Sequence record: SRR31156797_11538
Strand: one strand, 5' to 3'
DNA length: 62,838 bases
Shown here: positions 1 to 62,838 of the stretch, in pieces
How the letters are laid out: each line of letters opens with the position of its first letter
Position numbering within the stretch: the first letter of the stretch is position 1
Program-made: the position numbers and the translations under genes
Notes under the pieces: model-generated
What the model was told of the DNA's origin: nothing
Seen by the model: only the letters and a program-made list of their open reading frames with translations
The model's database searches: none

Positions 1-74
1 AAGCGAAAGCTTCAACCCTTTTTTGCGTTTGTGCTGCAATGCCTTTGGTCTGGTCAAATTGAAGTAGTAGAGCG

Positions 75-764
75 CTACAAAAGCTTATGCATATTCTTCA
101 AAGCCTCGCGCTTGCTTAAGCCCGAAAGCCGATTCGCATTTGTCTCTACATAATCTTTTACGATCTGCGGATGAGTCCAAGCATAATCGCGAAGCGCCCA
201 GCCGATGGCTTTGCGCAGAAAAAATTCCTTTGAATTAATATTTGGTTCAATGCATTGCTGTAAGAAAATGAAATCAAGTTCATTTTTAAATCGAAGCTGG
301 CACAGAATAGCTGAACGTCGTTTCCACATGTGCTCATCGGTGGACCATTCAAGCATCAAAGATTTCATGCGTTCCGGCTCGGCGCGCAGGATATTTCCAA
401 GTGGCCCGGTCAGGTCATCACAATAATCCCACCATGCTCCGCTGACTATCATTTCCTTTACCATGGGCAGAGCTTCCCAAGTATGAAATTTGTGGCAAGG
501 CTTCCAGTCGATCAATTCCAGCGCCGTGTATCGCTCTTCACGAAATTCAGCTCGGCGCCAAAGTTCGAGCACTGCTGACTGCCACTTATCAAAATCCCAC
601 GGCTCGAATTCCTTGAAAATCTGAAGACATGGTTTACGGCGCAGGGGAGCACGGATGCCGTAAAAATCCATTTCGGATTTCATATATTTCTTCATGCTCG
701 GTGCGCGATCTGGATCAGCAAGTGCTTGTAGGGTTTTGCGGATGGTGGCAAGAAGAGTGGTCAT
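75..764 (-). CDS. DNA alkylation repair protein (AlkD-like HEAT-repeat DNA glycosylase family)
   Basis: Motifs YMKSEMDFYGIRAP, WWDYCD, W-KRRSAILCQL and EFFLRKAIGWALRDY are typical of the DNA_alkylation/AlkD family. The ATG directly follows the upstream stop; SD-like AAGGGAG. Confidence 0.85.
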   Translation of the reverse strand: MTTLLATIRKTLQALADPDRAPSMKKYMKSEMDFYGIRAPLRRKPCLQIFKEFEPWDFDKWQSAVLELWRRAEFREERYTALELIDWKPCHKFHTWEALPMVKEMIVSGAWWDYCDDLTGPLGNILRAEPERMKSLMLEWSTDEHMWKRRSAILCQLRFKNELDFIFLQQCIEPNINSKEFFLRKAIGWALRDYAWTHPQIVKDYVETNANRLSGLSKREALKNMHKLL

Positions 765-2138
765 CTACCCATCTCCCTTGAAAAATTTAACATACTGCCG
801 GTCCGTGTTGTTGATATGGTTAATAATCCAATCTTGCAGAAATGAATCAATACTGTCCGGGAAGATATATTTCTTGTCCCGGTTCAGATCCATTACCTCG
901 CGAGTGATGCGGCGATGTTCTTCCATGTGCTTTTCAATTTCAGGGAAGCCTTTTTTCTGCATAAATGCTTCTTCACGGGCAAAGTGGCTGGAGGTATATT
1001 CCAACAGACGGTCGAAAAGTCGCGCAATTGCTTCTTGGTCCTGCCCATCGCGTAGGGCTGTCTGGAAATCTTCGGCATAACGGACCAACACCCGATGTTC
1101 GGCATCAATGGAAGGAATTCCGAGCAATAGGTCTTCGGACCATTTGATGTTGCTTTGTAGTTCACAACAGGCTCCGTCTTTTTTAACCAGCTCCAGCACG
1201 GAATCGCCGTAGTTTAGCTCCATGTCATCAGCAGGATTTTCAATATCAGTTCCATCGGCGCGATGTAGAACCAGTGCGCTGATGGCTCCGGTTTTTTCCT
1301 TCACTTCAGCGACTTTGGTCGGGGAGCTATCGTAGTGGGGAAAAATACGCAGACTATAACCCATTACTTCGTGGGCGGCAGGGGATTTGGTTTCCGGTTC
1401 GGCCACTCCGGCATGGCGCGCAAGAATATGGCCAATCTGTTCGCCGCCAAGGTCAAGCGGGTAAACCACGGTATTGGCTCCGGCGCGGAGCATGCGATAT
1501 TCAATGGACGGGTTAGTTCCTCGGGCTACAACGAAAATGTCGGAATTAAGTTCCCGGGCTGCAAGTGATATATTAATGTTGCTGGCATCATCATTAATAC
1601 AGAGCACAATGAAATCAGCCCGACGAATTCCAGCAGAAAGCAGAACTCCGTCCACAGCACCGTCGCCATGTAAAATTTTATAACCGCGCTGCTCAGCCTC
1701 AGTTAATTGTTCCTCGTCATTATCCAGAACAACAAAATCCAAACCCAGTTCATAGAGTTTCAGGGATACGGCCCGGCCTATTTTACCGTAACCGCAGACA
1801 ATTGTGTGCTTTTCTAATTTGTTGATTCTGTCGTTCATTTTCTTTTTCTCGTAAAGGTTTCTAATTCCTGACTGAACAATAACTTTTGCGACTTGAGCCA
1901 CAAAAACAGCGGCAAGACCGAGTCCTGCAAAAATCAGGACTATAGTGAAAATCCTTCCGGAAGGGGAGAGATCATGTATTTCCCCGAACCCGATAGTAGT
2001 GATGGTGATCACGGTCATGTAAAGAGCATCGAGTATGGACCAGTTCTTTTCAAAGTACAGGTAGCCCGCGGTTCCGCCCAAAAGGACCGTGAAAAATGCG
2101 ACTAGTAGTTGTATATTCTGACGAATGTTAGGTGACAT
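765..2138 (-). CDS. 2-TM potassium channel with RCK (TrkA-N) domain and C-terminal bacteriohemerythrin domain
   Basis: Pore/filter TITTIGFGEI between two TM helices; Rossmann motif HTIVCGYGKIG; C-terminal W-x5-GIPSIDAEH...HFAREE...HMEEH...WIINHINNTD hemerythrin signature. Confidence 0.9.
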   Translation of the reverse strand: MSPNIRQNIQLLVAFFTVLLGGTAGYLYFEKNWSILDALYMTVITITTIGFGEIHDLSPSGRIFTIVLIFAGLGLAAVFVAQVAKVIVQSGIRNLYEKKKMNDRINKLEKHTIVCGYGKIGRAVSLKLYELGLDFVVLDNDEEQLTEAEQRGYKILHGDGAVDGVLLSAGIRRADFIVLCINDDASNINISLAARELNSDIFVVARGTNPSIEYRMLRAGANTVVYPLDLGGEQIGHILARHAGVAEPETKSPAAHEVMGYSLRIFPHYDSSPTKVAEVKEKTGAISALVLHRADGTDIENPADDMELNYGDSVLELVKKDGACCELQSNIKWSEDLLLGIPSIDAEHRVLVRYAEDFQTALRDGQDQEAIARLFDRLLEYTSSHFAREEAFMQKKGFPEIEKHMEEHRRITREVMDLNRDKKYIFPDSIDSFLQDWIINHINNTDRQYVKFFKGDG

Positions 2139-2337
2139 CTTGCAGCTTATTTTCCAATGTGTTTATATACGAAGTGATTGTTATAAATTAAAATATGGTA
2201 ACTTCCCCCTTTTATCAACCAGTTAGCAATCAACTGACAATGACAGATGCGATAATTTTCATGGACATAGCAGATTACAGGCAATACAATTCAACCTGCC
2301 TGTAAATATAGAGAATTTTATTTAAAGGAGTTTCATA

Positions 2338-2535
2338 GTGAGTGATGTCAAAAAAAGTGTAGATTATATCTTCCATGGTCTGGATGCTCTTGATATTCTG
2401 CTCTGTTCAAAAGAAGCTGAAAACCTCAATGTCCGCAATATTGTTGGACTTCTTCACCCTATCCTCGACGATGCCAAGCGTAGGGCACATACTGAAATTT
2501 CCGCACGCAGTGGCAATAAAGAAGAAGACTCTTAG
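2338..2535 (+). CDS. Small hypothetical protein (65 aa)
   Basis: GTG start preceded by AAAGGAG; fills the gap before the amidohydrolase; no recognised family. Confidence 0.6.
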   Translation: MSDVKKSVDYIFHGLDALDILLCSKEAENLNVRNIVGLLHPILDDAKRRAHTEISARSGNKEEDS

Positions 2536-2552
2536 GGCGTAAAGGATTTTAA

Positions 2553-3806
2553 ATGGATTTAAATAAACTGGTTCATGCTGAACTGGACGAATTGGTTGGA
2601 ATTTACAAACATCTGCATGCCAATCCTGAGCTTTCAAATGAGGAGGAGAAATCTTCCAAGTTGGTTGCCGATCAGCTAGAGGCGTGCGGTATTTCTGTAA
2701 CCCGCAACTTCGGTGGTTACGGCGTTGTGGGGATTCTTGATAATGGCGATGGCCCGACCATGATGGTCCGTGGCGACATGGATGCTCTGCCCATCACTGA
2801 AGAAACCGGACTTGATTACGCTAGTTCTGTCAGAGGTAAAGATCCTTCCGGAAACGATACTGGTGTGATGCATGCCTGCGGTCACGATATACACATGACC
2901 ACTCTGGTTGGGACCGCCCGGGTGCTTTCCAAATCCACGGAGCACTGGAGCGGAAAAATAATATTTGTAGGTCAACCCGCTGAAGAATCTATGTCCGGGG
3001 CAAGAACCATGATTGAGCAGGGGCTTTTTGAGAAGTTCGGTCTTCCTGATTATTGCCTTGCCACTCATGTTATACCCAAGCTTGAAGCCGGGAATATTAT
3101 GGTTAAATCCGGTCCGATCATGGCTGGAACATATCAGCTGAAAATTACTGTTCGCGGAGTAGGGGGGCATGGTGCCATCCCGCAAGAATGTATTGATCCT
3201 GTTGTACTCGCCGCCCGGATCGTAACTTCGCTGCAAACTATTGTCAGCCGCGAGTTTAGCCCGCTTGATCCGGCCGTTGTCACCGTCGGTTCCATCCATG
3301 GCGGAACAAGGGCCAACATAATTCCCGGTGAAGTGGTTATGGAAGTTACCGCAAGATTTTGTGATTCCGAAGGTCATGACCGAATTTTCGAGTCAGTGAA
3401 GCGAATTTGCAAATATGAAGCCCTGTCCATGGGATTACCTGAAAATTTGTTGCCTATAGTTGAATTTGATGATGAAAGTGATCTTCCTGCCACAACCAAT
3501 GATAGTGGATTAGCTGAGATTGTCCGCAAAGCTGCCGGAGAACATCTTGGCGAAGAGAAGGTCTATGAAGCTGAAATGGTCATGGGTAGTGAGGATTTTT
3601 CCCTGTTCAGAACAGCTGGAAGCAAAGAAACTCCCTCGTGCCTGTTCTTTACCGGGGCTACGTCTGCTGAAGAAATGGCTTTGTTCCATGAAAAAGGAAT
3701 TAACCCGCCATCAATTCATAACAGCAAATTTTATCCACCGCCTGAACCGACCATCAAGACTGCCGTCACCACCATGGCGGGAACGGTATTGAGAATTTTG
3801 AGATAG
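2553..3806 (+). CDS. M20D family amidohydrolase (hippurate hydrolase/aminoacylase-like)
   Basis: HANPELSNEE, RGDMDALP, MHACGHDIH, QPAEE, GGHG, GSEDF and C-terminal H-S motifs. Confidence 0.92.
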   Translation: MDLNKLVHAELDELVGIYKHLHANPELSNEEEKSSKLVADQLEACGISVTRNFGGYGVVGILDNGDGPTMMVRGDMDALPITEETGLDYASSVRGKDPSGNDTGVMHACGHDIHMTTLVGTARVLSKSTEHWSGKIIFVGQPAEESMSGARTMIEQGLFEKFGLPDYCLATHVIPKLEAGNIMVKSGPIMAGTYQLKITVRGVGGHGAIPQECIDPVVLAARIVTSLQTIVSREFSPLDPAVVTVGSIHGGTRANIIPGEVVMEVTARFCDSEGHDRIFESVKRICKYEALSMGLPENLLPIVEFDDESDLPATTNDSGLAEIVRKAAGEHLGEEKVYEAEMVMGSEDFSLFRTAGSKETPSCLFFTGATSAEEMALFHEKGINPPSIHNSKFYPPPEPTIKTAVTTMAGTVLRILR

Positions 3807-3808
3807 TT

Positions 3809-3834
3809 TGCCTTCGGCGGCTTAAACCCTTTTG
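3809..3834 (+). repeat. Intergenic REP-like element copy (TGCCTTCGGCGGCTTAAACCCTTTTG)
   Basis: Near-identical to 31044-31070; shares its 5' core with 19758; starts 2 nt after a stop codon. Confidence 0.6.
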
Positions 3835-3844
3835 CAAGCAAAAA

Positions 3845-3880
3845 AAGAATCGCAATACTTAAAAAGGTATTGCGATTCTT
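3845..3880. terminator. Bidirectional intrinsic terminator between convergent genes
   Basis: Perfect 14-bp inverted repeat AAGAATCGCAATAC/GTATTGCGATTCTT with flanking A-tract. Confidence 0.75.
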
Positions 3881-3911
3881 GTCTAATTGAAAGGGATGAG
3901 GTCTGGAGACA

Positions 3912-5999
3912 TTAAAATGGAAAACTAACTTCTTTTCCGGCTCCGACTTTGGCCAGCTTGGTATCGATGGCATTTAGTCGTGCTTTTGCGGCTTCCTTCT
4001 GAGCCTTACGATCAGCTCGTTTGATGACTGTTTTCAGGAACCGCTTGGCAGTTTCGAATTGTCCCTTGTGTTCATAAATCATGGAAGCACGATACATGGC
4101 AGTTACAGCCCAGATATTCTGTTCCGGAAATTTCCATGCCAATTCTAGATAATGCTTGAGCGCCTTTTCCTTTTTACCCATAGCGTGCTCACCCTCGGCA
4201 ATCCAGAAGAGTACTTCTGCGCGCAGTTCGTCATTTTCCAACTGGTCACGGCCTAACCAGATTCTTTCAAGTATCGCTTGAGCTTTTTTTAAGTCGCCTT
4301 TCTGCTGGATCATCAGCGCAAGCTTCAACTCTTTTTCTGCAGGAAGGGTTCCTCCTGACTGAAGAATTTCATTATAAGCATTCATGGCTTTATCGTCTTT
4401 ACCAACAGCAAGATCATAGGCAACTGCGGCGCTTAACCATTTTAAGCGTAATTCTGGGCCATACTTATCTTGATCAACACGTTTTAGGTAGTATGCAGAT
4501 AATTTGAAATCCCTGTTTTGAGCAGCCTGATCGGCGAGATAGATGAAACTTTCTGCCCCAAGTTTAGATTTGGGAAACAGGAAAGCACAGCGTCGGGCAA
4601 TTTTGGCACCTTGCTTTTTCTCTACTTGTTTTGCCAGATCAGCAAAGACAAGCAATCTATCCAGAGGGTTACTATTAATAACCGTATTGAGGCTCTTAGG
4701 GGAAATAGACTTCCAGAATGAGGTCTTGATTTCTGCTAAATACTCGATCCCGGCAGCTTCACTCAGTCCGGAAATGATATAAAGATGCTCATTCTTTCCG
4801 TAGTCAGCAGTACTGAGAACTCTGGATAAAGGCAGCTTGAAGGCAATCCCACAGGCAATCCTGAGGCTCATGGGCAGAGTGTCTTTATCCAAACGCTTCA
4901 GGATACTTTCGGCAAGCTCCATGTCTCCGGTCAGAAATGCAAATGCCAAACGATAGTTTTGCAGTGCATTAACCAGATCGCTAGACAGCAATAAAGATCC
5001 GGTTTCGCGGTCGATGGTTTCCAGAGCTTCCTGCGGCTCCATTTCCATTAGCTTTTTACGGAAAACATTCCAGGCAGGTGATGTCGGAGCACCAAGCTGC
5101 CAGAGAGCAGGGGAGACAATTGCTGGTTCTAGAACCCCTGCCTTGATAAATGAAGCCGGTCGAACCAGATTCTTTTCATTAAATATAGACACTGACTCGG
5201 GAACTTTTCCGGATTCAAGGTACTGGTTCACTGATTTCCAGAAAGTCTGAACCGTTGAATTGGATACTGCGTCCAAAGCGCGATTGGATTTTTCCCATTC
5301 GCCAATGCTGGCCGCTGCCAAAGACTGAGCAATAAACAGACGATCTTCATCACCTACAGCAGTTGAGTTGGTAACAAGAGGGATACTCTCCGAAGTGCTG
5401 TTCAAACCTCCAAGTCTGGATTTGCTATTGATAACAAAATAGGTTGTGGGCCAGACTTTCTCAGCTTGTCCAAAGGTCTGTTCGAGAAGCATCTTGCGAG
5501 ATTCACGGGCGGAGTCAGGGGTTACCCGATATCCCCAATAAAGGGAACGCCAGACATCAAACCAGATGCTTTTAAGGTATGAATCTTCTCTAAACTTGGC
5601 AGCCATCACATCTTGATCCATCAAGCGTGCGGCCTGACTGAACCAAATTACACCCTTTACAGGATCACCGAGGGCGCGTTGACATTTACCGCCCAGCCAG
5701 AGCCGGGTGATTTCCTGGGTCTTATCACTGAAGGCTGGTGTGGATTGCAAGTTTTCAAGACAAGCTGAGTAGCGCCCCAATTTAAAAGCTGTCTCGGCAC
5801 GCTTCAAAATCAGCTCTGGTGTATTTCCGGTCTGAGAATAGTTCTGTTCCAGAATGTCCCATGCGCCATATTTTTCCAGCCAGGATTCAAAGGAATCTTT
5901 CTTTCCTGATGAAGCGGCAAAAACATTTCCACTTCCACCGAACAAAACGGCTGCAGCCAGAAGGGAAGGTAGTATCTTTTTCTTAAGTCTCAAACTCAT
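3912..5999 (-). CDS. Exported tetratricopeptide-repeat protein
   Basis: N-terminal signal peptide (KKK, hydrophobic core, VFA-A); helical repeats such as AEVLFWIAE...ALKHY and AMYRASMIYEHKGQFETAKRFL. Confidence 0.75.
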   Translation of the reverse strand: MSLRLKKKILPSLLAAAVLFGGSGNVFAASSGKKDSFESWLEKYGAWDILEQNYSQTGNTPELILKRAETAFKLGRYSACLENLQSTPAFSDKTQEITRLWLGGKCQRALGDPVKGVIWFSQAARLMDQDVMAAKFREDSYLKSIWFDVWRSLYWGYRVTPDSARESRKMLLEQTFGQAEKVWPTTYFVINSKSRLGGLNSTSESIPLVTNSTAVGDEDRLFIAQSLAAASIGEWEKSNRALDAVSNSTVQTFWKSVNQYLESGKVPESVSIFNEKNLVRPASFIKAGVLEPAIVSPALWQLGAPTSPAWNVFRKKLMEMEPQEALETIDRETGSLLLSSDLVNALQNYRLAFAFLTGDMELAESILKRLDKDTLPMSLRIACGIAFKLPLSRVLSTADYGKNEHLYIISGLSEAAGIEYLAEIKTSFWKSISPKSLNTVINSNPLDRLLVFADLAKQVEKKQGAKIARRCAFLFPKSKLGAESFIYLADQAAQNRDFKLSAYYLKRVDQDKYGPELRLKWLSAAVAYDLAVGKDDKAMNAYNEILQSGGTLPAEKELKLALMIQQKGDLKKAQAILERIWLGRDQLENDELRAEVLFWIAEGEHAMGKKEKALKHYLELAWKFPEQNIWAVTAMYRASMIYEHKGQFETAKRFLKTVIKRADRKAQKEAAKARLNAIDTKLAKVGAGKEVSFPF

Positions 6000-6273
6000 G
6001 AAAACCTCATGGATTTAGATTTCAAGTCAATGTGATTAATGGGTTACCACTGAGATAAAGAAAAGCGTCTCAAGAGGCAAATTTAATCGTTCACTATGAT
6101 CAACTAATGTCCAAGAAATCGATTAGTAGCAAAATAAACCATCCTCACACATATGATATAAGATCGATAATAGCTAAGAATCTTAATTTTAAAACTAAAA
6201 TAAAAAACAGCTTATCGATGTCGGATAGTATCTGGATGAAATGAACACTTAAATTCTAGACTTCATCTGCCAA

Positions 6274-6301
6274 AGTTTACATAATTTACATTATGAGACA
6301 A
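6274..6301 (-). other. Putative chromosomal dif site (XerC/XerD recombination site)
   Basis: Minus strand reads TTGTCTCATAA-TGTAAA-TTATGTAAACT: an 11-6-11 layout with CATAA/TTATG inner palindrome and a XerD-type TTATGT arm, in a 600-bp AT-rich non-coding gap. Confidence 0.85.
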
Positions 6302-6531
6302 TTATATAAAGTGAGTAATATCAATATATTACATACTCTTTGTCCTGTATTGAGAAATTCTGGGGCTGTACGAGCTTAATATCGCTCTTTTGGTTCTATA
6401 GCCTGGCTGCTTGATCTGTTTTTTGGATTTGTTCTACCTTAAGCTTTTGAATTTAATCTCTTGAATAGAGGACTTAGAAATTAAATTTAAAACGCTTAGA
6501 AACTAAATTTGGAAGTTTCATTTTCTTCATC

Positions 6532-6567
6532 AAAAAAGCCTTGGCTGACACTCAGTCAGACAAGGCT
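6532..6567 (-). terminator. Intrinsic terminator after the transaldolase-like gene
   Basis: AGCCTTG-CTGAC...GTCAG-CAAGGCT stem with an A6 tract (U-tract on the minus strand). Confidence 0.65.
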
Positions 6568-6601
6568 CTCAGGACAATTGTATGTGATTGTCAACTTAAC
6601 G

Positions 6602-7195
6602 CTAGCTGACGTTCTCCATAAACTTCATTAAAATTTTAAAAGGAACTTCCATTCCGTTAATTCCCATTCGGGTAAGGTAGTTTAAATCCACAGAATCATC
6701 GAATACTTCAGCCATGACATCTGCATTCAAACCGTGAATACTTATCAGACTTAAAGCTTCGGGCAGAATTGAATAGCTATCTTTGTCTCTTTGCAAAACG
6801 GAATTCATATTAAAACTCACAAAATCCGCACCAGACTTGGCCGCCATAATGGCCTTGGTAATACTGTCCAGCCCGCTCATTTTCACTGACACATCTTTAG
6901 CTGTCAGTAATTTGCATGCCTTAAAACCTTCAAGTGTAGCTTTAATGCTGATTACAATATTTGGACTAAGCCGCAATAACTGAAGCGAGTCGTTGAGAAT
7001 ATCTTCAGAGCTGTTGCCGTTTGCAGGTACAAAAATAGGCCCATTTACTCTTGAGATGATAGATTTAGAATTATTATCCGCAGCAACGCACTTTTCTTCA
7101 CCGTTCTCCGGCAGTAGGCAGACACCGTCGATTAATCCATATTCGACGGCTTTTTGTACTTCGTATAGTGAACAGGTTTTGAGGTAGATTTTCAT
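6602..7195 (-). CDS. Degenerate transaldolase/fructose-6-phosphate aldolase family protein (catalytic residues substituted)
   Basis: Colinear with small TAL/FSA proteins (MKIYL, GLIDGV, GPI, EGFKACK-L, AIMAAKSGADFVS, G-x4-VPF), but Asp6, TTNP and the Schiff-base Lys are replaced. Strong SD. Confidence 0.75.
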   Translation of the reverse strand: MKIYLKTCSLYEVQKAVEYGLIDGVCLLPENGEEKCVAADNNSKSIISRVNGPIFVPANGNSSEDILNDSLQLLRLSPNIVISIKATLEGFKACKLLTAKDVSVKMSGLDSITKAIMAAKSGADFVSFNMNSVLQRDKDSYSILPEALSLISIHGLNADVMAEVFDDSVDLNYLTRMGINGMEVPFKILMKFMENVS

Positions 7196-7222
7196 AGTAC
7201 TCCCCTTCCCTCTTTCTGGCGC

Positions 7223-7259
7223 AAAAAAAGAACCCTTTCAACTCAGGTCAAAAGGGTTC
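7223..7259 (-). terminator. Intrinsic terminator between the TRASH-domain gene and the transaldolase-like gene
   Basis: GAACCCTTT...AAAGGGTTC stem followed by a 7-U tract on the minus strand. Confidence 0.6.
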
Positions 7260-7279
7260 ATATAAATATTACGAACAAC

Positions 7280-7546
7280 CTATTCGCTGCTATCAGCCTC
7301 AAGTCGTTTGATATACTTCTCACGACACTCGTAGGAGCAGAAGCATTCAACCTTTTCCCCGTTGCGGACTCGAATATCGCCATCTTTGGGTACATAGGCT
7401 CCGCAGATGGGATCTTTGACCATCTCGCCGGTTTTGACTTTCTTATTAAAGTCCTTGCCTTCTTTTTCCTGTTTCTTTTTCTGATCGCCAGTAAATAGCT
7501 TCCACATGACAAATGCGGCAATGGCGATAACAATAAATTTCATCAT
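7280..7546 (-). CDS. Small membrane-anchored TRASH/YHS-like metal-binding protein
   Basis: N-terminal TM helix, then VKDPICGAYV...CFCSYECREKY. Start moved to the ATG at 7546 behind a GAGGTG SD. Confidence 0.8.
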   Translation of the reverse strand: MMKFIVIAIAAFVMWKLFTGDQKKKQEKEGKDFNKKVKTGEMVKDPICGAYVPKDGDIRVRNGEKVECFCSYECREKYIKRLEADSSE

Positions 7547-7565
7547 AACTATTATACACCTCAAT

Positions 7566-7599
7566 AAAAAAAGGCCGCACCTAAATAGATGCGGCCTTT
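7566..7599 (-). terminator. Intrinsic terminator after folK
   Basis: AAAGGCCGCA...TGCGGCCTTT stem with an A7 tract. Confidence 0.7.
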
Positions 7600-7602
7600 G
7601 AA

Positions 7603-8118
7603 TTAATCCTGATAAATCTTATTACCTTCAGTGCGGTAATCGATTTTCTTCAGAGCGTCAGCAACGGATGTTCCGTCAGGGAAGACGAGTTCCGGATTAA
7701 TATCGGTCAGCGGCAGAAGCACAAATGCTCTTTCCAATGCCCTTGGATGCGGAACTGTTAAATAGTTACCGCTCTCGATAATCCGATTTCCGAAGAGAAT
7801 GATGTCCAGATCAATGGTCCGGGGGCCGTTTTTAACTTCCCGTACTCTATCCATCTGCCCTTCCACAGCCTGAAGCGTGGAAAGAAATCCTTCTGCGGAC
7901 CAGAGTTCGGGGTCAACGTCGAAACGGACCACCTGATTTTTAAACCATGGCTGATCTTTCAATCCCTGAGGTTCAGTCTCGTAAGTTTCAGACCAGACTT
8001 CAGGATCAATACCTTCATATTTTTCCAGTCTAGCAACGGCCTGATTCAAATTATCTTCAGTGTCTCCAATATTTGAACCAAGACTGACGTAGACCTTTAC
8101 AGTTTGGATATCCGTGAT
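7603..8118 (-). CDS. folK: 2-amino-4-hydroxy-6-hydroxymethyldihydropteridine diphosphokinase (start uncertain, probably non-canonical)
   Basis: YETEP, QPWFKNQV, GPRTIDLDIILF and VPHPRALERAFVLLPL motifs. The frame continues upstream of the TTG at 8049 through VYVSLGSNIGD. Confidence 0.92.
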   Translation of the reverse strand: MTDIQTVKVYVSLGSNIGDTEDNLNQAVARLEKYEGIDPEVWSETYETEPQGLKDQPWFKNQVVRFDVDPELWSAEGFLSTLQAVEGQMDRVREVKNGPRTIDLDIILFGNRIIESGNYLTVPHPRALERAFVLLPLTDINPELVFPDGTSVADALKKIDYRTEGNKIYQD

Positions 8119-9263
8119 ACTGCCTCCTTGAGCCTTTCGGTATCAACAGTCAGCGAAATTCTGAAATACCCTTCACCGGATTCGCCGAAGCCGTTACCGG
8201 GAGTGACAACAACGCCGGTTTCCTTCAGGAGCTTGGATACGAACTCGGAAGAAGTGTAGCCTTCGGGAGTTTTAGCCCATACGAAGATGGATGCATCAGG
8301 CACCTTGCAGGAAATGTTGATCTTTTCAAGAGCTTCGATAACGCAATCGCGACGCTCTTTGTAGATCTTGCGGAATTCCTTAACGTAAGGTTCGCCTTCT
8401 TTTAGTGCAACAATTCCGGCTTCCTGTACAGCCTGAAAGATACCGGAGTCGACATTTTCTTTAATTTTTCCGAGTCCTGCGACGAGTGAGGCATTACCCA
8501 CTGCCATACCGCAACGCCAGCCTGTCATGTTGTAGGTCTTGGACAGGGAATGGAATTCAATGGCCACATCTTTTGCGCCGGGAGTTTCCAGAATGGAAAT
8601 GGGCTTATTATCTTCATCGTAGTAAACTTCGGTGTAAGCGGCGTCCGCTGCGATGATTACATTGTGTTTTTTGGCCTTGGCAACCAGCTCTGCGTAGAAT
8701 TCAGGAGTTGCTGTGGCGGATGTGGGGTTGTTGGGGTAGTTAACGAAGAAAATCTTGCACTTGTCCCATTTTGCGTCATCGATAGCATCAAGGTTGGGCA
8801 GGAAGTCGTTTTCTTCGAGCAGAGGTACCATTTCAACTTCACCACCGGCAAAACCGGAAGCAACCGGGTAAACCGGATAGTTAGGGGAAGCTACCAGCAC
8901 GAGGTCTCCAGGATTAACAAAAGCCAGCGGGAAGTGCGCGATACCTTCTTTGGAACCGATCAAAGAAACTACTTCGCTTGCAGCGTCCAGCTCCACATTG
9001 AATCTTTCTTTGTACCAGTCGGCAACAGCCTGACGGAAAGTCAGCAGGCCAACATAAGAAGGATACTGGTGGTTAACCGGGTTCTTAGCAGCTTTATGCA
9101 GTGCTTCGATAATAAAGTCGGGAGTCGGAAGGTCAGGATCGCCGATGCCGAGGCTGATAATATCTACTCCCTGAGCTGCTACTTCAGCTTTGAGTCTGTC
9201 AATTTCAGCAAAAAGGTACGGGGGAAGTGTTGCGAGCCTGTCGGCAAGTTTAAATTCTGGCAT
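8097..9263 (-). CDS. dapL: LL-diaminopimelate aminotransferase
   Basis: LPPYLFAEID, SLGIGDPD, LIGSKEGIAH, NYPNNPT and HSLSKTYNMTGWR (PLP Lys) motifs; class I/II aminotransferase; lysA and lysC are nearby. Confidence 0.85.
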   Translation of the reverse strand: MPEFKLADRLATLPPYLFAEIDRLKAEVAAQGVDIISLGIGDPDLPTPDFIIEALHKAAKNPVNHQYPSYVGLLTFRQAVADWYKERFNVELDAASEVVSLIGSKEGIAHFPLAFVNPGDLVLVASPNYPVYPVASGFAGGEVEMVPLLEENDFLPNLDAIDDAKWDKCKIFFVNYPNNPTSATATPEFYAELVAKAKKHNVIIAADAAYTEVYYDEDNKPISILETPGAKDVAIEFHSLSKTYNMTGWRCGMAVGNASLVAGLGKIKENVDSGIFQAVQEAGIVALKEGEPYVKEFRKIYKERRDCVIEALEKINISCKVPDASIFVWAKTPEGYTSSEFVSKLLKETGVVVTPGNGFGESGEGYFRISLTVDTERLKEAVSRISKL

Positions 9264-9378
9264 TACGATATGCTCCTGTCATTTTTGGTTAAATTATTAT
9301 CAAAACTGTTTAAATGTGCTTGTTTGCTCTGTCAATCATCTTGAGCAGTCGCGGTCATACGTGTAAGAAGTATGGTAT

Positions 9379-10293
9379 ATGACCGAGAAAGAAAACAATA
9401 CATCCTGTAAACACCAATGGATCGACCGTTATCTGGAGTACCTGCTCATTGAGCGTGGTCTCTCAGAAAACAGCCTTAGTGGATATCTGAGTGATCTGGA
9501 GTCTTTTCAGTCTTTTCTGGAAGATAGGTCCGCGAAAATAGAAGACGCCACAAGTCAAACACTGCTGCTCTACCTTACATATTTAAGGTCGAAAGCATTG
9601 AAATCAACCTCGCTGGCGAGGCATCTTTCGTCTTTGCGGGGATTTTTCGCGTTTTGCACGTCGCGTGGATTCATCAAAGAAGATCCTGCAACACTGCTGG
9701 AAAACCCGAAGCTCCCCAGAAAAATTCCTGAATTCCTATCACCGGAGGAAATAGGCCGCATACTAGCCCTGCCCAAGCTGACCGAGAAACTTGGTTTTCG
9801 CGATCGTGCGATGCTTGAGCTGCTTTATGCAGCCGGAATGAGAGTCTCCGAACTGATCAACCTTAACATTGAAGACTTTGATCCTCAAACCGGAGTTCTC
9901 ATTATTTTCGGCAAAGGTTCCAAGGAACGGTTGGTACCGATTCATTATGTGGCGCAAAATTTCTTAAACCAATACATTAAAGATTGGCGTCCTGCTTTTA
10001 ATCCCAAGGTCAAGAACATATTCTTAAACAGATCAGGAAAAGGACTGACCAGACAGGGAGTCTGGAAACTGATCAAGAAGTTCGCACTGGAAGCAGGTGT
10101 AAAACGTTCAATATCTCCACACACTTTTAGGCATTCGTTTGCCACCCACTTGCTGGATGGCGGTGCGGATCTGCGTACAGTCCAGTTGCTTCTTGGTCAT
10201 TCAGACATTAATGCTACCGAAATATACACACATATTCAAGCTGGAAGATTGGTCCAGCTTCATAAACGCTTTCACCCTCGTTCTGTAATGTGA
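9379..10293 (+). CDS. xerD: Tyrosine recombinase XerD
   Basis: [72 protein letters not shown] and TEIYTH motifs. Confidence 0.93.
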   Translation: [304 protein letters not shown]

Positions 10294-10303
10294 GATTTTA
10301 AGA

Positions 10304-12979
10304 ATGTCAAAAAATGAAAACCTTATAAAAGCGGAAACAATAATTACCGGCCATGTAAATGCGGATTTCGATTGTTTGGCCGCTATTGTTGCTGCCGGTA
10401 AGCTTTATCCCGAGGCTACCCTTATCTTTCCCGGAAGTCAGGAAAAAAACTTGCGTAATTTTTACATGGAAAGCGCAACATATTTTTTCAACTTCAAGCA
10501 TTTAAAGGAAATCGACAAGAGTGCGGTCAAGCTTTTGGTTGTGGTTGATACCTCGCGTCGGAAAAGAATTATTCATGTTGATCCAATTCTTAAGAATCCG
10601 GGGCTGAGAATCCACATTTATGACCATCATATAAAATCAGAATGTGATCTTGATCCGGAATTCATTATTAAAAAGCCTTGGGGATCAAGCGTCGCCATCC
10701 TTTCCCACGAAATCCGTGAACGCGGCATTGATATCAACCAGGAAGAAGCCACTATCATGGGCCTCGGGCTTTATGAGGACACAGGCTCCTTTACCTTTAA
10801 CTCCACCACAGAGCATGATTTTGAAGCCGGGAAATGGCTGCTCAAGAACGGTATGGAGCTGGATGTAATCACCGATCTACTCAACCGGGACCTATCCGCC
10901 CAGCAGATTACCCTGCTCGGCAGGCTGCTTGAAGGCGCCACAACCCATACTATTAATGATTTGGATGTAGTTATTTCCGAGATCAGCACCGCAGAATATG
11001 TAGTTGATTTTTCCGTGCTGGTTCATAAATTTATGGACGTTGAAAATATCAAGGTCCTTTTCGCGCTGGGCCGCATGAACGACCGCATTCATCTGGTGGC
11101 CCGCTCCCGAACCCCAGACATTGATGTTGGCGCAATCTGCACCAATTTCGGCGGTGGCGGACATGTTTACGCAGCCTCAGCAACCATCAAGGACCGTACT
11201 CTGGCTGAAGTTCGTGATGAGCTTTTTGCCCTACTTTATTCCAAAGTCACCCCGCGCCTGAACGTGGAATCCATTATGTCCAAACCCGCAGTTGCCATCC
11301 CACGCAATATGACCATTGCTAAAGCCGTGGAACGGATGACCCAGTACAGCCTCAAAGGCGTACCTGTGGTGGATAACATCGAAAATATGCGCGTTGTTGG
11401 CCTGCTGGAACAGAAAACTGCGGACAAGGCCCTTTCTCATGATTTGGGGCATGTAGAAGTGGAAATTTACATGCAGCAACCTTTCTCTACCATCAAAACC
11501 GATTCCGGAATGCACCGGGTCATGGAAATAATTCTTGGTCAGAAACAACGGCTGGTTCCGGTAGTGGATAATGACCGGGTTGAAGCTGTGGTTACCCGCA
11601 CCGACCTGATTAACATGTTGGTACAAGATCCGGCGCGCATCCCCGAATCCTTATTCCCTGATAAAAAGCAGGAGCGCAACATCCGCAACATCATGCGCAA
11701 CCGTCTGCCTAATAAAATACTCGATATTCTTGAGACTGCCGGAGAAATGGCGGCTGAAGTAGGTACCGAAGCCTATGTGGTTGGCGGATTTGTTCGCGAT
11801 GTGTTGCTTACCAAGACCAACTTTGACCTTGATCTGGTGGTTGAAGGAGACGGCATCGCCTTTGCCAAAAAACTGGCCCAGAAAATGGATGGCCGAGCCA
11901 AATATCATCGTAAGTTCAAGACTGCGGTGGTGATCCTTCCTGACGGTCAGCGGGTGGACGTGGCGACGGCACGGCTTGAATATTATGAATATCCTGCCGC
12001 CCTGCCGACTGTGGAGCTTTCATCTATTAAGATGGATTTGTATCGCCGCGATTTCACCATCAATGCCCTTGCCGTGCACATCAATCCATCCAACTTTGGA
12101 AAATTGGTCGACTTTTTCGGTTCCCAGCGCGACTTGAAGGACAAGACCATTCGTGTGCTGCATGCTCTTAGTTTTGTAGAAGACCCCACCCGCATTATGC
12201 GGGCTATCAGATTTGAGAAGCGTTTTGATTTTAAAATCGGAGGGCAGACTCTCAGCTTGATCAAAAACGCACTTAAACTCAATTTGATCAATAAACTTTC
12301 CGGTTACCGTCTAACTCATGAAATGCGCATTATATTGAATGAAGCTAACGTGCTGCGCAGCATTGAGCGCATGAATGAGCTGGGCGTACTTGAGGCAATT
12401 CATCCTTTAATGGTGCTGAATTCAGCCCGTTCACAGGTAATTGCCGAACTAGAAAGGCTTATGAGCTGGTATAGCCTGTTATATCTGGAGCCGCCCCTTT
12501 CAGTCTGGAAAACATATTTTCTAGCCATGTGCATGGGAATTTCCAAGGCAAAAATGGAGCAGATTTATGACCGCTTCAGTTTTTCACCCAGTGAACGTAG
12601 AGAATTTGTGCATTTGCGTGATACAATATTCTGGGCAGCTGGAAATATCATGAATATAAAAAAAGAAATGAAGCCCAGTGAGATTTATGAAACTCTCAGG
12701 CCGGTTCCTCTGGAAGGTGTACTTTTCATCATGGCCCGCACCAAACGGGAAATGATTAAAAAATATGTATCCCAGTATCTGACCAGTCTGAGACTAAAAA
12801 CAATCGATGTAACCGGTGATGATTTAAAGGAATTAGGGCTTGAACCTGGACCTCTGTATTCTGATTTTCTCAACCAGGTAAAACTTGCCTGCCTTGATGG
12901 AAAATTAAAAGGGAGAGGGGATCAGCTTCAATTCTTAAAGGATAAGATTAAGAATTTAGGACCAGCAAAACACATATAA
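10304..12979 (+). CDS. DHH-DHHA1-CBS-class II nucleotidyltransferase (probable A-adding tRNA nucleotidyltransferase)
   Basis: H-NADFD, YDHH, GGGGH, CBS pair, VGGFVRD, DLDLVV, DVATAR, DLYRRDFTINA and EDPTR-RAIRF motifs. Confidence 0.88.
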   Translation: MSKNENLIKAETIITGHVNADFDCLAAIVAAGKLYPEATLIFPGSQEKNLRNFYMESATYFFNFKHLKEIDKSAVKLLVVVDTSRRKRIIHVDPILKNPGLRIHIYDHHIKSECDLDPEFIIKKPWGSSVAILSHEIRERGIDINQEEATIMGLGLYEDTGSFTFNSTTEHDFEAGKWLLKNGMELDVITDLLNRDLSAQQITLLGRLLEGATTHTINDLDVVISEISTAEYVVDFSVLVHKFMDVENIKVLFALGRMNDRIHLVARSRTPDIDVGAICTNFGGGGHVYAASATIKDRTLAEVRDELFALLYSKVTPRLNVESIMSKPAVAIPRNMTIAKAVERMTQYSLKGVPVVDNIENMRVVGLLEQKTADKALSHDLGHVEVEIYMQQPFSTIKTDSGMHRVMEIILGQKQRLVPVVDNDRVEAVVTRTDLINMLVQDPARIPESLFPDKKQERNIRNIMRNRLPNKILDILETAGEMAAEVGTEAYVVGGFVRDVLLTKTNFDLDLVVEGDGIAFAKKLAQKMDGRAKYHRKFKTAVVILPDGQRVDVATARLEYYEYPAALPTVELSSIKMDLYRRDFTINALAVHINPSNFGKLVDFFGSQRDLKDKTIRVLHALSFVEDPTRIMRAIRFEKRFDFKIGGQTLSLIKNALKLNLINKLSGYRLTHEMRIILNEANVLRSIERMNELGVLEAIHPLMVLNSARSQVIAELERLMSWYSLLYLEPPLSVWKTYFLAMCMGISKAKMEQIYDRFSFSPSERREFVHLRDTIFWAAGNIMNIKKEMKPSEIYETLRPVPLEGVLFIMARTKREMIKKYVSQYLTSLRLKTIDVTGDDLKELGLEPGPLYSDFLNQVKLACLDGKLKGRGDQLQFLKDKIKNLGPAKHI

Positions 12980-13288
12980 GGCTACAAACGGCTGTTTATA
13001 CAATATATCAATCCTTAAAAAAATTGTTTCCCTTGCTCTTGCCCGGTAACGCGTGTAGAACATGCGGACTTTTTCAATAAGCTGAGAAAAAAGCTGCCCG
13101 TGAATGTTTTTTTCACGTTTAAACCGTTTTTTTCATATTTATTGTTGATAATTAGCTGGTATTTAATTACTGGAAATTAATATTGTTTGATAAAAGACAA
13201 TGCTAAACAGTCCTTGCTTTTAATTTAGCAGGACAGTCGGACAATATCTTCACTGCTATGCAAAGGTATTGTAAAGGTTGTTTTACAG

Positions 13289-13777
13289 ATGGACGTATTA
13301 TGGGCACCGTGGCGAATGGACTATATTCTTGGTCCTAAGCCGGATGAATGTGTTTTCTGTATTCCAGAACACACTGACGAAGATGAGGAAAGATTGATTT
13401 TGCACAGAGCTAAGCACTGCTTTGTCATTATGAATAAATTTCCTTACAACAACTGTCATCTGATGGTTACGCCTTACCGTCATGTCAGTAAGCTCACTGA
13501 CCTTGAAGAGGCGGAAGCTTCTGAGGTCATGAAATATATAACCATAAGCTGCGATATTCTGGAAAAGGCATGCAATCCTCAGGGGATAAATGTCGGCCTG
13601 AATATTGGGGAAGCAGCCGGAGCTGGGATCGCCGCCCATCTCCACTTCCAATTAGTGCCCCGTTGGAACGGGGACGCTTCGTTTATGGCAGTCTTCGGAG
13701 AAACTAATGTTATCCCCGATCACTTGTCTTCAACTTATAAAAGGCTCAAGCCGTTATTTGACAGCTGCTGTCGTTAA
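13289..13777 (+). CDS. HIT family protein (Ap4A phosphorylase-like, HxHxQ)
   Basis: LWAPWRM-YI, CVFC, MNKFPYN and G-NIG-AAGAGIAAHLHFQLVPRW motifs. Confidence 0.88.
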   Translation: MDVLWAPWRMDYILGPKPDECVFCIPEHTDEDEERLILHRAKHCFVIMNKFPYNNCHLMVTPYRHVSKLTDLEEAEASEVMKYITISCDILEKACNPQGINVGLNIGEAAGAGIAAHLHFQLVPRWNGDASFMAVFGETNVIPDHLSSTYKRLKPLFDSCCR

Positions 13778-13797
13778 GTAACACTAAGGAGGGTTTC

Positions 13798-14154
13798 ATG
13801 CGTTACTTGAAGGTTTTGGCTCTGGTAGTTCTCTTTTTCCTTTCCATGGTATTTTTTATTCAGAATACCCCCGAACTTTCCAAGGAAGTAACTCTGTCCA
13901 TCGAACTGTTCAACTACAAGTTCATGAGCCAGCCTCTTCCGTACTACCTGTTGATCCTGATTGCTTTTGCTGCAGGCTCCGTTCTTTGCCTGCTCTACTT
14001 CATGGCTGATAAGATTCGTCTTTCCGGACAGCTTCGCACCTGTCGCACCAGAATGGCTAACCTTGAGCAGGAAGTTAACTCTCTCCGCAACCTCCCCCTC
14101 GACGAGGGGAACTATCCCTCCGCTGAAGAAAGCGAAGAGAAGCCTGCTGAATAA
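13798..14154 (+). CDS. LapA-family (lipopolysaccharide assembly protein A-like) membrane protein
   Basis: Two TM helices with an FFIQN motif and a coiled-coil tail ending ...LRNLP; lies upstream of a LapB-like gene. Confidence 0.7.
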   Translation: MRYLKVLALVVLFFLSMVFFIQNTPELSKEVTLSIELFNYKFMSQPLPYYLLILIAFAAGSVLCLLYFMADKIRLSGQLRTCRTRMANLEQEVNSLRNLPLDEGNYPSAEESEEKPAE

Positions 14155-14179
14155 GTAAGCACATAATTACGGAGTATAC

Positions 14180-15319
14180 GTGTCCTTTTTAAGCGTATTT
14201 AAAAAGAAAAAAATGACGGCGTCCGATAATCGGGCGCCGTCATATTTGTCTGGGGCCGGAAAAGGTAAGTCCGGGCTTGCCGACACCCGTGCAGCTATTG
14301 ATGAACTCAGCAAGGTTGTAAAGGATACTCCTGAAGCTGTTGAAATTTACCTCGCCCTCGGTAATCTATACCGTTCTCAGGGTGAAATTGAACGTGCCGC
14401 ACAGATCAGGAATAGCCTTATCGTTCGCCCCGGTCTTGACCCGGCCATCAAAGCCCGTGCCCTTTATGAGCTGGGGCGCGATTTCAGTCGCGGTGGTTTT
14501 CTGGACCGCGCAGTGAGTGCCTTTGAAAAAGCGCGCGAAATAGCTGGTGACTCCCCTGAAATCCTGACCGAGCTGGCTGAATTGGCCGCAGGTGGACGGG
14601 AATTTGAAAAAGCGGCCGCTTTTTATTCCATGCTGAATCAGCCTGTACAAGAAGCGCATTACCTTGCCCGACTGGCTGAAGATTATAATTCCGAAGGCGA
14701 ATATGCTTTAGCCAACCGCACCCTGAGAAAAGCCATTAATATTTCCTCTAGCTCAGTAGAATCATGGCTGTTGGTGTTGACCAGAATGAAGCAGGAAGGC
14801 GCGCTGGATAAATTTAAAACAAAATTTCACATCGCCCTCGCACAGGTTCCCAATAATTTACGGTTTGTTCTTGTAGAAGGAATCCTGGCGGAATCCCTTA
14901 TTTTCGGGGATACCCCCATCAAAAGTAAAGATCAGGACAATGACCGTAACTATCCTTTTTATGAAGTGATGGTTGAAGAAATTTCTCAGTCCGACCCAGA
15001 TGTGATCATGCATTACTATGGGGCCAGACTTCTGCAGCTTTGTGGAAAACAGGATGAGGCCGGGGTATGGCTTGAAAAGACCCTGATGCTTAATCAGAAT
15101 TTCTGGCTGGCACGTCTGGAGCTGTTTAATATTGCTCAGGACCAGCAGGAATTGACTTCCTCGTTTAAAAGCCAGCTGGATTTTTTTGTAAATATTGCGC
15201 GAAAAGTACAAAGATTTACCTGCTCCAGTTGCGGTCTTAAGCGGGATAGAATATTTTTCAATTGCCCCCGGTGCCGTAGTTGGCATTCAATTTCGTTCCG
15301 TAAAGAACTGAACCAGTAG
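14180..15319 (+). CDS. LapB/YciM-like TPR protein with C-terminal rubredoxin-like metal site
   Basis: YLALGNLYRSQGEIERA, ELGRDF-RGGFLDRA and C-terminal CSSCG...CPRCRSW motifs. Confidence 0.8.
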   Translation: MSFLSVFKKKKMTASDNRAPSYLSGAGKGKSGLADTRAAIDELSKVVKDTPEAVEIYLALGNLYRSQGEIERAAQIRNSLIVRPGLDPAIKARALYELGRDFSRGGFLDRAVSAFEKAREIAGDSPEILTELAELAAGGREFEKAAAFYSMLNQPVQEAHYLARLAEDYNSEGEYALANRTLRKAINISSSSVESWLLVLTRMKQEGALDKFKTKFHIALAQVPNNLRFVLVEGILAESLIFGDTPIKSKDQDNDRNYPFYEVMVEEISQSDPDVIMHYYGARLLQLCGKQDEAGVWLEKTLMLNQNFWLARLELFNIAQDQQELTSSFKSQLDFFVNIARKVQRFTCSSCGLKRDRIFFNCPRCRSWHSISFRKELNQ

Positions 15320-15333
15320 CCCTATATATTATT

Positions 15334-17994
15334 GTGAGCAAAAAGAAACTCACTCCTATGTTCGAGCAGTATATGCAAATCAAGGCCGAACACCCTGATT
15401 CTCTGCTGTTTTTCCGCATGGGGGACTTTTACGAACTTTTCTTCGAGGATGCTGAAATAGCAGCCCGCGAACTACAGATTGCCCTGACTTGCCGTAACCC
15501 TAATTCAGAAGACAAAATCCCCATGTGCGGAGTTCCGCACCATGCTTCACGGGCCTATCTTTCGCAGTTGATTGAAAAGGGCTATACTGTCGCGCTTTGT
15601 GACCAGCTTGAAGATCCTAAGCAAACCAAAGGATTGGTAAAACGAGGAGTCACAAGGGTTTACACTCCCGGCACAGTGGTTGAAGATGATACCCTTTCAG
15701 CCAAGGATAGCAACTACCTTGCTGCATTACTCTGGGATGAGGCTAAGTCCGCTGGAGGTCTGGCTTGGATGGATTTTTCCACTGGGCAATGGAGCGGTAT
15801 CCAGAGCAAGAATGAAAATGATATCTGGCAATGGGCGCTCAAGGTTAATCCTCGAGAACTGATCCTCCCACAGGGCAAAGCTATTCCCGGTCAGTACGGT
15901 GACATCGATGCCCGTATTGCTCCTGCTCCCTCTGCCGGATATTTCAATTACAAATCCGCCAAAGAGAATGTACTTGAAGCGCAAAATGTTGCCGACCTAG
16001 ATTCGCTGGATCTTGAAGACAAACCCCAACTCACTCAGGCTTGCGGAGCACTTATTTCCTACCTGCGTCAGACTCAGATGCAGGACTTTAACCATCTGGA
16101 TGAATTCAAACCTTTGAATCTGTCTAAGTTCATGATTCTGGATGAAGTAACAGAACGGAACCTTGAATTATTCAAAAGACTGGACGGTAAAAAAGGCAAA
16201 GGCACTCTGCTAAACGTACTGGATAAAACCATCACCCCCATGGGCGGACGTCTCCTTGCAGTGCGTTTAAAGCAGCCGTGGAGGGAGATTTCCCCCATTG
16301 AGCATAACCAGCGTGCGGTTACTTTTTTCCACGATGATGATTCCCTGCGGGCTAAAGTCCGTGAGTTGCTTGATACGGTTTACGACCTTGAGCGTCTTTC
16401 CACCCGCGTAGTACTCGGGCGGGCAAACCCTAAAGATTTCATCAGCCTGCGCCAGAGTTTGAAGACTCTACCGCCGGTTCATCATCTTCTTCAGGAAGCA
16501 GTCTTCAGTGTGGACGGCGAAAATCCGGTTACCCCAGCCTTGAAAACTATCGTCAAGAAATGGGATTCTATGACCGATGTGGCTGAACTTCTGGAGCACG
16601 CTCTTGTGGACTCCCCTCCCCCGGTCATAACCGAAGGCGGGCTGTTCAAAACAGGATTCGACAATGAGCTGGACGAACTTATCCAGCTGACTGAACACGG
16701 GGAATCCACCCTTGCTGAATTGTTGGACAATGAAAAGAGTGTTAACGACCTGCCCAAGCTCAAGCTGGGATTCAACAAAGTTTTTGGCTACTATTTCGAA
16801 ATTTCAAAAGCCTTCAAGGGGCAGGTTCCGGAATATTTTGAACGTCGCCAGACCCTTGTAAACAGCGAACGCTACATCACCCCGGATTTGAAGGAGTTGG
16901 AAGAAAAAATCATTTCAGCTTCAGATAAACGCAAAACGCTGGAATATAATTTGTTCCAGAAAATCCGTGAAAATGTTGCCGGGAACCGTAGTCGCTTTGT
17001 CTTTATGGCTGATGCCATTGCCGCTATCGATTTTTGGCAGGGGCTTGCAGAAGCCGCACGTGCCAATCGCTGGTCCTGTCCGGAAATCCATCCCGGCATG
17101 GAAGTAGTCATTGAAGAAGGACGCCATCCGGTAGTCGAAGCCGTGCAGGGAGCTGCAAACTATATCCCTAACAGCCTGACCATCGATGAAAAACGGCGCA
17201 TCCTGCTTATTACCGGACCTAACATGGCCGGTAAATCCACCGTGCTCAGGCAGGTCGCGCTTATGGGCATCATGGCCCAGATTGGTTCTTACATCCCGGC
17301 CACAAGTGGACGTATCGGGCTGATGGACCGTGTGTTTTCCCGTGTTGGTGCATCGGACAACCTCGCTCAGGGGCAATCCACCTTCATGGTTGAAATGATG
17401 GAGACTGCACGCATTCTACGTCAGGCATCTAAGCGCAGCCTGGTTATCCTTGATGAAATTGGACGCGGTACCTCTACTTTTGACGGTCTTGCATTGGCAT
17501 GGGCTGTAGTGGAAGAGCTTTCGAAGCGCGCAAGAGGCGGCATTCGTACCCTTTTTGCTACCCATTACCACGAGCTGACTTCGCTTGAGGGAGTTATTGA
17601 CGGCTTGCGCAACTTCAACATCGCGGTACGTGAATGGAAAGGCGACATCCTTTTCCTGCGTAGACTGGTTCCCGGTCCGGCAGATAAAAGTTATGGTATC
17701 GAAGTGGCCAAGCTTGCCGGAGTACCTAAACCTGTAGTCGTCAGGGCGAGGGAAATCCTTGCGAATCTTGAAGAAAAATCGCAGGATGTGGACGGTCAAC
17801 CTGTACATCAGGCTCCGTCCGTACAATCTATTCTGCCGGGAATGATCTGCACCGGAAATGAAAAGAAAAATGAAGCTCCGCCTGAAGATCACGCACTTAT
17901 TAAAGAACTGCGCAATCTTGATGTAAACGGACTTTCACCTATAGAAGCCCTTACCCTTCTGAATCAGTGGAAAAACTCACTGGGAGAAAATTAA
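15334..17994 (+). CDS. mutS: DNA mismatch repair protein MutS
   Basis: TPMFEQY, RMGDFYELF, ITGPNMAGKST, DEIGRGTST and FATHYHEL motifs. Confidence 0.98.
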   Translation: MSKKKLTPMFEQYMQIKAEHPDSLLFFRMGDFYELFFEDAEIAARELQIALTCRNPNSEDKIPMCGVPHHASRAYLSQLIEKGYTVALCDQLEDPKQTKGLVKRGVTRVYTPGTVVEDDTLSAKDSNYLAALLWDEAKSAGGLAWMDFSTGQWSGIQSKNENDIWQWALKVNPRELILPQGKAIPGQYGDIDARIAPAPSAGYFNYKSAKENVLEAQNVADLDSLDLEDKPQLTQACGALISYLRQTQMQDFNHLDEFKPLNLSKFMILDEVTERNLELFKRLDGKKGKGTLLNVLDKTITPMGGRLLAVRLKQPWREISPIEHNQRAVTFFHDDDSLRAKVRELLDTVYDLERLSTRVVLGRANPKDFISLRQSLKTLPPVHHLLQEAVFSVDGENPVTPALKTIVKKWDSMTDVAELLEHALVDSPPPVITEGGLFKTGFDNELDELIQLTEHGESTLAELLDNEKSVNDLPKLKLGFNKVFGYYFEISKAFKGQVPEYFERRQTLVNSERYITPDLKELEEKIISASDKRKTLEYNLFQKIRENVAGNRSRFVFMADAIAAIDFWQGLAEAARANRWSCPEIHPGMEVVIEEGRHPVVEAVQGAANYIPNSLTIDEKRRILLITGPNMAGKSTVLRQVALMGIMAQIGSYIPATSGRIGLMDRVFSRVGASDNLAQGQSTFMVEMMETARILRQASKRSLVILDEIGRGTSTFDGLALAWAVVEELSKRARGGIRTLFATHYHELTSLEGVIDGLRNFNIAVREWKGDILFLRRLVPGPADKSYGIEVAKLAGVPKPVVVRAREILANLEEKSQDVDGQPVHQAPSVQSILPGMICTGNEKKNEAPPEDHALIKELRNLDVNGLSPIEALTLLNQWKNSLGEN

Positions 17995-18446
17995 TGAAAT
18001 TTCATATCTTAAAAAAACAAATGCTGCTGGCCGTCCTCGCTCTCATGCTTCTGGCAACCGCCGGATGCGGTGTTAAGATGTGGCCTGCCCCACAACAGAG
18101 CGAAGATCTGTACACCTTTGCTTCGGTGGAAGGCCGCCGTGTAGGCGAGTGCCTTAAAGTAGTAGTAAAGGTTGACGGCGCATTTAAAAATGTGGACAAT
18201 TTAAGTCTTCAATTTCAAGCCGACGGTTCCGGTCCGGGAGAAGGCTGCCCTACATGTCCTTTCTTCCCGGCTATCAGGAAAAATTTTACTCCCGGTTCCG
18301 ATGGTATTCAATCTGACGGCTCCACTTTCGTGTTCAGCGAATGTGGACTTGATCCCGCTAAAAGCTATCGTTGGAGAGTTGTAGGACGCAATGTCTACGA
18401 CGCACTTGGAGTAGTAATTTCCGACGTATACACAGCTGCACCCTAA
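17994..18446 (+). CDS. Putative lipoprotein with a CxxC motif
   Basis: Lipobox LATAGC; GCPTCPF motif; ATG overlaps the mutS stop (TAATG). Confidence 0.75.
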   Translation: MKFHILKKQMLLAVLALMLLATAGCGVKMWPAPQQSEDLYTFASVEGRRVGECLKVVVKVDGAFKNVDNLSLQFQADGSGPGEGCPTCPFFPAIRKNFTPGSDGIQSDGSTFVFSECGLDPAKSYRWRVVGRNVYDALGVVISDVYTAAP

Positions 18447-18469
18447 TCTTTTAATGGAGTCCTTCCACA

Positions 18470-19708
18470 ATGCATCATTTTGAAATTAAAAATAATGAAC
18501 TTCATGCTGAAAATATCAGCATCACCGAACTTGCCAAAGAATACGGCACCCCGCTTTATATTTATTCCGCAGCCACCCTGCGCAGACATTTCGAAGCGTT
18601 CGATTCCGCTTTCATCGGACTTGACCACATGACCTGCTACTCCGTTAAGGCAAACTCCAACCTGAGTGTGCTCAAGCTTTTAGCTGAAATGGGCGCAGGT
18701 ATGGACATTGTTTCCGGCGGTGAACTCTACCGTGCTCTCAAAGCAGGTGTACCTGCCAATAAAATCGTATTTTCCGGCGTAGGTAAAAAAGCTTACGAAA
18801 TCGCTGAAGCTCTCAAAGCAGACATCCTCATGTTCAACGTTGAGTCTGTGGGCGAACTACACCGTATCAACGAAGTTGCAGAGTCCATGAACAAGAATGC
18901 GCGCATCAGTTTCCGCATTAACCCGGACGTTGACCCCAAGACTCATCCCTACATTTCCACCGGGATGAAAAAGAACAAGTTCGGTCTGGACATGGAAACC
19001 GCTAAGGAAGCCTACAAGACCGCAAAAGATCTTTCCAATGTATCCCCAATCGGCATGGACTGCCATATCGGTTCACAGCTGACCACTATCGAGCCGTTCC
19101 TCGAAGCTCTCGATAAGCTGCTCGCTTTTCGTGACGAACTTGGCGAAATGGGTATCGCAATCGAACACCTCGACCTCGGCGGTGGACTCGGCATCACCTA
19201 CGATGAAGAGGAGCCTCCTCATCCTAAAGAATTTGGCGAAGCACTGAGCAAGGCTTTAGCTGGGAAAGAACTTAAAGTAGTACTTGAACCGGGGCGCGTA
19301 ATTGCTGGTAACGCAGGTATTCTCGTCGGTGAAGTTATCTATACTAAGAAGACCCCGACCAAAGATTTTCTCATCGTTGATGCGGCTATGAATGATCTGG
19401 TACGCCCTTCCCTGTACCAGTCTTATCACCGTATTTCCGAGGTTACTCAGAACAATCGTCCTGAAATTGATTATGATATTGTCGGCCCCATCTGCGAGTC
19501 CGGCGATTTTCTTGCCAAGGACCGTGTTCTGCCCGAAATAAAGCAGGGCGAGCTTATCGCAGTTTACTCTGCCGGAGCATATGGTTTCACCATGTCTTCC
19601 AACTACAACTCTCGCCTGCGTGCAGCTGAAATCATTGTCGATGGCGATGACGTCATCATGGCCCGCAGAAGGGAATCATACGAAGACCTGCTTAAACTGG
19701 AATCTTAA
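18470..19708 (+). CDS. lysA: Diaminopimelate decarboxylase
   Basis: YGTPLYIYS, YSVKANSN, HIGSQ, LEPGR, VGPICESGD and MSSNYN motifs. Confidence 0.97.
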   Translation: MHHFEIKNNELHAENISITELAKEYGTPLYIYSAATLRRHFEAFDSAFIGLDHMTCYSVKANSNLSVLKLLAEMGAGMDIVSGGELYRALKAGVPANKIVFSGVGKKAYEIAEALKADILMFNVESVGELHRINEVAESMNKNARISFRINPDVDPKTHPYISTGMKKNKFGLDMETAKEAYKTAKDLSNVSPIGMDCHIGSQLTTIEPFLEALDKLLAFRDELGEMGIAIEHLDLGGGLGITYDEEEPPHPKEFGEALSKALAGKELKVVLEPGRVIAGNAGILVGEVIYTKKTPTKDFLIVDAAMNDLVRPSLYQSYHRISEVTQNNRPEIDYDIVGPICESGDFLAKDRVLPEIKQGELIAVYSAGAYGFTMSSNYNSRLRAAEIIVDGDDVIMARRRESYEDLLKLES

Positions 19709-19716
19709 TTGTTTAT

Positions 19717-19757
19717 AACAAGGCCATGAGTACTGTAACGGTACTCATGGCCTTGTT
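19717..19757 (+). terminator. Long hairpin/terminator after lysA
   Basis: Perfect 17-bp inverted repeat AACAAGGCCATGAGTAC/GTACTCATGGCCTTGTT. Confidence 0.7.
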
Positions 19758-19840
19758 TGCCTTCGGCGAGCCTCCCGGCGGGCGCTTTCAGCGGGACCAA
19801 AGGGAATAATCCCCTTTGGAATCCCTATCAAGGGATTTTT
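19758..19840 (+). repeat. Intergenic REP-like element variant (TGCCTTCGGCG...CCAAAGGG-hairpin-GAATCCC)
   Basis: Same TGCCTTCGGCG core as 3809, followed by the hairpins CCAAAGGG/CCCTTTGG and AATCCCT/AGGGATT. Confidence 0.5.
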
Positions 19841-19856
19841 CTTTTTTGGAGTAGCA

Positions 19857-20576
19857 ATGGCTAGACTTAATTCGTTTTACATTCCTCCCGAAGATTGGAG
19901 AGAGCCTTTCATTCTTGAAGGTGGTGAAGCAAAGCACCTTGGTAAAGTTTTGCGCACCCGCGTGGGGGATACAGTTCGTCTCTTTGACGGCTGCGGACGT
20001 GAGGGGCTTTTCGCAGTCACTGACATTACCAAGAGCAAAGCTCAATTTGAATTGACTGAAGAAAATACAATCGCCGATCAACGCAACATTACACTTGCTA
20101 TTGGCTGGAATAAAAGTTCTCGCCGGAACTGGATTCTGGAAAAATCGGTTGAGTTGCAAACACGCGGTCTGATTTTTTTTCAAAGTGAATTTAGTCAGGG
20201 TAAAGTGCCTGCCGAGATCAAAGAAAGCTGGAATGAAAAACTGGTAGCAGCTGCCAAGCAGTGCGGCAACACATGGCTGCCAGAGCTTCAGACCGTACCG
20301 GGATCAATTGAAAAGCTGATCGAAGCCTCCGCTTCTTACGCCAATAAACTTTTCTTGTATGAAAAAGCGGATAACGATACGGTGCCGGATAATTCTGTTT
20401 TTGCTGCTGAATCCACGCTGGCCGTAATCGGCCCCGAAGGCGGATTCAGCACGCGTGAAGCCGAATTATTAATAGAAAACGGATTTAAACCCGTTAGTCT
20501 CGGTAACTCGATCCTTAGATGGGAAACAGCTACCCTACTCTGTATGGGAACTGCATATCTAGAAAGACAAAAGTAA
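19857..20576 (+). CDS. rsmE: 16S rRNA m3U1498 methyltransferase
   Basis: HL-KVLR, EKSVEL, AAKQCG, IGPEGGFS and SLG-SILRWETA motifs. Confidence 0.93.
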   Translation: MARLNSFYIPPEDWREPFILEGGEAKHLGKVLRTRVGDTVRLFDGCGREGLFAVTDITKSKAQFELTEENTIADQRNITLAIGWNKSSRRNWILEKSVELQTRGLIFFQSEFSQGKVPAEIKESWNEKLVAAAKQCGNTWLPELQTVPGSIEKLIEASASYANKLFLYEKADNDTVPDNSVFAAESTLAVIGPEGGFSTREAELLIENGFKPVSLGNSILRWETATLLCMGTAYLERQK

Positions 20577-21838
20577 TGAAATTAGAACTTACAGACAACC
20601 AGCCTTTGGCTGACCGTATCCGCCCAAAAAAAATCGACGAATTCTTCGGTCAGAATCATATTCGCGAACGGATTGAGGCTTTTGAGCGTTCCAAAAGACT
20701 CCCCAGTCTTTTACTTTTCGGTCCTCCGGGCTGCGGCAAATCAACACTTGCCATGCTGCTGGCAAAATCTACAGGCCGCCATTTCATGCGCATCAGCGCC
20801 CCGGAATCAGGTATTGCTGCTTTGCGCAAGAAACTCGCTGGCATGGATATTCTTATTCTTGATGAGTTGCACCGTTTCTCCAAAGCACAGCAGGATTTCT
20901 TTTTGCCCATTCTGGAATCCGGTGAAATCACCCTGCTGGCAACAACTACCGAGAACCCCTCTTTCAGTGTTACTCGGCAGTTACTTTCAAGGTTGCATGT
21001 GTTGAGGCTCAGAACGCTGAGCAAGACAGATCTCTTGGCAATTTGCAACCGGGCTTGCGAAGAACTTGAGATTGAACTTAGCGAAGACAGTTTGAACCTG
21101 ATCACTTCAATGGCTGGTGGTGACGGTCGCAGTTTACTCAATCTTTTAGAATATACTTCCCAGCTTCCGGAAGAAAAACGTGAAGCTGAGAATCTGCGCA
21201 AAATCCTGCCGGAAACTGTCGTTCGCGGTGACCGGGACGGTGATTCCCATTACGAGTTGGCTTCGGCACTGATTAAATCCATTCGTGGCAGTGACCCGGA
21301 TGCGGCCCTTTATTATCTGGGCTGTTTGATTGAAAGCGGCGAAGATCCAAAATTTATCACCCGCAGGCTGATCATTTCTGCTGGTGAAGATATCGGTCTG
21401 GCTGATCCATATGCCATGACCATGGCTGTATCCTGCCAGCAGGCAGTTGAATTTATCGGCATGCCGGAAGGTTTTATCCCGCTTTCAGAGGCTGTTGTAT
21501 ATCTTGCGCTAGCCCCTAAGAGTAACAGCACTTATGCGGCCTACCATACTGTAAAACAGGAAATCCGTCAGAACGGTATGCTTTCGGTCCCGTTGCACTT
21601 ACGTAATGCAACCACCAATTTGCAAAAAGAATGGGGGTATGGCCGTAACTACCTCTATCCGCATTCTTACCCGCATTCTTATGTTGAGCAGGACTATCTG
21701 CCACCAGAAATTGCCGACCGTATGTTCTATGACCCCAAAGATCAGGGAGAAGAACCACGCCTTAACGCATGGCTGAAAGGGCAGCGCAGACCGCGTCCGC
21801 AAAGGAAACGTCCTGAACCTAAGAAATGGGGTAAGTAG
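20576..21838 (+). CDS. rarA: Replication-associated recombination protein A (RarA/MgsA AAA+)
   Basis: PLADRIRP, GPPGCGKST, DELHRFSKAQQD, TTENPSF, KSIRGSDPDA, PKSN and VPLHLRNA motifs; start set at the TAATG overlap with rsmE. Confidence 0.95.
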   Translation: MKLELTDNQPLADRIRPKKIDEFFGQNHIRERIEAFERSKRLPSLLLFGPPGCGKSTLAMLLAKSTGRHFMRISAPESGIAALRKKLAGMDILILDELHRFSKAQQDFFLPILESGEITLLATTTENPSFSVTRQLLSRLHVLRLRTLSKTDLLAICNRACEELEIELSEDSLNLITSMAGGDGRSLLNLLEYTSQLPEEKREAENLRKILPETVVRGDRDGDSHYELASALIKSIRGSDPDAALYYLGCLIESGEDPKFITRRLIISAGEDIGLADPYAMTMAVSCQQAVEFIGMPEGFIPLSEAVVYLALAPKSNSTYAAYHTVKQEIRQNGMLSVPLHLRNATTNLQKEWGYGRNYLYPHSYPHSYVEQDYLPPEIADRMFYDPKDQGEEPRLNAWLKGQRRPRPQRKRPEPKKWGK

Positions 21839-21912
21839 CTTTCTGAAGCTATTTTGTTGCCTGCGTTCTTATGGGAGTGTATAATAATATTCAAACCCAT
21901 AAGGACACAGCT

Positions 21913-23058
21913 ATGCCCTCCTTCAATTCCATAATTGTAGAAAATATTATCGAAAGCCTCGTTGTTGGAATAATGGTCATTTCCCATGAAGGAAAGATTA
22001 TTTTTCTGAATTCGGCCGCATGCTCTATTCTGAATTTAGATATGAAAAAGCATCTTGGGTTTGGTTGGGGGGAACTTTTTATTACCGATGCTACCTCCAA
22101 CGCTGAATTCAATCAGGTCATCCTGGATGTCATAAATGAACAAAAGACCGGCCTTAAACATATAGTTGCTTACAAATTAAAAGACCGCGAATGTCCGAAA
22201 AAGCTGTCCATAACATCTTCATATCTGACAGAAAAAGGAGAAGTGGTCGGACTTGTGTTTCTTTTTGAGGATGTAACAGAAATATATGATGCAGAAGAAC
22301 GAGAAAGAAAAATCCTTTCCCGCAATGCTGAGTTACAGAACGAAAGGATAGAAGGGTTGGATTCGCTCTCACAAGCAGTAGCTCATCAGGTGCTTAATCC
22401 CACAACTGTTATTGGCGGAATGACAAATCTTATATCGCGAAAATTGCCACAGGAAGACCCCTTACAGCGTGAACTTAAAATAATTTCTGAAGAGTCCATG
22501 AAACTTGAAGGTTTGGTCGCAGCCGTTAAAACTTATTCAAATATTCCAAAACCATATCCATCTGAGATCAATCCTGTGGAATTGTTTGAAAAGGCATTGC
22601 ACAATGCTAATCTGATACTCGACCGTATTGGCGAGCGAATTGAGATGCAGCTGGATTGTTCTGTGGAAAAAATAACAGTCGGTAAGAGATTGTTTGAAGC
22701 CGCTGTTGTAGAATTGTTACTCAATGCCAGTAATTTTACTCCTGAAAAAATTACTGACGTCAGAATAGAAATCGAGAGAATAAAACAGACCATCCAGATT
22801 AGAATAATTGACCATGGGATGGGCATTGAGCCACATGTGATGACTCATGTGCTGGACCCTTTCTTTTCCACCAAGGCCAAAGGAGTGGGCATGGGGCTTT
22901 CTCGGGTCAAAAAAATAATTTTTGAACATCAGGGCAAACTGAAGATTGAAAGCGAGGGTGCTGGCAAAGGAACCACTGTAAGCATAGAACTACCCTGCCC
23001 TGACGCAGATTGCTGCTCATCCAAAAGAGCATCATTAGCTAAAGAAATTATTAAATAA
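21913..23058 (+). CDS. Cytoplasmic PAS-domain sensor histidine kinase (orphan)
   Basis: PAS (IIFLNSAA...FEDVTE), H-box AHQVLNP, N-box LLLNA, DHGMGI, PFFSTK and GVGMGL; ATG at 21913 follows AAGGA. Confidence 0.85.
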   Translation: MPSFNSIIVENIIESLVVGIMVISHEGKIIFLNSAACSILNLDMKKHLGFGWGELFITDATSNAEFNQVILDVINEQKTGLKHIVAYKLKDRECPKKLSITSSYLTEKGEVVGLVFLFEDVTEIYDAEERERKILSRNAELQNERIEGLDSLSQAVAHQVLNPTTVIGGMTNLISRKLPQEDPLQRELKIISEESMKLEGLVAAVKTYSNIPKPYPSEINPVELFEKALHNANLILDRIGERIEMQLDCSVEKITVGKRLFEAAVVELLLNASNFTPEKITDVRIEIERIKQTIQIRIIDHGMGIEPHVMTHVLDPFFSTKAKGVGMGLSRVKKIIFEHQGKLKIESEGAGKGTTVSIELPCPDADCCSSKRASLAKEIIK

Positions 23059-24255
23059 TTCTTTGATCTGATAATCGTATTTTTCAACTATTTCCTTTAG
23101 AATTTCAGTATCAATTCCCAGAACATCCCATATTTCTTCATCCACTCCTGGAAGCACGTACATTCCTCCATCAGCAATACCAACGGCAAGAGCAAGGTTA
23201 TCTGCGACTTGTAAAATTCCTGCCTCTTTTTGTTTATCGCTCTTCCCCGGGGCGTGGTGGGAACTAATTATTTCAGTTAAGGTCGGTGGGAAATTCCATT
23301 TTTTAAGCATGCAACGCGCAACTTCAGAGTGATTAAATCCAAGAATCATGTCCTCAGCTTCAACTAGAGGAATGAAATTTTCGCGAGCGAAAAGCATTGT
23401 CTGCACTGCACTATAAGGCATCTTTTTAAAGAGAACCAGCCTACCTACGTCGTGCAACAATCCGGCAGTAAACATCATTTCCGGGACAACACCCTCAACT
23501 TTTTCCGCGATGACTTTACAGAAAACCCCGCAAGTCAATGAATGCATCCAGAATGAACGCATGTCGATGAGTTCAGGTGGGATATCCTTAAAATAGCCGA
23601 TGGTGGAAAGACCAAGAGCGAGAGTACAAAGTTCCTTTCCGCCAATCAGAGCCACTGCCCGGACGAGGTTGTTAATTTCAGAGGGGAAGCCATAAAGGGG
23701 GCTGTTAACCAGCTTCAATAACTGAGTCGAAAGCCCAACATCAAGACCTACAACTTCTGCAATATGCTCAGCTGTACTCTTTGAATCTTCAACTACTTCT
23801 TTAACTTTGAAAAAGATATCTGGAAATGATGCGACTTTTAGCTCCGCTTCAACGATATCTTCAATTGTTCCTTCGTCACGGAAAAATAAATCCCGCATTT
23901 CATCAAGAGCGGTAACATGCTGTTCATCTTTGGTAGGAAGCCGCCAGCCTTCCATAATTCGGATTGCGGTTTTATAAACCGCAACATCAAAGAGCTGCAT
24001 CACGACCGCATCATCATGGTTGATAAACATGAAATAATCACGTGCGTAGATAAAAGCCTTGTCAATGCTTTCTTCATCAGGCTCAGCAGCACCTGAGGAC
24101 ACTATCTGTAACTCTTCAATTCCCTGATTTTTGAAAACAGAAATATTCTTATTCGTGAGAACAGAGCCAGAAGGTAAAAGCATTCTGCCTCCCTGCATCA
24201 GGTCTGCAGCTAACACCATACCCGGCTGGACATCATCAATGCTTACTGTCTGCAT
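23035..24255 (-). CDS. HDOD-domain signal transduction protein
   Basis: N-terminal PGMVLA-D motif; LLKLVNSPLYG, FWMHS, AGLLHDVGRL, W-FP and HH motifs. Confidence 0.9.
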   Translation of the reverse strand: MQTVSIDDVQPGMVLAADLMQGGRMLLPSGSVLTNKNISVFKNQGIEELQIVSSGAAEPDEESIDKAFIYARDYFMFINHDDAVVMQLFDVAVYKTAIRIMEGWRLPTKDEQHVTALDEMRDLFFRDEGTIEDIVEAELKVASFPDIFFKVKEVVEDSKSTAEHIAEVVGLDVGLSTQLLKLVNSPLYGFPSEINNLVRAVALIGGKELCTLALGLSTIGYFKDIPPELIDMRSFWMHSLTCGVFCKVIAEKVEGVVPEMMFTAGLLHDVGRLVLFKKMPYSAVQTMLFARENFIPLVEAEDMILGFNHSEVARCMLKKWNFPPTLTEIISSHHAPGKSDKQKEAGILQVADNLALAVGIADGGMYVLPGVDEEIWDVLGIDTEILKEIVEKYDYQIKELFNNFFS

Positions 24256-24285
24256 ATCTAACCTCGTAAATGTTGATTGGCAGAA

Positions 24286-25164
24286 TCAAATCTTATGATA
24301 CGTAATTGTTCCAGCGTGCTGCCTCGGTTTGAACATGTCGTTTACTATATGTAGTGATTCGGAGTGTCCCACATATAAGTGCCCGTTATCAAGTAAATTA
24401 TTGTGAAAACTGCTGAGAACTTTTCTTTTCATCTCCTTATCGAAATAAATAATCACATTGCGACAGAAGACTATGTGCGATCTGGGAACCATTTTTACTG
24501 AATGACTTTGGTTTAAATTAATTTTTCCAAATTTAATTAAGCGCTTAACTTCCGGCTTTATTTGATAAATATCATTCTCTTTTTCAACAAAATAATTAGA
24601 AACTATAGGCGTAGGAGTCGTGCGCAAAGAATATTTTGTATAAATACCCTTCTCCGCCATTTTTAAAACATTTGTTGAAATATCATTAGCTGTTATACGG
24701 ATTCGCCATTTTCGAATGTCATCCTTTAAGGCTTCGTGCAGGATGATCGCAAGAGTATACGGTTCCTCTCCTGAGGAACATCCTGCTGACCAGATTTTAA
24801 TCTCTCGGCGCCCTGTCTTGTTTCCGGCATCAATTAGTTCTTTAAGGGTAAAATTACGAAAAATCTTTAGCTGCGGACTGTCTCTGAAAAAACTTGTTTC
24901 ATTAGTTGTTATCAATTCCGTGAGCATATGCAGCTCTTCGGATTTCCCTTTAGGATGTTTTTTCAAATATTCAATATAAGCAGAATAGCTCTTTAACTTT
25001 AATTCAGAGAGGCGAGGAGCAAATCTATTTTCAACAAGAAAGCGCCTGTTATCCTGCAAATAAATACCAGACAACTCATAGATCATATCTCTGAGCTGTA
25101 AAAATTCATTCTGAGTAATTTTTATATTACCGCTGAAACCATTTCCTGAGAATAAACCACTCAT
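24286..25164 (-). CDS. cheR: Chemotaxis protein methyltransferase
   Basis: TTNETSFFRD, IWSAGCSSGEEPYT, FCRNVIIYFD and GHSES motifs. Confidence 0.95.
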   Translation of the reverse strand: MSGLFSGNGFSGNIKITQNEFLQLRDMIYELSGIYLQDNRRFLVENRFAPRLSELKLKSYSAYIEYLKKHPKGKSEELHMLTELITTNETSFFRDSPQLKIFRNFTLKELIDAGNKTGRREIKIWSAGCSSGEEPYTLAIILHEALKDDIRKWRIRITANDISTNVLKMAEKGIYTKYSLRTTPTPIVSNYFVEKENDIYQIKPEVKRLIKFGKINLNQSHSVKMVPRSHIVFCRNVIIYFDKEMKRKVLSSFHNNLLDNGHLYVGHSESLHIVNDMFKPRQHAGTITYHKI

Positions 25165-25263
25165 ACAATTCTACCGGTGTATAAATATAGTCATATTTTA
25201 TTCGTAGCAAACCTAGTAATATATAATGTCAGTTAGCAGAAATTAGCAGGAATTTCAAAAAAA

Positions 25264-26538
25264 TTATCTGTTATATATTTTCTTCCACTCATCCAAAAAC
25301 AGAACTGCTGTATCCAGAGGGCTCAACTGCCCCTGTTGTGAGCGAACTGCGGCAACTAAATCATCAAACCCTACATTGGCTGGCAACCCAAGCTTTTCTA
25401 TTAGCTTAACTATATCACTTTTCAATTCTTCAGGGAAACTATTGTTGAAAAGTGCTTCAGTCTTCCTTTCAACAGGCCAGTCATTGAAGCTTTCTACAGT
25501 AAAATCAATCAAAGACTGCATTCTAACTTCGTATGTGTGGTCTTTAATAACTCTTGCACGGGCCTTTTTTATATAATTATCCCGCTCTTCCGGGTGTGCA
25601 AGAAAATGTCCAATCTTGCGGTCAAGATCCTCAAGACTCTCAAAATGAGCCAATTCACCTTCATCAAATGCTTCAGCCATGAGCGAACGTTTATCCACAA
25701 GCTGAAAAGCACCACAGGCAGCCAGTTCAAATGTGCGCGGATTGATAAAATCCCCCCTGCTGACCAGCTCTTCGGCATTAATGGAAGAATGCAAGTTAAG
25801 GTTGATCTTGGTGCCATTAAAAATTTTGACACATTCATCAGAGGACACGCGTCTTCCATCAAGCTGAACATAGGGTTCAAGCACATGGTCTCCATCCCAT
25901 TCCGTGCCCCAAATTTTTAAGCCATGATGGATCAATTTTCGGAAGGCCATCCGCCTGTTGGGGTACCCTGCGCCCATGAATGCCACATCGCCGCCGTATT
26001 TGCGGGTATCGACAGAATTAAGTTCTTCAGGCTTATGAAAATCAGGATGGGCAGCCAAAGGAAGATAGAGGGCATTCTCTACCCCGATCTGTTTCAACTC
26101 ACTGAAAAAGGGCTCTTTCTGAATAACGGCAAAGACATCATAAAAAGGTGCAAATGATTGCCAGTAAGTGAACAGACGAAAGTCTTCCACAAACCACATG
26201 GCGGTTTTAACATTATCCTTGCGCAGCCTTTTCAAAGCCTGATGGGTAAGCGGGGCTTGAGCCATAGCTAGAACCATATCCGGCTCAAAGGTCTCAACTT
26301 TCGCTAGCACAGCTTGCGACAGCATGTTTAAGTAACTGTTACGCAAATATTGATGCCTGTCCGAAGTGACCTTTAAATCATCTAGGGCATTGTAAGCTCC
26401 GTAAAAATCCGGAGCTTCAAAGGTCTCAACCAAATGCCCCATTTTTTTCAGCGCAGAAACACAGAATCTACCCACGGGCAACGACCCGCCATAGAGAGGA
26501 AGTACAACCAGAATTCTCAGCACCTTATCATTGTCCAT
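25264..26538 (-). CDS. CgeB/YkvP-like GT-B glycosyltransferase
   Basis: WFVED, YLPLAA, FMGAGYPNR, KINLNLH, NPRTFELAACGAFQL and HTYE-R motifs. Confidence 0.85.
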   Translation of the reverse strand: MDNDKVLRILVVLPLYGGSLPVGRFCVSALKKMGHLVETFEAPDFYGAYNALDDLKVTSDRHQYLRNSYLNMLSQAVLAKVETFEPDMVLAMAQAPLTHQALKRLRKDNVKTAMWFVEDFRLFTYWQSFAPFYDVFAVIQKEPFFSELKQIGVENALYLPLAAHPDFHKPEELNSVDTRKYGGDVAFMGAGYPNRRMAFRKLIHHGLKIWGTEWDGDHVLEPYVQLDGRRVSSDECVKIFNGTKINLNLHSSINAEELVSRGDFINPRTFELAACGAFQLVDKRSLMAEAFDEGELAHFESLEDLDRKIGHFLAHPEERDNYIKKARARVIKDHTYEVRMQSLIDFTVESFNDWPVERKTEALFNNSFPEELKSDIVKLIEKLGLPANVGFDDLVAAVRSQQGQLSPLDTAVLFLDEWKKIYNR

Positions 26539-26554
26539 AACTTTACCTTTATAT

Positions 26555-27775
26555 TTAAGCTGTTATCCAGTCTTTATCTTTATAAAACTTTTCTGCCAGA
26601 TCAGGAAATGGGCCATGTTTGCCAATATCAAGCAATCCTAAATGGCAGCCGAGGAATTTACGCAATCTCTGTCTGCGTTTTCCGCTGGGATCATTCCCGG
26701 CTTTGAGGATGAATTGCGTACCTAAAAAATCGCACCCGGACTCAAATACGGAAATTCCACCAGGCAAATGTTCCGGATTACGGGTCGCGATATATCGTGC
26801 AGCGGATGAATCCTTAAATGGGACCAGACACTTCATATCATGGTAACAAGGATGCGCTTCCATGCAGGGGGAACAGTCTATGTCAGCTTGAAGAATAGTA
26901 TGCCCTTCCCCGTAAGGTCCGGTTTCTGTACACCAAGCAGAAGAAAGGAAAAAACCCAGTACCGGAACACCTAAATGGGCCGCAAGATGCATGGTCCCTG
27001 TATCCGGGGTAATGATCATGTCCAGACCTTTGACTGCATCAACCAGCCCCTGCCAATCAGTTTCCCCGGCAAGGTTAACTGAACTCTGTGCAGCGGAAGC
27101 TGGAAACTTGGAGAGCAATTTTCGTCCGGCATCGCGCTCAGCCTTGCTTCCGAGCAGAAAAATATTTTTATTCTTAATTTTTGACCTTGCAGACATCACC
27201 AACGGAGCCAGAACATCATAAGGCAAAGAGCGTCTGCTTTCACGTCCGGCCAGCACCACCCCGATTCCTTTGCCGCCGGGTTTGGCAACGGTATTTACAT
27301 CTTTAGCCGGTATTATATCCGGGCTGAGCGCAGCCCAATAATCAACCAGATTTATATTGTTGCGTCGTTCAGCGGCTAAACGAAATCCCAGTTCAAACCA
27401 TTGATCTTTAATGGTCTGCCCCTTCACCCTTTTATGGCCTTTGACCTTTTTGGGCTCAAACATAGATGAAAGAGCATAATTCATGGCTGAGAAATTCAAG
27501 TTGTATATTTCGCTGAAATCTATTTTAGATAATTGTCTGAAGATTTCGTAATTAACAGGAAGTACAGTATCTGTTCCCTGTCCTGCTATCCCGCTGCCAT
27601 GGGCAATGAGCGGATGGATTTCGCAGTCCGGGTACAGAATTCGGGCCAGTTCTGCGAGAGAGCGGTCGACGCAGATATGAACTATAAATCCGCGTTGTTG
27701 CAGCGTAAGCACAAGACGCTTGGTCTGGACCAGATCGCCAAATCTTGTCAATTGTATAACCAGAACCCGTTTCAT
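26555..27775 (-). CDS. Glycosyltransferase family 9 (ADP-heptose:LPS heptosyltransferase-like)
   Basis: VLVIQLTRFGDLV, NLAGET, TPDTGTMHLAAHLG and CSPC motifs. Confidence 0.88.
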   Translation of the reverse strand: MKRVLVIQLTRFGDLVQTKRLVLTLQQRGFIVHICVDRSLAELARILYPDCEIHPLIAHGSGIAGQGTDTVLPVNYEIFRQLSKIDFSEIYNLNFSAMNYALSSMFEPKKVKGHKRVKGQTIKDQWFELGFRLAAERRNNINLVDYWAALSPDIIPAKDVNTVAKPGGKGIGVVLAGRESRRSLPYDVLAPLVMSARSKIKNKNIFLLGSKAERDAGRKLLSKFPASAAQSSVNLAGETDWQGLVDAVKGLDMIITPDTGTMHLAAHLGVPVLGFFLSSAWCTETGPYGEGHTILQADIDCSPCMEAHPCYHDMKCLVPFKDSSAARYIATRNPEHLPGGISVFESGCDFLGTQFILKAGNDPSGKRRQRLRKFLGCHLGLLDIGKHGPFPDLAEKFYKDKDWITA

Positions 27776-27879
27776 TAAATATCCATATCCTTGCAAAGGT
27801 TTGATTTTTTAAATTATATATTTTTATCAGCACTTTGTCATTTTACAATATGCCTACTCATTTGATATGCAGGACTTCT

Positions 27880-28557
27880 ATGACTTACTACCCTATTTTT
27901 CTTAAAGTGAAAAACCGCAAGTGCCTGCTGGTCGGAGCCGGAGCTGTCGGGGTGCGCAAACTCAAGTCCATACTTGAATGTGACCCTGAACAAATCACTG
28001 TTCTCGATACAGCAAATCCGAGACCGGAAATGCTTGAGATCAGCCATGATCAACGGGTAATCTTTGAGCAGCGTCCTTTTAAGGATGATGATTTAGATGA
28101 TGTATTCATCGCCTTTGCCTGCACCAACAACACAAAGCTCAATCGCCGCATGGCCGATCTATGTGCGGAAAAAAATATTCTCTGCAATATCGCTGACTTT
28201 CCCGAAGGAAGCAACTTTATTGTTCCCTCAGTGATCAAACAGGGAGATTTAACGCTGGCAGTGTCTTCCGGGGGCTGTACCCCGGCATTCACCAAGAGAA
28301 TACGTCGCGAATTACAGGATATTTTCGGTCCACATTATGCTGCTTTTATCACTTTAATGGGAAGAATCAGGCCGCTGGTCCTTGACCTCGGCAAGGAAAC
28401 AAGCCACAACACCGCTTTGTTCAGGCAGCTTGTTGCATCTTCGATTTTAGATGAGCTGGAGGCCGGAGACATGGATCGGGTAAAGAAAATTCTGACCCGG
28501 ACCCTGCCCCAAGAACTTGTTCCCCGTATACCGGAGTTAATTGATGACCTTATTTGA
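27880..28557 (+). CDS. Precorrin-2 dehydrogenase / sirohydrochlorin ferrochelatase (SirC/CysG N-terminal type)
   Basis: YYPIFL, LLVGAGAVG-RK, NIADFP-GSNFIVP and AVSSGG-TP motifs. Confidence 0.9.
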   Translation: MTYYPIFLKVKNRKCLLVGAGAVGVRKLKSILECDPEQITVLDTANPRPEMLEISHDQRVIFEQRPFKDDDLDDVFIAFACTNNTKLNRRMADLCAEKNILCNIADFPEGSNFIVPSVIKQGDLTLAVSSGGCTPAFTKRIRRELQDIFGPHYAAFITLMGRIRPLVLDLGKETSHNTALFRQLVASSILDELEAGDMDRVKKILTRTLPQELVPRIPELIDDLI

Positions 28558-29371
28558 ATTATTCCAGTACGTGATTATCGCCCTTTACCTTGCGGGCACT
28601 GTTTGCTTTTTCTTCGGAAGTCTCAAGAACAACAAGGTATTGGGAAAATTGGGCAACCTTTCCGCTGTAGGCGGATTCGCACTGCACTCCCTTGACCTGC
28701 TTCTGGCAGTTACCCTGTATAGAGGAACTGTCTTAAGCGGTGGATATTTTTATTTCAGCCTGCTGGGCTGGAGTTTTATTCTTGTCTACTTCGGTCTGTG
28801 GTGGAAGCTGCGTTCAACTTTTTTCGCTCTCACCGCATCCCCTTTTGCCCTACTGCTTTTCATCATCTCCCTTGCGTCCCAAAGCCTCAAGGTCACCATT
28901 CCCGCCCATCTGGCAGGACTCTTCATCGGCCTGCATATCGGGACCATTTTCGTCAGCATCGCGCTCATGGCCATGGCAGCCGGAGCCGGGGTAGCTTTCC
29001 TGTACCTGAACAACAAAATTAAAACCAAGGCAAACCTTACCGGAATGGAAAAGGAAATGCCTTCGCTTAATACATTCGACAATGTGAACCATTGGTCGAT
29101 TATTATCGGGTTCCCTCTCTACACTTTGGGGCTTGCTTCCGGATTTCTCTGGGCAAGAGCTGCTTTCACCAAAATGTTTTCATGGGATCCCAAAGAGATC
29201 GTTACTTTAGTGGTCTGGTTTCTTTTTGCCTTCGTTTTCCATCAGCGCATTATGGTGGGCTGGAGAGGCAAGAAACCGGCAATTCTGGTGATTATCGTTT
29301 TCGTCATCACCATGATTTCTCTATGGGGTATCAATTTTTTCGTCCCCACTCACCATAGCTTTAAAGTCTGA
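28541..29371 (+). CDS. CcsA/HemX family membrane protein (cytochrome c assembly family)
   Basis: Multi-TM protein with a WWD-type motif (G-LWA...SWDPKE...W...GWRG); lies in the hem operon. Confidence 0.85.
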   Translation: MMTLFELFQYVIIALYLAGTVCFFFGSLKNNKVLGKLGNLSAVGGFALHSLDLLLAVTLYRGTVLSGGYFYFSLLGWSFILVYFGLWWKLRSTFFALTASPFALLLFIISLASQSLKVTIPAHLAGLFIGLHIGTIFVSIALMAMAAGAGVAFLYLNNKIKTKANLTGMEKEMPSLNTFDNVNHWSIIIGFPLYTLGLASGFLWARAAFTKMFSWDPKEIVTLVVWFLFAFVFHQRIMVGWRGKKPAILVIIVFVITMISLWGINFFVPTHHSFKV

Positions 29372-29372
29372 T

Positions 29373-30692
29373 ATGGACCATAATATTTACCTTATCGGCC
29401 TCAACCACCGCTCCGCCGGAGTGGATGTACGTGAACGTTACGCCCTGACCAATGTAGAGGAATTCGAAGCCGGACTCCTTGAACTTGGTGTGCGTGAAAT
29501 AATGGCTTTATCCACCTGTAATAGGGTTGAGATCCTTGTTGTCTGTCCCCCGGAAATTACCCATACCAATATCCTTGAATATTGGGCCAAAAGATGTTGC
29601 GGTTCTGTTAGCGAGCTTGAACCCAACACCTATTGTCATGACGGATTGAACTCGGTGAAACACCTTTTCCGGGTGGCCTGCAGCCTTGATTCAATGATTG
29701 TCGGTGAACCGCAGATTCTAGGTCAGCTCAAAGATTCATACCGCAAAGCAGTTGATGCTGGAGCTGCAAGGGTCATCATCAACCGTATGCTGCATAAAGC
29801 ATTCTTTGTCGCCAAAAGGGTCCGTACAGAGACTTCCATTGCCTCCAGTGCGGTTTCTATCAGTTATGCTGCGGTTGAACTTGCCAAAAAGATTTTCGGT
29901 GAACTGGAAGGACAACGGGCCATGCTTGTCGGGGCCGGGGAAATGGCAGAACTTGCCGCTACCCACCTGCTGAACAGCGGTGTAGAGCAAATTTCTATCG
30001 CCAACCGCACTTACTCCCGCGCCGAAGATCTGGCCAAATGCATGGGGGGAAACGCAGTTTCCTTTGAAAATCTTTATGATCACCTTGTGGAAACCGATAT
30101 TATCATCAGCTCTACCGGTGCGCCGCACGCAGTCATCTCTGCCAAAGAGATGAAAAAGGTCATCAAGAAGCGCAAGTACCGCCCCATGTTCTTTATTGAT
30201 ATCGCAGTTCCCCGCGACATAGACCCGGACGTTAACGGTCTGGACAACGTCTATCTTTACGATATTGATGATCTTAAAGATGTGGTTGAAGAAAACAAAT
30301 CCCAGCGCGAAGATGAAGCAATCAAGGCCAATTCTATCGTGGAATTTGAGACTCTTTCCTTTGGCAACTGGATTAATTCTCTCGACCTACAGCCAACCAT
30401 TGTGGATCTTTTCAACCGCAGTGAGAGTGTAGCCCAGCAAGAGCTTGCCAAGACCCTTAAACGGCTCGGTGAGGTTGATGCCAAGACCCACAAGGCTCTA
30501 GAAACCATGGCTATGTCCATCGGAAAGAAACTACTCCATGAGCCTGTTGCCTTTCTCAAGCGCCGTACCGAGGAAGAAGGGAAAGCTGATGAATTTGTTG
30601 ATCTTGCACGGCGCATGTTTAATCTGGATAATGAGACAATTCCTGCAGACGCTCATTGCGGACGGAAGAAAAAGAATAATTTTGATAACTAA
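29373..30692 (+). CDS. hemA: Glutamyl-tRNA reductase
   Basis: GLNHR, LSTCNRVE, SLDSMIVGEPQILGQ, GAGEMA and DIAVPRDI motifs. Confidence 0.97.
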   Translation: MDHNIYLIGLNHRSAGVDVRERYALTNVEEFEAGLLELGVREIMALSTCNRVEILVVCPPEITHTNILEYWAKRCCGSVSELEPNTYCHDGLNSVKHLFRVACSLDSMIVGEPQILGQLKDSYRKAVDAGAARVIINRMLHKAFFVAKRVRTETSIASSAVSISYAAVELAKKIFGELEGQRAMLVGAGEMAELAATHLLNSGVEQISIANRTYSRAEDLAKCMGGNAVSFENLYDHLVETDIIISSTGAPHAVISAKEMKKVIKKRKYRPMFFIDIAVPRDIDPDVNGLDNVYLYDIDDLKDVVEENKSQREDEAIKANSIVEFETLSFGNWINSLDLQPTIVDLFNRSESVAQQELAKTLKRLGEVDAKTHKALETMAMSIGKKLLHEPVAFLKRRTEEEGKADEFVDLARRMFNLDNETIPADAHCGRKKKNNFDN

Positions 30693-30703
30693 AGGATAGG
30701 TTC

Positions 30704-31039
30704 ATGAGAAATTACCTTCTTGAAGATATTTATGAAGAAGATCTGACTAAAATTGTCGATGCCCTCAAGGAAGTAGGATTTTCAGGGCCTATTGATGATA
30801 TTTTTTACCTGCCCATTCCTGAAGAACTTCTGCAGGATGTCCAAAAAGAACATCTCGGCGAATGTGGACCTTACTTCATGGCTCTTGAGGTTATGGAGAA
30901 CAGCATGAAAATCGAGCTGCTGGTCCGGGCTTCGAATAAGATACGTTGTGAATGTGTGGCATACGCCAATCCCGAACAGCGTAACCATATGCTCGATTAT
31001 ATGGACAAATTTATCATGGATCTGGGTGTGCATTTGTAG
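30704..31039 (+). CDS. Hypothetical protein (111 aa; H-x2-CGP and RCECV Cys motifs)
   Basis: SD AAGGA and operonic position after hemA; no family recognised. Confidence 0.7.
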   Translation: MRNYLLEDIYEEDLTKIVDALKEVGFSGPIDDIFYLPIPEELLQDVQKEHLGECGPYFMALEVMENSMKIELLVRASNKIRCECVAYANPEQRNHMLDYMDKFIMDLGVHL

Positions 31040-31043
31040 AAGA

Positions 31044-31070
31044 TGCCTCCGGCGACTTAAAACCTTTTAG
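31044..31070 (+). repeat. Intergenic REP-like element copy (TGCCTCCGGCGACTTAAAACCTTTTAG)
   Basis: Matches 3809-3834 with few substitutions; starts 4 nt after a stop codon. Confidence 0.6.
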
Positions 31071-31092
31071 TAGGGCTTCGCCGATTTAAATT

Positions 31093-32118
31093 ATGAAATC
31101 GTTGCCAACTAAGATTCAGGAACTAAGTCCTAAGCTCGCAAAGCTTTGCTTAGATATTGAAAAATTTGGCAAACTTAAATCCAGTGATGAATTTTCTTCA
31201 AAATTTATGCTCGTTGGTGTATCCGGCGGCATTGATTCCACTGCTTTATTGATTATCGCAACCCTGCTCGCCCGGAAATCTGGTGGCAGGGTTTTTTGCG
31301 CTCATGTAGATCATGGTTTGCGCAATGAAGCTGTTGGGGATCGCGCTTTTGTTGAGGATCTTTGCGCTGAGCTGGATGTGCCAGTGGAATCGCTTAGGGC
31401 CGATGTTGCAGGGTATGCTGAACAAAATTCCATAGGCCTTGAAGAAGCCGGACGCATTATTCGCTACGATTTTTTCAAGCAGTGCTTAAAGAAATTTGAT
31501 GCGGATTATTTACTGCTGGCTCATCATGTAGGTGATTTGTCGGAAGATGTTGTCATGCGCCTTATCCGGGGAACCGGCTGGCCCGCTCTTGCTGGGATGG
31601 ATGCTTATGATCCTGCGCGAAAACTGCTGCGCCCCCTGCTCTCTACTAAAAAGGAAGAGCTTGAAGATTTTTTGCGTTCCATCAACTGCCCTTGGCGGGA
31701 AGATGAAAGTAATCTTTCAGATAAATATACCCGCAACCGCGTCCGGAATAAAATCATGCCCCTGCTTCACGAAGAGAATTCCAATCTTGGAGTCGGTTTA
31801 GTCAGATTAAAAAATCAGGCAGAACTTGATGAAGCTTATTGGGATGAACAAATTGCGGAAGCCCTTAGGCATCTACAAAGATTTGAAGATGGTGGAATAT
31901 TATTACCTTGTTCAATTTTGAACAAACATCATCCAGCCTTAAGGCTGCGTATTTATAAAAAAATTTTAGATAACCTTGGGCCGGGCCATGCCCTATTTGA
32001 TTCGATTTTGCTCTTGGATCAAGGTTTTTTGAGCCGAAAGCCCGGTTCAACCTTCCAATTCCCCGGAAACAAGGTTGTTAAGGTCAATAAAGCAGGACTC
32101 TTATTCAAAGTTAATTAG
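31093..32118 (+). CDS. tilS: tRNA(Ile)-lysidine synthetase
   Basis: VSGGIDS, HVDHGLR, EEAGR-RY, AHH-D, RPLL and DESN-RNRVR motifs. Confidence 0.93.
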   Translation: MKSLPTKIQELSPKLAKLCLDIEKFGKLKSSDEFSSKFMLVGVSGGIDSTALLIIATLLARKSGGRVFCAHVDHGLRNEAVGDRAFVEDLCAELDVPVESLRADVAGYAEQNSIGLEEAGRIIRYDFFKQCLKKFDADYLLLAHHVGDLSEDVVMRLIRGTGWPALAGMDAYDPARKLLRPLLSTKKEELEDFLRSINCPWREDESNLSDKYTRNRVRNKIMPLLHEENSNLGVGLVRLKNQAELDEAYWDEQIAEALRHLQRFEDGGILLPCSILNKHHPALRLRIYKKILDNLGPGHALFDSILLLDQGFLSRKPGSTFQFPGNKVVKVNKAGLLFKVN

Positions 32119-32122
32119 AGGA

Positions 32123-32151
32123 TTGACAGCGACGACAGCAAGGTTTAGAAC
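32123..32151 (+). promoter_or_regulatory. sigma70-type promoter of adk
   Basis: TTGACA (32123-32128), 17-nt spacer, TAGAAC (32146-32151). Confidence 0.65.
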
Positions 32152-32171
32152 TTTGTGAAATTTGTTACTAA
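32152..32171. promoter_or_regulatory. Putative Rex operator upstream of adk
   Basis: TTTGTGAAATTTGTTACTAA resembles the Rex box TTGTGAA-N4-TTCACAA and sits immediately after the -10 element. Confidence 0.6.
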
Positions 32172-32191
32172 TTCTTTAGGAGGACAACAGT

Positions 32192-32863
32192 ATGAATATT
32201 CTTATTTTTGGACCCAACGGTAGTGGTAAAGGAACTCAGGGCGCTCTCGCTAAGAAAAAATTCGACCTCGATCACATCGAATCCGGTGCAATCTTCCGTA
32301 AGCACATCGGTGGCGGCACCGAGCTCGGTATGAAAGCTAAAGAATACATCGACAAAGGTGAGCTCGTACCTGATGATATCACCATCCCTATGGTTCTGGA
32401 CGTTCTCCAGTCTTCCAGCGAAAACGGCTGGTTGCTTGACGGTTTCCCCCGCTCCATCGTACAGGCTGAAAAGCTTTGGGAAGCTCTTGAAAAAGACGGT
32501 GTAAAGCTCGATTACGTTATCGAAATCCTGCTGCCCCGCGAAGTTGCTAAAAACCGCATCATGGGCCGTCGCCTTTGCGAAAACGATCCTAACCACCCCA
32601 ACAACAAATTCATCGACGCTATCAAGCCCGACGGAGACAAATGTCGCGTATGTGGCGGTGCTCTTTCCGAGCGCGCTGATGACCAGGACGAAGATGCAAT
32701 CAGCAAACGTCACGACATCTACTATGATGACAAGACCGGTACTGTTGCAGCAGCATACTTCTATAAAGATCTGGCTCCTAAAGCTGGCTTCAAATACATT
32801 GAACTCGACGGTGAAGGCACCATCGATGCGATCAAAGAGACCCTCATGGCTCAGCTCGTTTAG
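32192..32863 (+). CDS. adk: Adenylate kinase with metal-binding LID (C-x5-H-x15-C-x2-C)
   Basis: GPNGSGKGTQ, LDGFPR and RRLCENDPNH...KCRVCG-L-RADD motifs. Confidence 0.97.
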   Translation: MNILIFGPNGSGKGTQGALAKKKFDLDHIESGAIFRKHIGGGTELGMKAKEYIDKGELVPDDITIPMVLDVLQSSSENGWLLDGFPRSIVQAEKLWEALEKDGVKLDYVIEILLPREVAKNRIMGRRLCENDPNHPNNKFIDAIKPDGDKCRVCGGALSERADDQDEDAISKRHDIYYDDKTGTVAAAYFYKDLAPKAGFKYIELDGEGTIDAIKETLMAQLV

Positions 32864-32882
32864 TTCGAAGTTTGCCGAATAT

Positions 32883-32920
32883 AAAAGGCCCGCAGTCAAT
32901 ATGACTGCGGGCCTTTTTTT
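32883..32920. terminator. Bidirectional intrinsic terminator after adk
   Basis: AAAAGGCCCGCAGTCA/TGACTGCGGGCCTTTT plus T-tract. Confidence 0.85.
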
Positions 32921-32938
32921 GTTTAAAGTAGATTCTAT

Positions 32939-34363
32939 CTAATCATCATCAACAATAATAGTCGGGAACATACCCTGCTTTTCTCCACCCAAATAAGGCT
33001 GGAACAGGTTGTAGGAAACATACTGTGTTCTCTGAGCATGACCTCTGCTTTCAGCATTTCCATCATAGCGGGCACCGTTCTCCACCAGAATATGTTCAAT
33101 ACGGTTCTGGAAATCACGGACAAATGCCGCGCCGTCACCATAAAAAGACATATTGCCCATACTGATAGCTTTGCCCTTGGAAAAATCAGCCAATGACATG
33201 GCCTGAGTTTCAAGGTCACTCTGCTTGGTCACATGCCCCCAGACAATTGTTTCGTCGGGTATTTCGATAGGTTCTGAAGCATGGATAATGGTGTGAGGCA
33301 TAACAATTGAGCCTGCCCCAACAGAAACCTGACTTTCTTCAGTGCCATGTAAGAAAGAGTTAAAGCCGATAAAGACTTTCTCCCCGATATTTGAATGAAC
33401 CAACTTGCCACCGTGAGCAACAACCACCAATCCGGCAAAACGAGTATCCACGATGAAACTGTTTTCCTGTGCATTGGACCCGGTACCGAGTACTGAATTT
33501 TCAATGTATGCCCGCTGGGCCACAAGGCAGTTTCCACCTATTACACAGTGTCCTTTGACCACTGAATACCGACTCACAAAAGCATTCTCGGGTACCCATA
33601 CCGGAAATTTATCTGCCAGAGAATCATATACGGGCAGGAAATCGCTCCTACGATCTTTGAGAAAATCAGCAAATAAACCGACAAGCTCGCCATCCTGATC
33701 CCATGAAATATATTTTTCTAAAGTCGCCTGCGGATAGCGGTAATCGAATTCATATTTACCTTCAGCTTTAATCCAGATGCGCCCGGGATCAATGCAGGCC
33801 TTGGATAAATCCCCGGCCTGAACATAGCTGTAATTTCCGAGAATACAATTATGCAGCACGGAAAGATCGGCGGTAGCAAATGCTCCAAGATAAGCACCTT
33901 CTGTGGTGGTACCGTGAATGTTTGCATAGTGCATGGAAACAGTATTCTGGATACGGAATAGTTCAGGAATTTCAGGATTGCGGGAATGGTTGTGGACGAG
34001 GGTTTTAAAGAGGAAACTATTTACAACCAGAATGATCTCATCACGATAAAGCTCTGTTGATACTCCACCGAAATCAACTTCAGTCCCTGCAGTTTTCAGC
34101 TCATCGCCGCGAATATCACTCCTGAGGATGATCGAACGGTCTACATCACATTTTCCAAGAAAATACGATCCGCCAAGGTTACTTTCCCGGAAGCGAAAAT
34201 AGATAGGATGGTCAATGGACAGTGCGTAATACGCATAATATTCAGTCAATTTTCCAATATCAATAGTGGAATTAAGGGCCTGCTCAACATCCAGTCCCAT
34301 GGGACGGAGATTAACATTCACCCTAGATATAATATGATTGATAAGTTTTTTGATTCGTTTCAT
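32939..34363 (-). CDS. Left-handed beta-helix protein with two gamma-carbonic-anhydrase-like domains
   Basis: Hexapeptide repeats; SDIRGDE, LVH and SMHYANIHG in the N-half; SNAQENS, VAHGG and FIGFNSFL in the C-half. Confidence 0.7.
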   Translation of the reverse strand: MKRIKKLINHIISRVNVNLRPMGLDVEQALNSTIDIGKLTEYYAYYALSIDHPIYFRFRESNLGGSYFLGKCDVDRSIILRSDIRGDELKTAGTEVDFGGVSTELYRDEIILVVNSFLFKTLVHNHSRNPEIPELFRIQNTVSMHYANIHGTTTEGAYLGAFATADLSVLHNCILGNYSYVQAGDLSKACIDPGRIWIKAEGKYEFDYRYPQATLEKYISWDQDGELVGLFADFLKDRRSDFLPVYDSLADKFPVWVPENAFVSRYSVVKGHCVIGGNCLVAQRAYIENSVLGTGSNAQENSFIVDTRFAGLVVVAHGGKLVHSNIGEKVFIGFNSFLHGTEESQVSVGAGSIVMPHTIIHASEPIEIPDETIVWGHVTKQSDLETQAMSLADFSKGKAISMGNMSFYGDGAAFVRDFQNRIEHILVENGARYDGNAESRGHAQRTQYVSYNLFQPYLGGEKQGMFPTIIVDDD

Positions 34364-34530
34364 GTCTACCCCTTATCTACCAGACATACAGTCCAGCCTA
34401 GCCGGGGAATCCCCGGATTATCTGCATCAGTTTAAAAGACAGTTTGCAGTAATTGATTTTTACGAAGGTACCTTTTCCCCCGACGGCATTCAATAGAAAA
34501 AATGTCGTAATTTTATTAAGTTGAATCATA

Positions 34531-34569
34531 AAAAAGCCCCATCTGAGTATGTGTTTACTCAGATGGGGC
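34531..34569 (-). terminator. Intrinsic terminator after mgtE
   Basis: 14-bp stem GCCCCATCTGAGTA/TACTCAGATGGGGC with an A-tract. Confidence 0.8.
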
Positions 34570-34596
34570 AAATAATCATAACATCTACTTGGACGA

Positions 34597-35949
34597 CTAA
34601 AGAAGGAATATTCCGGCAAGACCAAGTAGCGATAAGAATCCGAAACTATCCGTAATGGTAGTCAGAAAAATAGAGGAAGCTTGTGCAGGGTCACGTCCAA
34701 ATTCCTTGAGAATAATAGGTATCGCCCCGCCGACCACAGCACCTAACACCATATCAATAAAAAGCGCTCCTGACATGACCATTGCCAGTGCATAATTGCC
34801 GGTCAGCATGAATACCGCTCCGAGAACTAAAAAAGAAACGCATATTCCATTTGCAAGACCGATCTTAAATTCACGTAGAACCGCTTCCCAAGATTTTTTG
34901 CGGTCAAATTTTTCCGTAGCAAATTGACGAATCATGACCGCGAGGGCCTGCTGACCGGTATTACCGGCCTGGTTAGCAACAATGGGCATGAGTACAGCTA
35001 GCATAGCCATCTTGGCGATGTTGCCCTCAAATAAATGAACCACCCATGCTGAAATTGCAGAGTTTGCCACGTTGATAACAAGCCACGGCAGACGTTTTTT
35101 AACCGAATATCCCCACGGTGAATCTACTGTTTCGTCAGTACCCGCACCAACCATTGACTGCATATCCTCACTGGCCTCTTCATTAATAATGTCAATGACA
35201 TCATCAACTGTGACAACCCCGAGAAAACGATGGTCAAAATCGGTAACGGGCATAGCAAGAAAATTGTAGTGCGCAATGAGGCGAGCTACTTCCTCTTTGT
35301 CCACATTGTAATTTACGGAAATTAAGTGCTGGTTATGGGTCAGTTCGGTTAGCATCTTGCCTGCGCGAGATAAAAGCAAATCGCGCATGGAAACCACACC
35401 CACAAGCTGATTACGGCGGCCGACCACATAGGCATAGTAAGGAATACTTTTGTCTTCCACTTCCTTGCGGATCTCCGCAATGGCCTGATCAACCGTCATA
35501 TTGTCACGGACAATAGCAACTTCGGTGGTCATGACGCCACCGGCAGTATCAGGATCAAAAGTCAACAGGGTTGAAATTTCTTCCCTGTCTTCGGCCTTGA
35601 TTTGACGCAAAAGGGTTTCCCGCAAATCATCATCAAGTTCCTCAAGAATGTCCGTGGCATCATCCGGGGACATTATCTCAAGGATACGGGCGGCCATTCC
35701 GACATTCAGTCGTTCAATGAGTTCCCGCTGATCATATTTTTCCATCTCGGCAATAGAATCCGCGGCATCGCGAATGGGTAACTGCTTGATGAACTTAACC
35801 TGTTCTTCCAGACCAAGTTCTTCAATATGATCAGCAGCATCCGCAGGGTGCATGGCATCGATAACGCGCTGATCAACTTCACCTGCGCGTCCTTTGCCGT
35901 GTTCCTGCCACCGCCGTAATGGTTCGGGTATACCTTTTGGATTAGCCAT
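34597..35949 (-). CDS. mgtE: Magnesium transporter MgtE
   Basis: HPADAAD, TAGGVMT, CBS pair, GVVTVDD, RLPWL, GNTGQQ and DPA-AS-FLTTITD motifs. Confidence 0.95.
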   Translation of the reverse strand: MANPKGIPEPLRRWQEHGKGRAGEVDQRVIDAMHPADAADHIEELGLEEQVKFIKQLPIRDAADSIAEMEKYDQRELIERLNVGMAARILEIMSPDDATDILEELDDDLRETLLRQIKAEDREEISTLLTFDPDTAGGVMTTEVAIVRDNMTVDQAIAEIRKEVEDKSIPYYAYVVGRRNQLVGVVSMRDLLLSRAGKMLTELTHNQHLISVNYNVDKEEVARLIAHYNFLAMPVTDFDHRFLGVVTVDDVIDIINEEASEDMQSMVGAGTDETVDSPWGYSVKKRLPWLVINVANSAISAWVVHLFEGNIAKMAMLAVLMPIVANQAGNTGQQALAVMIRQFATEKFDRKKSWEAVLREFKIGLANGICVSFLVLGAVFMLTGNYALAMVMSGALFIDMVLGAVVGGAIPIILKEFGRDPAQASSIFLTTITDSFGFLSLLGLAGIFLL

Positions 35950-36017
35950 GGCGCATCAACTATACCAAATAGAATCAAAGGTCAAAATTTATCACCCTGA
36001 AACTGCTGAAAAATAAG

Positions 36018-36037
36018 TTTGTGAAATCCTTCTCAGC
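36018..36037. promoter_or_regulatory. Possible Rex-like box between divergent mgtE and nadC
   Basis: TTTGTGAAATCCTTCTCAGC has a perfect left half-site and a partial right half-site. Confidence 0.35.
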
Positions 36038-36120
36038 CCTTGTGCTGCCTCATAAAACGGGATACCAAATTTCGTTACATGACTTCAAACACAATGTTAC
36101 AAAATATTAACAGGATTCAT

Positions 36121-36996
36121 ATGACTGAAAACGCATTTAACGACTTCTTTCAGGCCGAAGCAAAAATGTTCCTTCTGGCCACCATAAGAATAGCTTTAAG
36201 CGAAGACGGCCCGGACCTGACCTCACTGGGCCTGTTTGAGCAGGATGATATTGCAACTGCTCAAATCATCGCCAAAGAAGATACTGTTATCTCCGGACTG
36301 CCCCTTATTCACTTGATTCTTGAATTTGCAGATCAGGAAAACAAATGTCAGGTGCATCTCAATGTTGATGAAGGAGACAAGATATCTAAGGGAACACTCA
36401 TTGCGGCCATCCAAGGACCTGCCGGCCTGCTCCTCAAGGCTGAGCGTGTTATCCTGAACTTCATCTCCCACATGTCCGGAATCGCGACTGAAACCCGTAA
36501 ATACGTAGACGCGCTGGATCATAGCGAGACTATCCTCCTCGATACCCGCAAGACCCTGCCCGGCCTGCGTTACCCTGAAAAATACGCGGTCCTTTGCGGC
36601 GGAGCCAAAAACCACCGGCTCAATCTGGTGGAAATGCTCATGCTCAAGGACAACCACATTGACCGCGCCGGATCAATCACATCCGCCGTGGAAAAACTGC
36701 GCGCTAAATATGATCAGGAATGTCCGCCCATCGAGGTGGAATGCCGCAATCAGGAAGAAGTGGATGAAGCAGTAGCCTGTAAGGTTGAAAGGATCATGCT
36801 CGATAACATGACCTTTGATGAAGCCAAGGCCGCTATCACGACCATTCCCGATGAAATTGAAACCGAGATCAGCGGAAATGTGACCCTTGAAACCATTGCC
36901 AAACTTGCAGAAGCAGGTCCGGATTACATATCCGTAGGCAGGATCACCCACTCTGCAAAATGCTCCGACATGAGCATGCAGATCATACCGATGTAG
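36121..36996 (+). CDS. nadC: Quinolinate phosphoribosyltransferase
   Basis: AERVILNF-MSGIAT, LDTRKTLPGLR, GG-NHR, LKDNH, IMLDNM and ISVGRITHS motifs; ATG at 36121 follows AGGA. Confidence 0.96.
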   Translation: MTENAFNDFFQAEAKMFLLATIRIALSEDGPDLTSLGLFEQDDIATAQIIAKEDTVISGLPLIHLILEFADQENKCQVHLNVDEGDKISKGTLIAAIQGPAGLLLKAERVILNFISHMSGIATETRKYVDALDHSETILLDTRKTLPGLRYPEKYAVLCGGAKNHRLNLVEMLMLKDNHIDRAGSITSAVEKLRAKYDQECPPIEVECRNQEEVDEAVACKVERIMLDNMTFDEAKAAITTIPDEIETEISGNVTLETIAKLAEAGPDYISVGRITHSAKCSDMSMQIIPM

Positions 36997-37007
36997 GTTC
37001 TACTTTG

Positions 37008-38030
37008 ATGTATTCGGATATTATTGCTGAACAAAAGAAAAAATACGGCAAAAGACTGGCTATTCTGGGACACCATTACCAGTCCGATGAAATCATAAAA
37101 CATACCGATCTTAAGGGCGATTCTCTGGAACTGGCCCGCCAAATCGAGAAGCTGGAAGCAGAATACATTGTATTCTGCGGTGTCCACTTCATGGCTGAAT
37201 CCGCTGCAATCGTGCGCCGGGAAAACCAGAAGGTCTATATTCCCGATGCCAACGCAGGCTGTGTAATGGCCAATATGGCCCCGGCATGGCTGGTAGACAA
37301 AGTGCTGACCAGAATCATAAATGAGACCGGAAGAAAAATTATTCCACTCGCTTACGTGAACACTCCTGCTGCGGTGAAAACCGTTTGCGGTAAACACGGA
37401 GGAACAGTCTGCACTTCCGCCAACGCTGAAAAGATGCTCCGCTGGGCGCAGGAGCAAGGGGACGCTGTACTCTTCCTGCCGGACAAGAACCTTGCACACA
37501 ACACTGCCGACACTCTTGGCATTGCTCCGGAAAAACGCATGATCCTTAACATCCGTTCTCTGGGAACACAGATTGATGTTAATGAAACCATGGACAAGGA
37601 GTTGTTGATCTGGCCCGGCCTTTGTGCCATTCATCAGCGTTTCAAACTGTCCCAGATTGAGGATTTTCGCGCGAAACATCCTGGCTGCAAAGTAATTGTC
37701 CATCCTGAATGCCCGCCTGAATTGGTACAGGCTTCTGACGGTGCCGGCTCCACTTCATATCTCATTAAATATGTGAATGAAGCACCTGAAGGTTCCACCA
37801 TCGTGGTCGGCACGGAAACCAACCTTGTCAACAGGTTAAAGGATATGTTTCCTGAAAAAAACATCCTCCCGCTGGGCATCAGCTTCTGCAGCAACATGGC
37901 CAAAATCACAGAAAAAAATCTTGCTGAACTTCTCCAGAATCTGGAAACAGCTACTTACGAAGATGTTTCCGATGATATCCGGGAACCGGCAAGACTAGCT
38001 CTCGAAAGAATGCTCGAAGTCTGCAAATAA
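37008..38030 (+). CDS. nadA: Quinolinate synthase
   Basis: LGHHYQ, GDSLEL, FCGVHFMAES, AGC-MA, YVN, CTSANA, C-IH, HPEC and C-NM motifs. Confidence 0.96.
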   Translation: MYSDIIAEQKKKYGKRLAILGHHYQSDEIIKHTDLKGDSLELARQIEKLEAEYIVFCGVHFMAESAAIVRRENQKVYIPDANAGCVMANMAPAWLVDKVLTRIINETGRKIIPLAYVNTPAAVKTVCGKHGGTVCTSANAEKMLRWAQEQGDAVLFLPDKNLAHNTADTLGIAPEKRMILNIRSLGTQIDVNETMDKELLIWPGLCAIHQRFKLSQIEDFRAKHPGCKVIVHPECPPELVQASDGAGSTSYLIKYVNEAPEGSTIVVGTETNLVNRLKDMFPEKNILPLGISFCSNMAKITEKNLAELLQNLETATYEDVSDDIREPARLALERMLEVCK

Positions 38031-38089
38031 ATTATTGACCCAACCTTTAGCCGGAACCTGAAAAGGCTGCCGTGAAATGAGATATAGGC

Positions 38090-39685
38090 ATGCAGGAAAA
38101 CCGAATGAAAACTGAGGTTTTGATTATCGGATCAGGTATCGCCGGATGTATATCAGCTCTGACGATAGCAGAAAAAGGTATAGAAGTTACACTATTAACC
38201 CCGGGAGATGATCTTTTCACCGGTAACACAAGACTGGCCCAAGGCGGTATTGTTTACACCGGTCCGGATGACTCTTCTAAAAAACTGGAAAAGGATATCA
38301 ACACTGCCGGTTGGAATTACAACAACAAGAAGGCAGTGCGGACAATAGCCAAACATGGCCCCGAAGCTTTGAAAAAGCTGCTGCTGGAAAAATATCCGAT
38401 TCCATTTCATAAGGATGATAATGGTGAATTCAGCCTGACCAAAGAAGGTGGTCACGCTGTTAACCGTATCCTTTATTGTGCTGACCATACCGGACAGTCG
38501 ATCATGGATGTGCTCATCAAGCATGTGGCCAATCATCCTTACATACGAATCTGTACCAACAGAACCGCCATTGACCTTTTGACCAACCATCACCATGCCC
38601 GGCAAAATGAGTTCAAATACTCCTTGAGCAATAAATGTCTCGGCGCATATGTGTATAATGAATCGCGAAACATGGTGGAAACCTTCTTGGCCGATTTTAC
38701 CGTTCTTGCCACAGGCGGATTGGGACAAATCTACCTGCACACCACCAATACCCCCGGTTCCATCGGTTCCGGCATAGCCATGGCCAACCGCGCCAAGGCA
38801 AGGGTGATCAATGCTGAAATGGTCCAGTTCCACCCCACTTCTTTCTTCCAGCGGGTACGTACTAGGGCCAGCCGCCGCTTCCTGATTTCAGAAGCTGTAC
38901 GCGGAGAAGGTGCAAAGCTGATCAACTGCTACGGCGAACCGTTCATGCACCGCTATGATCCCCGTGGCGATCTTGCTCCCCGTGATATTGTCACCCGTTC
39001 CATCCTTGAAGAAATGCTCAGGACCAAGGAAGAATGCGTTTACCTTGATGCAGCGAACCATGTAAAACAGGACCTGCCCACAAGGTTTCCGACCATTTAC
39101 GGCAAATGCCTTGATAATGGTATCGATATCAACAACCAGCCTATTCCGGTTGTTCCTGCTGCTCACTACTTCTGTGGTGGTGTGCTTGTTGATGAAAAAG
39201 GTAAATCCACCTTGGACCGCCTTTATGCCATCGGCGAATGCTCCTGCACCGGAGTACATGGCGGCAACCGCCTTGCCAGTACGTCATTACTGGAAGGCAT
39301 GCTCTGGGGCTATACTTCAGGTGAAGATATCTCTTCACGTCTGGAGCGAAAATCCAGAATTCCCAAGAAGCTGCTCAATGCAGTCCCTGACTGGGAAAAC
39401 CCCGGTTCCAACGAAAATGAAGACCCTGCTCTCATTGCTCAGGACTGGGCTTTTATCCGCAACGTCATGTGGAACTACGTGGGTATCACCCGCTCCACAG
39501 CTCGTTTGAACCGGGCCATTGACGATCTGCAAAACCTGAATCGCAACCTGCATTCATTCTATAAACGCACCCCCATCAGCAGGCCTATTATTGACCTGTT
39601 CCACGGCAGCCAAGCAGCACTGACTGTAACGCTCGCCGCTCTACGCAATAAAGACAGCGTAGGTTGCCACTACCGCATAGATTAA
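38090..39685 (+). CDS. nadB: L-aspartate oxidase
   Basis: IIGSGIAG, LAQGGI, EGGH, VQFHPT, LISEAVRGEG, LAPRDIV, PAAHYFCGG and HGGNRLASTSLLE motifs; in an operon with nadC and nadA. Confidence 0.95.
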   Translation: MQENRMKTEVLIIGSGIAGCISALTIAEKGIEVTLLTPGDDLFTGNTRLAQGGIVYTGPDDSSKKLEKDINTAGWNYNNKKAVRTIAKHGPEALKKLLLEKYPIPFHKDDNGEFSLTKEGGHAVNRILYCADHTGQSIMDVLIKHVANHPYIRICTNRTAIDLLTNHHHARQNEFKYSLSNKCLGAYVYNESRNMVETFLADFTVLATGGLGQIYLHTTNTPGSIGSGIAMANRAKARVINAEMVQFHPTSFFQRVRTRASRRFLISEAVRGEGAKLINCYGEPFMHRYDPRGDLAPRDIVTRSILEEMLRTKEECVYLDAANHVKQDLPTRFPTIYGKCLDNGIDINNQPIPVVPAAHYFCGGVLVDEKGKSTLDRLYAIGECSCTGVHGGNRLASTSLLEGMLWGYTSGEDISSRLERKSRIPKKLLNAVPDWENPGSNENEDPALIAQDWAFIRNVMWNYVGITRSTARLNRAIDDLQNLNRNLHSFYKRTPISRPIIDLFHGSQAALTVTLAALRNKDSVGCHYRID

Positions 39686-39690
39686 AAATG

Positions 39691-39720
39691 AAAGGGGAAG
39701 CTTGAAGCTTCCCCTTTTTT
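39691..39720. terminator. Bidirectional terminator between nadB and the FkbM-like gene
   Basis: AAAGGGGAAGC/GCTTCCCCTTT plus T-tract. Confidence 0.8.
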
Positions 39721-40862
39721 TATTTATTAAATTTTTCTTCTGGTATGGCGTAAAAAACGCTTTCATCCAAACCTTTGGAATAATGCCCTATCTTGAACAC
39801 ATAATCTTCCATCTGCTTCATCAGCATCAGCGGAATTTCGAGAAACTGTTCTTTTGAATGATAGAAACAGATAGCCAATTGCGGCCGATCCCGCTTAATG
39901 ATTTTCATTGCCCCTTCCAGCATAGGAATTTCCGAATTCTCAATATCGGCAATAAGCAGGTCCAGCCGGGGAATGGAAAGCCTTTCAGCTTCGTCATCCA
40001 AGGTTACAAGTTGGACAGCTTCTGAATCCTGACATTCGGCAAGACCTCTAACAAAGCTGGCACTGCCGTCGAAAGCAAAATTAGCATTAGCTTCACAATT
40101 CCAAAGTCCCTTTTGGATCAAATAAAATTTGCCTGATTTCTCTAATGTCTGCTGAGTTTTAGAACTGAACGCGGAATTACCCTGAGGGTCAAATCCGTAA
40201 AGCATTTTGATCTGTTCTAACTCAATTAAGGAAAGAGCCTCACTCCCGTCATAGACTCCGGCTTGTACAGCATATTCAATTGCAGGCAAATTTAAGAAAT
40301 CTAAATAACTAGTTGCGATATGACTAGGGAATTTTTGAACTAAGGTATCAGAATCTTTTAAAAAATAACTCCAAATACTACCCATCTGACGCAACTCAAC
40401 TTTATTTGACCCAACAATTCTTGCTTCATACAAAAATTTGAACAAAGCACGATCATTGTCAGAATTCAGCTTGTCAGAAATAAATTTTATATTTTCACCT
40501 AAACTGGAAAGTTCATCTGGCAAAAATTGGTAACCATAAAATTTAGGCCATGAAAATCCGACAGCATTCATGATTCCCAATGAATTAAGATTAACTATGA
40601 TTTCAGGATAGTAACAAGAACAGACCAGAATCAGGTCATATTCATCTTTACGCTCCACAAGAGTTTGCGGACTGAAAATTTCAAACCTTGCAAATGAGCC
40701 GGACTGAAAGGTATCAGCAAAACAGACAACTTTCACATCAGGCCTAATCTGACGAAGTAATTTGAGTGACTCTGCCCCCCCATTTCCGATACCGTATAAA
40801 CAGACTCTGCTGTTATCAGGTATGCCTGTATAATCTATATATCTGATATCGGTTTCATTCAT
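39720..40862 (-). CDS. FkbM-family methyltransferase-like protein with N-terminal Rossmann-like domain
   Basis: LYGIGNGG N-domain; GLW, VTLDD, DIE-SE-LEGA-I-RDRPQLAICFYH and HYS-ESVFYA tail. Confidence 0.8.
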   Translation of the reverse strand: MNETDIRYIDYTGIPDNSRVCLYGIGNGGAESLKLLRQIRPDVKVVCFADTFQSGSFARFEIFSPQTLVERKDEYDLILVCSCYYPEIIVNLNSLGIMNAVGFSWPKFYGYQFLPDELSSLGENIKFISDKLNSDNDRALFKFLYEARIVGSNKVELRQMGSIWSYFLKDSDTLVQKFPSHIATSYLDFLNLPAIEYAVQAGVYDGSEALSLIELEQIKMLYGFDPQGNSAFSSKTQQTLEKSGKFYLIQKGLWNCEANANFAFDGSASFVRGLAECQDSEAVQLVTLDDEAERLSIPRLDLLIADIENSEIPMLEGAMKIIKRDRPQLAICFYHSKEQFLEIPLMLMKQMEDYVFKIGHYSKGLDESVFYAIPEEKFNK

Positions 40863-40883
40863 ATGCTTAATGGGTGAGCTGTT

Positions 40884-42338
40884 CTATTTCCTCCAGAACT
40901 CAGGAACGCAAAGCACAATCACGGTATAAATTTCAAGACGGCCAAGCAGCATGCAGAAAATAAGTGCCCATTTACCCAGTTCGGGAATGTGGGCGTAGTT
41001 TTCGGTAGGACCAACGCTGCCAATACCGGGACCTATATTACCGATGCAGGCTAGGGATGCAGCAAAGGATGAAACAACATCCACTCCGGTGGTAGCGACA
41101 ATTAATCCGCAGATAACGAAAAGCAGTAACCAGAGTACGAAGAATCCGAGGATGTCGTTCATGGTTTCAGGCTTGACCACAGTCTTACCCAGCTTGACTC
41201 GATTTACAGAACGAGGATGAATAATGCGGAAAACTTCCTGATATGCCTGCTTCAGGAGCAGCATGATGCGCAGGTGTTTCATACCACCACTAGTGGATCC
41301 GGCACAACCGCCGAGAAACATACAAAGAAGCAGCAACCCCTGTGCAACGGCAGGCCAGATTTCATAATCCGCGGTAGCGTATCCGGTGGTACTGATGATG
41401 GATGCGACCTGAAATGAGGTATAACGAAAAGAATCTGAAATAGAATCGTAATTAGTAGCAGAGTAAACTGAGATGGTTATAATCGCGACAATTACGAGAG
41501 TGATAACTCCGAAAAATCTGAACTCTGGATCTTTCCAAAGCAGCAGTGGGCGGCCTTTGATCATCTGGTAATGAAGGCTGAAATTCACAGCTGCAACGAG
41601 CATAAAAAATGTAATTACATAATCAATATAAGCGCTTTGAAAATAAGCCACAGATGAATTCTTAGTGGAAAAACCGCCGGTAGCAAGGGTGCCGAATGTA
41701 TGGCAGAGGGAATCAAAAAAATCCATGCCGCCGAACATCAGTAGGGCCGCTTCAATAGCGGAAAAAAGAACATAAACCTTCCAAAGTACCATTGCGGTAT
41801 CTTTGATGCGCGGCTTAAGTTTATCCGGTACCGGGCCGGGGACTTCTGCCTTGTAAAGCTGCATCCCTCCTACTCCGAGGAAAGGCAAAATCGCCAGCGA
41901 AAGCACGATGATTCCCATACCGCCCAGCCAATGGGTCAAGCTGCGCCAGAAAAGAATACCTTTAGCATTCTTTTCGATGTCCATCATCACCGAGGCTCCG
42001 GTGGTAGTAAAACCGGACAGAGATTCAAAAAAACAATCTACATAGCTGGTGAATACATCACCAAAATAAAACGGCAGGCTGCCAAAAAAACCAGCAAAGA
42101 CCCAGCCCAAAGCAACAATTGCCATACCTTCACGATGGCTAAGCCCCCTAGTTCCTTCACGGTCTAAGAAAATCAGGAATAGAGCCAGTCCGCTGATGCA
42201 GGTTAACCCAAAAGATTTAAGCAGTGGCAGAATTCCCGCATCCTGATAGTAGAGTGAAAATCCCAGCGGGAAAAGCATGGTCAGCCCTACGCAAAGCGTC
42301 AAAGCTCCGATGATGTGCAGAACTATTTTCCAACGCAT
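40884..42338 (-). CDS. trkH: Trk K+ uptake membrane subunit
   Basis: FESLSGFTTTGAS, WLGGMGIIV, ATGGFS, STTGYA, GSTSGGMK, GNIGPG and MLLGRLE motifs. Confidence 0.96.
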   Translation of the reverse strand: MRWKIVLHIIGALTLCVGLTMLFPLGFSLYYQDAGILPLLKSFGLTCISGLALFLIFLDREGTRGLSHREGMAIVALGWVFAGFFGSLPFYFGDVFTSYVDCFFESLSGFTTTGASVMMDIEKNAKGILFWRSLTHWLGGMGIIVLSLAILPFLGVGGMQLYKAEVPGPVPDKLKPRIKDTAMVLWKVYVLFSAIEAALLMFGGMDFFDSLCHTFGTLATGGFSTKNSSVAYFQSAYIDYVITFFMLVAAVNFSLHYQMIKGRPLLLWKDPEFRFFGVITLVIVAIITISVYSATNYDSISDSFRYTSFQVASIISTTGYATADYEIWPAVAQGLLLLCMFLGGCAGSTSGGMKHLRIMLLLKQAYQEVFRIIHPRSVNRVKLGKTVVKPETMNDILGFFVLWLLLFVICGLIVATTGVDVVSSFAASLACIGNIGPGIGSVGPTENYAHIPELGKWALIFCMLLGRLEIYTVIVLCVPEFWRK

Positions 42339-43705
42339 TAATAAAGCTCCAGCTTGGTGGTAAGAGCCTTCTCAATTTTGGGAATATTATTGTGGGTGGA
42401 AATAATAAGCAGTCGATCATTCGGCTCGATCACAGTCAAACCTGTGGGAATGATAACGTCATCACCGCGCTGGAAACAGAGAATCAGTGTTCCTTTAGGA
42501 AGATTCAGTTCCATTATCGGCTTACCCACAATATCAGACTTCTCTTGCGCAATGGCTTCAAGAGCTTCGGCCTCTTCGCCCTTGATGGAGACTGCGGAAA
42601 TAACTTTACCCTGCCGAACAAAATGCAGAATTGAGTTAATAGCAGAAAGACGCGGACAAACCAGATGGTCGATACCGATGGGCTGAATCAGGGGGATGTA
42701 GGCAAATTTATTAATGCGGGTAATGGTCTTGCGTGCACCGAGATTCTTGGCCAGTAAGCAAGAAAGGATATTCATTTCTTCATCCCCGGTCACGGAAATA
42801 ACCATATCCAGATCACCGACATTTTCCTCGTTGAGAAGATCCTGATCAGTGCCGTCGCCATTAAGAACAATGACCCGGTCAAGAGTCTCAGACAAATCAG
42901 CACAACGATCAGCATCATTGTCAATGAGACGAGTATGGTATTTTTTGTTGTCCAGAGCGCGGGCAAGCAGCGAACCTACATTTCCACCACCCACAATCAG
43001 AACTTTCTTAATAGGATCGGATAAAATTCCGGCACGTTGAAGCAACTCATTTTGCTGATCGCGCATGCAGGTAAAATAAACTATATCGCCTTTCTCAATG
43101 GTATCCAGACCACCCGGAATAATCAGCTGGTCGTCCCTGACAAGGGCGGCAATAACAACATCAATATCTTCACCCAGCTGTTCACGCACTTTCATGAGCT
43201 GGACACCTTCAAGGGGGCTGTCATCAGGCAGTTTCACCCCGATCAGACGCACTTTGCCGCCCACAAAGTCATTTATTTCCACCGATCCGGGAACACTCAT
43301 GACCCTAAGGATTGATTCAACAACCTCTTCGTCCGGGTTGATGATGGTATCGATACGCAGATCCCCTTCAGAAAACATGTCGGAATATTTAGTGTAATCC
43401 TCATTCCTGATACGGGCCAGCTTGATGATACCGGGCTTAAGCTTATTGGCGAGAAAAGTTGAGATGAGATTGATTTCATCCTTATCCGTCACTGCCATAA
43501 AAATATCCGCTTCACGAACTCCGGCTTCTTCCAGAATTTCAGGACTAGAACCGGAACCTTGAATCGTCTGGACATCCAGAGAATCGGAAACCTTGCTAAG
43601 AGCTTTCGGATTCATGTCAATTACGACAACATCCTTGTTCTCACCGGAAAGACGTCTGGCTACATTAAAACCAACTTCTCCGGCGCCTACTATGATAACT
43701 CTCAA
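42338..43705 (-). CDS. trkA: Trk K+ uptake NAD-binding subunit (two RCK domains)
   Basis: IIVGAGEVG and LIVGGGNVG Rossmann motifs; overlaps the trkH start. Confidence 0.96.
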   Translation of the reverse strand: MRVIIVGAGEVGFNVARRLSGENKDVVVIDMNPKALSKVSDSLDVQTIQGSGSSPEILEEAGVREADIFMAVTDKDEINLISTFLANKLKPGIIKLARIRNEDYTKYSDMFSEGDLRIDTIINPDEEVVESILRVMSVPGSVEINDFVGGKVRLIGVKLPDDSPLEGVQLMKVREQLGEDIDVVIAALVRDDQLIIPGGLDTIEKGDIVYFTCMRDQQNELLQRAGILSDPIKKVLIVGGGNVGSLLARALDNKKYHTRLIDNDADRCADLSETLDRVIVLNGDGTDQDLLNEENVGDLDMVISVTGDEEMNILSCLLAKNLGARKTITRINKFAYIPLIQPIGIDHLVCPRLSAINSILHFVRQGKVISAVSIKGEEAEALEAIAQEKSDIVGKPIMELNLPKGTLILCFQRGDDVIIPTGLTVIEPNDRLLIISTHNNIPKIEKALTTKLELY

Positions 43706-43826
43706 AAGTTACTCCTTGCGCATTACATCTGGCATAGACAGAAAAGTACTGTTGAAATCAATAGTTGCTTATAACTGGATAGTTTAAATTCAGCAACAAT
43801 AACTTTTTTCAAAGTGCAAAGAACGT

Positions 43827-43855
43827 AAAAAGCCCGTCGCACAAAGCGACGGGCT
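43827..43855 (-). terminator. Terminator after rpsT
   Basis: AGCCCGTCGC/GCGACGGGCT stem with an A-tract. Confidence 0.8.
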
Positions 43856-43892
43856 AAAATGGTCTTGTAAAGAATAGAATCTTTTTAGGACA

Positions 43893-44156
43893 CTAAGCCA
43901 TTTTGTTAACGGCTGCGCTGAGACGGGAAATCCTGCGTGCTGCTGCACGAGCGTGGATTACCTTTTTGGTAGCTGCTTTATCGAGGATAGAAGTAGCTTT
44001 ACGCAGTGTGGTTGCTGCGAGTTCGGTGTCGTTAGCTTCAACAGCGGAACGAACTTCTTTTACAACGTTTTTGATACGGGTACGTACCATGTTGTTGCGC
44101 ATGTTGCGTTTAATGCTCTGACGGTGTCTTTTGAGTGCGGACTTATGATTCGCCAA
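43893..44156 (-). CDS. rpsT: 30S ribosomal protein S20 (TTG start)
   Basis: [14 protein letters not shown]...N...[10 protein letters not shown]. Confidence 0.98.
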
Positions 44157-44337
44157 GGTATTTCTCCTTAAAATTAAATTTCTATTTTTTTAACCCGGTT
44201 AACCGGGATTGCGTTCAATCGAAGAGTGTCTGTAACCAAAAACAGAGCTAACTGTCAAGGTTAGATAGCATTTTTTTCCAAGAAAAAATATAGAAAAAAA
44301 TGTTTTCGCAAACTCTCTTTGACTCGGAGCCTGCAAA

Positions 44338-46431
44338 TTAGACCTGCAATGCTCCGAAATCAGCCAGTCTGCTGAGTCTGTCTACCAGAGCTTTAAGCAG
44401 ATTGAGACGGTTCATTCTAAGGCCCTTGTCTTCGCAGATAACCATTACATTATCAAAGAAATCGTCAACATAGGGACGCAGTTCGCCGAGGATTGCGAAC
44501 AGTTTAGAAAACTCGTCATTTTCCCAGAGCTCCTCAAAACGGGCTGCGGTTTCATCAAGCTTGGCTGCAAGTTCTTTCTCTTGCGCTTCTTCCAACTTAT
44601 CAACTTCAAAACCGCCAGTGAGCGACACACCTTGCTCACTGCCCTGCTTTTTGATGATGTTGGCAGCACGCTTGAAAGTAAGCACGGCCTGTTCGAAACC
44701 TTCAGTCTTAGCGAATTCAGCCAACGCTTCGACTCTAGCCTTAAGAGCAGTAACGTCACGGTAGCCGGCACCAAGAGCTGCATCAACAACCCTTGTTTCA
44801 TAGCCTTTACCAGTGAAGTAGGCACGGAGTCTGTTGGAAATGAACTCTCCAAGTTTTTCGAGGAGTTCAGACTTTTCAAGTTTCCACTTGATATCTTTGG
44901 AATAACCTTCATAGGCCATATCCATGATTTCAAGGATGTCAACTCTCAAGTCATATTGTATAATCATGCGCACGATACCCAGAGCGGCGCGCCGCAGCGC
45001 GTAGGTATCATTTGCGCCAGTGGGGATCTTATTCAGACCGAAGCAACCGACCAGAGTGTCAGCCTTATCGGACATGGAAACAATCACACCGCCGAGAGTG
45101 GAAGGCACAGGGCTTTCTGGTCCGGCAGGCAGATATTGTTCATAGAGGGCCTTACAGACAACATCATCTTCGCCGCACTTAGTAGCGTAGATGCCGCCCA
45201 TTTTACCCTGAAGTTTATCAAACTCGTTAACCATTTCGGAAACGAGATCGGCCTTAGCGAGACGTCCCGCACGGGCCATCTCAGTTTGCAGAGAAGCATC
45301 AGTCTTGCCGGCGATCAATGCGGCAAGGCGCTCCATCCTGCGGGACTTGTCGCCCATGGAGCCCAAAGGACCGAGGAACACAACGTTGTCCAGTTTGGCA
45401 AGCCAGGTGTCAAAGTCGGTCTTGAGGTCATTCTTCCAGAAGAAACGGCCATCTTCGAGTCTTGCTCGAAGAACCTTTTCCCAGCCCTTGCGAACCAGTT
45501 CTACATCAGTAGGTACAAGGTTCAGGGTACACAGGAAGTGCGGAAGCAGTTCGCCGTTTTCTTTCTGAATACCGAAACATTTCTGATGGCTTTCCATACT
45601 AGTCAGCAAAACTTCCTTGGGCAACTCGAGGAAAGACTCATCAAAATTACCGATGATGGGCACGGGAAGCTCAACAAGGTTGCTGACTTCTTCCAGCAGG
45701 GAATCCTTCCAGACCACGGAACCGCTGAGTTCTGAAGCAAGCTTGTTGCCTTCCTTGCGGACGTGCTCTCCTCTTGCTTCAGGGGAAATAATTACGGAAG
45801 ACTTATCCTTAATCACATCAAAGTAATCATCGGCAGAAGCAACTTCCCAAGGTCCGGCGCCCATTACGCGGTGACCGAAAGTCTGACGACCGGAAGGCAT
45901 ACCAGCCATTTCGAAGTCTACAACGTCAGTACCGAACAAGCAAAGCAGCCAGCGCAGTGGACGTCCGAAAGCGAAATCAAGGTTGCCCCATTTCATTTTC
46001 TTGGGGAAGGAAAGCTTTTTAATTGCAGTGACGCAAAGCTCAGGCAGGATAGAGATGGTTTCACCACCGCCAACGGTCTTCTTAGCTGCGAGGTAATCTC
46101 CTTTCCCGGTCTCGAGGGTGTAAATATCTTCAAGGGCAATACCCTGAGATTTTACAAAACCGGTGAGAGCCTTGGTGGGATTGCCATCAGCATCGTAAGC
46201 AATACGTGCCGGAGGGCCGGAAACTTCTTCTTCAACCTTTCTCTGCACTGCTGCCATATCTTTAACAAATACAGTCAAACGACGCGGAGTGGCATAAGTT
46301 TCGACACTTGCGTTATCAATCATGCTCTCTTCAAGAAGAGTGCTGAAAATATTTTTAATATCGATACCCAGCCGGGGAACAAAGCGGGCGGGCATCTCTT
46401 CAATTCCAATCTCGAGTATAAAATCGGCCAT
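44338..46431 (-). CDS. glyS: Glycine-tRNA ligase beta subunit
   Basis: LEIG-EEMP, TPRRL, FPKKMKWG, ARLEDG-FF, LAKADL-EF-LQG-MG and NRLNLL motifs. Confidence 0.96.
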   Translation of the reverse strand: MADFILEIGIEEMPARFVPRLGIDIKNIFSTLLEESMIDNASVETYATPRRLTVFVKDMAAVQRKVEEEVSGPPARIAYDADGNPTKALTGFVKSQGIALEDIYTLETGKGDYLAAKKTVGGGETISILPELCVTAIKKLSFPKKMKWGNLDFAFGRPLRWLLCLFGTDVVDFEMAGMPSGRQTFGHRVMGAGPWEVASADDYFDVIKDKSSVIISPEARGEHVRKEGNKLASELSGSVVWKDSLLEEVSNLVELPVPIIGNFDESFLELPKEVLLTSMESHQKCFGIQKENGELLPHFLCTLNLVPTDVELVRKGWEKVLRARLEDGRFFWKNDLKTDFDTWLAKLDNVVFLGPLGSMGDKSRRMERLAALIAGKTDASLQTEMARAGRLAKADLVSEMVNEFDKLQGKMGGIYATKCGEDDVVCKALYEQYLPAGPESPVPSTLGGVIVSMSDKADTLVGCFGLNKIPTGANDTYALRRAALGIVRMIIQYDLRVDILEIMDMAYEGYSKDIKWKLEKSELLEKLGEFISNRLRAYFTGKGYETRVVDAALGAGYRDVTALKARVEALAEFAKTEGFEQAVLTFKRAANIIKKQGSEQGVSLTGGFEVDKLEEAQEKELAAKLDETAARFEELWENDEFSKLFAILGELRPYVDDFFDNVMVICEDKGLRMNRLNLLKALVDRLSRLADFGALQV

Positions 46432-46447
46432 CTTAGCTTCCGTTTTT

Positions 46448-47320
46448 TTAATCGTTTTCAAGCATGGGGTAATTCAGGTTCTCGCGCTCTTCAGCATACA
46501 GCCTTGCTGCTGCAGAAGCGAGGTTACGAACTCTGCCGATGTAAGTCGCCCTTTCAGTGATGGAGATTGCTCCGCGGGCATCAAGCATGTTGAAGGTATG
46601 AGAACACTTCAGACAGTATTCGTATGCCGGCCGGGGCAGCCCTTCTTCACAGAGCTTCTTGCTTTCAGCTTCATATTTATCGAAGAGATCCAGCAGCATA
46701 TTGGCATCGCTGAGTTCAAAGTTATACTTGGACTGCTCCACCTCATTCTGGTGGAAAATCTGTCCGTAGGTAACCTTATCGTTCCATTTGAGGTCATAAA
46801 CAGACTCAACGCCCTGCAGGTACATACAGATACGCTCAAGGCCGTATGTGAGCTCGACAGAAACAGGCTTGAGATCAATACCGCCGACCTGCTGAAAATA
46901 GGTAAACTGGGTAACTTCCATACCGTTGAGCCATACTTCCCAGCCAAGGCCCCATGCACCGAGTGTGGGGGATTCCCAGTCATCCTCGACAAAACGGATG
47001 TCATGCTCTTTAGCGTCAATGCCGAGAATTTCAAGACTCTTAAGATAAAGATCCTGAACATCGTCAGGAGAAGGTTTCAGGATTACCTGAAACTGGAAGT
47101 AATGCTGCAGCCTGTTAGGGTTTTCACCATAACGACCGTCAGTGGGACGGCGGGAAGGCTCAACATATGCGGTATTCCACGGCTCAGGTCCGATTACGCG
47201 GAAAAAAGTTGAAGGGTTGAATGTGCCCGCACCGACCTCAATATCAAGAGGCTGGACAATGCAGCATCCGTAATCAGACCAAAAGTCCTGAAGTTTGAGT
47301 ATAACATCTTGAAAATTCAT
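46448..47320 (-). CDS. glyQ: Glycine-tRNA ligase alpha subunit
   Basis: [30 protein letters not shown] and [18 protein letters not shown] motifs. Confidence 0.98.
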
Positions 47321-47475
47321 CAAATTCCTCTCATCTAGCAAACAAACATTTGTATTGATTCATTTTCGTATTCTGCACCTTGCACAAATAGAAAATGTCC
47401 GGTTTACAAACAAATAAAACGCAGGACAGACAGAATCCATCCTGAACATACTGCCCTTACCGGGCAGAAAAAATT

Positions 47476-48216
47476 TTATATCTTCCGGTAACCATTGCCT
47501 TCCCAGACCACGCCCATATGGTAGGCCATGAAACGGTCCATCACCGAAAAGCATTCCTGCCGTATTTCCGCCGGAAGCTGCAGGGTAATCCAGTTAGCCG
47601 GACCGGTATCCTGAATCCAAGCCAGAGTCCGCACCGTTCCTGCGCTGATTGTCTCGCCCTGCCTGCCATCATTACAGTCCAAACAGTTGATCTGTCCTTT
47701 TTCTATATTGAAGACCACAGGACGGGAACTGAACAAAGGTTTGCCGCATTGCGCGCAAATTGTAAAGTCAGGATTGTATCCTTGCTCAAATGCGACCTTG
47801 GCCCGAAAGAAAAGCGGAAAAAAATCGTCCGGCTCTGCCTCTTCGATAACATCCAGTGTTTCGGTCAGCAGCTCAAATACAGCCCGGTTGCCATCGCGCT
47901 CCAATACCGCGGATTCAAGAAATTTGAAACAATTGGCTGCCAGCCCTATCTTGCGGAAATCCGAACGAATTCCGGGATACCCCTTTATGAGACTCCCCTC
48001 CTGCAAGACTTGATAGGTTCCGGTCTTGTTGGTTCCGGTTTTAAAAAGTACTTGCGAGAAAGGTTCAAGACATCCGCCGAATCGTCTGCGACTCCTGCTT
48101 CCCCCGAAGGCAAATGCATTTTGCACTCCCCGTGTGGCGGACAAAAAACGAACCCAAAGATCGTTTTCCTTAAATTTACCTGTCTTAAGTATTACTACTT
48201 TTTCAGTAAGTTCCAT
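47476..48216 (-). CDS. recO: DNA repair protein RecO
   Basis: E-DLWV, GGSRSRRRFGGCLEPF and Zn finger CAQCG...CLDC; located upstream of glyQ. Confidence 0.9.
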   Translation of the reverse strand: MELTEKVVILKTGKFKENDLWVRFLSATRGVQNAFAFGGSRSRRRFGGCLEPFSQVLFKTGTNKTGTYQVLQEGSLIKGYPGIRSDFRKIGLAANCFKFLESAVLERDGNRAVFELLTETLDVIEEAEPDDFFPLFFRAKVAFEQGYNPDFTICAQCGKPLFSSRPVVFNIEKGQINCLDCNDGRQGETISAGTVRTLAWIQDTGPANWITLQLPAEIRQECFSVMDRFMAYHMGVVWEGNGYRKI

Positions 48217-48232
48217 CTACTCGTTGCTGTAA

Positions 48233-49111
48233 TTACTGAACAGCGGAAAATTCAAGTTTTTTGACCTTGCCTTTAGGCGCATCAAATGAATACGGCTTGC
48301 CGTTGGACACAATCTCAACTCCTCCGCCATTGCCGAGCTTTATTTTCAGGCTGTCCTCGTAAGGGAAAGAAAGAGTTTCACCTTCCTGAAGTACATATTC
48401 TTTGGTGTCACCGCCAACCACAGCTTCAAGCCAGCAAGCTTCACCGGGTTTGGCTGTAATTGTCACAATATTGCCGACAGGCTCAGCTACAACGAGTTCC
48501 TCTTCTGCCACTGACTGCTCAACAGCTTCCTCTACTTTGGTTTCAGCCGGAGCCTCACCTACTGCAGACTGTTCAATTTCTGCTGGAGCAGATTCAATAA
48601 CTTCAGCCTTTTTCTCTTCAACAGCCGGATCCTTAGTTTGCGGCTTGGGAGTCGCAGGCTTTTCCTGAACAGCCTCCTCCACAAGGATTTCCGTCTGCGC
48701 TTCTTTCTGAGCACCGAAAAAGGAATTATCATGCAGATAGTAAACCAAGCCGCCCACAACACCAACCAGAATCAAAACCAGAAATATAGTTCCAACGGAG
48801 CTTTTCTTTGGTTCCGCACTGTAAGCAGGCTGAACAACGTCTGTGACCTCATCAGCAGATTCAGTTGTACCGGAACCCATAATTTTTGAAAACTCATCAC
48901 CAACTTCTTCGGCATCAAGCCCGAGTGCCTTAGCATAGGTTTTTATAAACCCTTTGGCATAGACTTCATGGGGAAACTCTTTTTGGTCCCCACTTTCAAT
49001 GGCATTAATATTTACACGGCTGACCTTGGTGATTTCCATAATCTGTTCTATAGTCAGCCCTTGGCGTTCTCTCTCATCTTTTAATCGGGAACCAAGCTCT
49101 TTCAAATCCAT
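48233..49111 (-). CDS. RodZ-like HTH / TM / DUF4115 protein
   Basis: LGSRLK-ERE, AIESG, VYAKGFIKTYAKALGLD, one TM helix, and CWL...LGNGGGVE-NG. Confidence 0.85.
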   Translation of the reverse strand: MDLKELGSRLKDERERQGLTIEQIMEITKVSRVNINAIESGDQKEFPHEVYAKGFIKTYAKALGLDAEEVGDEFSKIMGSGTTESADEVTDVVQPAYSAEPKKSSVGTIFLVLILVGVVGGLVYYLHDNSFFGAQKEAQTEILVEEAVQEKPATPKPQTKDPAVEEKKAEVIESAPAEIEQSAVGEAPAETKVEEAVEQSVAEEELVVAEPVGNIVTITAKPGEACWLEAVVGGDTKEYVLQEGETLSFPYEDSLKIKLGNGGGVEIVSNGKPYSFDAPKGKVKKLEFSAVQ

Positions 49112-49216
49112 ACGACCCTCTCAATACAGTCTGGCAGTAATGTTTCAAAAACCAATTTGAAACTGTCGTTAAAAGCTGCCTGAAAGGCAACCAAGATCCG
49201 CTACAGTTCTCCCCAT

Positions 49217-50155
49217 TTATTTAAGCTCAATAACTGCTTTCTCCCTGAGCTTTTTAATAAAACCGGCAAATAATCCGTCCTGCTTCTGACGGTAAAGCCG
49301 TTGATAAATCTCTTGCTTGCTGTCTTCAAAAGATGCTGCCTCGGTATCGGCATAGGAATCTAGTTTAAGTAGCGCCTTAAAGCTCTGTACGTCAAAGGTC
49401 TTACTTATGCCACCGGGCTTCAAGCCCTCAAGGGCTTCGTGCCAGGTCTGGGCAAGATCCCCCCATTCGAGGACACCGAGATCACCGCCACTCCCAGCTC
49501 CGGGACCGGTAGTATATGTATCTGCAGCTTCTTCAAAAGTAATTTTCCCAGCAATAATCTGTTCACGCACCTGATCTGCTGAAATGTTTTCAGGGAAAAG
49601 AATCAATTTCAGATGTACGCTTTTAGCAACATCACCTTGATCAGTACGGGTGCTGTTCCATTCCGCCTTAATTTCTTCATCGGTAACAACAACCTTGCTT
49701 TTAACCTTATATGAAAGAAAGCGATGTTTGCGGATATCTCTTCCAAGTTTTTCTTTAAATGCAGTAAGGTTGGTTTTCTGAAGTTCAAGCTGACGTTCAA
49801 ACTCTTCGTCACTCAGATTACTTTTTTCTTTAATCGATTTAACTTCATTCTCAATATCCTGAACAGAGACATCAACCTTAAGTCTTTTACTTTCCTGATC
49901 GATAATAATTTCATTAATAAAGCGGTTAAGAATCTGCTGACGAACTTTTCTCAGTTGCTCCACCTCAACAGCGGAAAGCTCCTTTCCATTGAACTGTTTC
50001 ATAATGGGAGCCATTTTTCTGTTCAGTTCGTACATGGTCACAACTTCACCGTTTACAACGGCTACAATTCCATCAACAACTTTTTCTTCAGCAGTGACAA
50101 ATGATGCGGACCCTATAATCATGCTGGCCAGAAAACCGGCAATAATACGTTTCAA
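49217..50155 (-). CDS. SurA-like periplasmic chaperone/PPIase
   Basis: Signal peptide, DGIVAVVNGEVVT, GGDLG and LREKAVIE; TTG at 50155 follows AGGAGA. Confidence 0.85.
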   Translation of the reverse strand: MKRIIAGFLASMIIGSASFVTAEEKVVDGIVAVVNGEVVTMYELNRKMAPIMKQFNGKELSAVEVEQLRKVRQQILNRFINEIIIDQESKRLKVDVSVQDIENEVKSIKEKSNLSDEEFERQLELQKTNLTAFKEKLGRDIRKHRFLSYKVKSKVVVTDEEIKAEWNSTRTDQGDVAKSVHLKLILFPENISADQVREQIIAGKITFEEAADTYTTGPGAGSGGDLGVLEWGDLAQTWHEALEGLKPGGISKTFDVQSFKALLKLDSYADTEAASFEDSKQEIYQRLYRQKQDGLFAGFIKKLREKAVIELK

Positions 50156-50285
50156 TTCGATTCTCCTGAATATGGATACCGGACCCAAGTCCGGTTTTAT
50201 CGTCAAATTTATCGCAACCATCATAAAAAGGCCGCAACATCGTTAATTCCTATGACTAACTAAACTCTTTCACTAAACTATGCAA

Positions 50286-51245
50286 CTATTCAGCCTTTGT
50301 AGCTTTCTCAGATGCAATTCCCTGCTCAATTCCCTTAACTTCCGGCATCAATTCCTTGCTGATTTTGATTTTTGAAGTTGCCATTTTATTTTTTAACCAG
50401 CCTTCAAATTTTTCCTTAAGTTTTCTTTCTAAAAGGACTTTTTCAACCATGGGATAGGCCTGTAAAGGAGTCAGTAGAGTCGCTTCTTTTTTCTCTTTGA
50501 GAATCAAGCAAAAAACTTCTTTCTTTTGTGTGATTACCGGAGTTGCTTTGCCTGGTTCAAGATCTTCGACAAATGTCTTCCATTTTGCGGGGATTTGCCC
50601 ATTTCTAATCCAAATTTCACGGACCGACACTTTGCGGAGTTTTGCAGATATGGCAGCCGGAGTAAGGCCATCACGATAAAGCTCCACTCCTTTAAGAACC
50701 AAATCCTTACTCATACCTTTAACCATCACAAATCTATACCCGGCAGGCATGTAAAAATCGGAAAGATGGGTGCGGTAATATTTCTCAGCTTCCTTGTAAT
50801 CAATTTTAATTTCAGGGCGCAGTATGTCATGGAAAAACTTATCCATGGCCAGCTGATATTTAAGCTGTGAACGCCATGCATTGATATCGACATATTCTTC
50901 AATAAGTATCTGTTCAAAAGAATCATCAGGATAATCAGAGCGAACTTCGTCTTCAGCTTCTTTCAATTCCTGCTCAGAGACCGGAACTTCACGTTGTTCC
51001 AATTCTTGAGCAACGAGTTCCTGAACAATCAGATCCCCAAGAATCTGCCCATATTCTGCCCTGACCTGTTCAACAGAAGGAACAAAACCACCACCACCCT
51101 CATGGGTAAGGTCATATTTATATTCCAGCTGGCTCAAGTAGATGGGATTTCCATTTACCCTTGCGATAATGCCCGGTTCTTCACTTTTGTTCTGACAACC
51201 AAGCAAGGAGCAGGCCAGCAGCACACCGATCAGTATTTTTTTCAT
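50286..51245 (-). CDS. SurA/PrsA-like lipoprotein foldase (degenerate parvulin)
   Basis: Lipobox LLGC, IARVNG-PI, SurA N-terminal helical pattern; no GGDLG motif. Confidence 0.75.
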   Translation of the reverse strand: MKKILIGVLLACSLLGCQNKSEEPGIIARVNGNPIYLSQLEYKYDLTHEGGGGFVPSVEQVRAEYGQILGDLIVQELVAQELEQREVPVSEQELKEAEDEVRSDYPDDSFEQILIEEYVDINAWRSQLKYQLAMDKFFHDILRPEIKIDYKEAEKYYRTHLSDFYMPAGYRFVMVKGMSKDLVLKGVELYRDGLTPAAISAKLRKVSVREIWIRNGQIPAKWKTFVEDLEPGKATPVITQKKEVFCLILKEKKEATLLTPLQAYPMVEKVLLERKLKEKFEGWLKNKMATSKIKISKELMPEVKGIEQGIASEKATKAE

Positions 51246-51278
51246 ATCAGCTTCCAAATAAACCGTACAACGGCAAAG

Positions 51279-54200
51279 TTAAAGTAGCGGTTCAAGTTTT
51301 TTACAAATAGAATCAAGCCCTTTTGAGATAGAAAAACTCTGGTCAAGGCGAACTTCAAGAGCTGCCGGTGGCTTAAGTTTTGCTTTATCTCCCTGCTCTC
51401 CGATCCATGCAATAAGTTTAGCCGGATCAACAGGATTATTGTTCTCCATCCAGGTTAGGATTACCCTAGTCGGGAAAAGATCAGCCCGGACAACACCCAG
51501 ACGCGCCAGTGTCCGTTTGAGGTAAAGTACGGATATAAAATTCTCAACCTCTTCCGGAAAATGTCCAAAACGGTCTTTGATCTCCGCAGCAAGTTCTTCG
51601 ATTCCGGCTTCACTTTCAGCAGAGGAAAGAGCGCGGTAATACCGCAAACGTTCCCGAGCATCAGGAACAAAATCTTCAGGCAGATGAGCCTTGAACACAA
51701 AATTCATCTCAGGATCACTAACTTGTGCGGAATCATCACCTTTGATTCTGCGCACTTCTTCGTCCAGCATTTCAAGGAATAGATCAAGTCCAACCTTAGC
51801 CATCTGTCCTGACTGAACTTCACCAAGAATATTACCTGCCCCACGTAAACGCAGATCTTCCATAGCAACCTTGAACCCGGCACCAAGGTAATCGAGTTGC
51901 AGAATAATCTGCATTCTGCGTTTGGCTTTCTCGGAAAGTGAATCCAACGAAGAGACCGCAAAATATGCATAGGCCTGCCGAGTGCTGCGGCCTACCCTTC
52001 CGCGAAGCTGGTAAAGCTGACCAAGCCCGAACATCTGTGCCTGATCAACAATCAAGGTGTTGGCATTGGGGAAATCAAGCCCGGATTCAATAATGGCCGT
52101 AGCAACAAGGATATCCAGTTCCTTGTGCCAGAATTTGTGGATAGTCTCTTCAAGATTTTTCTCCGTCATCTGACCATGGGCCATACCAACCTTGGCATCC
52201 GGGGCAAGCTTTTTAACATACTCAACGACCCGTTCAAGGCCCTGAACCCTGTTGTGAACCCAGAAAATTTGTCCGCCACGTTCAAGCTCGCGGGCCACGA
52301 TGGATGCAAGCATCGCTTCATCACGCTCAATGAGTGCGGTCTCAACCGGCTTGCGGTCTACCGGAGGTGTTTCAATGGTACTCAAGCTGCGCACCCCGGA
52401 AAGGGAGAGCTGCAAAGTACGGGGAATGGGGGTTGCAGTCAGGGTCAGTGCATCAATATTCTTGCGCATTTCCTTAACCCGTTCCTTGTGGCGCACGCCG
52501 AAACGTTGCTCTTCATCAAGAATAAGTAAACCAAGGTTGGGCGCTTCCACATCCTTGGAAAGTACCCGGTGAGTCCCGATAAGGATATCAAGTTCACCTG
52601 CTGCCATTTGCTCCAAAACGCGCTTCTGGCGAGACTTTGGAACAAAGCGACTGAGCATGCCCACAGTAACCGGAAATCCTTCCATGCGCTGCATAAAGGT
52701 CTGGTAATGCTGCTCCGCAAGCACTGTTGTGGGACACAGCAAAACTACCTGCTTGCCGTCCAGAACAGCCCTGAAAGCCGCGCGCAAGGCAACCTCAGTC
52801 TTACCGAAACCAACGTCACCGCAAACAAGGCGATCCATGGGTTCCGGGCTTTCCATATCACGGAAAACATCTTGAATAGCCTTTTCCTGATCTGGAGTTT
52901 CCTCGAATCCAAAGGTTGATTCAAATTCCCAATACATCTCGTCCAGCGGACCGTAGGCATACCCTTTAGCAATCTTGCGGTAGGCATACATCTCGACCAG
53001 TTCCCCTGCTATCTTTTCAATGGCCTTACGGGCCTTTTCGCGGGTCTTGGCCCAGCGTGCGCCGCCAAGCTTATCAAGTATCGGACATGATCCTTCCGGA
53101 CCCTTGTATTTCTGGACCAGATTTAATCGGTCGACCGGGACGTAAAGCTTGTCTTCGGAATCAAAAAAAAGAAGAAGATAATCATTAGCCACATCACCGA
53201 CATTCATATGATGCAACCCACCAAAACGGGAAAGACCATAATCACGATGGACCAGCAGATCATCAAGGAGAAGGTCTTCGTAGCTGGTCATGCCCTCAAA
53301 GGCTTTATCACGGCTGCGGGTACCCTTTGCAGCCTGCGGCTGAATGACATCTTCACCAAGAATTACCGTCTGGTTCCATTCCAGCTCCATCCCCTGTCTC
53401 AAAGGAGATACAAGAGCATAAATTCCCTTGTTCTGAGGAGAATATTCCGTGGCAATGGTAAGCTGTTCCGGTTCGATAAGCGAAAGGAATTTCTTGCGAG
53501 AACGTTCGGTGCGGAAACTGAGCACAGTTTGAAAACGCTCACTTTTCCACTCTTTCAAAGCTGCGACCAATGCCGCCCACGGACGTTTGATCTGCTCAGG
53601 CTTCCAAAATATATCTGTGAACGCGGATATAGAGCGTTCCGAAAGATCAATGCCATCCTTCTCTCTGCCGATAACCAGATCCTCAAAAACCATCTGCCGC
53701 TCATCTCTCCATGATCCGCGGGCTTTCTCCTCATTCCAGCAAATCACATGCATGGGCCATTTGCAGCCATTATGCGCGGATTTATCTAACAAGAAAGTTT
53801 TCCAGCCGTACTCTTGATCTTGTAATTTAGACCGCAGGTTGGATGCGGAAGAGAGCACGTAAACTGATTTTTGCGGAAAAAAAGCTTTAAGGTCCACAGC
53901 TTCAGGATAAAAAAGCCCGGGCCAGATCATACCGTCGGCATTCTCCGCTTTTTCGAGCAAACGAGTGTACCCTTCAGAGGAAATTTCTCCGGTCTTTTTA
54001 AGCTGAGTCCAGAGAGTTTCAGCTTCCTCCACATAATTTCCGGTCAACATGGCCGGAGCAACGGGCAGCAGAGTTATTTCGTCAAGATCGGCTTTTGATC
54101 GCTGAGATGAGGGATCGAAAACACGGATCTCTTCAAGTATGTCACCAAAAAATTCAAGACGCACCGGCAAATCGTATCCCGGTGCATAAATATCGAGAAT

Positions 54201-54728
54201 GTCTCCGCGCATGGACATCTCACCATGCCCGGAAACAAGTTTTGTCCTTGTATAGCCCCATGTCACCGCCTGTTCCATTAGCAGTTCCGGGTCCATTTCT
54301 TCACCCTTTGCGAGAACAATATAGTTACTCTCCAAAACATCCGGTGAAGGCCATTTGGGCAGCAGGTTGTCAGCCGTCATAAGTACGGATTGCTTACCCC
54401 CACGGGTAAGAGCATGCAGTGCGGCCCAACGCTCAGCCCAATCAGACGCAGCTGGATTCTTACTCAAGTATGGCGGCAGAAATACCCAGTCTCTTTCCCA
54501 GGAAGGAACAACTTTGCCCTTCTGTTCAAGTTCGTTGCGGCTGAACAAGGTCAGCAGGGCCTTAAGTTCTGAATATTCGCGCGCGCCCGGAGCAACAAGA
54601 ACAACCGACTCTCCCCTTGAATGGAGATTATGGGCTGTGAAGGCTTGGGTTCCGTGACCGCTTTTAAAAATACGTAAGTTATCGCCACTTCCGGAAGCGA
54701 AAGCGGAGAGCTGAGCTGGTAAGGACAA
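51279..54728 (-). CDS. mfd: Transcription-repair coupling factor
   Basis: RGDILDI, LVH-DYG, MDRLVCGDVGFGKTEVA, DEEQRFGV, QLRGRVGR and DLRLRGAGNILG motifs. Confidence 0.97.
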   Translation of the reverse strand: MSLPAQLSAFASGSGDNLRIFKSGHGTQAFTAHNLHSRGESVVLVAPGAREYSELKALLTLFSRNELEQKGKVVPSWERDWVFLPPYLSKNPAASDWAERWAALHALTRGGKQSVLMTADNLLPKWPSPDVLESNYIVLAKGEEMDPELLMEQAVTWGYTRTKLVSGHGEMSMRGDILDIYAPGYDLPVRLEFFGDILEEIRVFDPSSQRSKADLDEITLLPVAPAMLTGNYVEEAETLWTQLKKTGEISSEGYTRLLEKAENADGMIWPGLFYPEAVDLKAFFPQKSVYVLSSASNLRSKLQDQEYGWKTFLLDKSAHNGCKWPMHVICWNEEKARGSWRDERQMVFEDLVIGREKDGIDLSERSISAFTDIFWKPEQIKRPWAALVAALKEWKSERFQTVLSFRTERSRKKFLSLIEPEQLTIATEYSPQNKGIYALVSPLRQGMELEWNQTVILGEDVIQPQAAKGTRSRDKAFEGMTSYEDLLLDDLLVHRDYGLSRFGGLHHMNVGDVANDYLLLFFDSEDKLYVPVDRLNLVQKYKGPEGSCPILDKLGGARWAKTREKARKAIEKIAGELVEMYAYRKIAKGYAYGPLDEMYWEFESTFGFEETPDQEKAIQDVFRDMESPEPMDRLVCGDVGFGKTEVALRAAFRAVLDGKQVVLLCPTTVLAEQHYQTFMQRMEGFPVTVGMLSRFVPKSRQKRVLEQMAAGELDILIGTHRVLSKDVEAPNLGLLILDEEQRFGVRHKERVKEMRKNIDALTLTATPIPRTLQLSLSGVRSLSTIETPPVDRKPVETALIERDEAMLASIVARELERGGQIFWVHNRVQGLERVVEYVKKLAPDAKVGMAHGQMTEKNLEETIHKFWHKELDILVATAIIESGLDFPNANTLIVDQAQMFGLGQLYQLRGRVGRSTRQAYAYFAVSSLDSLSEKAKRRMQIILQLDYLGAGFKVAMEDLRLRGAGNILGEVQSGQMAKVGLDLFLEMLDEEVRRIKGDDSAQVSDPEMNFVFKAHLPEDFVPDARERLRYYRALSSAESEAGIEELAAEIKDRFGHFPEEVENFISVLYLKRTLARLGVVRADLFPTRVILTWMENNNPVDPAKLIAWIGEQGDKAKLKPPAALEVRLDQSFSISKGLDSICKKLEPLL

Positions 54729-54754
54729 ACTGACTCCAGAAATTTATCAAAATT

Positions 54755-54793
54755 AAAGTCGTCCTCTGCTCAAGCAGAGGACGACTTTTTTTT
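54755..54793. terminator. Hairpin/terminator between cheW and mfd
   Basis: AAAGTCGTCCTCTGCT/AGCAGAGGACGACTTT stem; the long T-tract is on the plus strand. Confidence 0.65.
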
Positions 54794-54897
54794 GCAGGGA
54801 AATGCTGCTGCTGTCCAGTTCTAAAACCATTATTAATTAACAATCAGATTAAAGAACTGCTGGAAGGCAAAAACTTGCACTTATCTTTCAGCAGCGA

Positions 54898-55377
54898 CTA
54901 AACCTGTGCAAGCTGTTCCTGTTCTTCGTTGGACAGGAGCCTGTTCAGGTCAAGCAGGATAAGCAATCTATCTTCAAGCTTACCCACTCCACTTATGTAT
55001 TCGGATTCAAGACCGGAAACAACAGGCGGCGGCGGTTCAACGGTGGATGCGGGAATTCTCAGGACTTCAGAAACGGAGTCCACAACAAAACCTACTATCA
55101 TATCGTTGATTTCAATAACAATAATTCTGGTATGCTGGTCATGTTCACGGAACTGCAGACCGAACTTGCTTCTGAGATCGATGATGGGAATAACTTTACC
55201 GCGAAGGTTGATTACGCCCTCAACGAATTGCGGTGCTCTGGGAACCTTGGTAATCTCCATGGTTCTGATAATCTCTTGAACCTTGAGAATATCAACACCG
55301 AATTCTTCTTCACCGATACTGAAGGTAACCAGCTGAATCAATTCCGCGTCAAGCGTAATCTTCTTACCTTCTTCCAT
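54898..55377 (-). CDS. cheW: Chemotaxis coupling protein
   Basis: QLVTF-EEFGVDILKVQEI, GVINLRGKVIPIIDLR and GFVVDSVSEV motifs. Confidence 0.96.
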   Translation of the reverse strand: MEEGKKITLDAELIQLVTFSIGEEEFGVDILKVQEIIRTMEITKVPRAPQFVEGVINLRGKVIPIIDLRSKFGLQFREHDQHTRIIVIEINDMIVGFVVDSVSEVLRIPASTVEPPPPVVSGLESEYISGVGKLEDRLLILLDLNRLLSNEEQEQLAQV

Positions 55378-55623
55378 ACTTGTCCCCCTGTTATATTTTT
55401 ACAGTGGATGACCAAGGAATTTGATCAATTTTAATTTATAAGAAAACTCAAAAGTTCTAATTTAATACTATATTATTATTCATCTGAAACATTTGCAAGC
55501 TAATCCTGAAATTATAAAAGAATTACGCATTTTTTCTAAGCACAGAAATTGACTAGCTCCACTTTAATGACTATCAGTAAAACCTGATAGCAAAAAGCGA
55601 AGCTCAGGAGGGTATGAACTCGC

Positions 55624-55839
55624 ATGGCTCAGTTTTCCCCGACAGAAAATATTACTCTGGAAGATCAAATCAAATCACTAGCAAACGAAGAGCTGCTCGA
55701 CTTTTGGGAAGAAACACAGTTTTTGGCCAAGATGCTTGAGCAGGATAATCAAGAAGATATCCCATACAGCCCGGAGTATGAAAGGCTGATCCTGCAGGAA
55801 CTGCAACTCAGATCATCAATGAAAACTCTGGATTCGTAA
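55624..55839 (+). CDS. Small acidic hypothetical protein (71 aa)
   Basis: Strong SD AGGAGG and its own terminator; L-EELLDFWEETQ...PEYE-ILQEL-R. Confidence 0.75.
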   Translation: MAQFSPTENITLEDQIKSLANEELLDFWEETQFLAKMLEQDNQEDIPYSPEYERLILQELQLRSSMKTLDS

Positions 55840-55844
55840 ATAAT

Positions 55845-55870
55845 AAGGCCCGCCAATGGCGGGCCTTTTT
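55845..55870. terminator. Bidirectional terminator
   Basis: AAGGCCCGCCA/TGGCGGGCCTT plus T-tract. Confidence 0.8.
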
Positions 55871-55892
55871 ATTTACTATTCTTAAATAAAAA

Positions 55893-57239
55893 CTAATCTT
55901 CAGTTCCAACCGGACGGCGGCCTACACTGAAGTAAGCAAAACCGTTGCTTCCAAGGTAAGCAGGATCATAAAGGTTCCTGCCGTCAAAAACCAGCGGAGC
56001 ATGGAGAGATTCTTTCACCCTCTCGAAATCGGGGTTCCTAAACTGGTTCCAGTCGGTAACAACAGCAAGAGCATCTGCGCTTTCAAGGACTTCATACTGA
56101 TTGTGGACAATCTCCACCAGATCATTATCACTCAAAATTTCTGCTGCTTTTTTATGTGCTACAGGATCGAATGCTTTAATTTTCATACCTGCGGAGGTCA
56201 GCTCTTCAATAATTGAAAGAGCGGAAGATTCACGCATATCATCAGTATTGGCTTTGAATGCAAGCCCCCACAATGCCAGAGTTTTCCCTTTAACACCGCC
56301 CTGAGGCTCAAAGTAGTCCAGAATTTTTCTGGAGAGCATTTTTTTCTGACGATTGTTAACAGAATCAACAGCCTCAATAAGTTCAGGCTGAGCCCCTACT
56401 TCCTTAGCAGTGTTGATCAAGGCTTTTACATCCTTAGGAAAGCAAGACCCGCCGTATCCTACGCCAGGGTAAATGAAGTAGTAACCGATACGGTGATCAG
56501 AGCCGATACCCAAACGCACTTCACGTACATTAGCACCAACCTTCTCGCAAATTCCGGCCATTTCGTTAATAAAAGAAATTTTTGTGGCCAGCATGCAGTT
56601 TGCCGCATACTTGGTCATTTCCGCGCTTCTGGTACCCATGAAAATAAGTTTTTCACGACTGCGGGCATAAGGTGCATAAAGAGTTTCAAACTGCTTGCGG
56701 GTTTCTTCATTCTCAGAACCGACAACAACCCGGTCAGGTTTCATAAAATCACTTACCGCATCCCCCTCTTTAAGGAATTCAGGGTTGGAAGCAACATCAA
56801 AATCAATATCCAGACCACGTTTATCCAACTCTTCCTGAATGGTAGACCGGACTTTATCAGCAGTTCCGACAGGTACGGTGGATTTATCTACAATAATTTT
56901 AGGTTCAGTCATATTCTGACCGACCTGACGGGCTACAGTCTCAACATAACTAAGATCACAACTGCCGTCGGGACCGCAAGGTGTACCCACGCAGATAAAA
57001 ACCATCTTGGCTTTTGCCAGTCCTTCTTTAAGATCGGTGGTAAAGAAAAGTCTTTCGTCTTCGTAGTTACGCTTAACAAGGACATCGAGGCCGGGTTCGA
57101 AAATATGAACTTCACCCTGCTTAAGGGTTTCAACTACATCAGGATTAACATCCACGCACCAGACGTGGTTACCCATTTCAGCAAAACACGCCGCGCTGAC
57201 CAGACCCACATATCCGGTCCCTACAATACAAATGTTCAT
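55893..57239 (-). CDS. ugd: UDP-glucose 6-dehydrogenase
   Basis: VGTGYVGL, KSTVPVGT, SNPEFLKEG, KYAAN-LATKISFINE, GYGGSCFPKD and GLAFK-NTDDMRES motifs. Confidence 0.93.
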   Translation of the reverse strand: MNICIVGTGYVGLVSAACFAEMGNHVWCVDVNPDVVETLKQGEVHIFEPGLDVLVKRNYEDERLFFTTDLKEGLAKAKMVFICVGTPCGPDGSCDLSYVETVARQVGQNMTEPKIIVDKSTVPVGTADKVRSTIQEELDKRGLDIDFDVASNPEFLKEGDAVSDFMKPDRVVVGSENEETRKQFETLYAPYARSREKLIFMGTRSAEMTKYAANCMLATKISFINEMAGICEKVGANVREVRLGIGSDHRIGYYFIYPGVGYGGSCFPKDVKALINTAKEVGAQPELIEAVDSVNNRQKKMLSRKILDYFEPQGGVKGKTLALWGLAFKANTDDMRESSALSIIEELTSAGMKIKAFDPVAHKKAAEILSDNDLVEIVHNQYEVLESADALAVVTDWNQFRNPDFERVKESLHAPLVFDGRNLYDPAYLGSNGFAYFSVGRRPVGTED

Positions 57240-57514
57240 TAGCTGTTCTCTCGTTTATTTATAGCGTTTGATTTTCTATAATTAGCTGGCATTATCTTAG
57301 GTGCCGGGCTGACGCTTAATTGATCCTAGTGCGGATAACGCCTTTATGTTTTTAATGTCAACTCTAACCCGGTTACAAAGATATGACGGTTGCCATCAAA
57401 GTCCATTAACTATATTGTGCTGTTAGCAAGCCGGAAACCGCTTTCGGCTTCATTTTTAATATAATAAAAATTAGACTTTTAAATTAAAAAATAATTTTAC
57501 CGGAGGATATAATC

Positions 57515-58240
57515 ATGCCCTTCTTATGCGTCAATGTTGACCATGTAGCCACCATCAGGCAAGCCCGCCTCGGAATTGAACCAGACCCCGTTACCGCTGC
57601 CGCCATGTGTGAGCTGGCCGGAGCGGTGGGTATTATCATGCACCTGCGTGAAGACCGCAGGCACGTGCAGGACCGCGATATCGATATGATCAGCAGGACC
57701 ATACAGACCGACTTTCATTTTGAAATGGCAGCCACTGAGGAAATGCAACAGATCGCCCTGCGCATCGATCCTGCCACAGTCTGCCTCGTACCTGAAAAGC
57801 GCGAAGAGCTTACCACTGAAGGCGGCCTAAACTGCATCGGTCAGGAAAAACGCCTCACCGAATACCTTGCCCCACTGCATGAAAAAGGAATCGGCTCCAG
57901 CCTGTTCATTGATGCTGACGCCGATCAGATCAAGGCAGCCAAGGCCATCGGTGCTGAATATGTTGAAATCCATACCGGACATTTTGCCGATGCCCCGACC
58001 CGTTCCGAACAAAAAGCGGAACTGGCCCGCATCATCGACGGTATCAAGATATCTCAGGATCTCGGACTCAAGGTTAACTTAGGTCACGGACTGAACTACG
58101 TGAACATCCTTGATTTCGCTGACGTTCCCGGCATCTGCGAATATTCCATCGGCCACTCCATCATGTCCCGTGCTATCTACGTGGGTATTGATCGCGCTGT
58201 CCGTGATATGGTTGAAATCATTAGAAACTTTGCTGATTAA
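57515..58240 (+). CDS. pdxJ: Pyridoxine 5'-phosphate synthase
   Basis: [40 protein letters not shown] and GHGL motifs. Confidence 0.97.
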
Positions 58241-58243
58241 TTC

Positions 58244-58618
58244 ATGATCATCGGACTTGGAATAGATATAACTGAACTTGATCGCGTGAAGCGTTCGCTG
58301 GATAAATACGGCGAACGCTTTACGGAAAAAATTCTTACTCCCAAAGAACTGGAACTTCTCCCTCAAAAAAATCCAGTTCCTTATGTTGCCGCACGCTTTG
58401 CCGCCAAAGAAGCAGCAGTAAAAGCACTAGGCACCGGATTTGCGGAGGGGATAACATTTCATACAATCGAGATTACCCGTATGGATTCGGGCGCACCGCA
58501 ATTGAATTTTCTTGGCGAAGCCCTTTCGCGCAGTAAAGCCATGGGCGTTGAAGGAATCCATATTTCAATTACCCACGGACGGGACACTGCCGCTGCTGTT
58601 GTTGTTTTAGAAAAATAA
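58244..58618 (+). CDS. acpS: Holo-[acyl-carrier-protein] synthase
   Basis: GLGIDI, ARFAAKEA-KALGTG and ISITH motifs. Confidence 0.96.
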   Translation: MIIGLGIDITELDRVKRSLDKYGERFTEKILTPKELELLPQKNPVPYVAARFAAKEAAVKALGTGFAEGITFHTIEITRMDSGAPQLNFLGEALSRSKAMGVEGIHISITHGRDTAAAVVVLEK

Positions 58619-58629
58619 AAGGAGATTCT

Positions 58630-60165
58630 ATGTTCTCCCCTCTTCCTACGCCCACCGAAATGTCCAATTGGGACAAAATCACCATCAATGAAATCGGCAT
58701 CAAAGGCGAAATCCTGATGGAAAACGCCGGACGTGAGGCTGTGTTTGCCCTGCTCAAAGGCTATGGCGAAGTATCAGGTACAAAGATTCTGATCATCGCC
58801 GGCTCAGGCAATAACGGCGGTGATGGCTTTGTTATGGGCCGCATGCTGGCTGACCTCGGTGCGGAAGTCCTGATTCTGCACACAGCTCCCAAGAGTAAGT
58901 ATAAAGGTGATGCAGCCTACATGCTTAAGGTTGCCGCAAGGCTGGGCGTGAACATGAAATTTTTCCGGGCTACGGAAAAGATTATTCTGCCGGAAGCGGA
59001 CATAATTGTTGATGCACTGCTCGGCACTGGATTTTCCGGGGAACTGCGTCCATTTGCTTATACAATCGTTGATGCAATCAACAAAGTGAAAAACAGTTTT
59101 ATTTTTTCGGTGGATATTCCTTCCGGCTTAAACGGTCTAACCGGACAGCCACAGCCTGTTGCAGTGCAAGCTCACATGACCGTAACTTTTGAAGAAGCTA
59201 AGATCGGGCTTGCTTTGCCACAGGCGGATGCATACACTGGCACTTTAGTGGTCACTCACATTGGCATCCCCAACGAGGTTAAATACAAATACCCAGCCAC
59301 ACATCAGCTGATCAGGGAGAATGCGCTTGAGTTCATTCCTGCGCCCTCCCCGGCCATGCATAAAGGAAGTTCTGGGCACGTATTGCTGGTTGGAGCATCC
59401 AAAGGGCTCACCGGGGCACTGCATCTGGCAGGAATCTCTGCCCTACGTGCCGGGGCCGGACTGGTGACCATGGCTTGCCCGGACGGACTGGCTACGGAAG
59501 TCAAAGCCGGAAAACCGGAATTGATGACGAAAGGGCTTGGTTCCGGCGATCAATGGAATGATCAAATGATCGCAGAACTGCTTTCGGAGCTTAAAAAATA
59601 CGATGCGCTGGTCATAGGACCGGGACTGGGACGCGACAAAGATGCGCTTGATCTGGTGGAAGCCGTAGTCAAAAACGGACATCCACCGGCTATATATGAC
59701 GCAGATGCTCTCTATGCTTTTGCCGAACGTCCACACCTGCTTGATTTAGTTGCCGAGAATTCCATACTGACTCCGCACCCCGGCGAAATGGCCCGTATGG
59801 TTAACAGCAATATCCCAGATGTGGAGGCGGACCGCATCGGCGCTGCCCGCGAATTTGCGACATCAAGCAAAACCTTGCTGGTACTCAAGGGAGCCGGGAC
59901 AATTATCGGCTGCCCGGATGGACAAGTTATTGTCTCCCCACTTTCCGCACCCAACCTTGCGGCAGCAGGGTCCGGGGACATTCTGGCTGGAATGGGCGGA
60001 GCTTTGTTGGCAAAAGGAATTCCTGCTATGCAAACTGCTTGTATCGCGGTATACTGGCATGGACTGGCAGGACAGTATCTGGCTGAAAATTTTCCGTATC
60101 GAGGAAACATAGCAACTGAAATAGCGGACGTGCTCCCCCAAGTTCTCAAGGAGGAATTATGTTGA
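58630..60165 (+). CDS. nnr: Bifunctional NAD(P)HX epimerase/dehydratase
   Basis: LMENAG, GSGNNGGDG, DALLGTG, DIPSG, HKG-GH, GPGLG, DADAL, TPHPGE and GSGDIL motifs. Confidence 0.94.
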   Translation: MFSPLPTPTEMSNWDKITINEIGIKGEILMENAGREAVFALLKGYGEVSGTKILIIAGSGNNGGDGFVMGRMLADLGAEVLILHTAPKSKYKGDAAYMLKVAARLGVNMKFFRATEKIILPEADIIVDALLGTGFSGELRPFAYTIVDAINKVKNSFIFSVDIPSGLNGLTGQPQPVAVQAHMTVTFEEAKIGLALPQADAYTGTLVVTHIGIPNEVKYKYPATHQLIRENALEFIPAPSPAMHKGSSGHVLLVGASKGLTGALHLAGISALRAGAGLVTMACPDGLATEVKAGKPELMTKGLGSGDQWNDQMIAELLSELKKYDALVIGPGLGRDKDALDLVEAVVKNGHPPAIYDADALYAFAERPHLLDLVAENSILTPHPGEMARMVNSNIPDVEADRIGAAREFATSSKTLLVLKGAGTIIGCPDGQVIVSPLSAPNLAAAGSGDILAGMGGALLAKGIPAMQTACIAVYWHGLAGQYLAENFPYRGNIATEIADVLPQVLKEELC

Positions 60166-60608
60166 AAGCCAAGGACATCATGACTTCCGGTGCTCTTACC
60201 CTCGAACCTGAGACCGATGTTGCAACCGCAGCCAAGCTTATGCTTGAAAAACACCTGAACGGCCTGCCTGTGGTAGACCGCAGCGGAAAGCTGATCGGGG
60301 TTCTCTGTCAGAGCGACCTTGTAGCACAGCAGAAAACCATCTCCATGCCTTCTCTGTTCACCATACTGGATGGTTTCATCTCCTTTTCCTCCAATGAGGA
60401 TCTTGAGCGTGAAGTAAACAAGATTGCGGCAACCAAGGTGGAACATGCCATGACACCTGATCCCATAACCATTGAACCCGACACGGGCATTGAAAAAATT
60501 GCCGATCTCATGGTTGAACGAAAGTTCTACACCCTGCCGGTTGTTGAAAACGGCAAGCTTGTCGGCGTTGTCGGTAAAGAAGACGTTTTAAAGGTTTTAG
60601 CTAAGTAA
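60159..60608 (+). CDS. CBS-pair protein
   Basis: KDIMT, GLPVVD, MT-PITI and LPVVENGKLVGVV motifs. Confidence 0.9.
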   Translation: MLKAKDIMTSGALTLEPETDVATAAKLMLEKHLNGLPVVDRSGKLIGVLCQSDLVAQQKTISMPSLFTILDGFISFSSNEDLEREVNKIAATKVEHAMTPDPITIEPDTGIEKIADLMVERKFYTLPVVENGKLVGVVGKEDVLKVLAK

Positions 60609-60610
60609 AA

Positions 60611-61105
60611 ATGAGTAATGATAAACTGATCATCAATCTGCCGGATGTGGAGGCGACCTTAAAACTCGGCTCCACTCTGGCTTCTTTTTTTCAGGAAACT
60701 AAAAAACTGGTCCCAATCTTCCTGAACGGAGACCTTGGAGCGGGAAAAACAACTTTTGTTCGCGCACTTGTAGAATCTTTTCCTGGTGCGCAAAACGCAG
60801 AAGTAAGTAGTCCCAGTTTCAATATTCTTAATATTTACCCCACAAAACCTCAGGTTGCGCATTTTGACCTCTATAGATTGGAAGGTCAGACACCTGATGA
60901 TGATTTCTTTGATCTGCTAAGTGATAAAAATACTTTGACAGTTGTAGAGTGGATTCAGTATCTGAATATTGAATTCTGGCCTGAAAGCGCACTGCTCTTC
61001 ACTTGGACCCCTGCCGCATCCGGCAGAAAAATAGAATTGACCCTGCATGGTTCAGCGACCTCCCTCTATGAAGAGCTTGCCTCATTTCTCAAGTCATTCC
61101 AATAA
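60611..61105 (+). CDS. tsaE: t6A biosynthesis ATPase
   Basis: GDLGAGKTTF, VSSPSF, HFDLYRL and VEW motifs. Confidence 0.95.
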   Translation: MSNDKLIINLPDVEATLKLGSTLASFFQETKKLVPIFLNGDLGAGKTTFVRALVESFPGAQNAEVSSPSFNILNIYPTKPQVAHFDLYRLEGQTPDDDFFDLLSDKNTLTVVEWIQYLNIEFWPESALLFTWTPAASGRKIELTLHGSATSLYEELASFLKSFQ

Positions 61106-61143
61106 TATCCGTTGAACTCATGTGGTAAGGAGATAATGTTCAG

Positions 61144-62382
61144 ATGAACATCGTAGTACAGAAATTCGGTGGAACCTCGGTCAGGAACCTCGAATGCATG
61201 AAGCAAGTACTGGAAAAAGTCATGGTGCCTTACGAAAAAGGCAACAAAGTTATCGTAGTCCTCTCCGCAATGGCCGGTGAAACAAACCGGTTGATTGATC
61301 TGGCCTATGAATGGTCCGAAACCCCGGACCTTGCCGAAATGGACTCTCTTGTATCCACCGGAGAACAGGTTTCCGTAGCCTTGTTTTCTATGCTTCTCAA
61401 AGATCGTGGAATCAAAGCCCGCTCTCTGCTCGGCTTTCAGATCCCCATTAAAACAGACTCTGATTATTCCCGCGCCCGTATCCTTGATATTGACAGCGAT
61501 AAAATCGAAGAAATGCTCCAGGAAAATGATATACTGGTCATGGCCGGTTTTCAGGGCTGCGACGAAAGTAAGCGAATTACCACCCTTGGTCGCGGCGGTT
61601 CCGATACATCCGCAGTTGCCATGGCCGCAGCGATCGAAGCTGATGTCTGTGAAATTTTTACTGATGTTCCGGGCGTATTCACTACCGACCCTAACATCTG
61701 TTCTCTAGCCCGTAAGCTGGACCACGTCTCCTATGACGAGATGCTCGAAATGGCCAGCATGGGTGCGAAAGTACTACAGATTCGTTCAGTTGAATTTGCT
61801 AAAAAATATAATGTTAAAGTTCATGTCCGCTCTACTTTCAGCGATGAGATCGGAACATACGTCACTCAGGAGGATAAAAATATGGAATCAGTACTTGTTT
61901 CCGGAATTGCATATGACAAGGATCAGGCCCGTGTAACTCTATCCAAAGTTAAGGATGAACCGGGCGTATCCGCAGCACTGTTCACTCCTCTTGCAGATGC
62001 TGGTATTCTGGTTGATATGATTGTCCAGAACCCCAGCCGTGACGGCCGCACTGACATGACCTTTACCATCCCCAGAGGCGATCTGAAAAAGACTCTGGAA
62101 ATTATTGATGAAATTAAAGACCCCATGGGGGCTCAGGACGTTCTGTACGATCAGCATGTTTGTAAAGTTTCCGTTATCGGTGTTGGAATGCGCAACCATT
62201 CCGGTGTTGCTTCCAAAGCATTTCAAGCCCTGCGTGACGAAAACATCAACATTCTAATGATCAGCACATCCGAAATTAAAATTACCTGCCTAATTGAAGA
62301 GAAATACACAGAATTGGCCATAAGAACGCTCCACAACACGTTCGGCCTCGATAAATCGGGGTCCGATGAAAACTCACTTTAG
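61144..62382 (+). CDS. lysC: Aspartate kinase
   Basis: VQKFGGTSV, TTLGRGGSD, TDV-GV-DP, and ACT domains with ISTSEIK. Confidence 0.96.
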   Translation: MNIVVQKFGGTSVRNLECMKQVLEKVMVPYEKGNKVIVVLSAMAGETNRLIDLAYEWSETPDLAEMDSLVSTGEQVSVALFSMLLKDRGIKARSLLGFQIPIKTDSDYSRARILDIDSDKIEEMLQENDILVMAGFQGCDESKRITTLGRGGSDTSAVAMAAAIEADVCEIFTDVPGVFTTDPNICSLARKLDHVSYDEMLEMASMGAKVLQIRSVEFAKKYNVKVHVRSTFSDEIGTYVTQEDKNMESVLVSGIAYDKDQARVTLSKVKDEPGVSAALFTPLADAGILVDMIVQNPSRDGRTDMTFTIPRGDLKKTLEIIDEIKDPMGAQDVLYDQHVCKVSVIGVGMRNHSGVASKAFQALRDENINILMISTSEIKITCLIEEKYTELAIRTLHNTFGLDKSGSDENSL

Positions 62383-62385
62383 CAA

Positions 62386-62838
62386 ATGAAACAAATAAAA
62401 ATATACGACACCACCCTGCGTGACGGCACACAGTCCGAAGAAATAAACTTAAGCGTACAAGATAAAGTGCGCATTACCCGCAAGCTGGACGACCTCGGCG
62501 TACATTACGTCGAGGGCGGCTGGCCCGGGTCCAATGCCACAGACAAGGAATTCTTTCAGGAAATCCAGAACTACGCTCTTAAAAACTGCAAAGTCTCCGC
62601 CTTCGGTTCAACTCATATGAACCGCCTTACTCCTGAAAATGATCCCAACTTGAATGCTCTGATTGAATCAGGAGCCAAGGCCATGTCCATTTTCGGTAAA
62701 ACATGGGATTTCCACGCCACCAGCGCGCTAGGTGTCACTCTGGAAAGAAATATTGAATTGATCAGCAACAGCGTCGGCTACCTGCGTCCGCATGTGGAAG
62801 AGCTGTTCTTTGATGCCGAACACTTCTTTGACGGCTTT
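62386..62838 (+). CDS. cimA: Citramalate synthase (partial, runs off the window)
   Basis: Not in the ORF track; translates MKQIKIYDTTLRDGTQSE...EGGWPGSN...FGST...FGKTWDFH...FDAEHFFDGF. Confidence 0.9.
   Translation, partial: MKQIKIYDTTLRDGTQSEEINLSVQDKVRITRKLDDLGVHYVEGGWPGSNATDKEFFQEIQNYALKNCKVSAFGSTHMNRLTPENDPNLNALIESGAKAMSIFGKTWDFHATSALGVTLERNIELISNSVGYLRPHVEELFFDAEHFFDGF

Follow-up and report, generated by a model that had tools for sequence, protein, structure and literature searches.

The window analysed here, by which we mean the whole 62,838-nucleotide stretch of sequence record SRR31156797_11538, carries at 765..2138 on its minus strand one uninterrupted frame of 457 aa, free of stops and frameshifts, in which a two-transmembrane (2-TM) K+ channel pore, an RCK gating region and a bacteriohemerythrin (Hr) domain follow one another. 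Its features are as follows.

765..2138, minus strand: whole coding sequence, 457 aa plus stop, with K+ pore, RCK and bacteriohemerythrin (ORF, Pfam, NCBIfam, motifs)
1875..2096, minus strand: 2-TM pore module, Ion_trans_2, residues 15-88, with M1, pore helix, filter and M2 (E 6.6e-18)
1983..2000, minus strand: selectivity filter TTIGFG, residues 47-52 (motif and family conservation)
1836..1838, minus strand: internal ATG, Met101, a candidate second start that might give a soluble RCK-Hr subunit
1458..1802, minus strand: RCK N-lobe, TrkA_N Rossmann fold, residues 113-227 (E 1e-28)
1776..1793, minus strand: GYGKIG dinucleotide-binding motif, residues 116-121 (conservation; meaning of the motif from PMC3510474)
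1179..1376, minus strand: RCK C-lobe, TrkA_C-like, residues about 255-320 (AF2 secondary structure and Foldseek)
1149..1178, minus strand: short variable tether, residues 321-330, containing the non-conserved GACC (low pLDDT, poorly conserved columns)
777..1148, minus strand: bacteriohemerythrin domain, residues 331-454 (NF033749, alignment with DcrH-Hr, AF2 helices)

Within this frame three Pfam models exceed their curated thresholds, Ion_trans_2 at residues 15-88, TrkA_N at 113-227 and Hemerythrin at 341-450 (E 1.4e-11), and the C-terminal part is also recognized by the NCBIfam 'bacteriohemerythrin' model NF033749 (residues 331-454; 112.1 bits, cut-off 84) and by TIGR02481 (108.9 bits, cut-off 51.75); the E-values of the domain matches rule out chance. 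The preliminary description of this DNA had placed pore, RCK and hemerythrin on one polypeptide with a TTIGFG filter and a GYGKIG motif, all of which is borne out, the motifs standing in the translation as T47-T-I-G-F-G52 and G116-Y-G-K-I-G121. Existing database labels for channel-RCK-Hr proteins are only 'bacteriohemerythrin' or 'voltage-gated potassium channel'. Identity with the Kch voltage-gated channel (equivalog NF007828) was rejected, the score being 86.6 bits against a cut-off of 425 and the match being limited to the pore and RCK part of that model (151-374); the S1-S4 segments of Kch are likewise missing from the AF2 model of our protein (pLDDT 80.9), which has only two TM helices ahead of the RCK.

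The pore helices of the AF2 model span residues 3-29, 35-48 and 59-106, and the module matches the MthK and NaK pores by sequence. In an alignment with 60 relatives that share the architecture at 36-94% identity (n=61) the filter is highly conserved, with T47 in 59 members, T48 and G50 in all 61, Phe or Tyr at position 51 (38 and 23 respectively) and G52 in 60. A GFG filter is only weakly K+ selective in GsuK (PMC3510474), an observation that tells against the interpretation we come to prefer.

Directly after M2 begins the RCK N-lobe, for which the sequence matches are GsuK (8.9e-27) and MthK (1.7e-20 over residues 11-236). Judged by its motif, the lobe has an intact GxGxxG...D/E nucleotide site of the kind defined for nucleotide-binding KTN/RCK domains such as GsuK RCK2, KtrA and TrkA (PMC3510474): G116 and G118 are invariant and G121 is present in 58/61, while residue 139 (D139 here) at the end of beta2 is Asp in 37 members and Glu in 24, and so is acidic throughout. 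With an alignment offset of 4, residues C180, R206 and T208 fall opposite D184, E210 and E212 of MthK, and across the family these positions hold C in 49, S in 7 and A in 5; R in 43 and Q in 14; and S in 25, T in 14 and E in 8. We take the three MthK residues to be its Ca2+ ligands (D184 and E212 are also named in PDB titles), and as acidic ligands are absent at the matching positions of our protein, Ca2+ activation of the MthK type was rejected as unlikely.

The AF2 model also contains a beta-rich RCK C-lobe at 261-319, made of strands 261-267, 285-292, 298-300 and 313-319 with a helix at 276-283, and Foldseek aligns the model with full-length MthK, its best structural match, over 319 columns (E 1.7e-17). 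Sequence support for TrkA_C is weak, with no match in P0001 and matches at E<=1 in 16 of the 61 members. Residues about 255-320, which had been described as a divergent linker ending in GACC, are on the evidence of these strands and of the MthK match the C-lobe, and GACC itself (residues 322-325) proves to be a genus-level feature only: C325 is found in 15/61 members, and C324 does not rank among the six most frequent residues of its column. This lack of conservation led us to dismiss GACC, or its Cys-Cys pair, as a redox or metal site. The tether that follows the C-lobe is about 10 residues in the 457-aa protein and 8-44 across the family (median 16), with a pLDDT of 59 for the block 321-330; being variable and modelled with low confidence it is no rigid signalling helix, a further point against our preferred interpretation. 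Met101 lies 10 residues ahead of RCK strand beta1 and is Met in 57/61 members; the same spacing separates beta1 from Met107 of MthK, with which the soluble RCK of that channel (M107-A336) begins (PMC2573919).

The Hr domain is modelled as a loop (331-341) and an up-down bundle of four helices (342-363, 368-396, 401-420 and 427-453), the loop carrying a KWSEDL motif whose Trp, W333, is kept in 58/61 members. The full set of iron ligands claimed at the outset holds up: H348, H385/E389, H404/H408 and H441/D446 make up the signature H-HxxxE-HxxxH-HxxxxD as given in a 2022 review (PMC9388753), and all seven align with the ligands of the crystallized DcrH Hr domain (2avk, E 1.7e-18). The ligands are present in 60 (H348), 61 (H385), 60 (E389), 52 (H404), 61 (H408), 60 (H441) and 60 (D446) of the 61 members, and the complete string HHEHHHD in 50. 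Gln replaces the residue matching H404 in nine members and two ligands are missing from P0048, and the C-termini of P0047 and P0048 are degenerate; that all of the members with altered ligands nevertheless keep the domain is another observation that does not favour the interpretation given below.

What such domains do elsewhere is described in the same review (PMC9388753), from which we take the following. The N-terminal loop of DcrH is ordered in the met state and lacks order in the deoxy state, and DcrH-Hr has a Kd for O2 of 0.3 uM; Bhr-DGC shows a 10-fold higher activity in its diferrous state, and Bhr-HD-GYP is active only when ferrous, the latter also binding iron only in the ferrous form (PMC8846402). 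In the characterized bacterial Hr sensors the response follows whether the di-iron site is reduced or oxidized, and ligand binding as such is not what they react to, so that O2 is possibly not the proximate signal. The precedent invoked in the preliminary description, that fused Hr domains act as sensors, needs amending in this respect.

By sequence, the host is a marine, Maridesulfovibrio-like sulfate reducer, since 94-96% identical proteins exist in Maridesulfovibrio salexigens and Maridesulfovibrio sp. and the window is syntenic with the 96%-identical locus L001; this agrees with the anaerobe originally proposed. The genome of L001 (G001), which was searched as a stand-in for the window's own, encodes eight Hr domains, so that O2 sensing is not peculiar to the channel-RCK-Hr protein. 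The neighbouring genes (DNA-alkylation-repair, M20 peptidase and TPR) are shared only by the Maridesulfovibrio loci L001 and L002, and no conserved operon partner was found among eight full or near-full loci; gene context thus gives no hint of a physiological role. Rfam had no match anywhere in the window, and promoter and terminator scans of positions 1-2700 did no better than shuffles (4 against 4.4 expected, and 5 against 3.2).

Of 401 genomes sampled from the family of G001, 16 have the fusion at full length, with 48-96% identity and in several cases on contigs of more than 1 Mb, and it also occurs in four loci of spirochaete MAGs; an exhaustive profile search yielded 15 full-length representatives at 50% clustering, out of 1.84 billion. 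Among sequencing runs, the stretch was found in one DNA run, its probable source, and in no RNA run; a Logan contig from that DNA run covers it unbroken, although this is not independent support. Relative to L001, dN/dS is 0.030 for the Hr domain, 0.021 for the pore and 0.020 for the RCK N-lobe, and the non-synonymous differences of Hr and pore are 0.081 and 0.084 against L002 and 0.224 and 0.232 against L003. Purifying selection acts on the Hr part as strongly as on the pore.

A tree of the channel-RCK core places all 61 Hr fusions in one clade of 98% support together with receiver-domain fusions. The channel-RCK-receiver proteins (with or without Hpt; for example P0062, P0063 and P0139-P0142) are the nearest relatives of the core; 7/11 fall in this clade, and their additional domain, whose input would come from a two-component kinase, by phosphorylation, in place of a metal-centre sensor, begins at the same residue as the Hr, the receiver starting at residues 331-350 in all 10 of the next-best representatives. 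The C-terminal position therefore looks like a swappable slot for regulatory inputs. Nested within the Hr clades are the Hr-less proteins P0064, P0065 and P0067, which have either lost the domain or come from truncated gene calls. The Hr region alone (328-457) retrieved 16 proteins as a query, all within the channel-RCK-Hr family, and is thus uninformative on the donor lineage.

Of the known systems, MthK, the Ca2+-gated K+ channel of Methanothermobacter (1lnq, 6oly), likewise joins a 2-TM pore to a single RCK with both lobes, but is without the GxGxxG motif and the C-terminal sensor domain that our protein has. GsuK, the multi-ligand-gated channel of Geobacter sulfurreducens (4gx0/4gx2/4gx5), is the best sequence match among solved structures and has both the GFG filter and a GxGxxG...D/E RCK, to which ADP and NAD+ bind and activate the channel (PMC3510474); its host and ours are anaerobes once classed in the Deltaproteobacteria, but each GsuK subunit combines two RCK domains in tandem and lacks a hemerythrin, as against one RCK and an Hr. 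The closest solved hemerythrin is that of the Desulfovibrio vulgaris chemoreceptor DcrH (2avk, 2awc, 2awy), which has the KWSEDL-type loop in common with the channel-RCK-Hr protein and from which the latter differs by a 3-residue deletion in the loop ahead of the last helix. Both proteins carry a C-terminal, cytoplasmic Hr on a membrane protein of a sulfate reducer, but the output is a methyl-accepting chemotaxis signalling domain in DcrH and an ion channel gating ring here. Bhr-DGC of V. cholerae and Bhr-HD-GYP of Ferrovum are c-di-GMP enzymes whose fused output is controlled by Hr according to its diferrous or diferric state; in these the Hr is N-terminal and the output a soluble enzyme with no membrane part, unlike the channel-RCK-Hr protein. 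The P1B-5 ATPase, the only characterized ion-transport protein with a C-terminal Hr-like domain according to PMC9388753, is a primary transition-metal pump and not a channel, and its Hr-like domain, in which the ligand set is incompletely conserved, is possibly tied to the transported metal.

Taken together, these comparisons lead us to favour, with moderate confidence, an RCK-gated K+ channel whose ring takes an O2 or redox input from the di-iron domain and probably a nucleotide input from the Rossmann site. Besides the points noted above, this view has against it the response of characterized Hr sensors to redox state in place of O2 binding, the Hr-less proteins nested among the fusions, the eight Hr domains of G001 and a gene neighbourhood in which no partner is conserved. 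The channel would be a 2-TM tetramer of the MthK/GsuK kind in which each RCK C-lobe of the cytoplasmic gating ring bears one DcrH-type bacteriohemerythrin. As long as the cytoplasm is anoxic and reduced, the di-iron site would be diferrous; O2 or another oxidant entering the cell would bind and auto-oxidize it to the diferric state, which would order the Hr N-terminal loop as in DcrH, and the change would pass to the RCK dimer or ring and alter the open probability. As the KWSEDL loop adjoins the short tether from the RCK C-lobe, such a change would reach the RCK. By analogy with GsuK RCK2, the second input would probably be a nucleotide, either ADP or NAD(H). Control of K+ flux by O2 or redox state had been put forward in the preliminary description, and the di-iron ligand set it calls for is complete; with an intact nucleotide site and no acidic MthK-type Ca2+ ligands, though, O2/redox would act beside a nucleotide and would not gate the channel alone. 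As a weak guess at the direction of the effect, oxidation may open the channel, in which case the K+ gradient could sustain the membrane potential while O2 blocks respiration. More speculatively, a start at Met101 could supply soluble RCK-Hr subunits and so bring the ring to an octamer, in the way that MthK uses Met107, giving up to eight di-iron centres per ring.

A stronger form of this proposal, which we advance tentatively, is that the channel is directly gated by O2 or redox state, oxidation of the tethered di-iron site switching the RCK ring within seconds and being integrated with NAD(H)/ADP. This would constitute an electrical O2 response in strict anaerobes (sulfate reducers and spirochaetes), with Hr and receiver as interchangeable inputs to one chassis. 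The O2 gating in either form we infer from sequence; a prediction of the complex between RCK (101-325) and Hr (328-457) scored 0.00 and, having been run without controls, weighs neither way.

The alternative that survives best, although we consider it unlikely, is that the nucleotide at the Rossmann site (ADP/ATP or NAD+/NADH) is the main gate and that the Hr only tunes assembly or stability or modulates slightly. The nearly invariant GxGxxG...D/E motif and the activation of GsuK, which has the closest solved RCK, by ADP and NAD+ (PMC3510474) are in keeping with this, and the Hr-less relatives within the Hr clade suggest that the core is workable without the domain. A mere appendage, however, is hard to reconcile with an Hr that is constrained like the pore and keeps its ligands over 36-94% identity, or with sibling channels that put receivers, which are regulatory by nature, in the same slot.

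It is distinctly unlikely that the Hr reports iron availability, or NO or H2O2, and not O2, so that K+ flux would be tied to iron or to nitrosative or peroxide stress. One route would be an Hr fold dependent on iron occupancy, of which the hemerythrin-like domain of FBXL5 in eukaryotes is an example. Loss of metal, or a reaction with NO or H2O2, is conceivable for any di-iron site, and the ferrous-only iron binding of Bhr-HD-GYP and the subclade with His replaced by Gln point the same way; against this, the nearest solved relative, DcrH-Hr, binds O2 with submicromolar Kd by the account cited above, the ligand set is the canonical O2-binding one, and for anaerobe hosts O2 is the obvious stressor. 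A non-signalling Hr, serving at the membrane as a local O2 or peroxide scavenger, for O2 storage or as a structural or oligomerization module, is very unlikely: many single-domain bacterial Hrs have non-sensing or unassigned roles (PMC2556348, PMC9388753), and docking of Hr on RCK is not demonstrated, the prediction having given no answer, but one tethered domain per subunit would be stoichiometrically useless for scavenging and fusion to a regulatory ring at the receiver slot points to regulation. An artefactual fusion, from assembly or annotation, or a pseudogene in decay could be suspected from the MAG copy L008, split into two frames, and from the degenerate C-termini of P0047 and P0048; this view is refuted by the 60 relatives, the intact frames in 16 genomes and a dN/dS of about 0.03, and has practically no chance of being correct.

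Our search of the literature on hemerythrin with K+ channels, RCK or TrkA returned no paper on a channel-RCK-Hr protein, although the architecture may be tabulated without comment in PMC4919030 (S2 Fig, 56 architectures) or PMC2556348 (Additional file 1), sources available to us in part. The initial impression that no channel of such architecture has been characterized thus accords with what these sources on hemerythrin and ion channels contain, and the four characterized bacterial Hr sensors listed in the 2022 review (PMC9388753) have chemotaxis, c-di-GMP enzymes and a metal pump as outputs, and no channel.

With an O2/redox-reactive metal centre built in, a channel would link oxygen to membrane potential and K+ homeostasis by the shortest route possible. 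The known O2-sensitive K+ channels of animals sense oxygen indirectly. Such a protein would also offer a tractable model for how the Hr signal is transferred to a fused output, which is still unclear for DcrH (PMC9388753), and for how additional domains act on RCK rings, and one chassis that comes with either an Hr or a receiver would make a compact modular scaffold on which input mechanisms can be compared. For the anaerobes themselves, a channel of this type may explain part of their reaction to O2 within seconds.

The fusion of a K+ channel pore, an RCK gating domain and a hemerythrin (Hr) domain in one polypeptide, which the preliminary description had placed at 765-2138 together with a TTIGFG filter, a GYGKIG motif and a complete set of Hr ligands, is borne out by three Pfam domains over their curated cut-offs in one ORF, and all of these motifs can be read in the translation of the product, P0001.

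Features of the channel gene and of P0001
Window 765..2138, minus strand: single unbroken ORF of 457 aa
Residues 15-88, minus strand: Ion_trans_2 (Pfam, E 6.6e-18, over curated cut-off)
Residues 47-52, minus strand: selectivity filter TTIGFG (translation)
Residues 113-227, minus strand: TrkA_N (Pfam, E 1e-28, over curated cut-off)
Residues 116-121, minus strand: GYGKIG (translation)
Residues 322-325, minus strand: GACC (translation)
Residues 331-454, minus strand: bacteriohemerythrin NF033749 (NCBIfam, 112.1 bits; cut-off 84)
Residues 341-450, minus strand: Hemerythrin (Pfam, E 1.4e-11, over curated cut-off)
H348 / H385xxxE389 / H404xxxH408 / H441xxxxD446, minus strand: Hr ligand signature (translation)

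The NCBIfam equivalog Kch ('voltage-gated potassium channel') was rejected as an assignment, P0001 scoring 86.6 bits of the 425 needed in a match confined to the pore-RCK portion of the model. The architecture was examined further in an AlphaFold2 model of P0001 (mean pLDDT 80.9, pTM 0.61) derived from A1, the 61-sequence alignment of P0001 and 60 relatives.

Elements of the AlphaFold2 model
Residues 3-29, 35-48, 59-106: two TM helices flanking a pore helix
Residues 112-243: alternating beta/alpha Rossmann lobe
Residues 261-267, 285-292, 298-300, 313-319 (strands) and 276-283 (helix): beta-rich lobe
Residues 321-330: low-confidence block (pLDDT 59)
Residues 342-363, 368-396, 401-420, 427-453: four-helix bundle

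The top Foldseek match of this model in the PDB is full-length MthK (6oly_A; E 1.7e-17, 319 aligned columns, 313-residue chain), with TM-scores that are low (0.34/0.45) because the domain orientations differ. Together with the beta-rich lobe, this match indicates that what had been taken for a 'divergent linker ending in GACC' is, as modelled, the RCK C-lobe; GACC itself is present. The C-lobe sequence of P0001 is too diverged for Pfam TrkA_C, which matches 16 of the 61 A1 members at E<=1 (best 3.6e-4). The true tether is about 10 residues long in P0001 (family range 8-44, median 16) and contains GACC, which is not conserved across the family (n=61); C325 is found in 15/61, and C324 is outside the six commonest residues of its column.

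Solved relatives were sought with phmmer against PDB sequences, and P0001 matches the K+ channels GsuK (4gx5/4gx0) at 8.9e-27 and MthK (1lnq, query 11-236) at 1.7e-20, as well as the Hr domain of the chemoreceptor DcrH (2avk) at 1.5e-17, or at 1.7e-18 with the Hr domain alone. All seven ligands align with those of DcrH-Hr and the N-terminal 'KWSEDL' loop motif is also matched, although three residues are deleted in P0001 ahead of the last helix. MthK residues D184, E210 and E212, which we take to be Ca2+ ligands, correspond to C180, R206 and T208 of P0001 (alignment offset 4), and across the 61 sequences these columns hold C/S/A, R/Q/L/T and mostly S/T (E in eight), respectively; the residues at these positions make MthK-type Ca2+ activation of P0001 unlikely. 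D184N and E212Q mutants of MthK appear in PDB titles among the Foldseek matches. The glycines of the GxGxxG motif are kept in 61, 61 and 58 of the 61 A1 members, and the acidic residue after beta2 is D in 37 and E in 24. According to the available text of PMC3510474, the corresponding motif and acidic residue bind ADP and NAD+ in RCK2 of GsuK, activating that channel, and a Phe in the filter is tied to weaker K+ selectivity; the filter aromatic column in A1 is F in 38/61 and Y in 23/61.

The Hr domain is constrained much as the pore is. Against L001, a homologous Maridesulfovibrio locus, dN/dS is 0.021 for the pore, 0.020 for the RCK N-lobe, 0.040 for the C-lobe and 0.030 for Hr. Synonymous sites are saturated against L002 and L003, for which the non-synonymous difference was used instead: the Hr values (0.081 and 0.224, respectively) equal those of the pore (0.084 and 0.232) and are far lower than those of the C-lobe (0.239 and 0.486). 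The ligands are kept in 60 (H348), 61 (H385), 60 (E389), 52 (H404), 61 (H408), 60 (H441) and 60 (D446) of the 61 sequences, 50 of which have the complete HHEHHHD string. At residue 404 (window 927-929) Q replaces the first His of HxxxH in nine of the 61 (P0019, P0020, P0023, P0024, P0025, P0027, P0028, P0030 and P0033), all within the P0019-P0033 group, and a subclade may thus have a modified di-iron site. The C-terminus of P0047 is altered, and H348 and E389 are missing from P0048.

The fusion recurs widely enough to dispose of an assembly artefact, a possibility that the preliminary description had allowed for. A word-indexed search scored 8000 candidates and gave 1089 proteins at E<=0.001, the best 120 of which were examined; the top 60 (P0002-P0061) share the fusion at 36-94% identity and at least 93% query coverage, and contigs of 1-5.5 Mb carry several of them. 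Precomputed annotation gives all three Pfam domains for 58 of these, P0047 and P0048 being without an Hr call, and a rescan of A1 found TrkA_N and Ion_trans_2 in 61/61 and Hemerythrin in 60/61. Source names include 'bacteriohemerythrin' (M. salexigens, M. zosterae, D. inopinatus, a Spirochaetales MAG and 'bacterium'), 'hemerythrin-like metal-binding domain protein' (M. ferrireducens) and 'voltage-gated potassium channel' (JGI). A profile search run exhaustively over 1.84 billion representatives (50% clustering) yielded 15 full-length fusions and several fragments; it also found P0135 (401 aa), in which the pore, RCK N-lobe and Hr are kept and most of the C-lobe is swapped for a short segment. 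In a one-genome-per-species scan (best 80 of at least 600 pattern matches), the full-length loci among the matches listed are two from Maridesulfovibrio, one from Desulfovibrionaceae and four from Spirochaetaceae/Spirochaetia MAGs (L001-L007), and L008, from a Humidesulfovibrio MAG, is a broken copy. The latter lies at L008:6001-7267 in two frames (residues 4-154 and 158-423, where the match ends), which points to a disrupted gene or to an assembly error; a weak extra Hr-like match is seen at 1390-1743 of L008. In a sample of 401 genomes of the family to which G001 (the genome carrying L001) belongs, matches at E<=1e-10 were seen in 357 and a full-length fusion in 16 (48-96% identity, zero internal stops), with one more partial; the remaining matches are plain channel-RCK proteins covering residues ~12-240 or 12-320. 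One 48%-identical full-length copy (G038:C2:33713-35071) lies within an 803-aa open frame, and may thus be a longer form with an extra N- or C-terminal part. Channel-RCK-Hr is a real family, modest in size (15 clusters at 50% identity) and, among named records, limited to Desulfovibrionaceae and spirochaetes. Collinearity of the window with L001 at 80-85% DNA identity places its host in the Desulfovibrionaceae as a Maridesulfovibrio-like bacterium, and bacteria of this kind live anaerobically by sulfate reduction.

In a rapid maximum-likelihood tree (LG+G4, SH-aLRT) restricted to the channel-RCK core (residues 10-320; 121 rows, P0001-P0121, none left out), all 61 Hr fusions share a 98%-supported clade with 10 short proteins and seven of the 11 fusions to a receiver domain; outside this clade fall 39 plain channels with TrkA_C and four receiver fusions. 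The Hr label calls for four changes on the tree, of which well-supported branches force at least three, and P0064, P0065 and P0067, without Hr, are nested within Hr clades. All 10 next-best representatives of the exhaustive search carry Response_reg, beginning at residues 331-350 except in P0141 (657, with an N-terminal extension), and two of them additionally carry Hpt. Since siblings have a receiver at the position of Hr, the lineage appears to have a C-terminal slot just past the RCK C-lobe that accepts alternative regulatory modules, and this slot is the strongest comparative argument for Hr as a putative input device. Receiver siblings with the same chassis are P0062, P0063, P0066, P0068, P0070, P0139-P0142, P0148, P0156-P0158, P0162 and P0178; they look like a putative phosphorylation-controlled K+ channel, as yet uncharacterised.

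A DNA_alkylation repair gene (window 75-764, minus strand; PF08713, E 9.8e-58) begins at 764, directly after the channel stop codon (765-767), and because of this the two are probably co-transcribed. Upstream of the channel gene are a 414 nt gap, a divergent M20 peptidase gene and then a TPR protein gene, and of L001-L008 only the two Maridesulfovibrio loci, L001 and L002, share these three neighbours. Just past the TPR gene, GC content falls to 0.31 at window 6001-6500; every other 500-base bin between 1 and 8000 has 0.39-0.53. Eight loci of G001 encode a hemerythrin domain, namely five with frames of 145-170 aa, two with frames of ~590-600 aa that are possibly DcrH-like receptors, and the channel; the genome also encodes a second, plain channel-RCK paralogue (C1:1906261-1906923, 35% identity).

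A second start at Met101 (ATG at window 1836-1838, minus strand) is suggestive only. Residue 101 is M in 57 of the 61 sequences (V in two, I and A in one each) and, like MthK Met107, lies 10 residues ahead of the His that opens beta1; a soluble MthK RCK (M107-A336), separately expressed, co-purifies with the channel and is proposed to complete the ring (PMC2573919, available text). In four spirochaete loci (L004-L007) the internal ATG is preceded at 6-8 nt by GGAG or GGGAGG, and the window and L001-L003 have just GAG or GAA within a purine-rich run. P0146 (RCK and Hr), P0163 and P0189 begin precisely at the equivalent of Met101, although these gene calls may be truncated.

The preliminary description knew of no characterised channel of this kind, and likewise the literature searched for hemerythrin with K+ channel terms yielded no paper describing such a fusion. 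Channels are not mentioned in the available text of a 2008 hemerythrin survey (PMC2556348), of a 2016 census whose 56 architectures are itemised only in a supplementary figure (PMC4919030), or of a 2022 mini-review (PMC9388753), in which the characterised Hr sensors are MCP, DGC, HD-GYP and P1B-5 ATPase proteins. As far as these searches reach, the architecture is held in public databases yet undescribed and uncharacterised.

In summary, P0001 combines two known kinds of protein, RCK-gated K+ channels and hemerythrin-domain sensors, and the putative gating of the channel by O2 or redox state through Hr is plausible. In the mini-review's available text (PMC9388753), DcrH-Hr has a Kd of 0.3 uM for O2, auto-oxidizes quickly and has an N-terminal loop that is structured in met but not in deoxy protein, Bhr-DGC is 10 times more active in the diferrous form, Bhr-HD-GYP is active only in the ferrous state, and azide binds without effect, so that regulation tracks redox state and not ligand binding. 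Given these precedents, and a DcrH-type loop motif (W333 in 58/61) that comes immediately after the tether between RCK C-lobe and Hr, we propose that oxidation of the di-iron site by O2 would order the Hr N-terminal loop, which would alter where the Hr bundle sits against the C-lobe, or how freely it moves, and thereby shift the RCK ring between closed and open states, with nucleotide at the Rossmann site as a possible second input. Our weak guess, from physiology, is that the channel would open upon oxidation, and the K+ gradient could then sustain the membrane potential while O2 blocks respiration.
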